Shown: positions 1 through 64,000 of the stretch, in pieces
How positions within the stretch are numbered: the first letter of the stretch is position 1
How the letters are laid out: every line of letters starts with the position of its first letter
From: Curvularia clavata
Lineage: Eukaryota
NCBI GenBank assembly: GCA_023920165.1
Contig: CP089274.1
Location: 2,480,001-2,544,000, forward strand
Reading direction: 5' to 3'
DNA length: 64,000 nt
The notes under the pieces: generated by a model
What the model saw: only the letters and a program-made list of their open reading frames with translations
What the model was told of the DNA's origin: nothing
Database searches by the model: none
Program-made: the position numbers and the translations under genes

Positions 1-373
1 CACCTCCATGCCCGAGGACCTTCCCATTCAGCCCGGCGGCAACCCCGCTCTCTGGGAATCCCTCTACAACGTTACAGTCTCCGTCGCCAACACCGGTGAT
101 GTCGCCGGCGCCGCTGTACCCCAGCTGTACGTTGGCCTGCCTTCTTCCGCCCCTGCCGGCACCCCCGTGCGCCAGCTCCGCGGCTTCGAGAAGGTGTACC
201 TTGAGAAGGGCGAGTCGCAGAGCGTCAGCTTCGAGCTGCAACGCCGCGACCTCAGCTACTGGGATGTTGTCAGCCAGCAGTGGGTTATTCCTGAGGGTGA
301 GTTCAACATTTGGGTTGGACTCAGCAGCAGGGATTTGAAGGTTAAGGATAGCTTTACGGTTGTTGGACAGTAA
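1..373 (+). CDS. GH3 beta-glucosidase, C-terminal part with Fn3-like domain (gene starts upstream of the window)
   Basis: ORF 8..373 has PGGNPALW, V.NTG.VAG..VPQLY, P.RQLRGFEKV.L..GES..V.F.L.RRDLSYWD and VG.SSRDL, typical of fungal GH3 C-termini. Confidence 0.93.
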   Translation, partial: TSMPEDLPIQPGGNPALWESLYNVTVSVANTGDVAGAAVPQLYVGLPSSAPAGTPVRQLRGFEKVYLEKGESQSVSFELQRRDLSYWDVVSQQWVIPEGEFNIWVGLSSRDLKVKDSFTVVGQ

Positions 374-879
374 AAGATCCTGGCCAGGAAAAGTGTTTAC
401 GTGATTATGAGTATACGAACAGATAGTTAATTTCTATTGTTTCCTAAACTACTCCTTGTGGGGTTTGATGCTCGTGATGCAAATTTCATGGGCTGAACAT
501 GCTTTGTTATCTGATATTTGATTGAGCTCCTCACACGCTGTTGTGCAGCAGTCGACGAACACCAAATCTATATCTGGTATGAGCTTACATCAGTAGCGTG
601 GCAGGGTGAGGGATCGCAATCATGCAGTGATACAGCCTCAACAAGGATAAGCCAGCACAACTTGGACATCACGGCATGTACTGAATAAGAGAGTAGAGTA
701 TGACGAGACCTTAGCGTTCCATTTTTTTTAACAACAGGCAGAATTGACTTTCCACCAAATAGCCAAATACACGAGTCCCTTCCTCCAATGCCTCCCGATG
801 CACTCAACACATTAAGGCTTTCTCGTCACCACTCGCCAACACCCACCCACCAACTCATCCCGAGCTTCTATTGCACCAA

Positions 880-1775
880 CACGCTGGAGCGACATTGACA
901 CCGTGCATAATGCCGGGCAACCTTCCATTAATGCAAACGCAACGCGAGCCAGATTCCCAGAAGCCCATCGCTGTTCCCGGACCCCCACCACACCGTCGGA
1001 TCACCGCTACTATGATCGCAGAGCCGTTCTCACCCGAAATCGCTGGAGTGACATCACACCGAAAACGATGGTCGGGGACCTTCCATTAAGGTAGAAACCA
1101 CGCTGCTCCAGAATGAGAGGTCGTTGATCGGCAGGTGTGATGTAGCTAGGGTACTGAAGAACTTGGTGCGGTGAAGTGAGGCGGAGTAGGATAGAAGTAC
1201 ATGAGAAGAGAAGAGTCTGTATGATGTTAGCACGGCACAATGGATGGCGGGAAGTGACTTACGCATCGCTGCTATCTACAAACGATGTCAATTATTTGAT
1301 AGTTATTCAGTGGCAGAAGATGAGCTTCGAAGCCACGGCAAGCAGCAGAACGCTCGCTTGAGTTAATGTTCAAGGGTGTGTGATGAACCCGAAATGATGC
1401 CAGCCACGGAAGTGCTTGCTAGAATGAGTGCCAGCGACGGTCACTCATACTGCGACTGACTTGTGGTCTTCGGTGGCTGGCAATGGCTGGCTTTTCAAAC
1501 CTGCCGATGGTTAGGAGTAGATACGAGATGCCATGAAGGCGTATACTTGTTGTTTGGCGCCCGCCTGAGCGGGTGCTCCATCTGAGCCGCATTTGCTTCG
1601 AGTTGACCGACCTTCAAGGCAAGCAAGGTGGGTTCCGACCATGGTGTCTTTGAGAGAAAGTCATGAATAAGGCTGAGAAGCGAAGGGATGTAACAGTAGT
1701 AGAAAAGTGTGAAGTTTGTTGTGTGGCTGGTGGAGGAGAAGTGGGGAGTAGTGGGTAGCAGGTATTATATAGTGA
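880..1775 (-). other. Candidate spliced non-coding or small-ORF transcript (boundaries approximate)
   Basis: Minus-strand TATATAA at 1771-1765, pyrimidine-rich leader, canonical intron 1262-1217 (GTAAGT..GCTAAC..CAG), probable introns 1546-1501 and 1460/1450-1276, and no recognisable ORF. Confidence 0.5.
882..1112. repeat. Two degenerate direct repeats (cores 882-931 and 1041-1089)
   Basis: CGCTGGAG-Y-GACAT..ACACCG-[16 variable nt]-ACCTTCCATTAA present twice, 37/50 identity by manual alignment. Confidence 0.85.
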
Positions 1776-4016
1776 GAGACAGGCGGCGCCAAGCCTGAGG
1801 CCACGTGATACGCGGCCGTTTGCTACCATACTACGTGCCCCATTTTTATGAAGTGAGGATGTTTACTCACTTCATAAAAGCGGGGCGCATTATCGTCAAA
1901 CCAGCGATAAGAGCCTCTAGGATTTTCTGCCCAGTTCTGGTGCTTTCTGTGTGGAATCCAATTGCGCCATGAGGCCACTGGCTTGTGATGTGGTGAGGGT
2001 GAAGGAGAGATATGAGTGATGCGCTGGAGCGGATGATACTTATGCCCGGTATCTGAAATCGAGTGATTAAGAGCTGAGTTATGAAGGTAATTGTATGGCA
2101 TACATGCATATGTTTGGATTATGCATCGCAAATATCTCAAATTGTGTCGGGCCCCCTTCGATAGAGGAACTGCTCAAGTTCGAAGAAGTACTAAGATGAA
2201 TGAACCCTCCTTACTGATCATATTGGCCAGTATCCTCCATTCACGAACCTTTCAATGTATGCAGTTCCTATTGGAATTTGGTATGTGTCCAATTGGAAGT
2301 GCCACACAGCTGCAGTAAAGTATTAGTAAACAAAAAGTGAGCGGCGATACCTGCCTCGAGTTATATCATGTTCCTTGCCGACTCTTTGTACTATCTAGCG
2401 TCGTGTCCGTACACTAAAGAATCTTTTGGTTAGCCAGGCTCGGGATAGGAGTGGATCGCGTCAAGCGTTCTTGAGGCCATTAGAGAACATTAGCTTACCG
2501 GATAATACTTGATCCCAACTCCACTATCCATATAGGGAAACCAAAATCCAGGTTTATGACAGTAGCGTTGCGATAATTTGCAATCTACTGCCTTGAAAGG
2601 ACCAACGCATAAGGACCCAAGGTCCGCAGAGACAAATGTGCTAGAAAAACGGCACGTGTTAGCTGTACGCCTTGGCTAGTGATGCCAAGGGCATTGTAGG
2701 TTGGGTTTACCGTACGCAGAATTGTAGAATATGGCGACAGCTTAGACTAGGCCAATGGTTGCTTAGACTGCGTGCTCTTGACTTTTATGGTGAGATGGGT
2801 GTGGAAGATTAATATGCTGAACAAACAATTGAACATTCTAAATGCGTAGGTTAGGACGAAGTTATATACCTACATATGTATCTTACGTGCATATACGCCT
2901 AAATAGAGTTTGCTTATGATCTAGAGTTGCCTTCTAGTGCTCCGAGTTTACAGATGTCCCCTCGTGTGAGACTAAACTAGCCATGCGTAATTTGGGTCGA
3001 ACGACGGCATGCAATTGGCCCAGCTTACCGAACAGTCCCATCGCAACTGCTATTGCATTTTAACCTAGTTTAGAGAACGGGGGAGTGCCATCTGCATCGC
3101 TGGGTCATATGCGTTTTAAGCTTTGTCGCCACTATGCATAGGGAGGAACCGCATTTCGATTGTTGTAATAGGCACTCGATAAGATATACTGGAGCATGAT
3201 CACATGGTACTAGTTGCGCCTGGCTACTGCTGACATTGGTACAGGTCGTACCGAACTCTGCCTATTCAAATCAACAACTATTCTGATCTAGAGCGACCAG
3301 GTCATGAAATGCGTTGACATTTAGAGAAAGGGGTTAGAGTTCCGCCGAAAGCAATGCTGGCTGAGACTAGAGCAGCTTTCCACATAAAGCCATTGCCTAT
3401 CGAGCGTGCTTTGCTGCAGGACCTATGGCTCTGATCCATCTAGTTGAACTGAATATATAGGTAAGGCGCCGACAAGATATTCCTGGCCGCTTATGCTCGT
3501 CGTGTTCCTGGGTCGATGTAGGTACAAGACGGTAAATGAGTAGAAATAGTATTGAATATGTTACATGGGTATGCTATGAGAGCGAGAATGAAATGCAAGT
3601 CAAATTCTTACCCTAATTCATGATCGAGTCCAGATTGTGCATGGATATACTCATGCGGTTGAATGTACCTCTGTTATGACAACTTGTTTACAGCTAACAT
3701 GTAAGGTAAAGAGAACTCTCAGGGTGAACGTATGAAAAATCATCCCAGAAATACTTGCAAATCAATCCATTGAGTACCCCATCAAGTCTCGTTCTCAAAC
3801 TATCGATCCGATACAGGGTGGAGAAGACCAGACGTTGAAAGCGGAAATCCGAGGCACGTCCCAATCGGAGAAACCCCGGCCTGACCCCAAAACTCCCCCG
3901 TCGCATTGTCGCGAAAGAGCTCGCAGCACCCATCTAGTACAGCGACTCCCGCCCTTCCAACGTCCTCCATCTCAGCCCCTCAATCGCACGCGCCCGACGC
4001 GCCAAACACTGCAAGC

Positions 4017-5368
4017 ATGGCCGCCGCCGAAGCCGAAGTTGCAGACGCGCTTTACAACCTGCGTCTCAGTATCAAAGCCAACTCAGCACCCATTCTCACG
4101 ACAAGCGCAACGCCCACCCCTGCAGATACCGTCAGCGATCTCTCGCAAGCAACGCACATCTCGTTCAATCTCGACTCGGGCGAACACCGCAACTTTGCGC
4201 TCAGCACACCGACGCGATTTGCGCCCGATGGCAACCCCGTGGACCTGCGCAGCTGCTACTTTGCGTGGCTCAACAAAGACGCTTCCGTTACGGATTACTT
4301 TGCCGCTGTGCAGACGCTGAATGAGGAGCTACCTAGTGGCGCGGGAGGCAGCGTGCAAAACCTGACCTTTGCGCAGAAGATTGAATTGATTGCTTGGCTG
4401 AGTGGAGAGACGGAGAGCAGTGATAGTATCGCTGCTATAGATGGCGGTGCTCTGACTGCCGCTGCAGGTGACGCCGCTGCCATTGCAGGTGGAAAAGGCG
4501 TCCCAGTCGATGCTGGCAAAGGCACCAAGGTGGGAAGTGCAGGCGGCATGATGGACGCGCGGTTACTACAGATTTACGATGGCGAGCGGAAAATGGGTGA
4601 CCATAACAGCGTCTTGCGAGGAACCAAGAACGTCGTACGTATAACCCCCATTGAAGTAAAATCAAATCAGAAGCAAGCATACTAACTCATCACCCATCAC
4701 AGGACTTCTCCTCCTACCGCAAAATCGCCGCAACCTTCCTCCGCGCCCGCCCTTCAGATCCCAAAGTCCCGCCTCCACAACCCGCTCTCGTCGCAAACCT
4801 TCAAAAGCGTCCTCAGCGCCGCCTCCAACCCATCATTCTTCTCTCACCCTCCGCCTCCTCTCTGCTTCGCACCTCAAACGTAAAAACCTTCCTCTCAGAC
4901 GGCATCTTCGTGCCCCCCAACACCACCGATTCATCCTCTACCTCCGCCAGCGCAAACATGATCCAAATCCAGCGTCTGCTACCCTCGATATCCTCGCAAC
5001 CCCTGACCTTTATCTGCGTCGATAGCACCGCCTCGTTCAAACCCACGTACTGGAGCCGTGTCGTTGCTATCTTTACTACCGGTCAACTCTGGCAGTTCAA
5101 GTCGTACAAGTACACGCAGCCCGCGGAGCTGTTTGCAAATTACCCTGGTATCTATGTCGGATGGAGCACAGAGGAGCCGCCGGAGACGGTCAAGCAGTTG
5201 GGTCGTGGTGTGTTGCCTGTCGGTGTGGACAAGTGGACTGGTAGCGACAAGGGCAGGTGGAGGGATAGGGAGGTGGTGGAGAGGATCTGGGGCAGGATTG
5301 AGGACGGTATGAGGAAGGGTGGGTGGACGAGAGATGGGCCGGGACTCGCTGGGCCGCAGGCACGGTAG
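4017..5368 (+). CDS. CDC73: Paf1 complex subunit Cdc73/parafibromin
   Basis: Exons 4017-4634 and 4703-5368 (GTACGT..CTAAC..CAG intron). Motifs DLRSCYFAWL, LRGTKNVDFS, PIILLSPSASSLL, YWSRVVAIFTTGQLWQFKSYK, RWRDREVVERIW. Confidence 0.93.
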
Positions 5369-5804
5369 AGACGAGGTATTTGAATGTTTTTTTCTTGCAC
5401 ATTGTGCATATGTCAAGTTGTTAGCACGGGATATCCGTCTTTCCCCCTTCGGAGGTGTTTTTGGCGTTATAAAAATCATGCATGGAATAGCATACTTAGC
5501 TTTGGGCATGCCTTTTGGGAATAGGTGCTAGCTTTATTCTATCATCAGTCCAAGGACTCGGAAGTTGCATTGAGAAAAAGAGTCAACAATACCACGCTTG
5601 TTGATCCGAACATTGATAAGATCGTATCTTCATGTATTTCATTCAATAGTCATTATTTAGTTTCTCACACAAGACTATCTGAGGCCCAAAGCAATGAGCG
5701 TCCTGCCCACCGATATGCACAAATGAAGCGTAACCCGCGTAATTACGAAAATAAAAAGCCAAGGCCCAAATCACTTTTTTCGTCCTTAAATCTCTTCGTC
5801 GTTT

Positions 5805-8284
5805 CTACCACTCGAGCGGCTCCTTGAGCTCCTCTCCTCTGTTTGTCTTGGGTACGGCCTGTGCCTGGATCTTAACCGGGCCCTTGCCATGTCTGCTCAG
5901 GTATCCGCTGCCATCCAGCCACGGCCAGACTGCGGTACGCTTCTGCTCATGCTTCTCAATCTTGTCGACGCTCGCCATGGTCAGGCCGATATCGTCCAGA
6001 CCATTGACAAGGCAGTGTTTCCTGAACTCCTCGACTTCGAATTTCGCGAGCTCGGTGCCATCGGCAGAGCGAATGACTTGGTTGGGCAGGTCAACCTCAA
6101 TCTCCTTGCCGGCCCTCGCTTCGTCAGCAATACGCTGAATGGTAGCCACATCTCCAATCCGGATGGGAAGCATGCCGTTCTTGAATGTGTTGTTGAAAAA
6201 GATGTCGCCGAAGGACGGTGCAATGATGCACTTGATACCAAAGTCAAGGAGAGCCCAGGGTGCGTGTTCTCGACTTGATCCGCAGCCAAAGTTGGGTCCA
6301 GTGCAGACCAGGATCTTTGACTTGCGGTAAGGCTCCTTGTTCAGGACGAAATCTGGGTTTTCCTTGTCACTGCCTGGCTCGTAGCGCCATGCGTGGAAGA
6401 GAGCGTTGCCGAGGCCGGAGCGCTTGATTGTCTTGAGGAATTGCTTGGGAATGATAGCATCAGTGTCAATGTTTGCAATGTCCATGGGCGCTGCGTATCC
6501 GCGGAGAGTCTCAAACTTGGGCATGCCTGCTGGCGCACTCGCTGTGCTTGATGTGTTGGAAGCAGTGTGTTGTGGTCCCGAACTGGGCTGGTCCATAAGT
6601 TTGTCAAACTCCTCGTCGCTGCTGGGGGGCTCCACGTGAGCGTCAAGTTCGATCTTAGGGGAACCCGAGGCGTGTGCTGTAGCATCGGGTGCGATTTTTC
6701 GTACATCGGCCAGGTTTCCTACAATGGCAGCAGCAGCGGCCATGGCGGGCGACATGAGATGAGTTCGACCACCAGCGCCCTGTCGGCCTTCGAAGTTGCG
6801 GTTCGATGTTGACGCACATCTTTCGCCGGGAGAGAGGATGTCAGGGTTCATTCCAAGACACATGGAGCATCCGGCTTCTCTCCATTCGAATCCAGCATCA
6901 AGGAAGATCTTGTCGAGGCCTTCAGCTTCCGCCTGCTTCTTGACGAGACCAGATCCAGGCACGATCATGGCACGCTTGATGTTGGAAGCAACCTTCTTGC
7001 CTTTTACAATTTGTGCAGCAGAGCGCAAGTCCTCGATACGAGCATTGGTACAAGATCCAATGAAAATCTTGTCCAAGGAAATTTCCTGCATAGGAGTACC
7101 GGCAGTCAAGCCCATGTACTTCAGTGCGCGCTCACACGCCGCCTTTTTGACCTCATCCTGGAAGTCATCGGGGCCAGGCACTACACCAGTGATGGGCACG
7201 ACATCCTGAGGCGAGGTTCCCCAAGAGACTGTTGGCGCAATGTCCTTTGCGTCGATCAAGACCTCAATGTCGTACTTGGCGCCTTCATCCGACTTCAGGC
7301 TGAGCCAGTAATTGCATGCCTTCTTCCACTCTGGGCTGTCGACCTTTGGCGCCAGGGGCCTACCCTTGAGGTATTCAATGGTAGTCTGATCTGGCGCAAT
7401 CATACCAGCTCTTGCGCCTCCTTCGATGGACATGTTGCACATGGACATACGCGCCTCCATGCTCAGGCCGCGGATAGCCGAACCGCAGAACTCGATGACA
7501 GCACCAGTTCCTCCAGCGGTGCCGATCTTGCCAATGACATGCAGGATGATGTCCTTGCTGCTAACACCGGGTCCCAGCTCACCATCGACTTGAACCTTCA
7601 TGTTCTTACTCCGTTGGGTGATGATGGTCTGTGTGGCCAAAACGTGCTCGACTTCACTCGTACCAATACCGAAGGCGAGGGCACCGAACGCGCCATGTGT
7701 AGAGGTGTGGCTGTCACCGCATACTACTGTTGTTCCAGGGAGCGTGAAGCCTTGTTCTGGTCCAATAATGTGCACAATACCCTGCCTCTTGTCATCGAGG
7801 CCAAAGTATGTGAGGTCGAAAGCCTTGACATTCTCTTCGAGGGTCATGCATTGTAACCGGGAATCGGCCTCCTCGATGAACTTCTCGGTCGTGGTAAGGT
7901 TTTTTCTTGAGGCGGTAGGGATATTCTGCCCATGTTAGTGACCAGGCAGGCCATGGAGACTTTGTAGCATACATGATCTACTGTTGCAAGAGTGCAGTCA
8001 GGTCTTCGCACTTTACGACCGGCATTGCGGAGGCCTTCAAAGGCTTGCTGTGGTTTTTTGTGAGCTTTGGAGGGGCTGATACCAATTCCGGGGTTTGCCT
8101 ACTGGTGATGTCACTTCGTGGACAAGATGCCTGTCTGCAAATGGGTTAGTTTAGAAGACTTTGAGTCTGCAGTACAAGGCGTACCAATGTAAAGCAGGAT
8201 TGTGCCATCTTCCTTCTCCTCGACAATGTGGTCCTCGAAGACCTTGTCGTACAGGGTCTGCGGTGGTTTCACAGCAGACGGCAT
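5805..8284 (-). CDS. LEU1: 3-isopropylmalate dehydratase (fused large and small subunits)
   Basis: [82 protein letters not shown]. Three short 5' introns. Confidence 0.98.
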
Positions 8285-9045
8285 GGTGGATATATACAGT
8301 ATGGATCGCACAAGAGGTCGGATTTGAAAAAAACGCAACAGGAGGGCGAGGGAAATAGGATGTAAGATGACAGACAGGTTGGCGAGGCAGATATCGGCTT
8401 AAAAGAAGGGCATGTGGAACTCTAATGGCTGGATGGCGAACAAGGCACAAAAAGGTGCTGGCCGATGTTCGGAGTCGACGGTTAGAGGGGCAAGCCCGCC
8501 AATCACACGGCGAGTGATGACTGCGCGCCTCGGTGCCCGCCGCTGGCAGCACTGCGGTATTTGCGGAATGCCAGGGTTGTGCAAGCAACGGCTGACATGG
8601 CGTTGCTCCATTGTGCATGAAACCTTGCCGCTCGTCTCTCTGGCGGTGCGGCGAAGGTCGGTTGAGGGAGTCTATCCGCAACCGATGACGAAGCTCCTGC
8701 GTTACCAGCGGCTGCGGCCAGGTCGCCATTGCCCCGCGTTCTGTCTGCCCCGCTATCCGTCTCTTGGCGACTCGCACAGTCAGCCAGAATCTGACACCTC
8801 CGATTCGCCACTTTCACATGGGTAGTGATAAACTCTAAGGATGGTAGAAGATCGAGTAGGCCCTAATACCATGCTGCTGCGCCATTCCGGGTGCTATGGA
8901 ACGGATGCATACGGCTGCCGTGGTACATACTGATGCTGATGCTGATGCTGATACTCGGTCTTATACAAAGTTTGACAACCCATTTCTAATCCAGGTAGAC
9001 ACCACCATGGTCCAAGAACACGTGCACGTCTCCCTTGCTATCTAT

Positions 9046-10533
9046 CTACAAATTGTCGGCCGTGAAGATAAGCAATGCCATGCGATGCCGAACGAACAAG
9101 CCCAGCAGTCCAATGGCGAACTGGAACACCAGCAGGCCCATGGCCAACCGATCCTCCCGCATTGGACCAAACCACACCAGCCACAAATTGATTAGCGTAA
9201 GATTGCTTGATGAAACCACCTGCCCCTCGGCATTGACTTCAACGTCCAACATCCGGAGCCGATGTAGCACTTTGAGAGTCTCCGCTATCGGTTTTCGTAG
9301 TGGCTTTGTGAATTGTACGCGTGAGGGCTCCAGTAACCCTGTCCGTGCATTGAACCGCGGAAGCCGATGTCGGGGGCACGGTACAAGATGGAAGATTTGA
9401 GGCGCTGAGTACACAAAGTTGAATGCTTGAGGTATGAGCAGCAGTATCAGTGTCTTGCTGAAGTGCCCGAGAATCGCAACAACGGCAAACACCATTCCTG
9501 CAAAATAGCAGTACGTGTCGCCCACAAACACTTTGGCCGGATACCAGTTGTGCATTAGCAGTGCTAGAGACACTCCGATGAAGGGGAGCAACAGATACAG
9601 CGAAAACAGATGCGAGTCGGTCGCTGGATGGGGGTAGGGTGTAAAAGGCGAGAGGTACAGCGTATCGTTGATGACAATCAGAAGTGCAATGACCACCGAC
9701 TGGGCCACTTCAATGCCGTTGATGCCCGCCAAGATGTTAATGCCATTGGAAGAGAAGATGGACATGAGTGCCATGTAGACATAATACAGCCATCCTATGT
9801 GTCGTTAGCACCTAGGTAAGACACGGTTACTCCAAACAAAGGGCATACCCAGATCAAACAACTCTCCCAGGTAAGGTCTCAGCGGAACAGGGACAACCAT
9901 TTGCGTGACGCCAAAGTCGACAAAGTATACCACGAGCATGGGGATGACGGCAAACGCTGGAATCAGCACCTTGTGCCGCCATCTTATGTCGAACAGGTCA
10001 TCGCCAACACCAAGCAGCACAATAGTTTGAAGTGAGAGAATGGCTGACAGGTACGATGCAAGCTTGTTGTGAGGAAATCTGTGCAGAAGTCTGCCCGTCT
10101 CGATGAGTTCCAACTCTTTGATGATGTCTCGGTTGCCGCCCCCTGAGGTGGCGACTACGATGTCCTTGTAGAAAGGCCATGGTATGAAGAAAATGATGAT
10201 GAAGAGATAGACCATTGCACACACTGCCCCCATCATCTCCGGTCTGTTAAATATTAGCATGATGCAGTGATGAGTGATGAGTGAAAGACTGAGCACTTGC
10301 ATTTCGATCTGCTTCAGCTTGCAGAGATCTTTGCCTTTGAAGCCACGCCTCATAAAGGCATCTCCGAGCCACCGTATCAATGCATAGCAAGATACAAATG
10401 CCAGTCCGCTAAATGCTATTGATGCAACAAGCGGCTCACCGTCACCGTGAAGGGTGTTTGCCAGCACGCTAACGCACGTGGCTGCCACGGACAGCAGTGA
10501 AAGTGATTCTGTCCATGATAAAGTGGTCGCCAT
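9046..10533 (-). CDS. ALG7: UDP-GlcNAc:dolichyl-phosphate GlcNAc-1-phosphate transferase (DPAGT1/Alg7)
   Basis: LLGVGDDLFDIRWRHK, NGINILAGINGIEV, NWYPAKVFVGDTYCYFAGM, PCPRHRLP, NLTLINL. Two introns, the first GC-AG (10300-10244). Confidence 0.96.
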
Positions 10534-10992
10534 GGCGATTAATGTTCACCAAAGTCGAGGTGACGGCCGTTTGCACGTGGAGGCGTGGGTTAGTCGTTTG
10601 TCGTTTGCTCGCCGCAATTATCAACCAGCCTGCCTGCGCCTTGTAACTTTTACCTACTCAACTCCACCGAATCACCTCGCCGCCATAAGCCGAACCTCTT
10701 TCTGCCGTACGTCGAACCTCGTCTGCTGGATTTGATTTTGCGTACTGCCGAGAAGTGATGTGGCTAACAAAGAGACAGGCGCAATACCGGACAACAACCC
10801 TGGGCAGCGTTCTAACAGAGACGGCAGTGTAAGCAAACAACCGAGAAACAGATACGAAGAAGCACTTTGCGCAAAGTAGCGAACGCGTTGTATTGGTACG
10901 TACACCTTCTTGCAAGGTGTTGTTTTGGCATGGTCCGGCTACTTCCAGGTTTACTAACCCGATGCGTTAGGCCCACGAACACGGGCACCGCC

Positions 10993-12630
10993 ATGTCCTC
11001 CAACGACCATCCAGGCGCTTCTGAAGAAGAAGCTCGGATCTGGGCCATGCTCGAGGCTGTCAACCGCATTCTGGTCAGCCCGGAATTTCTTTCCCAGTTG
11101 TCGGCATCACGTCTGCCCTCTGCTGCGGTTAGCGAGGCGTCGACGGCCAGCCCCACCCATCGAGGAGCACGGTTCCCTCGTCCCCCACCCGACGCCGACC
11201 AGTCTACCTTCGACGATGAGCTTGAGCACGTGGACTTGATCGCTCCCTTGATCCAAGAGCCCTGTGCCGACGGCAGCGCAGGTACTATCAACCACCAAGT
11301 AGTCCGTCACCTCGAGACCAACTTTGTCGGTGCGCGTCAAACCTACAAGGCTATGACCGACCGCATGTTTCAGACCTTCACCCATGGCCACCAGGATCTG
11401 GTCCTCGCAGTCGACTTCAACTACTTCGGCACGCGCATGGTCACTGCGAGCTCTGACCACCGCCTCAAGGTCTGGGACAAGAAGGACGACACTTGGCTGC
11501 TGGTCGAGAGCTGGAAGGCCCACGATGCCGAGATTGTCGATGTAAGTCGTCTTATCGTCAGCTGCAAGCCCCATTTCGCTTGCTGCGCGCCATTTGCCAC
11601 CTCTGCAACCTGTCGCTAACATAATGCTAGGCCAAGTGGAATGGCCCCTTCATGGGCGAGGTCATTGGCAGCATCGGAGAAGACGGTCGCTGCAAGCTCT
11701 GGCAGGAAGATGTTACTGAAGTCGCTTTGTCTGGCAACCGCTTCAAGCTGCTCTACAACCTTGCCTCGTTGACCAACGCTCCGTTCATGTCTCTTGACTT
11801 CAAGAACATCATGCAGGAGACTTGGCTTGCACTCATCACTCGCGATGGCTATCTTACTGTCTACGAGCCCCAGGACCAGAGCAACCTCCACGAGTGGACC
11901 ATCTTGGCTGAGCGCTGGGTCTCTGAGAACAACCCTCCTGAACGCCAGGAAGAGGTAGGCTTCAAGGTCGTCTTCCACAAGGAGAAGCTCCCTTGCTGGA
12001 CCGCCATTACTGCAGGTCTGGACCGCAAGTCCCTCTCCCTCGCCGTTGCTGCCATGAAGGACGTTCTGGTCTTCCGCACTGACAAGGCGAAGCGTTTCTT
12101 TCAAGTCGCGAAGCTCACCGGTGCGCGCCAGGTCATTCGTGATCTGGCCTGGGCTAACGGCTCCATGCGTGGTTACGATGTCTTAGCCACTGCTAGCAAG
12201 GATGGTGTCATCCGCATCTACGAGCTCACTACCACCACGGCAGAGAACACGTCTGGAGCTTCCTCGTCATCCCTCACGCCACGTCCCGGCCACAGGCTCA
12301 CCACGCAGTCTGGTATCGGTGCCGGTCTGGCTGGAGCTTCCAACGCCCCTGCCATGGGTCTCGAGAACGAGCAGCATCCCGGTCGCATTACCCAAGAAGC
12401 TTCTCTCAAGGACGAGCTGACCGCCCATCATGGCGCTGTCTGGCGTGTCGCGTTCTCCCAGATGGGTACGTATTGTTTGCTCTTGCTCTTATGACTCGAC
12501 AGTGCTAACAAAAGTATCAGGTGATTTGCTCGTTACCACTGGTGACGATGCTAGCATCCGCACCTGGAAGCAGGCTGCCAACGGTCACTGGATGGAGTAC
12601 GCTCAGATTGAGACTGCTCAGGACAACTAG
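10993..12630 (+). CDS. SEH1: WD40 nucleoporin/SEACAT subunit Seh1 (start 10993 or 11353)
   Basis: GHQDLVLAVDFNYFGTRMVTASSDHRLKVWD, WKAHDAEI, WANGSMRGYDVLATASKDG, H.GAVWRVAFSQMGDLLVTTGDD. Two GT-AG introns. Confidence 0.9.
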
Positions 12631-13305
12631 CCACCTTCCGCTGCAACCACTATTCACGGCACTCCATACGCTACCGCGATATTCGCATGGCATGACCTGG
12701 AGCATTCAAATGGCATTCACGGCGTTATCGGTTAGACAATCTGGCCCGGCATAATCAATCGGCTCACATCCTTTTGCCAGCCGCGACCCATATTAACATA
12801 CTTATTCGACGATACAGCTCCGAAAAGGAGATTCACTTCTCCATAGTAGGATACCATTCGTCATATTTCGACACACACCAGGGGCCGAGCATCATGACGA
12901 CTGCATCACTCGATTGCATAATCGTCTCTTCTCATCGGTCATCTGACTACATACGTGGACGGATTCACTACCCCGGTTCATGTTTTTTTTTCCTTTTATT
13001 TAATGATACCCCACGGCTCTTCAGCCATATCTGGTGGGAACCACGACTGCTTCAGGGACTACTCTCATGTACCTTAGGACAAAAAAAAATTCACGGATTC
13101 ATAGAATACATGGACACTTACGTGACCTACTCATGTACTCTATCGCTGACTCATATTCTAGGTGTACTAACGCTAGCCCCGTTCCTCGTCAGCCCCACTA
13201 AGCAGATTCGGTACTGATCGAACTAATCGCAGTTTATTGGCGATATAAACGTTACTGCCGCAGATTTCCCCATCAAAGAATACAAGCCCAGTTCATTCTG
13301 GATTC

Positions 13306-13391
13306 CTCCGCTTGGTGTAGTTGGTTTATCACGTTCGACTGTAATAGCAATTGTAATCGAAAGGTCCCTAGTTCGATTCTGGGAGCGGAGA
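13306..13391 (+). tRNA. tRNA-Tyr (GUA) with 11-nt intron (13345-13355)
   Basis: Acceptor stem CTCCGCT/AGCGGAG plus discriminator A, D arm GTG..CAC with TGG, anticodon stem TTCGA/TCGAA with CT-GTA-A loop, T arm CCTAG-TTCGATT-CTGGG, downstream T-run Pol III terminator. Confidence 0.96.
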
Positions 13392-13995
13392 ACAGCTACT
13401 TTCTTTTTTGATGATGCTATCTCAGATTGCATAGCCGAAAGGATCTCTTTTTTTTGCTAGCGGAGTGGTTAGAAGGGAAATAGTGGGGAAGGAGGGGCTT
13501 GCAGAATTGCCGAGACTTCGGAATGCACGCAGCACGGTTTAGTGCTAGACGAATTGGATCCAGGAAGAGGGAATTAGCAACGTGGCCTGATCAAGAGGTG
13601 GTTCTAACAATGTATTTTTGCAAAGGTCATCTCGAGGTCGGTCGCTCTAGAATCCACCCTATTTGCGGAGGATATCTACTCTTCAATCTTCACTTCTTTC
13701 CATCCAATCAGGCTTCGTGGCGCAATGGTAGCGCGTCAGATTCCAGTACTCACATCTGGAGATTCCTGAAGGTTAGGCGTTCAAATCGCCTCGAGGTCAC
13801 ATACCTGGTTTCCATTCTTTTTGCCAATTTTTCAGACGGATTCTCTAGTCTTTTTTACGCTCTTGTGGGTCTTGCAGGTGTGGCTCCGAGTCCAGGTTGG
13901 GTCGGATGTTGTAAGGAGGGGCGACTCCACCATGAGCCGAGGGGTCTGGACCGGCTTTTTTTGATTGAGTTGATTTGGTTCTATCCAATCTGGTA

Positions 13996-15058
13996 CTATG
14001 CAAATGAACCGAAAACAACTGCCTTGCCTGATGAATTGTCGTCCTGCAACATTGACTTTTCGAGCATGAGAAGGAGATGGGATGTGCGGATGAAGAGCTC
14101 TGCATGCTGTTAGTGGCTAAGTTGATGTAACGAGCCGTGAGATGACTTGCCGTCGTATTCAATCTCGTATGTGACAGGCAAGTCTTCATCTGCGCTGATG
14201 AGGATGGGGGCGTTTCGGCGGAACTTCTTCTCTCGCGCATTGAGGCGTATCCCGCTGTCTTTCCTTGGTGTCACCCACAGGATGTGCGGATCTTCAAGAC
14301 TTGACTTTTCTTCGACCATTTCTCTTACAACCTCTTTACCTTTACCCACTTCTTCCACAATACCCTCCGGTGCTGCTCTTTCGGCTGCTGTGCAATTAGC
14401 TGAAACGTCTTTGAGCCACTGTCGCCACACTCTGAGTACACCCTCTTCGATTTCAACAAAATTCGTGAAAAGGTTGCGAGATCCGATCTTGACGAGATTC
14501 GTTTGTGCAATCAACTGCGTAAACAATTCATGGGCTTCCAAGCTCAGCGTCTGCTTGACTGTTTCGCCCTGGTACCGATCCTGTACTGTTCCTGGAAAGG
14601 TGCGACTACCAGGAACGTCTCCCGGCCGTGGCTTCACCCTTCTCCCACCAGCCTCTAAGTCGCGTCGGTGGGGACGATAACGAGAGTACATGTTGTACAT
14701 CTCGCCCAGCCTGCCCACGTTCTTCTCACTTGGATCAATTTCGTTATATCGTGTCAAGCCATCGGTACCTCGATACGTGCAGAAATAGGGAGGCTCGGTA
14801 AGTTTCGCAGACGGATGGAAGCATTCGAGTAGTACAGAATGCGAGTGGAGCTCTGCTGCCGCAATGAGTCGATTATGAAGGATGCGCACAATGAGCGAGT
14901 ATATGCGACGCGAAACCGAAGTCAAAGGGAGAAGTTCTATCGTTAACATCGGTGTAAAGATGTGAAGGAGTAGCTGCATTTATCAGTTAGCATGAGATGC
15001 AATGGCAGGGTAAGAGGCATACCTCATTGGGGAGCCCATAGAGATAGCATTCATCCAT
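13996..15058 (-). CDS. F-box domain protein (fungal-specific type)
   Basis: Spliced N-terminus MDECYLYGLPNE|LLLHIF..LLPLTSVSRR matches the F-box LP.E.L..I pattern. Last exon ELFIRTSHLLL..GKAVVFGSFA* follows GC-AG intron 14150-14100. Confidence 0.8.
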
Positions 15059-15363
15059 GACTAAAGGCAATCTTCCAAAAACAGCTGCTCGAAACTCTGA
15101 TAAATTCAAGTGCAAAGTTATAAACGTCAAGAATGGACGAGCGGAACTGATAAACGCTACACGGAGATAAACATCGTCATCGCCTTTGCTAAACCCAATC
15201 CGGGGAAATGGGCGTTACCAGAACGGGTTAGGTCTCATCCGAGACGCGCTTTCCAGTTCGATGTCGGACGCTCACCTTTGAACACTCGATTCAAGACACG
15301 AAGGCCAGACTACTCTGCAAATATCTAGAGTGAGCAGAAGACGCAGCTCCTCCTCTAATCATC

Positions 15364-16992
15364 ATGCAGGGCTTGCAGAATTTTGTCAGCCGCAAGCATA
15401 CAAACAGCCCGCACAATGCCCTAGACGGTGACCAACCAGCACCCAAGACTGACCGACAGACCGTTGGCGCCAATGCGAGAGTATCAATCAAGAATGGACT
15501 CCCGTCGCAACGGCGCACACCCATACCTGGAGCTCTAGGACGCGGGTCTGCCAATGCTCAGAACAGCTCGGCTGTCTTGCAGAATCCTCCCCGACGCGTT
15601 CAGTCGGCTCAAGGCCACACTGTAAAACGTGATCTTTACGACACTGATGCAGAAAGCCTAGACACCACCATCGACCATTCTGTTATTCAGGCACAGGAAA
15701 GCCAACAAATGGATCGGCATTATCAACAGAACGAGCAAGCTTTCGATCTTGGCAACGATGGTGGCATCGAACAAGGCCATCCAGACTCTAGTTCTTCAGA
15801 CCATGCTTTTGAAATTACGCACGATGAGGAGGAATTTCTTGAAGAGCAAGGGCTCGGAAATCTTCCTCTTGACAGAAAGATTGCATTCCTACAACACGCA
15901 CGACAGTTTGAGTTCCGAGAAATCGACGGTGATTCATACCCAACCACTACAAACGGGGAGCCTTCTGAATTGGACGGTTTGCAGGAGCCACCTTCCGATT
16001 ACCGCCACAAAGGCGGCAAGACCTCTCCTCTCCACCAGCCCCAAAACATCAAGTATGAATCAGTGCAGCCAGAAGTCCGGCAGCAGACACATTATCAGCA
16101 GAAGCTACACATGCCGGCCCCCAGGCAGAGCTTACCAAAGCCTTCACAGCTCTTTGAGCAGTCTGCGCAGCTTCGAGATCAGACACGCGCCAGTGCACCC
16201 ACTGTGCAACAAGCTAGACAGGACACCCAGCATCATCGGATCGTTCCTCAATCCAGTCAACCAACTGCTTTTAGCCAGGCCAATGCGGGTGTGGCCGTTG
16301 CTACATTGCCTGCGCACTCGAACCCCTACCCAAATGTCAAGAACGAAGCCTACGGTCAGCAATATGTTCATCACCAACACCCCGGCCCTTCACGTGTCCA
16401 ATTAAACGTTGAAGAGGTTAAGCCGATTGCTCAACCCGTACCCGTGGAGCGTCCCTTTGTAGCCCAAGCGATACCCAAACAGATAGTCTATCAACCACAG
16501 CCTGAGGAAGTTCCAACTGACGAGCCAGAGGCTATGCAAGTTGAAGACTATGACCCTGAGACTCTCTTCCAAATGAATTACGAGACCCTCAAGAATGAAA
16601 GCTTCGACATTGATCCACGTGCGAAGCGTCCAGTTCTCTCTGAGGAGGATACCAAGAAACCTCTGGCTGAGCGTCTTATTCTAGTGCAGAAGAATCTCGA
16701 CCCAGCTAAACAAGCCGAATTCTTTCATTCACTACCTACGAGTGAGTGGGAAGATGCTGGCGACTGGTTCCTTGATCAATGTCAGAATATGATCCAGCGT
16801 ATGAAGCAAGCAAGACAAAAAAAGCGTAAGCTTGCGCAAGAGTTTGAGGATGAAATGGAGAAGCGACATAAGCATGTATCGAAGAAGCATCGGCAGGTCG
16901 AGCAGGCTATGGAGAAAATGAAGGCTCAGGGTGAGAACCTAGTACCCCGGAGCCCGAGGCCTTCGAGGAGTGCTAAGCCCAAGAGGAGCTGA
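15364..16992 (+). CDS. ECM11-domain protein (Q/P-rich N-terminus, C-terminal coiled coil)
   Basis: 542-aa intronless ORF with C-terminal DYD...L..M.Y..LKNESFD.DP and FF.SL...EWEDAGDWFL, characteristic of the ECM11 domain. Confidence 0.8.
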   Translation: MQGLQNFVSRKHTNSPHNALDGDQPAPKTDRQTVGANARVSIKNGLPSQRRTPIPGALGRGSANAQNSSAVLQNPPRRVQSAQGHTVKRDLYDTDAESLDTTIDHSVIQAQESQQMDRHYQQNEQAFDLGNDGGIEQGHPDSSSSDHAFEITHDEEEFLEEQGLGNLPLDRKIAFLQHARQFEFREIDGDSYPTTTNGEPSELDGLQEPPSDYRHKGGKTSPLHQPQNIKYESVQPEVRQQTHYQQKLHMPAPRQSLPKPSQLFEQSAQLRDQTRASAPTVQQARQDTQHHRIVPQSSQPTAFSQANAGVAVATLPAHSNPYPNVKNEAYGQQYVHHQHPGPSRVQLNVEEVKPIAQPVPVERPFVAQAIPKQIVYQPQPEEVPTDEPEAMQVEDYDPETLFQMNYETLKNESFDIDPRAKRPVLSEEDTKKPLAERLILVQKNLDPAKQAEFFHSLPTSEWEDAGDWFLDQCQNMIQRMKQARQKKRKLAQEFEDEMEKRHKHVSKKHRQVEQAMEKMKAQGENLVPRSPRPSRSAKPKRS

Positions 16993-17137
16993 GAAGTGGG
17001 AGCTGCAAGCTGCAGACATGTGTTGATTCACACAAAAGTATCTCCGTTATGATCGGAGTTATATCGGGACGACCGGAAGCATTTCATGAGATGGTGCGTT
17101 GGAGGTGTTCCCAATCGTGTTTATGTATGCCATATAC

Positions 17138-17217
17138 CCATATGCTTCAGCATGAGTATCGCTGTCGTCTTTAAAAGCCATGTGCTTTAGCATGAGCATC
17201 GTTATAGTCTTTAGAGG
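17138..17217. repeat. Tandem 40-bp duplication
   Basis: 17138-17177 versus 17178-17217: 32/40 identical, 7 of 8 differences are transitions. Confidence 0.85.
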
Positions 17218-17998
17218 TTATACCATACCTTAAGTTTATAAATCTATCTACTTTAAGTCCGAGCTCTCCTAAGAGTCAGTCTTGGAAATCTAAATGGCTC
17301 CGGAGATCAAAATGTGCATTTCCGGACGAAAACCGTTTAAGCGATATCAACTGGTCTCTGCCGTGTAAAGTGTCACTTTACCACTCTGCGCTTAGCGCGA
17401 TATAGTCACGTTTGAGCTGCACAACATCAGCGACTTTGGCCGGGACATACGTCATCGCCATCGCGGCAGTGAACTCCACACTGTACATACCAAACGTATG
17501 TACTGTAGCCGTAACCCCCATGACATGCATATGAATCAGCATGCCACTCAGAAAAACACGAGCGAGAAGAGGGGATACCTCATTATGGAGAAGCGGAAGC
17601 GCATAGCGACAAAATCCCTGCTTACGAATACCGGGCTCCTATGGAAGGCTCGGATAGAGAGCGAGGAGGCGCAGTGTGTGGAGGGACGGATTAAGGATAT
17701 TGGATCCACCATCTATGGGAGGTTGCCTTACCCGGAAGATGACGGAAGCCTGAGAATGTCAGCAGTGATTTCATAGCCGTTACACTCATCCGATCCATAT
17801 GTATTCTATTCAGCCCAGAATGCGATAGACACTGGACCCAAGATTTTCATGTCGTGACCACTCTTGTCCGCAGCCCCCATTCTTTATCTCTGCATCAAGA
17901 CCATCCCTCACATCCTCAGTGCCCGGCGACACCCAATCTTGCGCTCGCTACTCCATTCACACAATCTGAACGGCACAAGACTAGACTAACACTCCACC

Positions 17999-18828
17999 AT
18001 GGCCTTTGAAATTTCCAAAAAATGGGGATCGTACCACTTGATCCCACAATCCGCAGACGTAGCCCTCAACCCACCAGAATCCTACTTCTTCATCACCGAC
18101 TTCCTAATCATCGCCTGTGGCATCCTCTACACGCTCTGCTACATGTTCTACACGATCCGGACGTACAGCGACCGCTTCGTGGCCGGCACTGTCCAGTTTC
18201 TCAGCGCGACTATGGCGTACGAGATATACTACGCATATGTTTGTACGACGACGAATTTCCAGCGGGCATGCTTTTTTGTGTGGTTCCTGTTCGACGTCAC
18301 GTTTGTGAGTGTGGCGCTGAGGTATGCGTATGCGCCGGATGAGAGGGGGCGGACGGTGGTGAAGTTACTGTGGCAGACGCCGGCTTGGATGGCGTTTTTG
18401 TGGTATGTGGGGAAGTGTTGGCCGGATGAGAGGGAGCAGAAGACGGCGTTTTTTACGGGCTTGTATCTTGAGTTGCCGATTGGATGGGGGCAGATTTGGT
18501 ATCTGGTACAGAGGCGGGATACGAAGGGGCAGTCGTTGGAGATTTGGTATGTTGATGTGGACTCTGGACTTCCTAGTGCACTCATATCTGAAGTGCTTGG
18601 ATGGATGATCAGGCTAACGGAACCAGGATCACGAGATACCTAGGATGCATCACGGCGTTTTTGGTATTCATCTGGCGTTACATCAACATACCAGAGAACT
18701 GGTCCTATGTAGGAAACTGGTGGAGCATCGGCGGGATGATTGTTACTCTGTTGCCAGAGGCGGTATATCCCTTCTTCTACGTCTGGGCCCACCGCAAAGA
18801 GAGGGAAGAGAAGGTCAAGACGATATAA
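17999..18828 (+). CDS. Pyr4/PaxB-family integral-membrane terpene cyclase-like protein
   Basis: About 250 aa with multiple TM helices. G.LY.L.Y...IRTYSDR, MAYEIYYA, WFLFDV, LVQRRDTKGQSLEIW|ITRYLG with an intron at the IW junction (18547-18626), and a C-terminal KVKTI ER-retrieval motif. Confidence 0.75.
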
Positions 18829-19593
18829 ACCCAAGGTAGGTTCAATCGCTCGGAGTTATCACAAGGTTCAGACTTATGACCCAGCGCAGGGATCTACAAA
18901 CGTTGTTTTGGTACCAAGGATTAGAGACGGGCGCAATCCTAGCAGACTCCTGAGTAACCAATCTCATGGTATCGGCATACTCGGCACCTTTGAGTCGCCT
19001 CGGAGCTTCATATCACAACATCGTGGGACGTCCAAGACGGGCGATCGGCACTCAAGCCTTTTCAGCCACGCATGTGACGGCAACGGCCAGCTGTGGCACC
19101 GACAGTGAAACCCGGTTGCTAACATGCCGTCATACCAACTGTTTCGCAACGGGATTCGGCAGGGCTCAAAGGCTCTGGGATGCCTGCGCGTTGGGCAGCG
19201 AAACGAACCAAGGGTCAATGCATGTGTATTTGAGTTTTGCAGCGCGGAAATCAAGATGGTCGGGGGTTATGCCAGATGGCTCGAGCCTATCACTTGCCAG
19301 CCGCTGCGATCTAGGCCGCCAGTAGCGTCTTTTGCACGACGGCAGCCACAACACGAAGCGCCTGGGAAACCGTGCACACGTCTTTGGCGCATATGAAATG
19401 CAGCGCTGATCTTCAGCCACACCAATAGCACACCCCCATCCCGAAAGAATAATAACTGCTAGTGACGCCGGCGATACATCATATCACGTTAGTGTGCCCA
19501 AACATCTGTTTACTTGCGACTCTTGTTCCTGTTCCCTGCAAACGTGATTGCGACGACTTCTTTGCATCACCACAACTGCGCCCATACGTCGAC

Positions 19594-21391
19594 ATGGCGT
19601 CGCAAGGTCAAGCCGCTGACTACTATGCAGGCGGCGCACCGCCCCAGCAACCTCAGAGCGCATACTACCAGGGTCAACCATATGCACAGCAACCTCCCCA
19701 GTATCAGAACTATGCGCCGCCTCAGGGACCGCCGCCTATGCAGCAGCAGAATGGATACCAGAATGGCTATGGTGACAACAAACAAGACTTTGAACAGACG
19801 TTCAAGCTCGAGAAGCCAAAGTACAACGACTGGTGGGCTGGACTGCTCTTCATTGCCGTGTTCCTGGGATACGTCGCTGTGAGCGCGATTTCAATTCGAG
19901 GATATGGTCAGTATTGCATCCCATGTAATGCGCAAAGTAATTTCTCATACTCGACACAGCGCGAACCAACAGCGGAGGCATCTACGGCAACGACACCAAC
20001 AACTTCGCCCTCAACTCGAACACGATTATCCTCTTCGCATTCGTGCTCGGCATGGCGACCGTCTTCAGCTACGCATATATCTGGGCTGCGCGCAAGTTCA
20101 CCAAACAGTTTATCTGGATCACGGGCATCCTCAACATCGTCTTTGGCTTCGTGACGGCCATCTACATGCTTTCCAGGCGGTACTGGTCTGGAGGCATCGT
20201 CTTCTTGATCTTCAGCATCTTCTACGTCTTCTGCTTCATCAGCTGGATTCCCAGAATACCGTTTAGCGTTCTCATGCTACAGACTGTGATTGATGTGTCG
20301 AAGAAGTACGGTCACACCTATCTGGTCTCTCTCGGCGGAGGAATCCTAGCTGCCGCGCTCGGTGCTTGGTACTCGGTCACGCTGGTCTCGATCTATGTCC
20401 AGTATACGCCGAATGGGGCCAATTCGAATTGCAGGAATGGTGTGGGCGATTGCGGCAATGGCAAAGTCATTGGCCTACTCGTTTTCGTCACGTTCGCCAT
20501 GTACTGGATCTCAGAGTGAGTAGTCATGACCCAACGCTAGAATGCCTCTTTCGCTAACACCAGGATAGGTGGCTCAAGAACACGATCCACGTAACCATTT
20601 CTGGAGTATACGGCTCGTGGTTTTTCGCGCCCAATGCCATGCCCAAGGGCGCTACTCGCGGCGCATTCAAGCGCGCCATGACATACAGCTTTGGCAGTAT
20701 CAGTCTTGGCAGCTTGCTCGTGGCCATTATCCAATTCCTGCGCCAGATCTGCTCGGCCGCTCAGCAAAACGCATCAAGCGACGGCAACCTGGTCGGCACG
20801 ATCTTGTTTTGCGTGCTCGGTTGTATCATCTCGATTCTGAACTGGGCCGTCGAGTTCCTGAACAGATATGCGTTCAGCTATATCGCGCTCTACGGAAAGA
20901 GCTACATTGCGGCTGCGAAGGATACCTGGAAGTAAGTGCTTGGAAGCGCTAATATCAGCAAGCAGCAAAGCTGACTTTCCTAGGATGATCAAGGATCGCG
21001 GTATCGATGCACTCGTCAACGAATGCCTGATTGGACCTGTGCTTTCCATGGGCGCCACCTTCATCGCTTATGCGTGCGCGTTGCTAGCCTACCTCTATCT
21101 CATCTTCACATCGCCAGCATATAACGCAGACGGTGGCTACACTCCGGTCGTGGTGGCGTTTGCGTTTGTGATTGGGCTGCAAATCTGTAAGTTGCTGAAG
21201 GTGGATTCTTCACAGGGCACCTGCTAAGTCGCATACCAGGCAAAATCTTCACGACGCCGCTCAGCAGCGGCATTGACACAATCTTTGTCGCCATGGCGTG
21301 GGACCCCGACGTCCTTATGCGCGAGCACCCGGATCTCTACCACCGCATGGTGGCCGTGTATCCACATGTGCAGCAAGCCATCCACGCCTAG
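19594..21391 (+). CDS. PNS1: Choline-transporter-like membrane protein Pns1
   Basis: P/Q-rich N-terminus, FEQTFKLEKPKYNDWWAGLLF, RIPFS, RAMTYSFGSISLGSL, NRYAFSYIALYGKSYI, DRGIDALVNECL. Four introns. Confidence 0.92.
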
Positions 21392-22303
21392 GTCGGAGGT
21401 GTATATGCACAGACGCTGCACCTTTCGTCACCATCGGACGTGTAGAGTCACGCGATACCCACTTGCATCGATCACGATTCTTTTGCTGCGCAGTTTTCAC
21501 GATGGTCGTTACATGGCGGGGCACCCCTGGTGAGCAGCGTGGCCCAACGGGGCTAGCGCGGGCTAGCAAGCGGGAGAGCGAACCGATTGCTCCACCTCGA
21601 CTCGATGACGTATGACGTCTTTGTGCGTGGTTCACATGCACTCCAGAAGATGGCATCGAGGCGGAGCGCTTTGTTGAGTATTGCACGACGGCGCGCGGCG
21701 TCCACGGCCGAGAAGAGACACATCTTGGGTAGCAGTGCGAGGCGGCTCTCCGGAAGCATGTTTGTATTGGGCTGAGGTATTAATCTAATGACTTTTTTCT
21801 TCGCCTGGTGAGCCGACACACATCCAATGGCCAGTCGGCCTAGCAACACGTCAATTCCATACGCGTCGGCGGCTGCTCTTCCACACGTCGCGTTTGTCCC
21901 TGCCGCCATAAGCCAGCTAGCGGCCCAATCGGGTGTGCATAGCTGGGATACCGCCTTGCGGGGTCTTTTGCAGCCCCTCCCAACATAAACACCCACTCGT
22001 TCGCCTGTGATTCTCTCTCTCATCCAGGTAATACTGCACCTCGAAGCTCTTGCACACCGCCCAGCCACCGAATCTTCTGGCCAAGTAAGTTTCCCATGAA
22101 TTGCTGCATGCAGTGCCCTCTCTTTGCTGCGCCCTTGCCCGCTCTTACTACAAATACCCCACCAAACGCGCTTTCCTCCCTCACCCAACCTATAAACAAA
22201 GCCCCTCACTCAGCTCCTCCGCCTCACTACCTCTCTCTTGCACTCCTCACTTCAAGCCTGAACAGACTCAATTGACACTCCTCCTCAGCAAAACACATCC
22301 ACC

Positions 22304-23476
22304 ATGTCCTACGAGAAGAAGGCAGTCCACTTTGGCGGTGGTAACATCGGCCGTGGCTTCGTTGCCGAGTTCCTCCACAACTCAGGCTACGAGGTCGTCT
22401 TCGTCGATGTCATGGACTCCATCATCGAATCCCTTCAGAAGACACCCTCGTACACCGTCACCGAGATTGGCGAGGATGGCGAGCGCAAGTTCACCATTGA
22501 CCACTACCGTGCCATCAACTCCAAGTACGAGATGGACAAGGTCATTGACGAGATTGCCACTGCCGACGTTGTCACCTGCGCTGTCGGTCCCAACATCCTC
22601 AAGTTTGTTGCTGAGCCCGTTGCCAAGGCTATCGAGAAGCGCACACTTGACTACCCCCTTGCCGTCATTGCCTGTGAGAATGCCATCAACGCCACCGACA
22701 CATGGCGGGGCTTCATCGAGGGCAAGCTGAGCGACGATGCTAAGAAGAACATCGACTCCAAGGCTCGCTTCGCCAATTCAGCTATTGACCGCATTGTCCC
22801 ACAGCAGCCCGAGAACGCTGGTCTCAATGTTGTCATCGAGAAGTTCCACGAGTGGTGCGTCGAGCAGAAGCCATTTGAGAACGGCGGCAAGAAGCCGGAT
22901 GTTAAGGGCATCCACTACGTCGACAACCTCGAGCCATACATTGAGCGCAAGCTCTTCACCGTCAACACATCACATGCTACTGCTGCCTACTACGGACACC
23001 AGAACAAGAAGACTTACATTCACGAGGTTCTGCACGACCAGAAGTTGCATGACATCGTGCGCGACGCTGTTAGGGAGACCGCCCACTTGATCATCAACAA
23101 GCACGGTGTCAACGCCTCTGAGCAAAACGACTACGTCGAACAGATCATCAAGCGCATCTCCAACCCCGTTCTCAAGGACAATGTCGAGCGTGTCGGTCGT
23201 GCTCCTCTTCGCAAGCTCTCGCGCAAGGAGCGATTCATCGGCCCCGCCGCTCAGCTAGCCGAGAAGAACGAGAAGGTCGATGCTCTCCTCGGCGCCGTCG
23301 AGCAGGCTTACCGCTTCCAGAACGTCGAGGGCGACGAGGAGTCGGCTGAGCTTGCCAAGATCCTCAAGGAGAACTCTCCCGAGGACGTTGTCACCAAGGT
23401 CAACGGCATCAACAAGGGCGAGCCTCTCTTTGACCGTCTTGTCGAGATTGTCAAGAGGGTACAGAGTAGCAGCTGA
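22304..23476 (+). CDS. mpdA: Mannitol-1-phosphate 5-dehydrogenase
   Basis: [66 protein letters not shown]. Intronless, strong codon bias, TATAAA at 22191. Confidence 0.97.
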
Positions 23477-25742
23477 ATAACCGCCGGTAAACTCTAGACA
23501 GTTACTGCTGCGGCAACTAAAAAGAGACAAGCGCGTGATGACTAACACGCTTTATACATGATGGGAGGGCCAACTGCGCCTCAAGCAATGGCTTTACTGG
23601 GCCGACTTTCGGTCAACATGTGGCATTGACTGAGATCAATGTCCGGCTTAATGAGTATGTGATACGAATAATGAGATATACCCACTCAGTAGCTTCGTCT
23701 TTCGCCATGATAGTGATGTGTGATGTTTGCAGTGTTTGTTCCACTTTGAATCAAGGTCGCTGCCTGACGTGTTGGCGTGGTTACAGTATTGCAATGAGAG
23801 TAATCAACATAGACCAGACAGGTGATTTGCGCTGGGAGTTCGCGGTTCTTAGTGAGCAAGAACCAAGATTCACGACATTGATATTCTGTAAAATGCACCT
23901 TTTGACATCTTCTCAACCACCGACTTGTGCTCGTGCTGCAGAAAGGAACATCCAATCATGGTTCCTGTCAATGAGCCACTTTCTCAACATAGTATACACC
24001 TTTCATACAACAAGGAAATGTCCCTTGTCACTAGTACCCTGTTGTGTTGAAATTCATGGTTATGCAGGACGAATATACACTCGATTTTTCTATTTCCTCC
24101 ACCGCCATTGGTCCATGCCGCCAATTCAACGAAAACTAACACTAGGATTCCTAGCTGTCCTGACTGATAACCCCAAGTGGGCGGCGCTCGGACATGTATT
24201 CCCCGTGGATGAGCTGTTGGGAAGAGAACGCTGATCGGCGTAGTGCACACACGCTTCTAGTGCTTATATCTGCTATGCTTGCCATTGGCCTTGGGTGCCA
24301 AGAGGCCCTCCACATACGTAACAAAGAGTGCTGCGTTGCTGGGCGTGCGGACAAAACGGCACGGGACCTGAGTGCGGATGTCGGCACCAGTGGCTTTTTC
24401 AATATCATGGCTTAGCTTGACTTTTCGATGAATCGGTCGGAGGATTCCAGTCTCGGGAGAGCATTTGCATGGCAAGGCTGAAACACGAGGGCAGCGGGCT
24501 CGGCCGGCGGGAGAATTGCATTGAGGCTTGGGATGCTGACGCTAGACTCATGTCGGCCTTGCCAAGCAGCGTATTCGTATCGCCGACCCTCTTGCAGAAC
24601 CAAGCAATTCCCATTTACTTTTAAAATATTATATGCTCCGCTAAACACGCTTTCAGGGGCAGCCTAATGGCTGTGCGGGCAAAAGCCACAGACTTGCCGA
24701 CACGTTCTGCTCGCCGCAGTCAACCTCGGAGCTCCCGTCCGTTGGGGGTCCGCTCTGTTGCAAACTGCAAGGCACATACATGGATGGCAGTGCTTTCTTT
24801 GTCCGGTACTCGGACGGTGTGTCGACACAGTTGCACTGTTTAACCAGGCCTCGTCACAAGACCTGGCCTTAGTCCGCCAGATATGGTGAAATCTCAGACG
24901 ATCAAATCTTTCTCGATTGCTGTCGCCCTCTCGCCCCCTTTCGACCTAGAACACAAACGCTTTGGCGCTGACTAGGGTCAAATTGTCCGTTGACGTCAGC
25001 TTCCTCCTCTTGCGCCTCATCCTCCCGAGCCGGTCTTGGCAGGTTTTGCAACGCCTTGGTAAAACCACCCCAAAGTGAGCACGCGACACACACACACACA
25101 CCATACACAACCGCCAGGCTGAAGAGTATGACTGCAGGCAAGTGCTGCGCCGAGAATTTCAGGCGCCAGCATAGCCATCGGGAATGGGGCCTGACTGGAT
25201 GGGAAATATGACCAACGGTGCGATTCGTCGCCAGTTACGCATGGCCGCGCATGCAGGCGTGTGAAAAAAGGTGGAGACTCTGATCCGCAATACGTCGCGT
25301 GCGGGAATGCCATTGCCAGGAGTCAGGCCTCCTTTGCTCGGCAGTCCGGCGGACTTGCACGCGACCCGATTGAAAGCCCATATCCAGCGATTCTTTGTCC
25401 AATGTCCACTTTGATCTGAATCCTATCTTTTCTTGTTTTCTTTTCTTCTTTCTCCATTTCGTCCTTTCTCTCCCCCTTTGCCCTGCATTTCGTGGGAGGG
25501 TTCAACAATCTTGGTTCTCAACTTTGACCGCCACAACATACGACGACCTTGTTTCCGCCAGGGGTCAAAATAATATACTTACTGTTTTCGACCGACTTGC
25601 TTGTCCGCCCGCTTGGCCTAGTTTCCCATCGTCGTCATCGTTATCGTCAGCCTTACCCCAGAGCCTTTTCATGATATAGCGTGTCGTTACCGTATTTTCT
25701 CCTCGGCCATCAACGTCCCCCAAGGGACCACAAACACACAGA

Positions 25743-27146
25743 ATGGCAAACTCGACAGTACCAGACAATGGCCAATGGAACAGTAAACCAGCCTGGAAAC
25801 TTCCGGGATGGTGCGAACCAGTCGTATGTTTTTTTTGGGAACCGTCATGCACCAAAACAAACCTTGACATACTAACATGACCAAACTAGATGGTCGCCAG
25901 CATCCTCTTCTTCGCCATGTTCATGACCCGAAAACGAAACTACAAGATATTCGCTCGCACCTCTTCTTCACCCTCTTCATCACGAACCGGGTACCTCGAT
26001 GCCGCCCATCCAAACGAGTCATTAGACCATCTGCTCGACACTTCAGACAGCGAGGCTGATTCCCTTTTCGCCGACGATGTCTACTATCCAACCAAGAATC
26101 CCAATGCTCCCAAAGTACGCAACCTAGGCTGCTGCATCGTCAAAACGCCCAGCACTGCGCGCTTCCGCAACCACATCCACAGTCGCATACTGCAGCGCTT
26201 CCCCTTCTTAATCGAAATGTTCTACTGGGTCATAAACTATGCCTTCTACCGCATGACGGCCATTGCATCAGCGAAGCTCTTTGCCGGTCGCGGCATCTGG
26301 GACGTAGCGCAGGAGCACGGGATTGCCGTGTTGGAAGCCGAGGAGTATGGGATGCTCAGTTTCCTATTCCCATTCAGGGAACGAGAAGTGCAGCAGTGGT
26401 TTATGCACGGCCATCAGGATGCGCTTACCGTGCTGAACAAGTGCTATGCTTTGATTCATATTCCGGGAACAGTGGGGTACGTCTTTTTTCAATTTACTGG
26501 TAGCCCAGGGAAACCCTTTGGGCGGGTACTCGAAATGACAAACTAACATGAACAAACAAACAGCTTCATCTGCTGGTACTACTATGTAGCGCCCTCGTTC
26601 TCCACCTTCGCCACGGCCCGCCGCACCCTCACCCTGACAAACTTCTGCGCCTTTGTCATCTTCGTCATCTACCCTTGCATGCCGCCGCGCCTGCTCCCCG
26701 CCGAATACGGCTTTCTCGACACGGTCCGCCACGACGACGCACAGAGCGTGTGGATGAGCGGAAAATTCGTAAACCAACTTGCGGCCATGCCGTCCATGCA
26801 TTTCGGATACGCCTTTTGCATAGGCATGACGCTCATTTACCACTCTGGCCTTTTCCGCCGCACCCTCGAGCCCGGTGAGGTGCGCAAGAATGCCTTTTGG
26901 AAGATTTTCTACTTGATTGTCGGAATCGGATATCCGGCTTTTATTCTTACCGTTATCGTGGCAACGGCAAATCATTATTTTATGGATGCGCTCGTGGCAG
27001 CGTGCTTTGTCGGCCTGTCGTTTGTCTGCAACAAGGTGTTTTATGTCTTTATTCCGCTCGAGGATTGGCTGTTGTGGATCATTAGGGCGGATAAGCCGGT
27101 GCCGACGACGGGAGAGAGGTTCAGGGAGAAGGGGGGACGACTGTAG
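25743..27146 (+). CDS. PAP2_3-family integral membrane protein (inositolphosphotransferase/IPC-synthase-like)
   Basis: Exon 1 MANSTVPDNGQWNSKPAWKLPGWCEPV spliced (25824-25889) to ORF 25890. RFPFLIEMFYW, HIPGTV, PCMPPRLLP, AAMPSMHFGY, ATANHYFMDA. Confidence 0.85.
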
Positions 27147-28004
27147 TGTGAATATTTTTTTCTGGAAACAGTTGAGATTTGAATGTTTTTTTTTGAGAAT
27201 CTGCAAAGCATAGCGTAGCATGGAATGATAGCGCTCTCATCATTATCATTGGTAGTTTGCATATGTATAGAGATATACTATATTTAGAATATGTAATGGC
27301 ATTTCTAGGAGTGAATGCATGTACATGATTTCGTCTGTCTTTTTTTTTAGACGGGTATTATCAAGAATGTATTGAAACGGCCGCTTCTTGAAATTCGGAC
27401 ACTATATTAGTAAACGTGAACTGGTCTAGTGTATAACTCTGCACACTGAGATAGTGATAGATTCGGGTAGTCGAAATCAATCAATGCGCAGGACCAGACT
27501 ACTTTATTCAATTCCATCCATGCAGTTCAACTTTCTTATTCTTCCCCCCTCGAATGTTTCGCAGTCATGAACATACGAAAGAATCCGAGAAATGCTATAC
27601 CCGAGCAATTTCATTACATGAAAGGTTAGTTGTAATAGTATGCTACGGACAGGTGGACTCTGTTCCTGCGCTAGCGCGAAAGTGACGCGCGTGGAGGAAG
27701 CTACCACACTATGGGAGCATGTGCACGCGCCGAACCGATCTCTCTTCTCTTATTATCTGGTACCCCAGCCAGCCAACCCCATTGTCGCAACTGAATTACT
27801 TACCTCATCTCACTTTGTGCGCTGTGAGTTTAGGTCAAAAGGTACAGATTGGGTTCAATTGCGCCTGCGCGGAGGGAAAGAAAGAGAAGGATTAGCAGCA
27901 CTGCGCGCCTGACGCATTATCAAAAGCTTTCCGGTTCACATTGCTAGTCTTCATTTTATACGTCATTTCTTGCTCGTCACAAGTTCAGAAGAGATAGAGT
28001 TGCC

Positions 28005-29060
28005 ATGGCGGATAACCAGCAGCAAACAGCCGTTGAGAGCACGACAGTCGAGGATGTCGAGATGGGTGGTGCAGCCGAGACCGAGGCTGGAGAGGAAGAG
28101 ACGGCTTTGGCTGGCATTGAGGTCGATGAGCCCAAGATAGTTTTATTCTCAGAGTAAGTGGTGACCGAAACAGACATTTGTCCATGTGGACTATCAGTTG
28201 GAGTACCTCATGTGAAGCGCTGGCTAGGTATGGACGCCGCTTGATTGTGTGCAATAGCGTGAGGTTTGCCGAGGATACATCTGACCTTTGACCAGCCTAA
28301 TCAAGAGCCCAATTGTAGAAGTGATTGCTGGCGCCGCAGAGACGCGAACGACGTTCTCAGCACACGAGGCTGTTCTGGTCAAGTCGCCTGAGTTGAAGAA
28401 GCAGGTTGAGAACCTTGCGCCTGGAGGGGTAAACTAAACACCATTGTCCAACACTGGCAGATGAATACATCAGCTAACCATTCACAGCCCCGGCAAATTG
28501 TCCTCTCCGACTGCGACGTCGACGCCATGGGCTCCGTAATTGAGTACCTCTACACAGGCGAATACTTCCCCAAGAAGACGTCATCAGCCCGTGACGCACC
28601 TCTGGAAAAAGATCCACGCCAACCCGAAAAAGACAACGAGGGCATCGGTCTCCTCGTACACGCCCGTATCTACACGCTGGCCGAACGCCTACAGCTCCCT
28701 GAGCTTCAATCGCTCGCGCATTCCAAGATTCACCGCACAGCGTCGACGGCCAAAGGCGAGCTCGCCTACGCCCGCTACGTGTACAAGGAATCGAATCCGG
28801 AAGACAAGACGCTGCGCAAGCCCGTGGCGGCCTTCTGGGCTACCCGCAGTTTCACACTGCGCCACGATGCAGAGCCAGAGTTCAAGGCCATGTGTCTCGA
28901 GTTCCCGCAGTTTTCTTACGATGTCTTGCAGCTAGTGTTGGATCAGCAGGAGAGGAAGCGTGGTGGTGGTGGGGGTGGGGACGAGGCGCCGCCGGTGAGG
29001 AGCGGGCCGAGTGTGGTGCCTGGGAGTACGAGGAAGAGGGCGAGGGTGAGTCAGGTGTAG
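28005..29060 (+). CDS. BTB/POZ-domain protein
   Basis: SPIVEVIAG..TFSAHEAVLVKSP, I.L.D.D..AMGSVIEYLYTGEYFP, HARIYTLAERLQLPELQSLA. Two introns and a basic C-terminal NLS-like RKRAR. Confidence 0.85.
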
Positions 29061-31720
29061 GCGGTATATTTTTTGCATGTACAGTACGTGATTGGTCCAA
29101 GGAGGTATTTTTTGGTTTTTCTCCAGAATATGCACGCATGTCGTGCTCAATACAGACATACAGAAGATGCGGTATGTAAGCGTCGCTCTCGGACAGCCAC
29201 AAATCTGAAGTTGGCCAGGGAAAACCCCCGTCGTTGCGGCATTTTCTTATTCCAAGATGCTAGCCAAGCATGTAACGAGAAGGTTTGTTTTTCGGGACGG
29301 GACGGTGAGGGCAAGCGGTACTACTACAAAGCAAAAAGGATGTATCAGCACGGAACCAGTGGGGCTTTTTGAATTGATATTGTCATGACAGGTGCAGTAG
29401 TAGTTGCTATGGCGTAATCATGTTGTTTTGTTTTGATTCTGTTTCTTTTGAGCATATCAAATCAGGAAAACGGTGCATGTTCATGGCATAACCGGAATCA
29501 AAAAACTGGTTTCAAAGTTGCCGAAGATTGGCTTGTGAAGATGGATCGAGAGAGCCGATCCGGCAGGAGCCGCAAAGGTACGTACTTTGTTGAGAAGGGA
29601 AACTCGGGGTTGCTCCGATGTCCAGATGTGATAGGTACGTACCTCGTAGCGTGGACAAGGAAGTTGACATGTCTTTATGTCCAGCTTACCAGGGACCCGT
29701 CAGTGTGGAGCCGAGCAGGGCGGTCAGAAGTCGCTAGACTGAGATTTGTATTTGTGGTGGTGTTTTGGCATTGGGTAGCTGTGGCTACGATTGGTGTTGC
29801 TGCATGGAATCTTGGTTGAAACGAAGCCAGCCATGTACGGTGACGTTGACGAGAGGGTGGATGCAGGGACGGGGGTTGCAGGTAGCGTGAACATCAGAGA
29901 CGGACACGTATTGTTGAGACGACGGGCCTGAGTCACCGATTCTGGGTAGTGAGTGGGAATCTGCCAGTGGGAAGAGAGAAGGGAGTCAGCATGAGGTGGT
30001 AGCGAGACAGTGGTGAGCTAGCGGAGATGCACGCTCGACATCTACCATGCAGTTTGGCAGTAGTAAAAGTAGTACTAGTAAGATGATCAGAGGGTGCTTG
30101 GACGCGGTCAGCCGAGGTGAGGCAACGGCCGCTCGGCATGGCAGTGAATAGGGAGAGGGCGGTCCGGCTATGGGCGAGTGTAAGCGGGCAGCTGGGCCGG
30201 GCAGTCTGCGCGAACACGTGGAGGTGCATATCCCTCGGCGCGCGCCCGTGATTTGCGGGCATAACCCATCCGCTGCCACATGCACTGTGATGGGCGCTGC
30301 AAGTGTTTGTTTGTGAGCACTGCCCGGCTCCGCGACGCAGCCACGGGCGGGCGAGGGTGTGAAGGGGCGCGAGAGGGTGTGGTGCTGGCGAGCCATCTGG
30401 GGGCGCATAGTCCCAATGCGACGGGGCCTGCATTAGCACGACACTTCCCCGCGGCGCGAACAGTCAGTCTGCGAAAAGAGTCGTGTCTTAGATGTGGTCA
30501 CGATGGCAGACACGGCGGGCGCCAGACGGTCGGGCGCGGGGGAGCAGCACGGGGGGGCGACACAAAGGGGGCAGCTGGACGGGCGGAGAGGCGACAGCAG
30601 CCGACGGAAATGCCACCGAGAAGGGACAAATGCACATGTGGATGAGCCTGGGCCGCCCTCATTTCTCCGAGAAGAATTGGATTGGATTGGGCTGGGCTGG
30701 ATGGGTGTTTGCGAGGTTATTCACCTGACCCCAGGCTTCTTTGCTTGTTCTACCGCGCTGCTGGACCCTGCAGCTCGTCTGCACACGCACCCCCGCCGCC
30801 CCCTCTGCCCTCTATCCCATCCTCGACGACGCCCCTCTGCCCAATATCTTCCTCGCCAGCCCCCGGCTCTCGCTCCGCCTGCATGTCCCCATCTCATTGC
30901 TTGTTGCTTAACAACCGCCAATCACCACCGCTGAGCCCAGCCTGCTCTTCTGCTGCCCGCCTTCTGCCTATACTCGTCCCACGGCCCGGTGGGCCTTTAA
31001 CACCTCTCTCGACCCACCGACCTCCACGTACCTGTGCAGCTGGACCCACCCCGTCCCCTTGACTTGACGATACTTCACACTCGGCGCCTCGCTCTCATGG
31101 CCTAAGCAGCTAGTACTCGGTACCCTTCCATGGCCTCCTGGACGCCATACCGCCCCGGTCCTCGGAAAGACGCGTCGACTAGCCACTGTTCCGACCGTCT
31201 TTTTTCAGTCAAGTACAGATCCTTCTAGCGTCACTTGACCTACAAACGACGCCCTGTCCCGGCCCAGCGTCTATCGTGTCTTTTTTTTTACGGTTCCCAT
31301 ATCACCGCGCTGCTGCCATTGCGACTTCTCTCCTCCCTCTCTCTTCTCCTCTCCTCTCCTCTCCTCTTCTCGGCTCCCCCTTGTGTCACCTGATTGAGTT
31401 ACCATCTTGACGCTTCCAAACCGCCCATTGCCTCTGTCAAACCACTGTCTCTCCACCACACACGACTCGTCCCGCCAATCCTCCAATTGCAACTCGCATA
31501 TCACGACCCAAAAACAGTCTCTAGTCCTCCTTACCCTAATCCGGCTCGTCACTACATCTACTCGTAAGCCCACGCAAATACCCGCACCTCTGTACACAAC
31601 ACGGGCTAATTCAATGCAGACATTGCACAAAATCACCTTGGCCCTCCTTCTCTCGACACACTTTCCGTCTGCGAGGTAAAATCGGTAGACTTCGGCCACG
31701 TCATATATCCACACGTCCAA

Positions 31721-32704
31721 ATGATCCAAGTGTGCTACCCTACCCCTCCACTCAAGACCGTGCATCCGAGGCGACTCGTCCTTGCACCGGTCATCCAAAG
31801 CCAAACAACAATGAACCCTCCCACAGCCCCCAACCCAGCCGGAGACGCAGGCGTCCTCCCGGAATTCAACAACCTCAGCCTCCAGGACGCCCCATCGCCC
31901 CCGGCAAACGATGAAGAGCTCGACGTCCTCACCATGTCTCGGGAAACCGCCATGAAGCTCATAGCCCGCTCCATCATTGCCATAGCAAACGCCGCGGGCG
32001 ACGTTCCGGCAACACCGCCCATCTCGCGCCCTGCCACACCAGGCAGCGCCAGAGAGAGCCAAACCATGCGACCACCACATCGAAGAACGTCGTCTAGACC
32101 GGCGACGCCCATACCCGCTGAAAAGGAAAATCACCAGCCCACCGAACTAGCTCCGCCGGAAGCGGGCCACGACGAGCCCGTCACCATCCACGACATTGGC
32201 GCCGGAGCCCAGCCCGAGGCCGTCCAGCGCGCCAACATGGCGAGGAAATTCTTCTCCAAGACGGTGCCAAAAGTCGGCGTCGAAGAGTACATGAATCGCA
32301 TCCAGAAATTTTGCCCCTTATCAACGGCAGTTTGGTTGGCGGCTGGATCCTACATGCTGCGCTTGTGTGTTATCGATAGGAGCGTCCCACTGACCTATCG
32401 CACCATGCATCGCCTTATCTTGGCCTGTGCCCTCGTGGCCATGAAGGCCCTCGAGGATCACCGATGGCCTCAGAAGCGCTTCGCTGCCGTCGGCGGCGTT
32501 GACGAGGCCGCCCTCAGCCGCCTCGAGCTGTGTGTCGAGTTCCTGCTGTCGTTTGACGTCCAGATCTTCACACCAGAGAAGCTCCGGGAGCTAACGCTGC
32601 AACTGCAAAAAGCCGGCCAGGCGGCCACCATGACGTGTCGGCTACCGTCATCGTTTAATCTGAGAATGGGCACGCCTAAGATGCGGAATGCCCAAGTTGC
32701 GTGA
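31721..32704 (+). CDS. Pho85-type (Pho80/Pcl-family) cyclin; start 31721 or 31811
   Basis: KFFSKTVPKVGVEEYMNRIQKFCPLS, HRLILACALVAMKALED, FAAVGGV...L.RLE..EFLL.F cyclin box. Confidence 0.88.
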   Translation: MIQVCYPTPPLKTVHPRRLVLAPVIQSQTTMNPPTAPNPAGDAGVLPEFNNLSLQDAPSPPANDEELDVLTMSRETAMKLIARSIIAIANAAGDVPATPPISRPATPGSARESQTMRPPHRRTSSRPATPIPAEKENHQPTELAPPEAGHDEPVTIHDIGAGAQPEAVQRANMARKFFSKTVPKVGVEEYMNRIQKFCPLSTAVWLAAGSYMLRLCVIDRSVPLTYRTMHRLILACALVAMKALEDHRWPQKRFAAVGGVDEAALSRLELCVEFLLSFDVQIFTPEKLRELTLQLQKAGQAATMTCRLPSSFNLRMGTPKMRNAQVA

Positions 32705-33424
32705 GCGTGTCGAGTAAGACAAGGAACGACAAGTATTCATTCTCGTTATTGTTTGCAGTTTTCCAGGATATCCCCCCCTTTGAGCATGAACATGGCGTTT
32801 GGGTTAGCAAAACAGCGGCATCGCGATCGAGGCCTGGGAAAGCGGGCACATTGTATGTACTATAGACACCAAGAGGTGCGTAGGAAACAAATGTTGAAAT
32901 TTGTTGGCGCGCACAAGACGCACGAGCCCACTTTTTTCTGGCGGTTGTTTGTGGAGACCCGAATCAGATTGCTGTAAATTCAGGTACCGTTCCAGACTGT
33001 CTGGCTATGGGCTTGCCACCAGTGTCGAGTCTGTGCGCAAAGTCTATCTTATCCAGGCTGACAATAGACCCGAGTACCAATATTGCAGCAGATCAGCGCC
33101 GGTCCTGTCCTCCAGAATATAGGCCAGATCAGTCTACACATGCCATGTATAGACTGTTTTGCCCGGTATGGTGTTGAGACTACCAAATGACATGCGTGCG
33201 CATCCCTGCTACGGACAGGTTTTAGCTTGCGCGGCAACGACGATCGTGCCCCTGGCGCGCCACATCCAACGAGTCCGATCTTCTTGTTGCGTTGCACCTT
33301 TCACTCCCGGTACTACTACTAACATATACCCACCGCGCCCACTGCCTGCCACACTCTCTACACCGGTTCCACGTCCGTCGCCATTCTCCGCATTGTCGCT
33401 CCTTAGCTGCGCACTTCGCCCACC

Positions 33425-34430
33425 ATGATGCGCATTGTCCTTCCTTTCGCCGTCGTCGCCGCCCTGTCTCCCCTCGTACAAGCCGGCATCGAGTTCACCG
33501 CACCCGCACCCGGCGCAAAGCTCACCGCAGGCTCAGCTATTTCAGTCCAATGGAAGGAAACCGCCTCGGGTCCTAAACTCGCAGACCTGAAGAGCTATCA
33601 GTTACAGCTAATTGTCGGAGGCAACAAGGGCGAGGAGCAAGTAAGCTCATACAAGAGATACCAAACTATGGATGTTGTAGGCTGACTATAACTACTAGTT
33701 CGTAGCCACCACGATCAACCCGAGCGGCCTCTTCTCGGCCGGCAACATAGCTTCAGGAAGAATTGAGGCTGGTGTGTCGGAAGACCTGAAGGATGCAAAT
33801 GCCTAGTCTGTTCTCTCCCAAACCTTTGCTTCAGCAGACGGCTAACGCCAACATGATAGCTTCGTCAAGATGATTGCAACCCCCGCCAAGGGTGCCGGTC
33901 AGTACGTCGTCTACTCGGATCGTTTTGCATACTCTGGCATGACGGGCAAGAACATACTCAACCCGACTGTAAAGAAGGCCGCTACCGCCGTTACCGGCAC
34001 TGCTGGACCCGCAAGCGAAGACAACATCGCAGACGCAGACGCAGACCCGGCCGCGGGCACTGACGCTGGCGCCGCCCAGTATGATGTCGAATACACAATG
34101 CAGACCGGCCTCACGCGTTATGCGCCCATGCAGCCTGTGCCGGGTACCAAGGTCACAGCAACAAACACCAAGCCCTTGTTCCCTACTAGCAACGTGCCGG
34201 TTGCCAAGACAAGGCTGCCAATCCCTAAACAGTTGACTACACTTACGGCCAGCCAGACATTTTCTACCAAGATGGTCGAGAACACGGTACGCCACCTCAA
34301 TGGCCGTATAGCCCATGCGGTGCTTTGCTCCCCAAATCAATCGAGTCTCTGCTAACGTTTCCTGTAGGTCGCCACAGCGCCTCACGCTACCGACGACATG
34401 GCCAAGTTCCTCCGACGTTGGCAGGACTAG
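33425..34430 (+). CDS. KRE9: Kre9/Knh1-family cell-wall beta-1,6-glucan synthesis protein
   Basis: Signal peptide, IEFTAPAPG, YSDRF..SGMTG, YTMQTGLTRYAPMQPVPGTKVTA, ENT..TAP...DMAKFLRRWQD. Three introns. Confidence 0.85.
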
Positions 34431-34844
34431 ACATGATTATGTTTCACTGCATCTTTGTACCTCGACGATAAAGGGATACCCGCTTTGGGCAACGACATGG
34501 CACAGGTGTTTGGAGCTAGCTTGCTTTTTACTTGATACTGTTGGGGCTGGTTAGCTGCCAGGTAGTTTAAAATGGTTTATAGATATGATTATGTAGTCTT
34601 ACGCGCACTAGCGGATGCATCGACAGCAATATGATAATAGGTTTCTACCACGTACTCTCCCCAGCTTGCGCTGTCGAAAGCACCTTCCTCATCCATAACG
34701 TCCATGGATCGCACAACCGCGGCTACCCGCGCTTGCCAGAGTCGAGCCTCACACCCCCACCACCCCACCTTCAGAAGCCGTGGCTAACTTTCGCACCTGA
34801 TTAATAACGAACAAGCTCCTACAAGCCTGTCACGCCCCCATTCC

Positions 34845-36487
34845 ATGCCCAACCTCTTGCCCCAAATCGGTCGCTCCCTTCGACACACTCTGCGCACTGT
34901 TGCACGACCGTCACATAGACCAGCGGGTCCTGCTACTGCAACCCCGTGCTTCTACAGCTTATCTACAGAGAGCGGTAGCTGGATCAACGTTACCAAGATG
35001 GCCATTGCTGAAAACTACGACGAAGTCCTCAAGGGCAAGTACCCAGCCAAGGAGCATGCGAAGAAGGTCAAGGAGTGGCTTGTGAGCAAAGGCGGAGATA
35101 AGAATGGAACCATTTATCTCGAGGCACAGAAGCAGAAGTTGAATGAAGACAATGATGGTGAAGCGCCATTCCGGTAAGATGAAAATGTTGACAGATGTGA
35201 ATTTCAGAGCTGATCAATAGAATAGACAGCGACGATACTTTTTCTATCTCAGTGGTTGCGAGCTGCCGGACTCGTACCTCAAGTATGAAATGGCCACCGA
35301 GAAGCTAACTCTCTTCATCCCGCCTGTTCATCCAGACGAAGTCATCTGGTCAGGTCTGCCAATGAGCCCGGAGGAGGCAAAGGCCAAATACGACATTGAC
35401 GAATGCTTTACTACCGACGAGGTCAATTCGCACCTTGCCAGTTCATCCGAGCCTCAATCGACCATCTATGCCATTCCAGAGCAAGTATCCGATCACATCA
35501 CCTTCCTCTCCTACAAGGAAAAGGAGCTCACCCAGCTCAAGACGGCCATCGAGTACTGCCGAGTCATCAAGACCGACTACGAGATTGCTCTGATGCGCAA
35601 GGCCAATGCCATTTCCACGGCAGCTCACGTAGCCGTCATGAAGGCCGCTTCCAAGGCACAAAACGAGTGTGAGCTCGAAGCGGTTTTCCTCAAGACGTGC
35701 GTAGAGCGCAACGCAAAGAACCAAGCCTACCATTCCATTGTCGCCGCAGGAGAGCACGCCGCAACACTGCACTACGTGCACAACGCGGCGCCAATTACCG
35801 ACCAGAATCTGTTGCTGCTAGATGCTGGAATCGAGGTTGACTGCTATGCATCTGACATTACACGCACATTCCCTATCAAGGGCACATTCACGACCGAGTC
35901 CTTGGCCATTTACAAGATTGTCCTAGACATGCAACACCAATGTATCAATACGCTCAAGGCCGGTGTCGTCTGGGATCATGTTCATGAACTTGCCCACAAG
36001 ATTGCTATCAAGGGGCTCCTGGATCTCGGTATCTTGAAGGGAGAGGCCGACGAGTTGTTCAACAAGAGAATCAGTGTAGCCTTCTTCCCACATGGTCTGG
36101 GTCACTACCTTGGAATGGACACTCATGACACTGGCGGCAATGCCAACTACGCCGACAAGGACGTCATGTTCCGCTACCTCCGCGTAAGGGGAACTCTTCC
36201 AGAGCGCAGTGTGATTACTGTTGAGCCTGGCATCTACTTTTGTAGGTTCATCATCGAGCCATATCTCAAGGATGAGGAGAAGAAAAAGTATATTGATGAG
36301 AATGTGTTGGAAAAATATTGGTCCGTCGGAGGAGTCCGAATTGAGGGTACGTGATACAACTTCTCCACATGATTCGATAAACTAACATGTCATAGACAAT
36401 GTGCTCATTACAAAGGACGGGATCGAAAACCTAACACCCACACCCAAGGAGGTTGACGATATTACCCAACTAGTCAAGTCTGCATAG
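34845..36487 (+). CDS. pepP: Xaa-Pro aminopeptidase/prolidase (M24B); alternative ATG at 34998
   Basis: [75 protein letters not shown]. Two introns. Confidence 0.94.
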
Positions 36488-37026
36488 GGGAGTGGAGTAT
36501 GTTTCACAAGCAAAGATCATGTCTTTTAGAGGATGCAAATCTATTCTCCTCGGCGAAGGATCAAGTTCTAGGTATGGTATAGCGCTACGATTCAGCAGAA
36601 GAAACGCAACCTTTCCCACGGCATGACTGTCAATACACCACACCCTAGTTGTTTTCTCATATTTCCTATTTGAGCGCGGAGGCACACCGCCCGTCCTTGT
36701 TTCATTGGCGGACAAGGCCATCCTAGTCATTTTCGCCTATTTCATTTACCGATATTGGCCCCAGTCACGTCAAGTGTCGAACCCTAGCCGTCTCCATTTT
36801 CTAGCTGTTGTGGATAGGTTTGTCCAAGGCCGTCTCGCATGTGCCAATGCTGTGAAATTAACTATGTGTGGAAGGTTCGGAACCTCGAACGTCCGCGGGG
36901 ATAGTCGCCCGATGTCGTATCTGTAAATTAAACAATGGACGAGCATATAAGGGAAGTGCTTAAGTCAAGGAAGGAGACTGTGCTAAGTTGTGCTTTGTTC
37001 TTCTTCTTTTCGTACTAGACAGCACC

Positions 37027-38509
37027 ATGTTCAAGCCAGGTGCTATTATTGTTGCTGCTGCGGCTCTCTTTGGGCTCGCTACAAGCCAGAAGATTACTCT
37101 CCAGGCTGAAGATGCCGTGCTCTCTGGCACTACAAAGGGTTCTTCTGTTGCAGGTTTCACAGGTAAAACTCCAAGCGCCCTTCCTTTATAGAAAGAAACT
37201 CTGTCGAGCTTTTTTCCTTTTCTTAACTCCACACTGACATGATACCACTCCAGGAACCGGATATGTCGAAGGCTTCACGGATGCCACCGACAAAGTCACC
37301 TTTACCATAGAATCCGAAAAGGGAGGACTCCACGACCTCGAAGTAATCTACAACGGACCCTACGGCGACAAAAAGACCAGCATCGTGTTCAACAACGCAG
37401 GTGGCGGCCAAGTCGACTTGCCCGCTACCACGGAGTGGGCGACCGTATCCGCCGGCCAAGTTCTGCTGCTCGCAGGCAAGAACACGATTGAGATCCAGAG
37501 CAACTGGGGCTACTACCTGATTGATGCCATTACGCTGGCGCCCAAGGGCCAGCGTGCACCACACAAGATCACCACCACACCCGTAAACGCCAACGCGAAC
37601 GCCGACGCAAAAGCCTTGCTTAAATACCTCGGCAGCATCTACGGCAAAAAGATTCTCTCTGGCCAGCAAGACCAAGCCTCTCTCGACTGGGTTACCACAA
37701 ACATTGGCAAAACACCTGCGATCCTAGGTCTGGACCTGATGGACTACACCGACTCGCGCACTTCGCGCGGCGCCTCTTCAAAGGACATTGACCACGCCAT
37801 TGCCTTTGCCCAAAAAGGCGGCATCGTAACGATTGTATGGCACTGGGGTGCACCCGTCGGTCTCTACGACACCGCGGCTCAGCCCTGGTACAAAGGCTTC
37901 TACACCGAAGCCACCAACTTTGACATTTCGCACGCAATGGCCGACACAACCAATGCAAACTACACGCTCCTCCTCCACGACATCGACACCATTGCCAAGC
38001 AACTCAAGCGGCTCCAGGACGCCAAAATCCCCGTTCTCTTCCGCCCGCTACACGAAGCTGAGGGCGGCTGGTTCTGGTGGGGTGCCCACGGCCCCAAGCC
38101 CTGCATTGCACTGTACCGCCTTCTCTACACTCGCCTTACCCAAAAGCACAAGTTGAATAATCTCCTATGGGTCTGGAACTCTGTGTCTCCAGACTGGTAC
38201 CCTGGCAATGACGTCGTGGATATCGTGTCTGCTGATACATATGCCCAGGGCGACCATGGGCCCCAGAGCGCAACGTACAATAAGTTGTTGAATTTGACAA
38301 ATGATACAAAGATTATTGCTGCCACGGAGGTCGGGAGTATCATGGAGCCAAAGGATCTCAAGGCGTACCAGGCGGATTGGGCGTGGTTTTGTGTCTGGGG
38401 TGGGGAGTATATAGATGGGGGTGCGTGGAACAGCAAGGACTTGACAACGAGGATTTATGCGGATGAGTATGTGTTGACGTTGGATGAGATCAAGGGGTGG
38501 AGAGGTTAG
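37027..38509 (+). CDS. GH26 endo-beta-1,4-mannanase with N-terminal CBM35
   Basis: Signal peptide, QAEDAVLSG..GFTGTGYV (CBM35), ILSGQQ, WHWGAP, LFRPLHEAEGGWFWWG, WYPGNDVVDIVSADTY, AATEVG, WAWFCVWGG. One intron. Confidence 0.94.
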
Positions 38510-39002
38510 ATGGGGGTTGTTGGGGAAGTATATGTAAGGGAGGGAGCACATCTGTATATAGTGTGGGTATTTTGATTCGTTCTTCTTTTCTTGTCCATCC
38601 TTTTTGTAAGAACCTTTGGTTTCTTGTGGCAATTAGTTGTATAGATTATCTTTAAAAAAGGCACGTTACTGCATGAACTGCATTCTAGCCCACCAAGTGT
38701 GTGTGTGTGTTTGGTTACTTGCATGTGTGGTAAAAGGGCGGCGGGGTAATCGACATGCCTTTTCTGTAAGGCGCCGAGGCATCTAAGCGAGGCTGAATCG
38801 CCCTTTTGCACCGCCACACTGCCGTCTTCGTTGTGCGCCTGAGGTGGCACAGTAATGAGTGATTCATACCTGGGTTCTACCGGTATACCTAAGGACGGCA
38901 AAACTTTTCTTTACCTACTTATAAAATAAACAAACGTAGCTTGATTGCACTGACACGCACCTCTTAATTCCTTGCTTCGTGTCTTCTTTTCTACAGCACA
39001 TC

Positions 39003-39662
39003 ATGGCTGCCTCAGTATCCGAACAGCAGCGCCCTAAAATCGGCGTCGGCGTCGTTATCCACGACAAAGCCGGTAATATTGTTATGGGCGAGAGGGCAGG
39101 TAGTCATGGCGCAGGTACATTCCCTCTCCCTCTTCTCCCCCACCCTTAGAACACAATCCAACACCAATGATCAAGGTACTTTGCAATGTCCCGGCGGCCA
39201 CCTCGAACACGGCGAATCCTTCGCCACCACCGCCGCCCGCGAAGTCCTGGAAGAAACCGGCCTAGAGGTCGGCAACATCAAATTCCTAACCGCTACAAAC
39301 GACATCTTTCCCGACGAAGGGAAACACTATGTAACTATCTTTGTTACGTGTGAGATTATTGGCGAGGACAAGGTGCCGAAGGTACGTTTCTGAGCCCTCT
39401 TTCCACCTTCTAATTTTCTGGATCTTCTAGTATCCAGATTGAATCGTCATGTGATGCTGACGCAAATGTCTAGCCAATGGAACCCCATAAATGCGCAGCC
39501 TGGAACTGGGTCCCCTGGAGCACCATGTGGGCGTGGGCAGGCGAGCAAGCGACTGCGGAGAAAGAAGGGAGAGAGGTCAAGAGGAAGATGTTTCTGCCGC
39601 TGGTGAATTTGTGGAGGGAGTACCCGGAGTTGGAGTTTGCGTTGGGGCCGAAGAAGGAGTAG
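39003..39662 (+). CDS. NUDIX hydrolase (MutT/NUDT15-like)
   Basis: RPKIGVGV..GERAGSHGAGT.Q.PGGHLEHGESF...AAREVLEETGL Nudix box, TATNDIF, KHYVTIFV, MEP.KC..W.W. Two introns. Confidence 0.92.
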
Positions 39663-40061
39663 AGGGGGCTTAAGGAGTGTAGATGGACTTTAAAGTCTCC
39701 CTCGGGTAGACGAAGAGGTAAGAAAGGGAGAAACACACATCAAAATCAAATAGAGTACAAAGAAAAAGAGCAACACGTACTTCTCCTTCAGAGGATTTGA
39801 TAAAATACCAGACATTGAATACTTCATACGCCTAATCCAACACCCAACACAAGTACACCATCTCCTTTGTCTACCCCATATCATGCAATGCCAGCCTCAA
39901 GCCCCTCCTTTCAACCCTCACTTCATCATTGCCAGGGAGAAACAACGCGAGAGCAAAAGAACATGTCCATTTCCAATCAACAGTCACTACAATACATTCT
40001 ATCCACTAAACTAGCAAAGCACTCCTCTCCCCTCTTCTCCTTCCATCAAGCCTAATCATCC

Positions 40062-43000
40062 TCACTTCCACCCACTCAACCCCGCCCATGGATCTTGCGC
40101 ACCGCCCTGATTCTGACCTCCTGGCCTCTGCGGATTCGCATATCCCCCAGGCCCACTTGGATATCCCGGCTGAGTAAAATGACTGTAGTCTTGTTGGTGG
40201 CTTGGCGGGGGTCCAGGCGGTGGGGGAGGAGGAACGTAGCCTTGTGGGAGGTTAGGGGGTTGAGGTGTGGCACCCCATTGCGGCTGCTGTTGCGGAGGCT
40301 GACCCCAAGGCTGGTGCTGTTGGTGTTGGGCTGGTGGTGGAGAGAAGAATTGTTGGTGCGCGGGGGGAGAGGTTGGGTTGTATTGATTGTGTATCGCCGG
40401 GTTGTAGCCTGTGGATGACTGTGACGCCTGCGGTTGGTGGGTGTATTGTTGCTGGTAACTCTCTCTTCGTGGAGGTTGGTTGTAGCTTTGCTGTGGCGAC
40501 ATGTACTGTTGGGTTGGGGCTGTGTTCATGGGATAGCGCGGTGTGACGGGTGGAGACGCGGCAGGGTTGTATGCGGCGTGGCTGGCCCCGGATGTTGATG
40601 GGTAGCTGGGAGTGGAAGAGAGTGGCGGTGGTATACTCTTCTTTCTGCCTGAACCCTGAGATACTGGTGATCCAGAAGGCTCCATTGACATCCGCTCCAT
40701 GAGCTCCTTCATCCGCTGTTGTTCCTGATCCGCACCCTGCGCCTTGTTGCGCTCCTCAATCTTCGAAAGAAGCTGTCCACCTTCTCCCCTTCTGTTGTTT
40801 ACAAACGTTTCGACGTTCTTCGAGAGACTCGAGACAGTATCCTTCATCTCTGAGTAAAAGTTTTGGGCACGCGTCAAACCAGCGACAAGGTCGTTGAAGC
40901 TTTGGTACACTCTTCGGTACTTTGTCATGACCGTGTTCCGTTGCCTCGAGAAAGCCTCATACTTGCTCTGCTCGGATCGTACACGCTTGTCCTTCAGTAG
41001 ATCTGAGTAAGTGCGTGTGAGCTCTTTGAGGAGCGAGGCTTGTTTGTGGTTCGCCTGCAGTATCCGGTTCTGGTGTGGTCGGAACTTTTCCAGCTCAGCT
41101 TTGAACAACTGCGACTCCTGATTTGCAATAGCTTTCTTGTTGAGTATGAGCACGTTGGAGATATCGTCAGAGTGAACCTGTCTAATCAGCAAATGCATCT
41201 CAGTCTGTTTTGTATGCATACCTTGTCCTTGAGGTCTTTCAATATCTGCATCCTCTCCTTCTTGACAAGATTCAGCTTCCGCAGGATATCCTCGACGGCT
41301 GCGATCTGGTCTGTGACTGACGGACCCTCATCGATATCATCGTCGATCAGACTGCCTTCGGCTGGCCTAGGGCTCTTTCCCTTGCTCGCACCAGCCTTGA
41401 CCATGGCTCTCGAATACAACACATCAGCTTCGTCCGTCTCACCAGCTGAGCGCATCTCGTCAAAGTCGGCTTCGTATTGGCGGAATGTGTTGTAGAGCTG
41501 AGCGTCACTGCTGCTCGCTTCCTCGACCGCTCCACGGTAATTCCTAATGTCACTCCGCAACGTCGAAGTTAACCGTGAGCTGGGCTGCTGCGTCCAATCC
41601 GCCCCATACTTTGATCTCATCTTCTCACAAACGCTTTCTTCCATGTCGAGCTGCTTCATACTCGAATCGAGGGAGTTAATAATCTCTGACTTGTCACGGT
41701 CCAATTGCTCAAAAGCGGTGCTAAATGACTGATGACCAGCAAGCTCCTCACACCACATCCTGAAATCATTGTCGACCATCATGTCCTGATCCATTCCACC
41801 TCTTATGATGTTGAGGCTGTCAGGCAGCTTCAGGTAATCTAGACTCGCAGCCATCTCGTCGTTCGCTACCTCGACCCGCTCGCTCTCGGCGCGTATCAAC
41901 TTGGCCTTTTCTTCATCGTAAAGACTTGCTGATTCGGTCACGGCTAGGGGCACAATCTTCTGGAAAATATCCGGTCCGATAATTCTCTGAATGTCTTGGC
42001 CCTGGTACAACTCACTGACGGGAATTGCCTTCGCTGCAGGCATCTTCGACACTGGTGTAAGTGATGCCTCATTCGGGATGCCCTGGTGATAGATGAAGTC
42101 GTTGTCTTTCGAGAACTCAGCCAATTTCTCCTGTACATTTGCCAAATGTTTCTTGGTCATCTCTGATAATATACTGCCCGTATCTGGAGCCAGGTTTGAA
42201 TTGGCAGGTGCATTGTTGGGAAAGCTGCCCGCCGCTCGAGTGGCGTCTTTGGCGCTGGCCTCAGCAACCTGTAGCCTACAGATGGCAATGCCGTGTGAGT
42301 TTGCATCATCGTCTGCTAGGGCCTGGTAATATTGGGCTAAAGAAGCCATATGGTGTGATTTTATCTGTTAACGGTCAGTCTTGACTTTTCAGTATGGCTC
42401 TGACGCCCGTACCTGGCAAACCAGCAACCAAACCTTCTCAAAAACAGCATTGGTAACATTTTCCTGTGCGCCTTCTGTAGCCTGTGTGTACAAGAACGCA
42501 GCCTGGCTGGCCAGTTTCGCGAGCAAGCCAACCTTTTTTCCATCTGCAATCTGCTTCTCAAGAAACACCTCTTGCGCCTGCGCTAGCATGATGGCGATCA
42601 GTGTCTTGACAGTATCGCGGCTAAGATCGGTTGACGGAGCGTGTAGGAAGTTCTCGTTGATGTATGTGAACATGCCAGCAGAGGCCTGGAACGAATGGTA
42701 TGCAGTCTTGAGTCCAACATCCTCGTGTCGGTTCTGGTGTGCGGCGTGACAGGATAGCACAGCTGAAATGTTGAAGATGATACTGGCCTTTTCGTATGCA
42801 AGCGAATACTGCGAGGTCGGCTTGTGTGTGAAGGCATCGAACCTGTGGAGGGTCAGTCCTGGCCATCAAATGTCTGCCTAATCTCTCTGCGCTTGCACCA
42901 TGCATTCCTCAATCTCTGTAATGCCACTCAAACACCTACCATGTAAAGCTAATCTTGATGTGATTCTCGTCGACCGGGAATCTCAAGTCGAGCAGTTCCA

Positions 43001-43220
43001 GCTGGCCATAGTAACGATACAGTAGGTCCCTCCCCGCTGCACTATCTTTCCCAGCACCTCTCATATCCTGTCGCAATCGATTCAGGGTCGCGCATTCTTC
43101 CGAGTATCGTTCTGGGTCGTCGCCGTACGTGGCTCGTATGTACTGCTTCAGTGGGGCTATCCAGTCAATCTCGTTGGTCTGCTTCAGAGGCACCGAAATC
43201 ATGGGTATTTGCGTCGTCAT
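40062..43220 (-). CDS. BRO1: ESCRT-associated vacuolar protein sorting protein Bro1
   Basis: PMISVPLKQTNEIDW, LNRLRQDMRGAG, LLYRYYGQLELLDLRFP, KDNDFIYH, GPDIFQKIVP, V domain and P/Q-rich C-terminus. Three introns. Confidence 0.95.
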
Positions 43221-44379
43221 GGTGGGCAGTGTACGCGCCGTGCCGGCTGCCGCTGGACGCGTCTTCTGGAGAGGTATTGTCGGGTAGGTCGAGTCCCTCG
43301 GGCAGCGATCAGCGATGACGGCACAGGCGACAAGGTGGGAAGTGGGTTCTGATCGGCCTGAGGTGGAGCGCTAGAGCAATGGCAGAAGCAGCGTCGGCGC
43401 AATGTTGAGCTGTTAGTATCGCAAGTGTTCCTGGAATGGTAGCCGGGCAATCACGCAGCGATTCGTGTAACGGGCATGGGGGTGGGAATGCACGGCGGAA
43501 TGACGATGCGTTGTTGGTCGGGTGGGCTGTTCACCGAGACACGCTGTCGTCAAGCCGCATGGGGCCAGTATGCGAGCGATTGTGTTGCGGTACGGTAAAA
43601 GCTTATATGGCAGCTATGTTGCGAGCAGCTATGCAATGCCGTTGGCGTGGTCTTGGAAGATGTCGTCTAGCTCGCGGCCTAGGAAGAGGAGGTGATGGCC
43701 ATGGTGGGGGCGCCTGCCAGGCACATGCATATAAGCAACACCACAGTCGTCGACAGCCGCCTATCACGAAGCAAGCACACCACCAAAGTCAGACCGCTAT
43801 CGATATGTGACGGCTTGCTCTTGTCACACCGTCGTGAGAATCTAGCGAGGCCAAGTGGGTGATCCCATGTCTGCCGCTCTCGTCCGCCCAATGACAGCTG
43901 TAAGAGGCCGCATTGCTACGCGCCCGCGATATTGGCTGCGCGGACTAGCAGACGTTTACCCTGGCTCTCCTACAACCAGTCAGACCGGAAAATTAAAATG
44001 AGCTCACCTACAAAGACAAGATATCAACGTTGATGAACAACTGCGACAACTATAGTTACTTCTAGGAGCGGGTAACAGTAAATGGCGAAACCGGAATGGC
44101 GGCCTACACAATGGCGGAGCCTGAGTTGCACTTCACGAGGTTAAGACACAGTCATGGGTGGCGTTGTATCTCTGTTCGTGTCAATCATAACGGGCGTAAT
44201 ATTATACAAGCCTTGAGTCGAGAGGCTGAATACAAATATCTTCATACACATGTCCAAAGCAGCTTCAGATGCGCCGTCAAATGCTACCCAATGCTCCGCT
44301 GCGAATACGCCCCTTCAAGGGGCGTAGTCTCGCCATGTACGTCGGCGATTTGCACAACACTTTGCACTGTCATCCTTCC

Positions 44380-46014
44380 TTAACCTGATCCCTTCTTCTT
44401 CTCATCTTCTTCTGCCTGCCGCCTTTCTTCCGGGCTCATGTGCTTATGTTGTCCAGTCAGGTTGTGCCATGCATTCTTCAAGAAACCTTCGTTTTCGTGA
44501 CCAGTAGGTGTGCTGTTGCCGGAACCATCCTTCATCTTGCCAGGGTTGATGACTCGCTGCGCATTCTTGTCTCCCATCTCGTCGGCGAGCATTTCCAGAA
44601 TCGTCCGCTGATTGACGCTGAGATACTTGGGCATACTGACCTTGAATTCTACGCGCAGGTCACCCTTGCCGCCACGTCGTCCAGATAGTATCTTCATGCC
44701 CATGCCCGGAAGCGTAATACGGTCGCCTGTGCCGGAGCCAGTTGGTACCTTGACCCTGACTTCGCCGTCCAGAGTAGGAACCTTGATTTCACCTCCCAAT
44801 ACAGCAGTAGTCAGAGGGATCGTCGCCGTATGTAGAATGTCCGAGCCATTGCGTTTGAACTTGGGGTCAGCGGCTACACGGATTAGGACGTAAAGATCTC
44901 CCTTCTGGCCACGGATCTGACCAGAAGACATGGCCTGGCCGGTGAGTGGTGCGTCTCCCTCGCCATTCACACGCAGGCGCATGCCATCCTCGACACCACC
45001 GGGAATGTCGATCGTGATCGTTTTCCTCTCCTTAACTGCTCCGTCGCCACCACAGGTGCCACACGATGAGCCTCGGGGGATTGCGAATCCTGAGCCGCCG
45101 CACGAGGAGCAGGTTGCGCTCATGTGGAAGCCGCCCATGCTTGTTACTCTCTGTCCAGTACCTCCACAGCTCTTGCATTCTGCTCGCTTTGCTCCCTGCT
45201 TCAGCCCACTGCCATGACATGTCCCGCATTCGACCATTGGGGTGATGTGAATATCCTTCTTGACGCCCTTGGCTGCGTCCAGGAAGGAGATGTTCGTTTG
45301 TACTTCGATGTTGTCGCCCACCATGATCTCCTCCTCGAATGGATTCCTCCGGCCGCCGGCCCTACCTCTTCGACCACCTGCGAATGCTCCAAACAAGTCT
45401 TCAAAGTTGATGTCTTGGAATGGGCCTTGTGCGCCACCGAATCCGCCAAACCCGCCAAAACCTCCACCGAAGGGATTGCCTCCAGGTCCTCCAGGCCCAG
45501 CACCGGCACTGGCACCAGGGTTGAAACCACCATTGGCATCGAAAGCGCCTGCGCCGTACGTATCAAAAGCCTTTTTCTTCTCAGCATCCGAGAGGACTTC
45601 GTATGCGGATTGCGCGGCGGCGAACTTCTCCTTTGCGCCTGCGTCCTTGTTTGTATCGGGGTGGTATTTTTTAGCCAGTCCGTAGTATGCTTTCTTGATG
45701 TCGGCTGCTGATGCATCTCTGCTGACTCCAAGTGTCTGGTATGGGTCGGCCATGGCGAATGATGGAGGGGAAGCATGGAAAAACTGTCTAGAGCATTAGC
45801 ATACGTCTCTCTTGCAAGGCATTGAAGGGGAAAATCGTACTCGTATTGATGGCGCATGATTCTGAGGCTGTCTTTGTGCTACCGAAGGCCTTCGTGACTG
45901 CACTCTTGTCGCTTGTGTTGCTATACATCGTCGTTGGCACTTGGTAAAGGATCTTGAGCCGGCGATGCGTACGGGCGCCACTGCCTTGAGCGGCATAGGT
46001 CCAGCAAAACTCAT
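44380..46014 (-). CDS. MDJ1: Mitochondrial type-I DnaJ chaperone
   Basis: R/S-rich presequence, J domain with HPD, G/F-rich linker, four CxxCxGxG zinc-finger repeats, C-terminal domain. One intron. Confidence 0.93.
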
Positions 46015-46680
46015 CTTGGACAATGTAGGGGTTCGAACAAAGAATGTGGTGATACACTTCTAGGATATGCCCTGCGACCCAGGCGGTGATGTCTAAACCG
46101 ACCGTTGATAACTTTTTGCGGGCACGGGCCGGTGACGCACCGCCATTGGCCGCCCTCGGCAAAGAGCGCGTCGAAGCTTCGAGAGTATGCCACGACGCGA
46201 TCTCGGCCCAAGAAGCTGCGCTGGACAGTTGTATAGAGAATAGCTTGAATTGTACATGGTCGATGCGCTATGTAGTCGTCTTTGTCTTTGAGGTCTTTCC
46301 TACTGTCACTATGCCCTCACGCCGCGCATAGCAAGTACGCCACATCCAGACCTCGGCGACCCGCTGTATTCCGATGCCATCCAGCGCAGAACCTGAATGC
46401 TACCCGAATGCTCGTTATCCAAAATGCTCGTATTTTTACATGACGGGCTGCGCCGTGTGTATATGTATGTATGTACCGTAATCTTCCACAACCCTCAGTA
46501 CAATCCATAGTGCGTAACGCTTCCCTAGTCATAAGATGCTCAGTATCCCAAACTCCTGTTGAATGCTCATGTCCCATAACATGTGTATAAAGATCGGAGG
46601 CGATCGCGCGCCAAAGAGGGGTATCGTCGAAGAAAAGCCAAAATGCAGTGGTATGTGTGCGTATGTATGGAGCCAGCCAG

Positions 46681-47320
46681 TCACTTCCTATGAGGCGCGA
46701 ATCGTACTCTGAATTCCTTGTCTGGAGGGTTGGTTAGCAAGGCCATGTCGTGGGTGATGCTCTGGAGCGGCTGCCATACCTTGGTGTTTTGACTTGTACA
46801 GCCAGTCGACGATGACGTCGCTCTCAGTGACGGCCTGCGAGTTGAAGCTCTTCTTGACCGCCAGCCCCAACTGGTCCTTGTGCACGCGTCGCTTCGATTT
46901 GGGTCGTGCCATGGTCGGTGACATCCTCCCGATGCCTTGGTTCAATACGACGTGGCTGAGCGGATTCTTGAAGCTGGAAGGGCAGTCGAGGCGGTAGGCT
47001 CGTCGGTAGCCGTGGAGCACAGAGGTGTCTTGTGACGACCATTTGATCTGTCCAGGATGGGCGCATGTTAGCAACTGCAAGGCCCGACATGCGACAGGAA
47101 AGGGAGAGGCGCGACGCACATTGCCTGACGAGCTAAGGTCGACCGAGGTATGGCCACTGTTGGTCGAGGCATTGTCGACCTCTTTAAGACCACTGCCGTT
47201 CATGGCATTCGCGCCGCCGTTGCGACGACCGCCTCGGGCGTTGGAGCCCTGCAGGTTCTGGAGTTTGTCCTTGAGCGACAGCTGGGCGTCGTCGGTGTTG
47301 TGGGTGCGTTTCGGCGGCAT
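46681..47320 (-). CDS. SAP30: Sin3/Rpd3 HDAC complex subunit Sap30
   Basis: LHGYRRAYRL, RRVHKDQLGLAVKKSFNSQAVTESDVIVDWLYK, last exon DKEFRVRFAP. Two introns. Confidence 0.85.
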
Positions 47321-48736
47321 CGCGGCGGTTCAATGGGCGGTATCAGAGAGATGCAGGCAGGCAGATGCTTGGGAGAGGCGTATAAGGTGTCGCAGAGGAG
47401 TCGCGATGTCTGGTCGTGCGCTGTCCAAGTACGAGCAGACAGCGAGAGGAGAACAAAATGACGGCGAAGGGTCCAAGCGTAAATGACGTTGGCGCGCCTC
47501 GGTCAGGGTCCTGCCTCGCCTTTCTTCCCCTTCCCCTTCTTCTTCCCCTGCATTAGATCGCCATGGCTAGATTCCTTGGAGAACGGCTCTGTCGACAGTC
47601 GCGCCATTGTCAAGTCTGACCTGCCATTCTCTCATGCGGCATTTGCTTCGTAAAGGACTCTATACTGGTCCCATCTTCGCATATCGTCGCGTAAGTCGCG
47701 CGTCGCTCCTCGGCTTCCCCTCACCAATCCCGGCCTCGCGTGCCACCAATACTCCACCCAGAAACGGAAACACCGCCAATCTTGTCCACGGAGCCTGGGT
47801 GCCTTGGGCATTGTTTGCAATGCGCATGACTGCTTCCTATATCGAGGCAAAGATATTCTCTCCATTGGACGGGGCAGCCATGTCAGCCTTTTGGCGTTGA
47901 CATGCCCTTCAAAAGTGGAGCCGACCCAACTCGCGTAGAGAGGTTCCCCTGGTCTTCAGCGTTTAGCGAGATCCCTAGTCGTACAGCAAACCGGCCGTGT
48001 ATCTGAGGTTCGGATGTGCATCTGCCCGATAATGGTTATTGTCATGGGTGGCGCGGGGCGCGCGTGTCGAGAAAAATGCTGGTAAGCGAGTGCTCCAGAC
48101 CAAGACGGCAAAAGGTACCGTAGGGCGCTAGTCGCGTGTGATTCCAAACACAATGTAAAGGGAAATGCTCATCCGCGGAAATCTCTCCCAGGGCGCAAGG
48201 TTCTATATCTTGGAGTAACTCGAGTTGTCATTCAACAGAATGGACGGTAGCGAACAAGCCGACTGATGGCCTATCGAATGCGACTTTGTAGCAACGGAAG
48301 CAGCGACATCATGGCCAGGCTGTTTCATCAGAAGACAGTGCCATCTCTACATGTGTGGATGGGTTAAACATGCTTGAGACCTTTCTCTACAGCCGCGTAA
48401 TATTATCATACTTACTCGGAATACATCTTACCTAGTAATCAAAGCTCAAGATCAACTTGCATTCACTCACCCTTTTTTCTCTCACTTTCAGCAACAAGGA
48501 AGGCACTGCTTTGTTAACGCCTCTCTTACCACTACACAGTAGTGATTCTCTCACCTATGGTTTGTATAGGTCGATTTGGCAGACCACTTGCCCGTTTTTC
48601 TCAAACCTCAACATTATACTGCTCTCATACTCTATGTAAGACGTCTTCAGCCTACTGAGACTCCCTAGAAGTAGTTCAGACCTCGGACAGCAACAGAACA
48701 TATCAGTATCGATCGTTAACCACCTCTGTTAACACC

Positions 48737-50178
48737 ATGAGCAAAAAGATGGATCCTACCCCTCGTGGCCCTCGAAAGAACGGTCGGGAGGGCGGTCTTG
48801 CCACGTCGTATCTCGAGGCTCGTGTTCGGAACCTGCAAGGCAACCAGGTGAGCCTACAGGAGGATGTCGTTATTCTCAAAGAGTATCTTCATGGCCTTTC
48901 CTCTAGTGTTAACCAGATGAATAAGAGCGGTTGGCCAATCCGCGCTGGCCCATCTCAAGGCATAAGCGGCATCGAAGCATCATTCGAAAGCGCTAAGCAG
49001 TTTGGCATGGACTTGAACAGACTCAAAAGCACTCTCGGATCAGTAAATTCTGACTCCGGCAACACGGCAAAGGAATTGAATGCTAATGCGCACCCGAAGG
49101 GGTTTGAGTCGCACACTGCGAACGGGTATGCCTTCGATCTTCACTAGATGATCTGAAACTAATGATATTACAGCATCAACAAATATCCAATGCCAGCACC
49201 AGTTCCAACTCCACCTCGCTCCACTGGAACCACCACCCCCACCCAGGACGAATTGCCGCTTGTTGAACACCTTTCCGTAGAGGACAACAAGGCTTGGAAG
49301 CCATACCATGTGACAACCCTCCGTCCGTTCTCAGGTCGAATTCCAGACGATACTGTCACCTTCCATCCGGATTTCCTCGCTAATCATCTGGGCGGAACTC
49401 CCTGGTCCCCAGGCCTCCGCTTCATCCAAGTTAGGGGCCCTTGTATCCTCAAGAATCGTACGTACTACCAAATGGAGCCAGAGAATGAGCCATACCTTCC
49501 CAAAGCACCCGGTGAACATGGTGCCAAGCTCACGGCCTTCTTTAACAAGGCCCCAGAAGAAGAGTTTGGCAATCTCTTCCCCGATGACGCCACCTCATAC
49601 GAGAATGTGCCCATGTTCATCCTGACGGGCGAACGCTACGTGTACTATGGCAACTACTCGCAGACGCGCTGGTCTGACAAGCTAGACCACGACACTATGG
49701 CGACTAGGGTCCCTGATCATGTCAAGAACTTTTGGGCTGAAGAGCTTGCTTCGCCGGCGCGAGACAAGTGGGTCACCGAGGCGCTCAAGAAACACTTCTT
49801 CCGCAAGCCAGAGTACGAGGGCCGTCTTTTTGCTGCACCGGAAATCGGAACTACTGTTAGTACCGTAGAGAATGACAAGCTTACCGAGAAGATGATGAAG
49901 GACGTCCGCAAGTACGTTGATGAGCTTCGCCAGTGGGACCGTGAAGCCAGCATGAAGGCTGCCATGATCAAGAAGCAAACCATCCTCGATGCATTCAATG
50001 CGGTGAGTAATGGATAAAGGCTTCAGAGATGACGGATCCTAATGAGATACAGTCTGACATGGACGAGGAGCCCGCGCTCCGTCTCTGGTGGGAATACCTC
50101 GAGTGCGTCGACTGGAGGAAGGACTTCTATGACCTCCTTGTCACTCTTCAGGAGCGTGAGGGTCAGAAGTACGCGTAA
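48737..50178 (+). CDS. Conserved fungal hypothetical protein (DUF6697-like)
   Basis: N-terminal coiled coil, LGG..WSPGL, EPYLP..PGEHGAKLTAFFN, YVYYGNYSQTRWSDKLD, LRLWWEYLECVDW. Two canonical introns. Confidence 0.7.
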
Positions 50179-51673
50179 ATGCCCTCAAAAAGTGTTCTAG
50201 AATCATCAGAGCTGAACTTGTGTCAAAGAAAAACTCAGCTCAACTGCTTTGATCCCGGGCGGCAGTGGAAAGGACAAGGCGTCAACACCAGTATGTTCGG
50301 CTACTTAGCACATGGATGGGAAGGGTTTCAGGCGGTGTCAGCTTATTGCTGACGATAAGTTTTCCAGTTTGTTATCCTTCAAGTTCTGGTTCGTCTTTTG
50401 TTTATCGAGGCTTTGTGCTATCTGATAGGTGATTGCATCTTCACCCCAACCTGCATCCACCTGGAAAAGTTCGATGATTACTAAGCAGGAAGACATCTCC
50501 TCACACAAAATCTATCATATCATCATACAAAGTATAAACATGCCAGAGGGTGACTTTCAACCTATCATGTTCGCTATGCTCGCAGGCCTCCTTTGCGTGC
50601 TAGGTTAGTAGCAGTTTGTCACAACTCATCAACACTACATAAGGCATATTTCGTCCACAACGTATCATGCTTGCTCCTGTTATTCGTCATTGATGCGGCG
50701 GAACCGCATAGTGAACCTTTGTTCCCGTACTTGGTGTGGGGAAATGCGTTCTTGTGTCTCATCCCCGTACTTGACCTGGAACCCGGGTCAGCGTTTTATT
50801 TACCAGGCCTCCACGCGCCAGTTTACTCACGCCCACATGGTTGCCGTGGGCTGGGCATCATTGCATTGCGCTATCGAGTACTATACTGTCTTGTCAGATG
50901 ACGTATCGCTTCCCTAGGCTCGATCACTTTACGAGTGGTCATCGCGCAGTCTCGAGGGAGGTGTAAGACGATGTACGGGAGCACTTTGTATCTTCATCCA
51001 AGTGCATCTACAGCAGCCTCCTAGATATTGTTATTATACTCTCTCAGATATGCCTTCCTTGATCTGAAGCCCTGGTACTACTGCTGTCCAATCAACAACC
51101 GTAGCCATGGAAAACCCAAGCCTCAATCCTCATAACTCAAAGCGGAATAAGCATCACTGAGTCCCGATCAACACTGCTTCAACGTAAAAGTGGCCCACAT
51201 CTCATATATCAAGCAACCAGACGATGACCAGATGTTGCCGTTTTTCCCGCGGATTAGGGCCTCCGGCTGTTAGTATCCCTGCGATATTCATTTATATTAC
51301 CTTGAAGCGGCCCCGTCCCCCGCGTGACTCGCCAAAACAGCGATTTTGCCTCGTCTTACCATTGGGTGCAGGTTGTCAGTTAATTCGGGCGTTATCCATT
51401 CTTGCATGGTTACACGAGGCCTCCAGAGGGCGCGACCCAGCTCGGTTCGACATGCTCAATATATGGGACAAGGAAGGGGGGTTTTGGTGTCCGCTTTCGA
51501 CAGGCGTTTGGTGGCTTAGGGCGAAGCAATATACAAGATGGTTACGCGTGACACGGATGGAATTCGCAGAGATCCGAAAGAGATATAACAGTAGATGCAT
51601 CCCCAGATTTTAGTATTGCCTCCGGACAAGGTTTTGATACATTGAGCATCTACTTAGGCACTTTCTAACCAAA

Positions 51674-52844
51674 ATGAAAGCTTGGTTGTCATTCACAGCA
51701 GCTGCTTCGCTGCTTACGACGGTGACTGCACATGGAGGTGTCGATAAGTACATTGTAGGCGATACGACTTATGCCGGGTACGGGAATAATCCTTATGCAT
51801 CTCATGATTTAAAGACTGACAAAGTTTAGTTGGTCACCATACAACTCCCCATCCGGACAAAAGAGCATCCAGAGACAATACTCATCCTATGACCCCTTGT
51901 ACATCAAAGATCTCTCGGTAAGACCTAATGGCAATACAAAAGAACATGACTCTGATATATTTCTAGACCGTGAACATCCGATGCAACAACAACGGCGTCC
52001 TTGGTACTGGCCTAACGGGTACGATTGCTGCAGGCCAACAACTGAAGACTCACTGGGCACAATGGACTCACAGGCCGACCTCATTCCTGGTCTACATGGC
52101 GAAATGCCCCGGCTCATGTAATAGCTGGGACGGATCCGGCAAAGTCTGGTGTAAGCAAAACAAACACTCTATCTGAACAAGCAAATTGCTCACCTCTGAA
52201 ATCCAGTCAAGATCTATGAGCAAGGTCTCATCTCCGGCACTGAGAACGCTGGAATCTGGGCCGGAGATGCCATCCTCGACACACTCTATGCTACCGTCAC
52301 CATTCCGGCTACACTGGCAGCCGGCGAGTACCTAGTCAGACATGAGCTCATTGCCGTGCACCAGGCAAATAACCCACAATGTACTTGCCCCCTTGACCAG
52401 CCATACAAATGTACTCTATTAAACTAACCATCTCCAGTCTACCCCGAATGCGCCCAATTCACCGTCACAGGCAGCGGCACCGCATCCCCTTCCTCCTCCT
52501 ACCTTGTCTCTTTCCCCGGTGCATACAGTGCAACTGACCCGGGCATCGCCTTCAACATTGACTCTGATGCCGCTAAGCAAGCAACATCGTATCCCATTCC
52601 AGGGCCTGCGGTGTGGGGTGGAACAGGTAATGGCAGTGGCGGCAGTGCACCAGAGCCGTCTCCTACGTCGGCGCCTACGACTATGGTTACGAGTGCGGTT
52701 CCGGTGCCCGCGACCTCGGCTCCTGCGGCTTGTACGGCGCAGAAGTATGCGCAGTGTGGGGGTAAGGGGTTCAGTGGGTGCACGACTTGTGCGAGTGGAT
52801 CGACGTGTGTGGCGAACGGGGAGTTTTATAGTCAGTGTTTGTGA
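51674..52844 (+). CDS. AA9 lytic polysaccharide monooxygenase with C-terminal CBM1
   Basis: Signal peptide followed by His1 (HGGV), second His in QWTH, YMAKCP, GEYLVRHELIAVH, PQFYPECAQ, S/T/P linker, CBM1 QCGGKGFSGCTTCASGSTC..YSQCL. Four introns. Confidence 0.95.
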
Positions 52845-53772
52845 GGGTAGGGTAGACTTGGGTGTATGAGTTGGTTGTTATTTAATTGAGTTGGGTTGGC
52901 GGCTACTTTGTTTTAATGATGAGGTTTTTCTCTTCTTCTGAATTGCGAATGTGAGATCACATGTTGCTTTCCTGCCCTCTTCGTGGATACATCAATAGCA
53001 TCTAGTGACAAAAGACACACAAAGAGATGGTTGAATCCATACTAGAGAGCTATTAGGCCTGAGTCGTCTTGTTTGTACGCGAGCCGGATCAAAACATACT
53101 CAATGGTCCAACCTCGTGATGGAAATCACGTGGGGTTTCCAACGTTGGTGAAGTAAAACCGATCAAGCATTCATATATTCTTTCTCTCGACGGCCGTCAT
53201 CTTAGGCAGAGCATCTCGCAACTGCTCTTTGTCTTTTTCTGTCGGGGTAAAGCCGAGTTTCTCTTCGGCCACGTCGGATAGGTAGAGCCCTGCGCCCGCG
53301 TAGGCCATGACGCCCACACCAATAATCATACGCGTTTTGGGTGGTATGCTCTTGAACCACCTGGGTGATTGTCAGTAAACCGAACAGGTCTCGGTAAATG
53401 CAGTCAGGTAATTTTCGTACTGCCAGACAGCCATGTTGGGCGTTGGTGAAGTTGCGATTGCTGTGATATCCAAAGCTGGGTATGACGATGCAGAGGATTC
53501 GCAATGCCAAGCCCAGGCCAAGTGCTGGTAGCAGCATGGTTTCACACAATGGCCTCGACAATACATTCATGATTCGAGCCGACTCTCCGATTCCTACAAA
53601 CCCCGTATAGCTTATCGACACTGGCAGGTCATGACATGATATCATTGAAACGCCAACGTCGACTGCTACATCTCCGCATCGCCTCCGTGTACTGAGGACA
53701 GATGTGTGTGCTATTACCACCCGCTTCCTGAGGCCCCCGCCAGCACGATACGGCTTCCACTTTTCTCCAACC

Positions 53773-55482
53773 ATGCCCGGCTTCCGCCGCTGGGGCAGGT
53801 CCAAGTTTGAACGAAATCCCGAGTCGTCGTTTAAGCTCCTCGCCGCCATCATCGTCATCACCCTCTACCTGCTCTTCAAGGAGTTCCAGAACCCGACTTT
53901 TCATGGCCAAGGCACGACGCAAGCTGGCGCACAAATACAATATGCCAAGTGGAACGGCACGGGCAAGGCGGACGAGCCGCGGGCTAAGAGTGTGCGCGAT
54001 GCTATGAAATATACCTTCTCGAAGTACAGGGATCTCGCTTGGGGCTGCGATGACATCTTGCCTGTGTCAGGGGGAAATTCTTCGTCGAGAAATGGCTGGG
54101 GGGCTTTCATCGTAGACTCGGCAAGCACATTGGCTCTCATGGGCCTGTGGGATGAGCTGGCGTTTTCGTTGGAGCACATGGTAGCTATCAACTTTACCCA
54201 AGCAGAGGACCTGGTCGACCCCTTCGAGACTACGATCCGTTATTTAGGCGGGATCCTTTCCGTCGTGGATCTGTATGATGTCGGGATGATACCAGAAGAT
54301 GTACTGACCAAGGAGGCGCGTGGTGTTCTACTTGAGCAAGCTGTCACTCTGGCAGGTAAGCTGGCGCCGGCGTACGACACGCCCACAGGCATGCCGTGGC
54401 CCCGCGTAGACTTTTTGACAGAACGAGGCGAGCCAGATCCCTCTTTCACTCTGAAAGACGACCCTGCGCAGCGTGAGTACGACCATCCCGCAATTGGGCC
54501 TGCACGTGCTGGCTCCTCAATCCTGGAAAACCGCGTCCTTACAAGGTTGACTGGTGACGACATCTATACCCAAAATTCTACAAGAGCATGGGCGCCTCTG
54601 GTGTGGTCAAACTGGAAAACGCCATGGCCGGGGATGGTAGATGCGCCTCTTGATATCATGACTGGAGAGCCTGTTCGCCGCCAAAGACACTGGGATGCTG
54701 GGCACGACTCGTATTACGAGTATCTCGTAAAGATGACACTCCTGGCCCCACCCTCGGACCCTCATATTCCAAAGTACAAGGAACGTTTCATGCGGGCCGC
54801 ATACTCTCTCCGCAGACACCTTGGATCTCGCTCCGCACCTGCATCTGGACACTGGATGCAGCACCTGTACATCGGCCGTCAAGACGATGAACAATTCGAA
54901 AATCGACAGTCACATCTGGCTTGCTTCGCACCAGGCACCATTCTTCTCGCCTCCAAATTCTACAACCAACCCTACCTCCGTACCTTTGCCCTAGCCCTTC
55001 TCGAAGGCTGCCACCACACATACGTCTCGACCCCCACAAAAATCGGCCCAGAAATATGGTCCTGGGTCCCCAAATTTGGCTACGACGAGCCGCTCTTCGT
55101 CCCGGAAACCGTAAGCCAGAAAAAACAGGCCTTGGAAAGCGGCATCTGGGCTCGCGACCCGTCGTACAAGGGCCGCCCGGAGTATGTCGAAAGCGTTTTT
55201 TACGCTTGGCGCATCACAGGCGAGCAGCGCTACCGCGACTGGGCGTGGGACGCCTTTTCAGCACTAGAAAAGCATTGTAAGGCGCCGTTTGGATACGCTC
55301 AGTTGAAGGATGTGTACGATACGCAGACGACAGGAGAGGGCAAGTGGATCGATATGCAAGAGAGTTTTTGGGCTGCCGAGACGCTCAAGTATCTCTGGCT
55401 TACGTTTGCGGATGTGGAAGTAGCGAGTCTGGATAGTTGGGTGTTTAGTACTGAGGGCCATCCTTTCCGGATGATTCGTTGA
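53773..55482 (+). CDS. GH47 class I alpha-1,2-mannosidase (type II membrane anchor)
   Basis: AWGCDDILPVSG, NGWGAFIVDS, FETTIRYLGG, DSYYEYL, SHLACFAPG, RPEYVES, ESFWAAETLKY, FSTEGHP. Intronless. Confidence 0.94.
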   Translation: MPGFRRWGRSKFERNPESSFKLLAAIIVITLYLLFKEFQNPTFHGQGTTQAGAQIQYAKWNGTGKADEPRAKSVRDAMKYTFSKYRDLAWGCDDILPVSGGNSSSRNGWGAFIVDSASTLALMGLWDELAFSLEHMVAINFTQAEDLVDPFETTIRYLGGILSVVDLYDVGMIPEDVLTKEARGVLLEQAVTLAGKLAPAYDTPTGMPWPRVDFLTERGEPDPSFTLKDDPAQREYDHPAIGPARAGSSILENRVLTRLTGDDIYTQNSTRAWAPLVWSNWKTPWPGMVDAPLDIMTGEPVRRQRHWDAGHDSYYEYLVKMTLLAPPSDPHIPKYKERFMRAAYSLRRHLGSRSAPASGHWMQHLYIGRQDDEQFENRQSHLACFAPGTILLASKFYNQPYLRTFALALLEGCHHTYVSTPTKIGPEIWSWVPKFGYDEPLFVPETVSQKKQALESGIWARDPSYKGRPEYVESVFYAWRITGEQRYRDWAWDAFSALEKHCKAPFGYAQLKDVYDTQTTGEGKWIDMQESFWAAETLKYLWLTFADVEVASLDSWVFSTEGHPFRMIR

Positions 55483-55917
55483 GCGTATGGGGTGTTTGTG
55501 GGGAGAGAAGAAAAACATAAGAGTGATTTACATGGATTTAGGTACGAAAGGACGCAATGATACCCGGTTACTTTGTATTTGTAGCGGAGTTGGAACCAAA
55601 AAAAGCCATTGTTAAGAGTGTTAATTTGTGCTCCATACTGTGAAATAAGCCATGGCGGTAAAGTAGAAACCAACACATATGCAAGTTTGGGTGTAGATAT
55701 TCATAACATTCTATGCATTGCCAAACACCGTCATTTTGGGACAAGCACTCCAAGTCTTGAATTTATAGAACAAGAAGCATTCATGTGCCTCAATCCGACC
55801 TTCATATACATAAAACACTTTTTTTTTCGATCTCATGCTCCATCCTTTGACTCAATTTTCCCTAATAATCACAGTCGTATCCTCATTCCCCTCACCTGCG
55901 TCAACCGAGCCAGCATA

Positions 55918-57915
55918 TCACAACCCCCTTGAATCAATTTCAACCACGGGCCCCGTATACCGCCTCCGTGCGTAAAGCACATAGTACAGGACACTAAACA
56001 GCGCCACTCCCGCCGTCACGACGCCAGCCCAATTCATGCTCGCAAGCGAGGGGTGAGCCTGTGTAGGCCAGAAGCTGAAGAAGATAATTAGGCAGAGGTA
56101 GCAGATGGCGAAGACGTTGTTTGCAACGCCCATCGCGCCTTTGAGGCGCCAGGGGCCCCAGGTTATATGGGGTTCGGGGTTGGGGGATTGTGCTGGGTCA
56201 AGGTGTTGGTTATTGGGGGTGTCGAGGTCGCCGCGTAGACGCCGCCAGAGGAGCAGGCTGATGGCGAGGAGGTAGGAGAGGTAGAAGCCTTCGAGGACGA
56301 GGGAGATTGTGCCGTTGAAGGCGGCGCTGCTGCCGATGTTGATGAGGGCGAGGAGGGCGGCGAGGAGAGTGACGATGAGAATGGAGACGACGGGAATAGT
56401 GCTGCGTTTGTCGATCTGTTTTCGAGTTTTGTTAGATCCACGTTATCTTTTCTGGAGGTTTTGGGACATACCATGCTAAGGGCCCGGGAAAAAGGCAGAC
56501 CTCGATCGCGGGCAAAGGACCATGTCATGCGTGATGCTGCGGCTAGACAGCCCATTGCACTGCAAAACTCTAGCAGCACGATAATGGATACCATGACTGT
56601 AGCGCCGGCCTTGGTTCCAACGGCATGGTTGAATATGCGTAGGAAAGGGGCTGTTGGCGCCGTTGCGTCCCGCAGCATGCCTGGGATATCGTGGGCGCTG
56701 AAAAGTACGGCGAAAAGCATACCAAATGCAAGTGTACCGTTGATGATGAGGCTGAGCAACATAGAGCGCGGGACTTCGCTGCTTGCGTTCTTCACTTCTT
56801 CCGACATCTACGTTTTCCACAGTGAGCATAGGGTCATTAAAGCGATATCGCCTGACTTACATGAACAACAGAGTCTGTTCCAACGAAAGCCAGGGCATTG
56901 CCTTGCAAGCCGACAAAAAAGGCCAATGTTTGAGTGCTCCAAGCTCCTTCGTTGTGAAATGTCGAGAAGATGTCTTTGGCGGAATTATGGGTGGGTGTCA
57001 GGTACACCAAAGGAACGAGGATGCCGAAGAAACCAAGGATATGTATAATCAGTATCATGACCTCGATTGTGGGCAGTGCACCGCTAACGAAAACGTTGAT
57101 AAAGACGCAGAGGAGCAGCAGTGCCCACAGGAGGAGCGTGACGTGCCATCCATCTCGGACATAGGCCCCATTGGCATCGTTTAGACTGACTAGTTGTAGG
57201 ATAAGGTCGGCAACGAAGTAGCACACCGAAGTCAGAGCTGCGATCCATCCGATAACCGTAAGCCAGCCTGTATATGTTAGAGAATGCAATAGGAAGGAAG
57301 ACAATTAAAACTCAACGTACCCGTCACGTAACTAAAGAACCTCTTACTCGATCGCGGCGCCAGAAGTGATACCCAGTGGTATTGGCCTCCAGCTGTCGGT
57401 ACCGCACTTGCCAGCTCTCCGATGCATGTGAAGACGGAGAAGTTACCGAGCCATATGAGTATGAAGCCGTATATAAGGCCTGCAGGTCCGCCGCTATACC
57501 AGAATGATCAAATTCTGTTTAGATAATTTGCGAGCTAGAGTTTCTTGCTTACTTGGTGAAGCCGATTGAGAAAACACTGCGATAGCTTATGTTAGTAGTG
57601 CCTTTTCGCGATCAACGGCGCATGCTTACACGAGTAGTGTTTCCCAAGTACACATCAAGCCGCAGGACAGGCCTGTCATCGACACCAGCCCAAAGCGACG
57701 CTGCCAGAGTCAGACCAACCCGAAAAAACGGTTGCGTATGAACGCGTGTACGCGGGGATCACACTCACCTTCAACACCTGCTTCTTTCCCACTCTCGCCA
57801 ACTCGTACCTGTCGCGATCAAATTGTTCACCCTTTGACCCCGCCATCGTGCGCCTTGTCCTCGGCTGGAGAATGGCGTCCTCGTCCAAGCCCTGAAGATC
57901 GATTCTTTTCTCCAT
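55918..57915 (-). CDS. APC-superfamily amino-acid/choline/GABA permease
   Basis: ELARVGKKQVLK, ELASAVPTAGGQYHWV, VHMSEEVKNAS, AASRMTWSFARDRGLPFS, WGPWRL, SFWPT, MNWA, RRYTGP. Multiple introns. Confidence 0.9.
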
Positions 57916-60333
57916 GTTGTGTCTTGCGATTTTTCCGTCTCACTCTTTCCCCTCTTTCCCACCACCCTAGAAAAGGAATCCGCGCTAAAATTGGCCTGAT
58001 ACAACCAGGAAAGAGAAGTCTCGTGGAAAGGAAAAAGGGTGTCGTGAAATGAAGAGTATGACGTAATCCGTCAGTTCCCCATGCGCGAAAGCAAACGGCT
58101 ACCCCAAATTAGTAATCTCCAAGAGTGAAAGTAAAGGTTCAAGATGAGAAATAGCAGAAAAGTGAAAGTAAACAGCCGGTTCGACCCAACGAGAGGCAAA
58201 GAAAAAAAGGGCCGGTTGATGGTGACACAAAAGGCACATATGGCGAATGCAAGTCAATCTCCATATATGTAAAGGCTTCCCACGACGGCGGCAGCAGCAG
58301 CGTGGAAGCATGTGCTTTGCAGCGGGAAGACCGGCGGAAAGAGCCGAGGGCCGGTCGCCGAGGACAGCAAAACAATCAGGGAAGATAGAGCACGGAGGAA
58401 AAGGTACGGGGGCAAAGAGGGGGGCTGGCAACTTGGTCATGCCAATGCCGCAAATGACGGGGGTAGGTAGGTAAGGGTATTCAGGGACAACAAAAGCTCA
58501 ACTACCTTAGATTAGGTACTGAGAACCTGCGTTTTTCTCCGACGACACCTATATCCCAAGGGCCTTTGTACATAGGCCTTCTGCAGTGACGGCGGCAAAG
58601 TCGACACATTGCACTGCAGGAAACCCATTTGGCTAAGTGGTGAAGGAAAGAGTCCAATTGGTTGCTCTTTTTCCCCTACGTGCAATGGTACGATTGGGGC
58701 TGTTCACAGGCTGCAGAAAGCGGTGATGTGCATAAGATGTGGATTTGCTCCCTTTCCTCCGGTTCGTTTCGTTTCCTATGGGACCTTCTTTCCCTGGCCA
58801 GGTAAAGAGACGGGGTGCGGAGCAAACGCGGTTCTTCCCACGGACGTTTGTTCGTCTGTTTGCTATACGGGTATGAGATTTGTGGGCTTTCATTGGGTGC
58901 AAGGAGGAGAAGATGACATGCCCAGCCTGCACGGAGTGACATGGTGTCTGTGCGTAGGCGTCTTGGGATATTAGGTTGGCCAAAAAGAGAAAGAGAATTG
59001 ATGCGGCGCAGAAGAGGCGAGGAACTTGGTTTCACTCGGCATGTGACACCCCACCACAAGAAACATGTGTATACTAACTCCGAGTGTGCCATAGGCAAGT
59101 AGCAACAAGAAGAAAAAAGTTGTCATACCAATGTAGTTGAGACCGCGGAATCCCCCACAAGCATCGCAATGGTACACACGTGGAACAGGTTTCCTGCACC
59201 AGGGGTCGAGTGAAAGGGCAATGTATCGTGTCTGATACTGTAGCACATCAACGGTGTTGGCACCATAGTATACGCATTCTCCACGTGGGAATGCCTGCCC
59301 TTCCCCATCACCATACACCTCTTGCACACTAGCACCGAAATTCCATTGAGATACATGTCCGCAAAAATATCACCAGACGTCTCCTCTGTTTGTCCCACAT
59401 AACCCACCTTCCAGGGAAGCCACGTACAAACGCCCCGCCCGACACTTGTAACTGCATGTCTTGAAGGACCCGAGATCCGGTCTCCAGCACATACCTAACA
59501 GAAGCTTATCTCAGTCTTCCCCGCACCCGGATCATGGTTACCCATGTCCCTCTGTTTCTCACATAGAAGAAACTGTCAAACCACCTGGATACATGCATTA
59601 CACCAATCTCCGGGAACCTGCATTCCCACGCACTTTTTCCCGGCATTGTCGCATCCTCCCAGCGGGACTTGACATGTACTCCTCACTGTGTGCTGCCCTA
59701 TGTTACGTCGTTTAGCAGCATGCGTGGAGCTTTCTTTTCCTTGTTCTATGGTAGCATGACAAGGCCGGCGCAGTGTTCCCAGCGGCAGTGGTACAGGGGC
59801 TGCTGTTGACTGGACGCTCGGAGCGTGGCACCCGACGAAACGACACGGCGTTTTTTTAAGGGCTTGGATTGTACATGCAACTAAGAGAGCTAGTGTGGTC
59901 GTTGATTAGATACGTGTTGCAAAGTAGTGCGGGATGAGAGGGCAGAGAGAGTGTGATGTCGAGGTTACTTTAGTGGTGGAACGTTTGGAAAACAAGTGTG
60001 ATTGAGAAAAATGGTGCTATTGCGCTGAGATTACTTCTTTGATTGAGTATTGACGACGAGATGTGAGTGGAGGTCAATTCGGATATATAGTGGGGTTGAT
60101 GAAGACATTCAGCCGATTTAAGATTGAAAGTACGTCTATATACCTGAGATCAAAGTGGCTGATAATTACCAGACCTCGGCAGTATTTAGAGAGATGGCGT
60201 CTTCTTTCTACAGTACGCTCGTCAGATAATATACATCCCGTTTAATCATGATATGTAATAAGACTCTGCACTGACTACAGGTCTCATCTGTGAGCAGTAT
60301 AAGAGAATGCAACGCCCCGTCTCCAAGCCAGCC

Positions 60334-61935
60334 TCAGCGCATAACCTCAATCTCATCGCTCGAGCCATCCCGCCCCCTAACATCAGCCTCCTCCCACTCC
60401 GCACTCACAACCGTCGTCTTCAAGATCTGCGAATGACTCGCCGTGCTTCCGGTCTCCCACCTTTTGTCATATCCATGCCTATGTACAGCCGTGATCTCAA
60501 CGTCCATCTCCCCATCCAAACGCCTCGGGCCTCCAGGTACCCCAGACGCAGAATTTGTATGCGTAGTTTTCTCCTGGGAAAGCATAGGGAGAAATCGCTT
60601 CATACCTTTGCTCCCAGCGTAATGTTTTTTCTTACTTGACCTCGAAGTGCCAGCACCAAATTTGGACGTGATGCTAGATAGCTGGTAAGAGTTGCTTTTA
60701 TTCCGAGAGACGTGCTCAGAGTTTGTGCCCCGACGGCGCAGCTCGTCGCTGCCATACAGACCTGACGGAACAGACTCCAAAAGTGGTCGTATGTAAGGGA
60801 CACATGACGTGATAATAGTGATGCATTCTACAATCTGGGTGAGGAGCGTCCATTTCCAGAGTTCCTTCGTGGGATTGGGAGAGGAGAAGCCGTCAAGATA
60901 GACCATCTGAACGGCAGTTGCGATAATGTCTCTAAGAAGTGTGAGTCGGAGGCTTTCCAGCTAGTAATATAATAGTCATGAGAACTCACAGCGCACGTGC
61001 ACCAAAAAAGGTGAGGATAGTGCTCTTCTTGCTCAAGCTCATCTGCAGCGTCATGACGATGCGGACCGGAAATGCGATAAGCACCAGGTCAGTGAGGATG
61101 TTGATGACGCTCATGGAACGCCAGAAAGATACCTATAGACTAGTGAGCACTCAGGAAACAAGCCGGTAATGAACGGCAACCTACAATATTGAAACACATC
61201 TCCTTGTCACCTAAGAGGCGCCATGGATGGGTAGTTCCGCATTGAAATGCTAGAACGCATATCGAAAATGCAGCCCAGAGAACCATAAAGGCAGCGAATC
61301 CCAGACCGAGATGACGGTGCGATTTTGAGGCAGTTAGGATCATGATCAGGGAGATGATGGATAGTTTGGCGAATCCTAGAGTGGCAATGTATAGCATACC
61401 ATTCGCATATTCCGCCTGTAAGACGCTTAGTATATGATTAAGTAAGGGTCAGCCTACCTTTTTTCCCTAGATAATATTGAAAAGCGAATTGCACCACGCG
61501 AGCCCGTGGTAGAACAAACAAACAAATAATTGAACAAGAATAAACTTCCAAGTTGTCTTACCTTTCGATATGCCATGAGGTCGCCTTCAGTCAGTGACGC
61601 AATGTCCCTTCCAAGACCATTCTGTACCTGGGTACTGATCGCCGCACCTGATGCTATGCTTGTAATCTAATCAACCCATAATCAGTGCTCTGAAAGCTTA
61701 ACAGAGTAGACATGAATTGGCGATGACATACCAAAGCGAGCATTACAAAAGCATCGTCAACATCCATCCTCCTCCGGAGCGCCCGTTTCGTAATGAGTCT
61801 AGTAACAACCGCCAACGCGGAAGTGATCAGTAAGATCCAGGTGACAACATTGACGAACGGTCCGACATCCGTGCTACTTCCCGGCCGCCGTGGAGTGGGA
61901 TGGTGGGAAGAAGGCAAAGACAATACTGCCATCAT
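60334..61935 (-). CDS. Pth11-like (fungal rhodopsin-domain) seven-TM membrane protein, no CFEM domain seen
   Basis: AVVTRL..K......DD.F...A, NGLGRDI, LYIATLGFAKLSI, AFQC...PW, TQIVECITIITSCVPYIRPLLES, S-rich cytoplasmic tail. Multiple introns. Confidence 0.85.
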
Positions 61936-63106
61936 CGCATTCGCCTCGAACTCGTGTCAAAAAAGTAAGACACTTGAAGGTTCGTATTGCGAAAAAAAAG
62001 GCGTTAGCGGTGACGACAGACAACTACTCAACCATAGATCAGGGCAACGCCAGCAGCCTCAGTGGTGAGAGATAAAAAACGCCCGATTAATCAGCACTGG
62101 CCAACACAAACGAAAGGGGAAAAAATGTGTGCGGCTGCCAAACGCCTTGATGCGTCTCCCTGTTCATCAGATTGTGTAAGAGTGAATCCGGAGAAGCAAA
62201 CGAAACCCGGGCCGCGAGCGGTGATTGGGAAAGCCAATTGCATCCATATTGCACAAAGTAGTTATCCGCCGTCTGTCTACACAATACAAAAGGCACTTGT
62301 AAGTACGCGAAACAAGATGGACTCGAGACTGGTAGAAAGGCAGCGATTTCGCGTATCCTGGATGTAAAAAAGATGCCATTGTGCAGCGTTGCACGAATGA
62401 ACACAAAGAGGGAGAAGATTGGTATTCAAGGGCGTAAAGTGTTGTATGTATGACCCATTGAGACGGCCCTTTCTTGGTGAGTTTGTATTGCACAGTCAGG
62501 TAAATATGTAAGCCATTTTGGGTTAGCCAGGTCGAACCGTACTCCCAATCACTGCTACAAGCAGCCTTATCGTGGTGTTTGGGGCTTGCTAGCTTTGATA
62601 GGCTAGGTGATCTGCGTCAATGCCGACCCATCGTTGTGGGACCTGTAGCACATCAATCTCGGCACTGTATCACGGCAGTAGTACCAGGAGGGATGAAACA
62701 GGCGAATGGGTGCCAGAGTCGTAACACGACTGCCAGCACACTCCTGATGCGGTGCTCTATTGATGTTCCAGGCTGTGACCGGGTCACCGCCGCAGTGGTG
62801 GAGACCCACTCTGGAGAGTGGCTGCTCACAAGTTGCTGCATGGGAAACGTCAGGGAACATCGCCAAGTCGGGGAGGGCCTGCTTGACAAAGACCGAGGGG
62901 GCGGATGGCGGGATGATACGGAGAGCCAAAATTTCAAGTATGACGATTTTTCTTCATTGAACTTGCTGATAAAAAAACATACAGAACAAAACATCGTGCT
63001 TTCGGTTTGTATTGAGCGCAAGCTAGTTGGTTTCATCACTTTAAACACTAGGAGTCAGTCATTTATCGAAACAGGGAGAGGCAGGGTGATTTACCTCCGA
63101 ATTCCT

Positions 63107-63415
63107 TCAGCAATAATTTGGTGTCGCAGATCTTTTAGCAACCGTGAGTTCTTCGATTTCTGGGGCTGCCTCTTCTCTGGACAGGTGGTGTATAAGCTCT
63201 TTGAGATCTTCGAAATCTTGCCAAGATACATCTCCAATATCACCAAGTGATGGTTTACCGCCCTCCCAATGAACTCTGTCGTCGATAGGTGCCGGGTTTC
63301 TGGCTACTTCGTTAATATCGGGCACAGCTCGAGATACCGGTTGCGTAGACACAGGGGCGGCAGAGATGTTCAGTACGAAGCCAAGTAGCGGAAGTAGTGT
63401 GGTGAGGGCGTGCAT
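63107..63415 (-). CDS. Small secreted protein/peptide precursor (102 aa), unknown function
   Basis: CACCATG Kozak context, hydrophobic signal peptide MHALTTLLPLLGFVLNISA|APV, acidic body, KR site before C-terminal SATPNYC. Confidence 0.6.
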   Translation of the reverse strand: MHALTTLLPLLGFVLNISAAPVSTQPVSRAVPDINEVARNPAPIDDRVHWEGGKPSLGDIGDVSWQDFEDLKELIHHLSREEAAPEIEELTVAKRSATPNYC

Positions 63416-64000
63416 GGTGATAGTATGGTGTGCGTTGTTTTATTCGAATTTTTGCATTCTGCAAAATATTAGCATAGCCCGGATTTACGGAATATTCGTT
63501 ATTCGTACGGTGGAAGCCTGTAAAGAGAGATCGCAGTGTATGGAAGAGAAAATTCTGGCGCTGATGTGTCAGGATTTATGGCTTGAATGCTGCGCACCTC
63601 AGCTCAGCATGCCCGACCATTTGATTCTCGTATATCATCGTGTTCTCCCCAACATGCCAAACGTGCATAGTGGTCAGCCGCTCTTGAGGATAGCGGTCCT
63701 CGGAATCATAGTTGCACCGCGCTCGCTACCATTTCATTTGTATATCGATCATAATCTGAGGACGACCTCGGGCCGATATTGAATGGTGATGGGCGTGTCT
63801 GCCTCGTCCTTTTCGTGGTCAAGATGACTTGAGTGGCCATACCTTTCAGATCCATGGCATGAGGATATTAGTGGCTAATGACACACATGTTGTGTAACCA
63901 TACCGATATCGCATCGCATGCTCCTCGGAATATGGAGAGAGCTGAGAGCTCAATGTACTAGTACGTAGCATGAGAAAAAAAAATTAAAGCTCGAGTATGA

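Follow-up and report, generated by a model that had tools for sequence, protein, structure and literature searches.

Fungal long non-coding RNAs (lncRNAs) are usually reported to be conserved no further than within one species, and few of them have a demonstrated fold. In snoRNA host genes of the UHG/GAS5 type, the conserved RNAs are encoded in introns and exon sequence drifts, and in plant RNAs of the IPS1/At4 type, the conserved part is a microRNA-mimic motif of ~23 nt. By its description, the Aspergillus fumigatus lncRNA catalogue consists mostly of RNAs that are conserved at the species level only (PMC12921299). The covariation screen of Gao, Jones and Rivas (2021) is described as having yielded 17 structures of 48-343 nt, mostly H/ACA-like, UTR or intron elements, that occur across hundreds of genomes (PMC8216456). 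Here, we describe a minus-strand transcript located in the 3.5-kb spacer between a GH3 (beta-glucosidase) gene and CDC73 of Curvularia clavata, within the 64,000-nucleotide stretch of contig CP089274.1 that was analysed as a whole (hereafter, the window). In our reading, to which we assign a probability of roughly 60%, this transcript is the product of a clade-restricted Pol II gene for a spliced lncRNA, the working part of which is a structured 3' exon. This is probably a new structured non-coding RNA.

Three of the four sequencing runs (X1, X3, and X9) were judged to be RNA by the spliced CDC73 intron at 4635-4702 (GT..AG). X1 and X9 represent two studies and two organisms, and X1 record 1 and X3 record 8 are both from organism A. 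The evidence consists of assembled contigs, from which rare isoforms drop out, and minor spliced forms may exist. A 1,100-nt X1 contig spans 739-1216 plus 1263-1886, including a minus-strand splice. The joint 1216/1263, which is present in both X1 and X9, skips 46 nt bounded by CT..AC on the plus strand and thus by GT..AG on the minus strand. The minus-strand transcript is therefore real, exceeds 200 nt and contains spliceosomal introns, and the intron at 1262-1217 that had been predicted from sequence alone in an initial annotation of this DNA is exactly removed in the RNA contigs of two studies. The proposal of that annotation that a spliced Pol II-type gene converges on the GH3 gene is supported by this minus-strand splicing. 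All of the motifs it listed are present at the positions given, and the shift from C-rich to G-rich sequence along the minus strand that it noted is reproduced by the plus-strand GC skew, which is +0.50 at 1600-1799 and -0.39 and -0.43 at 800-999 and 700-899, respectively. Such motifs alone could be due to chance, but RNA and conservation together lift them above that level. The conserved unit comprises the following features:

1802-1807, minus strand: CACGTG E-box, a candidate promoter element located 36 nt (start to start) upstream of the TATA box
1765-1771, minus strand: TATATAA, the TATA box of the conserved unit and a candidate in the window lineage
1547-1740, minus strand: exon 1, with a putative 5' end, a CT-rich leader and a short ORF
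1501-1546, minus strand: intron A (GTATAC..CCTAAC..CAG), 46 nt, conserved in position and retained in the contigs seen
1263-1500, minus strand: exon 2, fast-evolving except for its last ~17-50 nt (GTAGATAGCAGCGA.GC)
1217-1262, minus strand: intron B (GTAAGT..GCTAAC..CAG), 46 nt, spliced
732-1216, minus strand: exon 3, the last exon, where contigs end at 739 (X1) and 732 (X3)

The conserved block in the last exon is known from three independent lineages only, namely the window, L009, and L004 together with L007, two separate assemblies that were counted as one lineage. In all three, the unit shows the same collinear order: an E-box-like hexamer, a TATA box, a CT-rich leader, CACCATG, a GTATAY intron, an exon of ~240 nt, a GTAAGT intron, and the conserved 3' exon. 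The offsets (in the order window/L004/L009) are as follows:

E-box to TATA box: 36/34/34
TATA box to CACCATG: 125/99/106
CACCATG to the 5' splice site of intron A: 98/106/135
Intron A to intron B: 286/311/303
Intron B to hairpin copy 1: 173/154/176
Hairpin copy 1 to hairpin copy 2: 158/158/157

The counterpart of the E-box at offset 34 reads CATGTG in L004 and CACGGG in L009, so that its position is kept and its hexamer is kept in part. The TATA box is found at the collinear place as TATATAA in L009 and as TATGTAA in L004. In these samples, the candidate TATA promoter is not the sole start of transcription, because two contigs run through it and pass upstream (X1 record 1 to 1886 and X9 record 22 over 1732-1894).

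Intron A has 45-nt counterparts (GTATAT..GCTRAC..AAG) at the collinear place in L004 and L009. However, it is unspliced in both of the contigs that cover it, X1 record 1 (continuous over 1263-1886) and X3 record 8 (1467-1602), and X9 cover is absent over 1441-1620. The first intron proposed at 1546-1501 thus stands as a positionally conserved element that is retained in the only two covering contigs. A further intron had been proposed from 1460 or 1450 to 1276, followed by a 13-nt micro-exon; this part of the gene model is unsupported, as the sequence is unspliced in all covering contigs (X1 record 1, X9 record 21 over 1263-1388, and X3 record 7 over 1294-1441). The 5' splice site, branch point and 3' splice site of intron B are kept in L004, L007, and L009, and exon 2 of the window, apart from its last ~17-50 nt, is not alignable to the relatives by blastn. 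The contig ends at 739 and 732 lie just before a genomic A8 run. The contigs are reported without a loose poly(A) end, and the 3' end of exon 3 is therefore approximate.

In the RNA-sampled relatives of the window, transcription also enters from a spliced unit located further upstream. This region contains the following features:

1895-2815, minus strand: upstream spliced non-coding unit (X1 record 2 and X9 record 23), abutting the conserved gene
2815-2716, 2640-2499, 2413-2104, and 2052-1895, minus strand: exons of the upstream unit
2715-2641, 2498-2414, and 2103-2053, minus strand: introns of the upstream unit, seen as three CT..AC joints (X1 record 2, 710 nt)
1817-1901, minus strand: extended 85-nt hairpin directly upstream of the E-box, with arms of 21 nt (1886-1866 and 1857-1837) and a loop of 8 nt

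The upstream unit has a TATATAA at 2868-2862, contains no ATG-initiated ORF longer than 63 aa, and gave no blastn alignment to the relatives. No other close inverted repeat in the 64 kb is as strong as the hairpin at 1901-1817 (-61 kcal/mol, z -6.8). Its arm sequence (1837-1886) has no second copy in the window, and no counterpart of the hairpin is present in the L004, L006, and L009 spacers. Contigs break at this hairpin (those of X1 at 1886/1895, with one X9 contig stopping at 1894), a pattern that is suggestive, but no proof, of a microRNA-like (milRNA) precursor or an RNase III substrate. The only tandem repeat observed is a 10-nt, 2.5-copy run at 1730-1755, and a scan for bacterial-type promoters and terminators gave chance-level results.

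Within the 3.5-kb spacer, only 858-1295 aligns to the relatives by blastn, with 73-76% identity, compared with 79% for the coding sequence of CDC73 exon 1 in the same genomes. The match to L009 (72.7% over 454 nt, E 1e-53) has the same orientation as in the window, and that to L004 and L007 (75.7% over 321 nt, E 4.5e-46) is inverted; by blastn and nhmmer combined, alignable sequence extends over 1329-837. L004 and L009 are 90% identical in the block. The inversion carries the promoter-to-block architecture as one unit. Organism A differs from the window at 12 of 478 nt over 739-1216 and at 47 positions plus two gaps in 624 nt over 1263-1886; at this short range, the block has diverged ~7 times faster than the CDC73 coding sequence (2.5% versus 0.36%). 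In L006, a member of the same clade, the gene is missing from the GH3-CDC73 spacer, so that the RNA is either dispensable there or has moved, and the region upstream of CDC73 differs in L003 and L008.

These data bear on the idea that the locus is a decayed remnant, either a pseudogene or a mobile element, domesticated or degenerate, whose transcription and splicing are fortuitous and which has no function of its own. The locus is prone to rearrangement, as seen from the inversion in L004/L007, the absence from L006 and the differing upstream regions of L003 and L008. Furthermore, in a public ORF on another contig (P0001), part of the block (895-1068) is fused with a fragment of an unrelated gene, a Glu/Gln-tRNA synthetase; this ORF could represent an additional copy, a rearranged locus or an assembly chimera. 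Aspergillus lncRNAs, as catalogued in PMC12921299, are also mostly conserved no further than the species level. A remnant is, however, difficult to reconcile with a block that keeps 73-76% identity while the rest of the spacer is beyond alignment, and with a structure that is conserved beyond controls (see below). Moreover, none of the frames gave protein homology, and no second copy of the block was detected in the 64-kb window or the 19 loci searched, where the four nhmmer matches are the known copies. We therefore regard this explanation as rather improbable.

The initial annotation had suggested a structured lncRNA, and the 3' exon indeed carries conserved secondary structure, with the following elements:

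847-1169, minus strand: conserved structured block, with a long-range closing helix (1169-1163 with 853-847)
1010-1131, minus strand: structural domain 1, containing hairpin core copy 1 (1091-1037); z -4.7, none of 200 shuffles as low
858-970, minus strand: structural domain 2, containing hairpin core copy 2 (933-878); z -2.9, one of 200 shuffles as low

In the RNAalifold consensus, which was derived from the same alignment on which it is scored, 18 of the 109 pairs are compensatory, with both sides changed and pairing kept. Shuffled alignments gave 8.2 +/- 2.0 such pairs (none of 500 reached 18), and slid partners gave 0-4. Within domain 2, the closing helix (966-958 with 870-862) contains two independent double compensations and 927-924 with 888-885 two more, and in 952-944 with 884-876 a change from TGG to CAA keeps the pairing. 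Column shuffling of the block gave a z-score of -5.5 (0 of 100) and a structure conservation index (SCI) of 0.91 against a null of 0.69 +/- 0.03, whereas the same procedure applied to the CDC73 coding sequence as a control gave z-scores of -2.2 to +0.7 with an SCI equal to the null. When single-sequence minimum free energy (MFE) structures were transferred between lineages, pairing was kept at 13 of 16 two-sided changes in the L004-to-window transfer and at 8 of 14 in the L009-to-window transfer, compared with 1-7 for slid partners; this signal is modest, and for one-sided changes the result did not exceed the control.

The block consists of a hairpin of ~55 nt that was duplicated in tandem long ago. 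The six hairpin cores (two copies in each of three lineages) have a common fold in which 4 of 13 pairs are compensated. A covariance model of this core, searched against 178 kb, detected the eight training copies and four weak partial matches, one in the window at 7214-7244 (20.4 bits, E 6.5e-4) and the others in L003, L008, and L009 (E 1.3-2.1).

Conservation of the block could also reflect a regulatory element acting at the DNA level (an enhancer, an insulator or a nucleosome-positioning sequence) for GH3 or CDC73, with the transcripts as by-products. The block has the same pair of flanking genes in the window, L004/L007, and L009, a function independent of orientation would tolerate the inversion, and the RNA contigs are few and short. 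Nevertheless, selection appears to act on RNA: besides the compensatory pairs, the sense strand is preferred (z -4.6 and SCI 0.91, versus z -2.1 and SCI 0.76 for the antisense strand), with many G-U pairs (45 of 294 cells). In addition, intron B has conserved splice signals that are in use, and the inversion moves promoter and block together. A purely DNA-level role is thus very improbable.

The Rfam comparison suggested in the initial annotation was performed, and no family matched the block. Against Rfam 15, the interval 400-3900 of the window gave sR41 only (E 1.7), 720-1330 gave no match at E up to 10, and L009 3650-4300 gave four chance-level matches (E 1.2-9.5). At the gathering score, two tRNAs at 13.3-13.8 kb were found in the whole window, and 400-3900 contains no tRNA gene. 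The notion of a small-RNA host gene is not upheld, given that the four verified introns are only 46, 51, 75, and 85 nt long, lack RUGAUGA and have no Rfam match.

Several individual RNA classes were also considered and rejected. A box C/D snoRNA or its host was dismissed because the minus strand of 700-2900 contains no RTGATGA and no snoRNA family scored better than E 1.7. A box H/ACA snoRNA was dismissed because the linker hexamer AUAGUA of the window is replaced by ACCGUC and ACCAUG in the relatives and there is no Rfam match; in the alignment, an ACA after domain 2 is absent from all lineages. Assuming the telomere repeat to be TTAGGG, we searched for a telomerase RNA template, but the sense strands of window 700-2900 and of the L004 and L009 spacers contain no (CCCTAA)n 8-mer. 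The sequence GGAAGGUCCCCGAC, which we took to resemble RNase MRP/P, has no Rfam match even at E 10, and this likeness was dropped, as were 5S-like runs, which had no Rfam match either. The 17 structures of PMC8216456 and the Li and Breaker motifs were excluded through Rfam 15 only.

No long ORF had been noted in the transcript; this holds, and no conserved ORF was found. The block shows no conserved codon pattern: the alignment consists of nine ungapped segments separated by indels that are not multiples of three, variable sites lack a 3-nt periodicity, and the open frames differ from lineage to lineage. L004 and L009 share a frame that is interrupted in the window, and the nine codon differences between the two in this frame comprise three synonymous and six non-synonymous changes. 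A small protein gene was rejected because no homologous ORF is kept open in the relatives and change is mostly non-synonymous. A Pfam scan of 24 ORFs at E up to 1 left 22 without a match, and the two weak matches, Prenylcys_lyase (E 0.13, 11.7 bits against a cut-off of 27) and DUF5386 (E 0.019, 15.3 bits against 27.3), are below the curated cut-offs. In protein searches, the plus-strand frame 763-1086 gave one match among two candidates, which is P0001. When the minus-strand frame 858-1085 was compared with 1.84 billion protein representatives, only two matches emerged, the ankyrin-repeat protein P0002 (16 stretches) and the repeat protein P0003, with 29-31% identity; we judged these to be chance matches inflated by repeats. 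Taken together, the indels, periodicity, frames, Pfam scan and protein searches reveal no conserved coding frame, as expected for an lncRNA.

The short ORF in exon 1 starts at the ATG at 1642-1640, within a CACCATG common to the three lineages and comparably spaced from the TATA box in each, which hints that translation matters. The transcript might accordingly be an mRNA for a fast-evolving micropeptide, an option left open by the initial annotation, or carry a regulatory short ORF, with the block serving as a structured 3' UTR in the control of translation, stability or localization. The CT-rich leader resembles those of fungal mRNAs, and structured 3' UTR elements are described from Pezizomycotina (PMC8216456). 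However, the ORF from this ATG encodes 33 aa in the window (43 aa if intron A is retained), 14 aa in L004, and 45 aa in L009, without residue similarity among the three, even between L004 and L009, and the codon-usage scores of all ORFs of at least 35 codons (-0.26 to +0.10) are below the coding mean (0.25 +/- 0.18). Moreover, a stop codon >200 nt upstream of a spliced junction is, by the description in PMC6173133, the expected trigger layout for nonsense-mediated decay (NMD). We therefore consider a micropeptide or 3' UTR role unlikely.

Under the preferred reading of a spliced lncRNA with a structured 3' exon, transcription would proceed along the minus strand from the TATA promoter (1771-1765) to an end, presumably with polyadenylation, near 735, giving a spliced RNA of ~0.9 kb. 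The transcript would consist of the CT-rich leader with its short non-conserved ORF, the two introns of ~46 nt each and their flanking exons, with the last exon as the part under selection. Approximately 320 nt (1169-847) are predicted to fold as two tandem domains of ~115 nt each, both built round the same internal-loop hairpin of ~55 nt (UUAAUGGAAGGU...CCCG-loop-CGG...AUGUCRCUYCRGCG). The fold may serve as a platform with two like sites for one or more RNA-binding proteins, and the RNA may act in trans, because sequence and structure are kept when the orientation to both neighbours flips. Since the short ORF is followed by a spliced intron >200 nt downstream, the transcript is expected to be an NMD target, which would keep the RNA scarce. 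Tentatively, and at somewhat less than even odds, we envisage an undescribed structured RNA family forming a trans-acting RNP core, produced from a twice-spliced, NMD-sensitive transcript, the level of which is set by splicing and by translation of a decoy ORF.

Several known systems share parts of this organization. Like UHG/GAS5 host genes, the transcript is multi-exonic, has short non-conserved ORFs and is an expected NMD target; unlike in those genes, its introns (46-85 nt, including those of the upstream unit) lack snoRNA boxes and an exon is conserved. IPS1/At4 RNAs are likewise mRNA-like, with short non-conserved ORFs and a single conserved functional segment, but the conserved part here is a 320-nt fold, known here without a small-RNA partner. 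The intergenic lncRNAs of A. fumigatus, as described in PMC12921299, are similar in being ~1 kb long, intergenic, Pol II-like, intron-containing and non-coding, and the present transcript is also seen in few, short contigs; it differs from that catalogue in a 3' exon that is conserved nearly as well as a coding exon across lineages with 79% CDC73 identity and that has a conserved fold. With the RNAs of the fungal covariation screen, it has in common compensatory changes, occurrence in Pezizomycotina-type genomes and the lack of an Rfam family; going by the descriptions in PMC8216456, it is set apart by a two-domain fold of ~320 nt in the last exon of a twice-spliced transcript of a narrow clade. 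The Neurospora transcripts with spliced 3' UTR introns and exon junction complexes also have their stop codon well before a spliced junction, but those described in PMC6173133 are protein-coding mRNAs, and the NMD sensitivity of the present transcript is a prediction from its layout.

As this locus indicates, inspection of splice and promoter signals by eye can flag real non-coding genes that annotation pipelines miss. It also offers a tractable case for the role of a structured lncRNA in a filamentous fungus, with a domain small enough for probing, pull-down and mutagenesis. A syntenic, spliced lncRNA with a last exon conserved to about the degree of a coding exon, compensatory changes and a duplicated hairpin module would be unlike the usual fungal lncRNAs.

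The lncRNA gene is located on the minus strand of the 3.5-kb spacer that separates two plus-strand genes:

Window start (frame 2-373), plus strand: last exon of a GH3-type beta-glucosidase gene, with an Fn3-like C-terminal domain (PF14310, E 3e-29)
ATG at 4017, intron at 4635-4702, plus strand: CDC73 (CDC73_C, E 4.5e-49; RNA contigs)

We compared contigs from four public sequencing runs (X1, X3, X9, and X8) with window positions 1-5400. X1, X3, and X9 are RNA runs, because the CDC73 intron is spliced in all three; the joints are absent from X8, which may be a DNA run. X1, like X3, derives from organism A, a close relative, and X9 is 99+% like the window. An X9 contig of the GH3 mRNA terminates at 452 in a loose poly(A) end, 79 nt past the stop codon; the 3' end of the lncRNA (732-739) lies ~280 nt away. 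Therefore, the convergent GH3 and lncRNA transcripts seen do not overlap. An X3 RNA contig of 244 nt at 3553-3800, 5' of the CDC73 start, could be an extended leader of CDC73 or come from a distinct transcript upstream of it.

The initial annotation had described an unexplained multi-intron transcript of an RNA or micropeptide gene; the observation was real and the core of this interpretation was supported. All of its motifs were found at the positions given, and the shift from C-rich to G-rich sequence in the minus-strand direction is genuine. The 46-nt intron at 1262-1217 (minus strand) is precisely removed in X1 and X9 RNA contigs, which come from two different studies. The proposed intron at 1546-1501 corresponds to a 45-46-nt GTATAY intron kept in relatives, but only two contigs cover it, the organism A contigs X1 record 1 and X3 record 8, and in both it is unspliced. 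A further intron at 1460/1450-1276, followed by a 13-nt micro-exon, was not borne out, being unspliced in all three covering contigs. The proposed promoter is likewise conserved in relatives, although the sampled contigs read through it and reach 5' of the TATA box (X1 record 1, to 1886; X9 record 22, 1732-1894).

The transcript was also said to lack a long ORF, and this held: ATG ORFs in the spliced 2900-700 transcript do not exceed 71 aa. In a Pfam scan of 24 frames with E up to 1, 22 gave no match and two gave weak matches, to Prenylcys_lyase (E 0.13) and DUF5386 (E 0.019), that fall under the curated cut-offs. Codon-usage scores of all open frames were intermediate between the coding and off-frame distributions. 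No Rfam family was found in the spacer, in the conserved part of the last exon alone (847-1169, minus strand; hereafter the block), or in the counterpart from L009, a metagenomic locus. The sole gathering-score Rfam matches of the whole window are two plus-strand tRNA genes (13306-13391 and 13711-13799). A tRNA search of 400-3900 found none, and no C box was found on the minus strand of 700-2900.

When CDC73 exon 1 was used to scan metagenome contigs, 19 loci emerged, among which L004, L007, L009, and L006 retain GH3-CDC73 synteny; L007 has the L004 sequence but is from a separate assembly. The lncRNA gene was found between the same two neighbours in L004/L007 and L009, and is absent from the 1.1-kb spacer of L006. 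The sole alignable piece of the window spacer is 858-1295, whose counterpart has the same orientation in L009 and is inverted in L004/L007. This piece is 73-75% identical between the window and the relatives and 90% identical between L004 and L009, compared with 79 and 90%, respectively, for CDC73 exon 1. Between the two relatives, 1.3 kb aligns in inverted orientation (L004 4132-5354 and L009 3753-5028), and the whole lncRNA gene was recovered in both lineages. The window, L004, and L009 share, in order and spacing, an E-box-like hexamer, a TATA box, a CT-rich leader, CACCATG, and the 45-46-nt GTATAY intron, followed by a ~240-nt exon, a GTAAGT intron, and the block. The match in order and spacing indicates that the promoter and first intron of the initial annotation are conserved features.

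L003 and L008, which differ 5' of CDC73, are 95% like L004 downstream of its position 5709 and unrelated to it on the upstream side. This finding, together with inversion of the gene between L004 and L009, which are 90% identical in CDC73, indicates that the spacer is a rearrangement hot spot. Directly after the block, L004 (~5330-5350) contains GGGGTTAGGG, equivalent to 1.5 telomere-type repeats; in the window and L009 this place is occupied by different G-rich sequence.

Coding potential is not shared among the lineages. The ORF from the conserved ATG encodes 33 aa (first intron spliced) or 43 aa (retained) in the window, 14 aa in L004, and 45 aa in L009, with no similarity among the three. 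The block alignment comprises nine ungapped segments interrupted by non-3n indels and shows no third-position excess, and the open frames across it vary from lineage to lineage. A public 148-aa ORF (P0001, on a 902-nt contig) matches window 895-1068 on the plus strand. At 88% identity, its residues 1-58 match a segment of the block translated in antisense, and the remaining residues form an anticodon-binding fragment of a Glu/Gln-tRNA synthetase (PF03950). Possible sources of this ORF are assembly chimerism, rearrangement, or, in a near relative, a second copy.

Within the block, one segment is duplicated, the two copies lying 157-158 nt apart. Each copy is nearer its orthologue than its paralogue, which places the duplication before the lineage split. 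RNAalifold predicted a fold of two domains, which a long-range helix closes; 18 of its 109 pairs show two-sided changes with pairing kept (shuffles, 8.2 +/- 2.0, with 0/500 reaching 18; slid partners, 0-4). Three helices stand out most clearly:

966-958/870-862, minus strand: GCUUCU/AGAAGC, GUUUCU/AGAAAC, and GCCUCU/AGAGGC across lineages
927-924/888-885, minus strand: UGGA/UCCA versus CGAA/UUCG
952-944/884-876, minus strand: UGG to CAA opposite invariant GUUGG

The block reached z -5.5 by column shuffling, whereas in the same test CDC73 coding sequence of the three genomes behaved like its null; these scores concern three lineages only, and the fold was derived from the very alignment scored. 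Single-sequence folds transferred between lineages gave a modest signal only. Folding is far better on the transcribed strand than on the opposite one. From the aligned sequences and modelled folds, we infer that the block is conserved as RNA, not as protein or DNA.

Upstream of the conserved promoter lies a second spliced unit, covered by another X1 contig (710 nt, three spliced introns), with a strong hairpin between the two:

2868-2862, minus strand: TATATAA motif upstream of the unit
2815-1895, minus strand: upstream spliced unit
2715-2641, 2498-2414, and 2103-2053, minus strand: introns of the unit (X1 contig)
1901-1817, minus strand: extended 85-nt hairpin (arms 1837-1857 and 1866-1886; -61 kcal/mol, z -6.8)

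The unit (1895-2868) has no ORF >63 aa and no alignment to relatives, and may read into the conserved lncRNA gene or end near 1895. The hairpin, the strongest close inverted repeat of the entire 64 kb, has no counterpart in the L004, L006, and L009 spacers. Contigs end at its 5' foot (X1 at 1886 and 1895, X9 at 1894), a possible site of poly(A) addition or cleavage.

In the window and L009, the lncRNA unit and GH3 converge; in L004/L007, the unit and CDC73 are in tandem. A function linked to a single neighbour is disfavoured by the retention of sequence and fold despite the inversion. The favoured reading is a structured lncRNA that acts in trans, with its two like hairpin modules possibly serving as a bivalent protein platform. 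A short ORF with a spliced junction >200 nt downstream would fit exon-junction nonsense-mediated decay, a mode reported for Neurospora (PMC6173133); such decay would keep the RNA at low levels and make it amenable to regulation.

In the A. fumigatus catalogue, lncRNAs are reported to be conserved mostly within the species (PMC12921299), and covariation screens have identified 17 structured fungal RNAs (PMC8216456). The lncRNA described here, which has no Rfam match and is set apart from those 17 structures through Rfam alone, appears to be an added member of the conserved structured fungal non-coding RNA class.

Follow-up and report, generated by a model that had tools for sequence, protein, structure and literature searches.

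Two copies of a predicted hairpin module in a conserved domain of a spliced, apparently noncoding fungal transcript

Several long noncoding RNAs (lncRNAs) dock proteins through repeated modules, as NORAD does with Pumilio, Xist with its A-repeat, and roX with its stem-loops. The locus that we analyzed lies in a 64-kb window of Curvularia clavata (the whole stretch under study; contig CP089274.1, positions 2,480,001 to 2,544,000), and it resembles these RNAs in that a spliced, apparently noncoding Pol II-type transcript conserves only a short repeated hairpin-plus-flank module while the rest drifts. It differs from them in being fungal and in having two modules only, with neither UGUA nor a conserved loop sequence, and protein binding is putative here. 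Fungal telomerase RNA is another long Pol II noncoding RNA, one whose 3' processing is linked to the spliceosome. Our transcript shares with it a length of ∼1.8 kb, conserved structure confined to short parts, and an intron close to the conserved part, the donor of which reads ATAAGT in one related locus (L006). However, the intron is fully removed here, and the conserved block lies downstream of it, where telomerase RNA would be discarded. Assuming TTAGGG as the telomere repeat, we found no permutation of (CCCTAA) of at least 9 nt in the RNA-sense stretches of the window and of four of the five loci, and the single match of this type, in L003, lies 2.1 kb upstream in unaligned sequence. The candidate was rejected because the window transcript has no template of at least 9 nt. 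Tandem riboswitch aptamers and the fungal intronic TPP riboswitch are comparable in their invariant junction and internal-loop nucleotides and variable peripheral stems, in tandem domains that are each closed by a helix, and in the conserved intron alongside, but the block has no Rfam riboswitch match, no regulated open reading frame (ORF) in its transcript, and no clue to a ligand.

Structured RNAs of fungi have also been collected in surveys. The part of Gao, Jones, and Rivas 2021 (PMC8216456) considered here describes “conserved intergenic structures 1-4,” obtained by comparative genomics, and intergenic hairpins with partial H/ACA features, and the corresponding part of Li and Breaker 2017 (PMC5640933) presents 15 motifs as candidate structural noncoding RNAs of fungi. 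As far as these parts go, our locus is alike in being a lineage-restricted fungal RNA of unassigned function, outside protein genes, that is recognized by conservation and covariation. The structures in PMC8216456 are described there as single hairpins with an H box and a guide-like pocket, whereas we find a ∼320-nt two-domain fold with duplicated modules in a last exon. The SDC, amd, ies6, hexA, SART-1, and ribosomal-protein motifs and the HDV variants do not fit in context, a distinction drawn from their partial descriptions and not from sequence, and four motifs of the block are absent from three supplementary files of PMC5640933, a comparison whose scope was those files and not the Stockholm alignments. 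With Rfam 15 at gathering scores, the whole window yielded only two tRNAs, at 13.3 to 13.8 kb. At an E value of ≤5, positions 380 to 3800 returned only a chance-level match to sR41 at 2029 to 2086 (15.8 bits; gathering score, 54), and five related loci gave no match at an E value of ≤1. Limited literature searching together with Rfam, with the supplementary alignments of the closest surveys outside its scope, found no description of the element, which we regard as a candidate RNA family beyond current RNA databases.

A preliminary description of the window had reported a motif at 882 to 931 that recurs at 1041 to 1089, and both copies stand at these positions when the sequence is reread. A repeat search pairs 882 to 895 with 1041 to 1054 (14 nt, 93% identity, spaced 159 nt), and the 64-kb window contains two occurrences of ACCTTCCATTAA and no more, at positions 920 and 1078, where 0.27 occurrences are expected by chance with at most one mismatch and 4 of 100 shuffles reach two. 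Gapped local alignment of 800 to 1035 with 1036 to 1260 isolates exactly both copies with a score of 36, compared with 15.5 ± 2.1 and a maximum of 23 for shuffled sequences (n = 300). Global alignment of the same two segments reveals weaker similarity that extends ∼20 nt upstream and ∼30 nt downstream, and the duplicated unit is therefore longer than 50 nt. The repeat itself is real and confirmed. It stands above chance because it is conserved in other species, not by its folding energy: the folding z-scores of six fragments range from −1.03 to +0.13, with neither strand unusual, and that of the whole 482-nt exon is +0.05. The closures of the variable middles by CCG..CGG and CCGA..TCGG are present in the sequence as described, while CTGGAG is found at 1043 to 1048 instead of 1044 to 1049. 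The additional closures that had been proposed for the second copy, CTGGAG/CTCCAG and ACCTT/AAGGT, are not kept in other species in a six-sequence alignment.

Contigs from three sequencing runs (X15, X16, and X17) cover the repeat; these runs are presumed to be RNA without being recorded as such, and contigs cannot show strand, ends, or level. The contigs begin at 739, 786, and 732, respectively, and continue without an internal junction to 1216, defining a terminal exon at 732 to 1216 on the minus strand. One contig each of X15 and X16 then skips 46 nt from 1216 to 1263 (CT..AC), which corresponds to a minus-strand intron at 1217 to 1262 with the signals GTAAGT..GCTAAC..ACAG. Donor, branch point, and acceptor of this intron align in all six species, with the ATAAGT donor in L006. 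Further upstream in the transcript, the X15 and X16 contigs cover a poorly conserved internal exon without a long ORF at 1263 to 2052 on the minus strand, for which neither blastn nor tblastn found a match in related metagenome loci. A second intron (2053 to 2103, minus strand; 51 nt, GTATGC..TTTCAG) follows, as the loose ends of these contigs past 2052 resume at window position 2104, where 29 of 30 letters agree on visual comparison. One or more upstream exons would extend over 2104 to 2655 on the minus strand, the 5' limit being taken only from the lengths of the contig records, in which 551 to 552 nt lie beyond the 2052 junction (X16 record 4 and X15 record 2). Both skipped pieces have GT..AG ends when read on the minus strand, which places the repeat in the final exon of a spliced transcript from that strand. 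Both introns carry fungal-type GTAAGT/CTAAC signals, and GT-AG splicing on one strand, which is expected of a Pol II-type lncRNA, is seen in the presumed-RNA contigs. No stop-to-stop frame in the spliced model exceeds 99 amino acids, and no ORF is conserved across the species. Given this lack of a conserved or long ORF, we refer to the spliced, apparently noncoding transcript of ∼1.8 kb as an lncRNA. The contigs of X15 and X16 come from a related strain that is 2.5 to 7.5% diverged from the window: the last exon differs at 12 of its 478 nt, and the stretch from 1263 to 1886 at 47 of 624 nt. Contig stops at 732, 739, and 786 beside a genomic A-run at 723 to 730 (minus strand) are only a hint at the 3' end, because contigs cannot show ends; they would place it near 732 to 739. 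Positions 422 to 726 have no contig cover in the four runs compared, an observation that we did not use as evidence.

To collect relatives of the repeat, metagenomes were scanned with a two-block pattern, which returned six loci. Because the pattern required both conserved blocks, the invariance of these loci is partly built in. They match window positions 826 to 1187 at 73.7 to 75.7% identity over 267 to 362 nt, and within positions 1 to 6000 the only nongenic match is a block at ∼843 to 1160 on the minus strand, composed of two tandem domains of ∼160 nt each; the rest of 380 to 3840 has no blastn match to the loci. The flanking genes match the same loci at 80 to 84% (GH3) and 71 to 77% (Cdc73) identity. 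Judged by these identities, the block is as well conserved as the neighboring genes. After removal of L005, a duplicate of L004, the whole-block alignment (A2) was a small sample of six distinct sequences from about five lineages, L004 and L006 being close. Its mean column identity is 80%, with invariant runs of up to 14 and 13 nt. Both hairpin copies and the upstream intron are present at each locus, and a covariance model of the hairpin (R1) recovers both copies in all seven sources, with no third copy in the 95,403 nt searched. Compared with the window, the block has the opposite orientation with respect to GH3 and Cdc73 in L004, L005, and L006. It adjoins the same GH3 ortholog in four of the five lineages, and its downstream neighbor is the convergent 3' end of GH3 in the window, Cdc73 in L004, the 5' end of GH3 in L002, and neither of them in L001. 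The origin of these sequences from marine and other metagenome contigs suggests that the family spans several fungal lineages.

The model R1 matches copy 2, which comes first (5') in the RNA, at 1037 to 1101 on the minus strand (66.4 bits; E value, 7e-15), which contains 1041 to 1089, and copy 1, the 3' copy, at 878 to 943 on the minus strand (66.2 bits), which contains 882 to 931. Read 5' to 3', the module has first a small hairpin (GC-CUUGUG-GC), followed by UUAA and a basal stem (YGRA/UYCR); then come an asymmetric internal loop of invariant sequence, an apical stem-loop that varies freely, and GCG. The internal loop combines an A-U pair, a G facing another G, and G-U and U-A pairs with a C-R-C bulge of 3 nt; when it was compared by eye with consensus motifs, K-turn, C/D, H/ACA, SECIS-like, and tetraloop-receptor readings did not fit. 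In copy 2, UGGA at 1082 to 1085 pairs with UCCA at 1044 to 1047 in the basal stem and CCGA at 1072 to 1075 with UCGG at 1059 to 1062 in the apical stem, which across species reads CCGA/UCGG, CCGG/CCGG, CCUGA/UCAGG, or CCAG/CUGG. The corresponding elements of copy 1 are a basal stem (924 to 927 with 885 to 888), an inner helix (914 to 923 with 892 to 903), and the small 5' hairpin (939 to 941 with 932 to 934). What had been taken for conserved flanks around a variable center is indeed conserved, but these segments are not mere flanks, as they pair with each other in the basal stem and the variable middle forms the apical stem-loop. Each copy lies in one helix-closed domain on the minus strand. 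Domain 1 (980 to 1153) is closed by a long-range helix between 1139 to 1153 and 980 to 994, in which CCCUAGCU.. pairs with ..GGUGGGGG; 4 of its 14 pairs are changed on both sides, and 90.5% of its cells are paired. Domain 2 (848 to 973) is closed by helices of 958 to 973 with 848 to 870 and 944 to 952 with 876 to 884, together 23 pairs with 93 to 100% of cells paired and two pairs changed on both sides.

The whole-block structure was predicted and counted on the same A2 alignment (RNAalifold, six sequences), giving 82 pairs with 93.7% of 492 cells paired. Changes on both sides affect 17 of these pairs, compared with 8.3 ± 1.9 in shuffled controls, none of which reaches 17 in 500 trials, and with one to four in six slid controls. 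An alignment of the 12 hairpin units (A3) has 98.2% of 166 cells paired and 8 of 14 pairs changed on both sides, compared with 4.4 ± 1.1 after shuffling (reached in 1 of 500) and zero to three after sliding. The basal stem occurs as UGGA/UCCA, CGAA/UUCG, and CGGA/UCCG, without a mismatch in any of the 12 units. Covariation in these alignments supports an RNA structure. The preliminary description had favored a functional RNA module over neutral decay and had proposed homologs and covariation as checks, and both bear it out: orthologs at six metagenome loci retain the two units with compensatory changes, and the double-sided changes exceed the shuffled and slid controls. The strand needs correction, as splice junctions, G-U cells, and RNAalifold energy all favor the minus strand. 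G-U pairs occupy 89 cells versus 5 for A-C, an excess that places the fold on the minus strand, and RNAalifold gives −69.56 with a covariation term of −4.92 for the minus strand and −48.44 and −0.6 for the plus strand. Folding energy lends no support, with z-scores from −1.49 to +1.28 for the 12 units as well; minimum free energy (MFE) folding of single units yields the full consensus hairpin in 1 of 12 and the apical stem in 5 of 12. Single-sequence MFE does give the consensus fold for copy 1. For copy 2, the RNAalifold folding departs from the paralogy-based hairpin, and the strain variant at 1035 breaks a predicted pair of this alternative; another strain variant, at 1042, alters a base that is invariant in six species. 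The pairings CCUU..AAGG and UGGA..UCCA are mutually exclusive.

As an alternative to an RNA module, the preliminary description had considered a frameshifted peptide repeat, but no reading frame is conserved across the species. A frameshifted or decayed coding repeat on the minus strand, LNGRSPTIVFGV / INGRLPGIMHGV, would account for the 6 of 12 residues that these peptides share, for the stop-free stretches of 71 to 76 amino acids over each copy in the window, and for the 7 of 10 listed strain differences that fall in one codon-phase class. The frame favored by this phase bias is closed by stops, and we attribute the bias to chance (p of ∼0.06, binomial estimate). At least one stop interrupts the block in each of the 36 frame-by-sequence combinations, and among the 20 distinct gap runs in the core, 15 have a length that three does not divide; the peptide repeat is therefore rejected. 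The six frames are also alike in translated identity (∼46 to 52%), there are no translated matches outside the block, and the invariant runs of 13 to 14 nt are unlike codon-wise conservation. None of the 10 listed strain differences is synonymous in the LNGR frame, where one creates a stop, and three of eight are synonymous inside the INGR ORF; a coding gene would be expected to keep its frame, take indels in threes, and show a synonymous excess, none of which was found. Five stop-to-stop frames over the repeat gave no Pfam family above the cutoff, the best being DUF5386 (E value, 0.019) and Prenylcys_lyase (E value, 0.13). Taken together, we regard a coding origin as exceedingly improbable. 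The longest ATG-initiated ORFs in the 1.5 kb upstream of the block have 70 to 124 amino acids in five of six species and are not shared, and the 217-amino-acid ORF of L006 probably sits at the expected 3' end of GH3. A small ORF that would terminate in the conserved CGTAG(A/C)TAG just before the intron was discarded for want of a shared ATG or frame in the six species. A 63-nt intron (GTGAGA..AACAG) at 971 to 1033, which would have linked the two peptide frames, was likewise rejected, as the contigs run through it and the other five species lack its AG. Almost no weight falls on the reading of the repeat as what neutral decay has left of an old tandem duplication within transcribed DNA that has no function. 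The 158- to 159-nt period and the ordinary folding energies agree with it, but the block is conserved like neighboring coding sequence amid ∼3 kb that cannot be aligned, both copies are kept in all species, compensatory changes exceed the controls, and the 71 to 84% identity of the flanking genes argues against very recent relatives.

Other readings accept a function but place it elsewhere. A processed small RNA or trans-acting guide may be released from the block, with the lncRNA as a mere host in the manner of an atypical snoRNA; the invariant single-stranded runs of 13 to 14 nt in copy 2, CUUAAUGGAAGGU and GAUGUCACUCCAGCG, would then pair with another RNA. The flanks of copy 2 are invariant in six of six species, whereas copy 1 shows compensated variation at the corresponding positions, which points to constraint beyond pairing, and fungal snoRNAs are often carried in noncoding hosts. 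Box C/D snoRNAs join an RUGAUGA C box and a CUGA D box by a terminal stem, and in box H/ACA snoRNAs an ANANNA hinge connects a pair of pocket hairpins and ACA stands 3 nt before the 3' end. By eye, A2 and A3 contain no conserved RUGAUGA/CUGA pair or ANANNA hinge: (G/A/C)AUGUC and GCGAUG(A/G)G vary at the positions that define a C/D box, CUGA occurs only in some species, and the hinge between the two domains in A2 is GGGAAC(A/G)GC(G/A). An ACA tail is likewise not seen in these alignments, whose edges are not a mapped 3' end. No snoRNA family, H/ACA models included, matches positions 380 to 3800 of the window at an E value of ≤5 or the five loci at ≤1, neither strand of the 64-kb window holds a complementary site elsewhere, and the presumed-RNA contigs keep the block within a long spliced molecule. 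Even with the fungal intergenic hairpins that show partial H/ACA features in the part of PMC8216456 considered, we think a guide unlikely. A cis-acting element, such as a tandem aptamer or a 3'-end stability or processing element acting on its own transcript or on neighboring transcription, would suit the aptamer-like layout (an invariant internal loop, variable peripheral stems, and domains closed by a long-range helix), the position immediately behind a conserved intron and ∼100 nt short of the inferred 3' end, and the mutually exclusive CCUU..AAGG and UGGA..UCCA pairings. The same RNA has no upstream ORF to regulate, the downstream neighbor differs among species, no Rfam riboswitch family matches, and the gene context suggests no ligand, so that such an element appears very unlikely. 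A new eukaryotic class of tandem aptamer or sensor, in which two cooperating domains of ∼160 nt would respond to a small molecule or a dimeric factor and a CCUU..AAGG/UGGA..UCCA switch might control RNA fate or read-through into the neighbors, is decidedly unlikely as well. At the DNA level, the repeat could represent an enhancer or promoter with duplicated factor sites, transcription being incidental. Palindromes of the CCG-N-CGG type resemble the sites of Zn2Cys6 (zinc-cluster) factors, in which conserved CGG/CCG triplets stand a fixed distance apart. The orientation of the block with respect to GH3 and Cdc73 is reversed in three loci, as it could be for an orientation-independent element, and the block stays beside the same GH3 ortholog in most lineages. 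However, the two halves change together (CCAG/CUGG, CCUGA/UCAGG, CUCGC/GCGAG, CUCA/UGAG), so that pairing is kept while the triplets are lost, and the loops vary from 4 to 9 nt; a Zn2Cys6 site was rejected on these grounds. The 89 versus 5 G-U and A-C cells and the strand asymmetry of 21 kcal/mol would be meaningless for double-stranded DNA, and in six of six species the intron signals point the same way with respect to the block, which indicates that the whole transcription unit was inverted and not the element alone. We therefore judge a DNA element to be highly improbable.

It is very probable, in our assessment, that the block is a selected structured domain that would work as RNA. The full explanation, in which paralogous hairpin copies form part of a selected lncRNA domain, is likely: the two motifs would be copies of one RNA hairpin module of ∼65 nt, one in each half of a tandemly duplicated, helix-enclosed domain of ∼320 nt (843 to 1160, minus strand) that would occupy most of the last exon of the ∼1.8-kb spliced transcript. 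The invariant internal loop and flanks, the merely structural role of the apical stem, and the presence of two copies suggest protein docking. Each hairpin might dock an RNA-binding protein that is specific for sequence and shape, which would make the lncRNA a bivalent scaffold or decoy. In the block we recognized no motif for a known RNA-binding protein, and we put this putative mechanism forward tentatively.

To our knowledge, conserved sequence and covariation-supported structure are absent from most lncRNAs, and among those of fungi very few show either. The transcript described here would be a spliced fungal noncoding RNA with a ∼320-nt domain conserved as strongly as its coding neighbors, and it adds a candidate family that is missing from current RNA databases. 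Its two hairpins, with their defined compensatory pairs, may offer a small, mutable handle on what a conserved lncRNA domain does.

Reading of the window sequence confirmed two copies of a ∼50-nt motif at 882-931 (copy 1) and 1041-1089 (copy 2), as the preliminary description had them. A repeat search placed the 5' block of the motif at 882-895 and again, 159 nt away and 93% identical, at 1041-1054. Within the 64 kb searched, the 12-mer ACCTTCCATTAA is confined to positions 920 and 1078. Local alignment with gaps between the two halves of 800-1260 singled out exactly the two copies, with a score of 36 versus 15.5 ± 2.1 (maximum, 23) in 300 shuffles. Weaker similarity extends beyond both sides of the copies in a global alignment. 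The sequence does contain the small hairpins proposed for the two copies, but these fold with unremarkable energies on either strand (z, −1.03 to +0.13), as does the whole exon (z, +0.05); the CTGGAG described with the second copy lies at 1043-1048, one nucleotide away from where it had been placed.

Scanning metagenomes for the pattern CTGGAGYGACAT-N18-28-ACCTTCCATTAA yielded six loci, whose invariance is partly built in, since the pattern demanded both blocks. When window positions 1 to 6000 were compared with these loci by blastn, the end of a GH3 β-glucosidase gene (2-373, plus strand; Fn3-like domain, E = 3e-29) matched at 80 to 84% and the Cdc73 gene (from about 4017, plus strand; CDC73_C, E = 5e-49) at 71 to 77%, and the only nongenic match was 826-1187, at 73.7 to 75.7% in all six loci; the remaining ∼3 kb between the two genes gave no blastn match in any of them. 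Locus L005 duplicates L004 within the block and was left out of later alignments, and L006 is close to L004, so that about five lineages remain. In L004, L005, and L006, the orientation of the block is reversed with respect to both flanking genes; the L002 block is 1.35 kb upstream of where a GH3 gene starts, the protein of which is 85% identical to that of L004, and in L001 neither neighbor gene is found within 3 kb. Because simple inversions explain these layouts, we infer no functional linkage from the adjacency to GH3. Elsewhere in the window are two tRNA genes (13306-13391 and 13711-13799, plus strand, 320 nt between them), which at 86 and 89 nt exceed 71 nt and thus probably contain introns, and a 709-amino-acid open frame (5805-7934, minus strand), a putative aconitase-family dehydratase of the 3-isopropylmalate dehydratase type, judging from its sequence.

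Four sequencing runs, none of them recorded as RNA, were placed on 300-2100, two of which (X15 and X16) we presumed to be RNA, with their junctions as the sole support. Their contigs, which carry the same species label as the window and are 2.5 to 7.5% diverged from it, begin at 739 or 786, are colinear with it as far as 1216, resume at 1263, and extend to 2052, after which a loose end picks up at 2104. The two skipped pieces, 1217-1262 (46 nt; GTAAGT, GCTAAC, and ACAG) and 2053-2103 (51 nt; GTATGC and TTTCAG), both start with CT and end with AC on the plus strand, which corresponds to GT..AG on the minus strand. Splicing of a minus-strand RNA best accounts for two such exact removals, whose fungal-type splice signals all lie on one strand. 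Past 2104 the contigs reach another 551 to 552 nt, and their other end lies at 732-786, next to an A-run. The short intron directly upstream of the block in the RNA sense is aligned in all six species from its donor through its branch point (CTAAC/CTGAC) to its acceptor (YAG); the donor is GTAAGT or GTATGT in five species and ATAAGT in L006 (about 1075-1080, minus strand), which may reflect either a sequencing error or an atypical 5' splice site. Within the preceding exon, CGTAG(A/C)TAG, 8 to 10 nt upstream of the donor (window 1263-1290), is shared by all six, the rest being unalignable; it places stop codons in two frames. Between the strain of these contigs and the window, 12 of 478 nt differ in the last exon and 47 of 624 nt in the upstream exon. 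The poorly conserved internal exon also holds two repeats, an inverted one of 15 nt (1398-1412/1468-1482, with 93% complementarity) and a direct one, TGCCAGC(C/G)ACGG, at 1398 and 1429; strain differences are dense across 1398-1482, with a 2-nt deletion at 1465.

Folding of the six-sequence block alignment with RNAalifold gave 82 pairs on the minus strand (energy, −69.56; covariation term, −4.92), compared with 68 pairs on the plus strand (−48.44 and −0.6). In the minus-strand structure 93.7% of 492 cells are paired (372 Watson-Crick, 89 G-U, and 5 A-C), and the excess of G-U over A-C indicates that the fold belongs to this strand, in agreement with the direction of splicing. Both sides had changed in 17 pairs, versus 8.3 ± 1.9 in shuffled alignments (none of 500 as high) and 1 to 4 in six slid controls, a count taken on the same alignment from which the structure was inferred and on a sample of about five lineages. 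Two long-range helices, 1139-1153 with 980-994 and 958-973 with 848-870, each close one half of the block.

The 12 repeat units, two per species, share one common fold that runs from a 3-bp hairpin (UGC..GCA in copy 1, GGC..GCC in copy 2) through UUAA, a basal stem, an internal loop of invariant letters with a C-R-C bulge, and an apical stem-loop to GCG. The motif had been described as conserved flanks around a variable stem-loop; the variable middle is indeed the apical stem, but the flanks pair with each other as the basal stem. The latter is UGGA/UCCA in the window, in L003, and in every copy 2, CGAA/UUCG in L004 and L006, and CGGA/UCCG in L001 and L002, and is free of mismatches in all 12 units, while the apical stem takes the forms CCG/CGG, CCGA/UCGG, CCGG/CCGG, CUCGC/GCGAG, CUCA/UGAG, CCUGA/UCAGG, and CCAG/CUGG. 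Pairing holds in 98.2% of 166 cells, and 8 of 14 pairs have changed on both sides (4.4 ± 1.1 when shuffled, 1 of 500 as high; 0 to 3 when slid). A covariance model built from these units matched each of seven sources exactly twice, with no further match in the 95,403 nt searched. Folded singly, 1 of 12 units matched the consensus fully and 5 recovered the apical stem (z, −1.49 to +1.28). For copy 2, the RNAalifold fold differs from the hairpin based on paralogy; a strain variant at 1035 breaks a pair of the RNAalifold version, and one at 1042 alters an otherwise invariant base. Apical stem-loops differ among species and are identical or nearly so between the copies of some, such as CCCGGCUUGCUCCGG in L003 (2836-2900 and 2998-3060) and CCCGAUCAUGUGUCGGU in L006 (750-815 and 911-974), whereas the window copies are strongly unlike; this likeness suggests occasional gene conversion or joint selection.

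The alternative of a frameshifted peptide repeat was rejected, and we consider coding of any kind highly improbable. At least one stop interrupts the ∼315-nt block in all 36 frame-by-sequence combinations, 15 of the 20 distinct gap runs of the conserved core have lengths not divisible by three, and the longest invariant stretches measure 14 and 13 nt. When all 163 stop-to-stop fragments of 380-3840 were searched by tblastn, matches to the loci fell almost only within the block (the exceptions being a few of 10 to 46 amino acids, E = 0.007 to 0.03), and the long ones had about 46 to 52% identity, similar across several frames and both strands. In the LNGR frame, no synonymous change appears among the 10 strain differences listed, and one of them creates a stop; 8 of the 10 lie inside the INGR open reading frame, where 3 are synonymous. 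No frame over the repeat matched Pfam, and the spliced model has no stop-to-stop frame above 99 amino acids. Across 844-1105, 7 of these 10 last-exon differences fall in one class modulo 3 and none in a second; the frames so favored are closed by stops, and we treated this bias as chance.

Among noncoding readings, a processed guide-like small RNA appears unlikely, a cis-acting sensor or stability element is less probable still, and an element acting at the DNA level would be quite surprising. Features of C/D, k-turn, and telomerase RNAs, as usually defined, were not found in the block alignments and loci; of the H/ACA features, the ANANNA hinge was not seen between the two domains, which are joined by GGGAAC(A/G)GC(G/A), and no Rfam H/ACA model matched. 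The string AAACCCTAACC, equal to 1.7 telomere-type repeats and the only such match in the six stretches, lies ∼2.1 kb upstream of the block of L003 in the RNA sense, with about 0.35 such matches estimated by chance over the searched set. Rfam gave nothing in 380-3800 except a chance-level match away from the repeat; its two tRNAs apart, the window matched none of the families, and neither did five of the loci. Full-text literature searches turned up no account of the element; the nearest likeness is to fungal structural-RNA candidates (Gao et al. 2021, PMC8216456; Li & Breaker 2017, PMC5640933), the published descriptions of which contain nothing like the block.

The proposal of a functional RNA module holds, with its strand corrected to minus and its architecture revised, and the covariation and the retention of two copies per species leave neutral decay with a negligible probability. 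On this evidence the block is probably a structured RNA domain under selection, lying in the last exon of a spliced noncoding transcript, and a candidate for a new family of structured lncRNAs, as judged against Rfam and the published descriptions. Its internal loop and flanks are invariant, its apical stem covaries freely, its loops are not conserved, and both copies are kept in every species, copy 2 being frozen in sequence. Since this pattern is as expected of protein-docking hairpins, we tentatively favor, over the other readings, a lncRNA whose two hairpins would be putative protein-docking sites and which may thus serve as a bivalent RNP scaffold or decoy.
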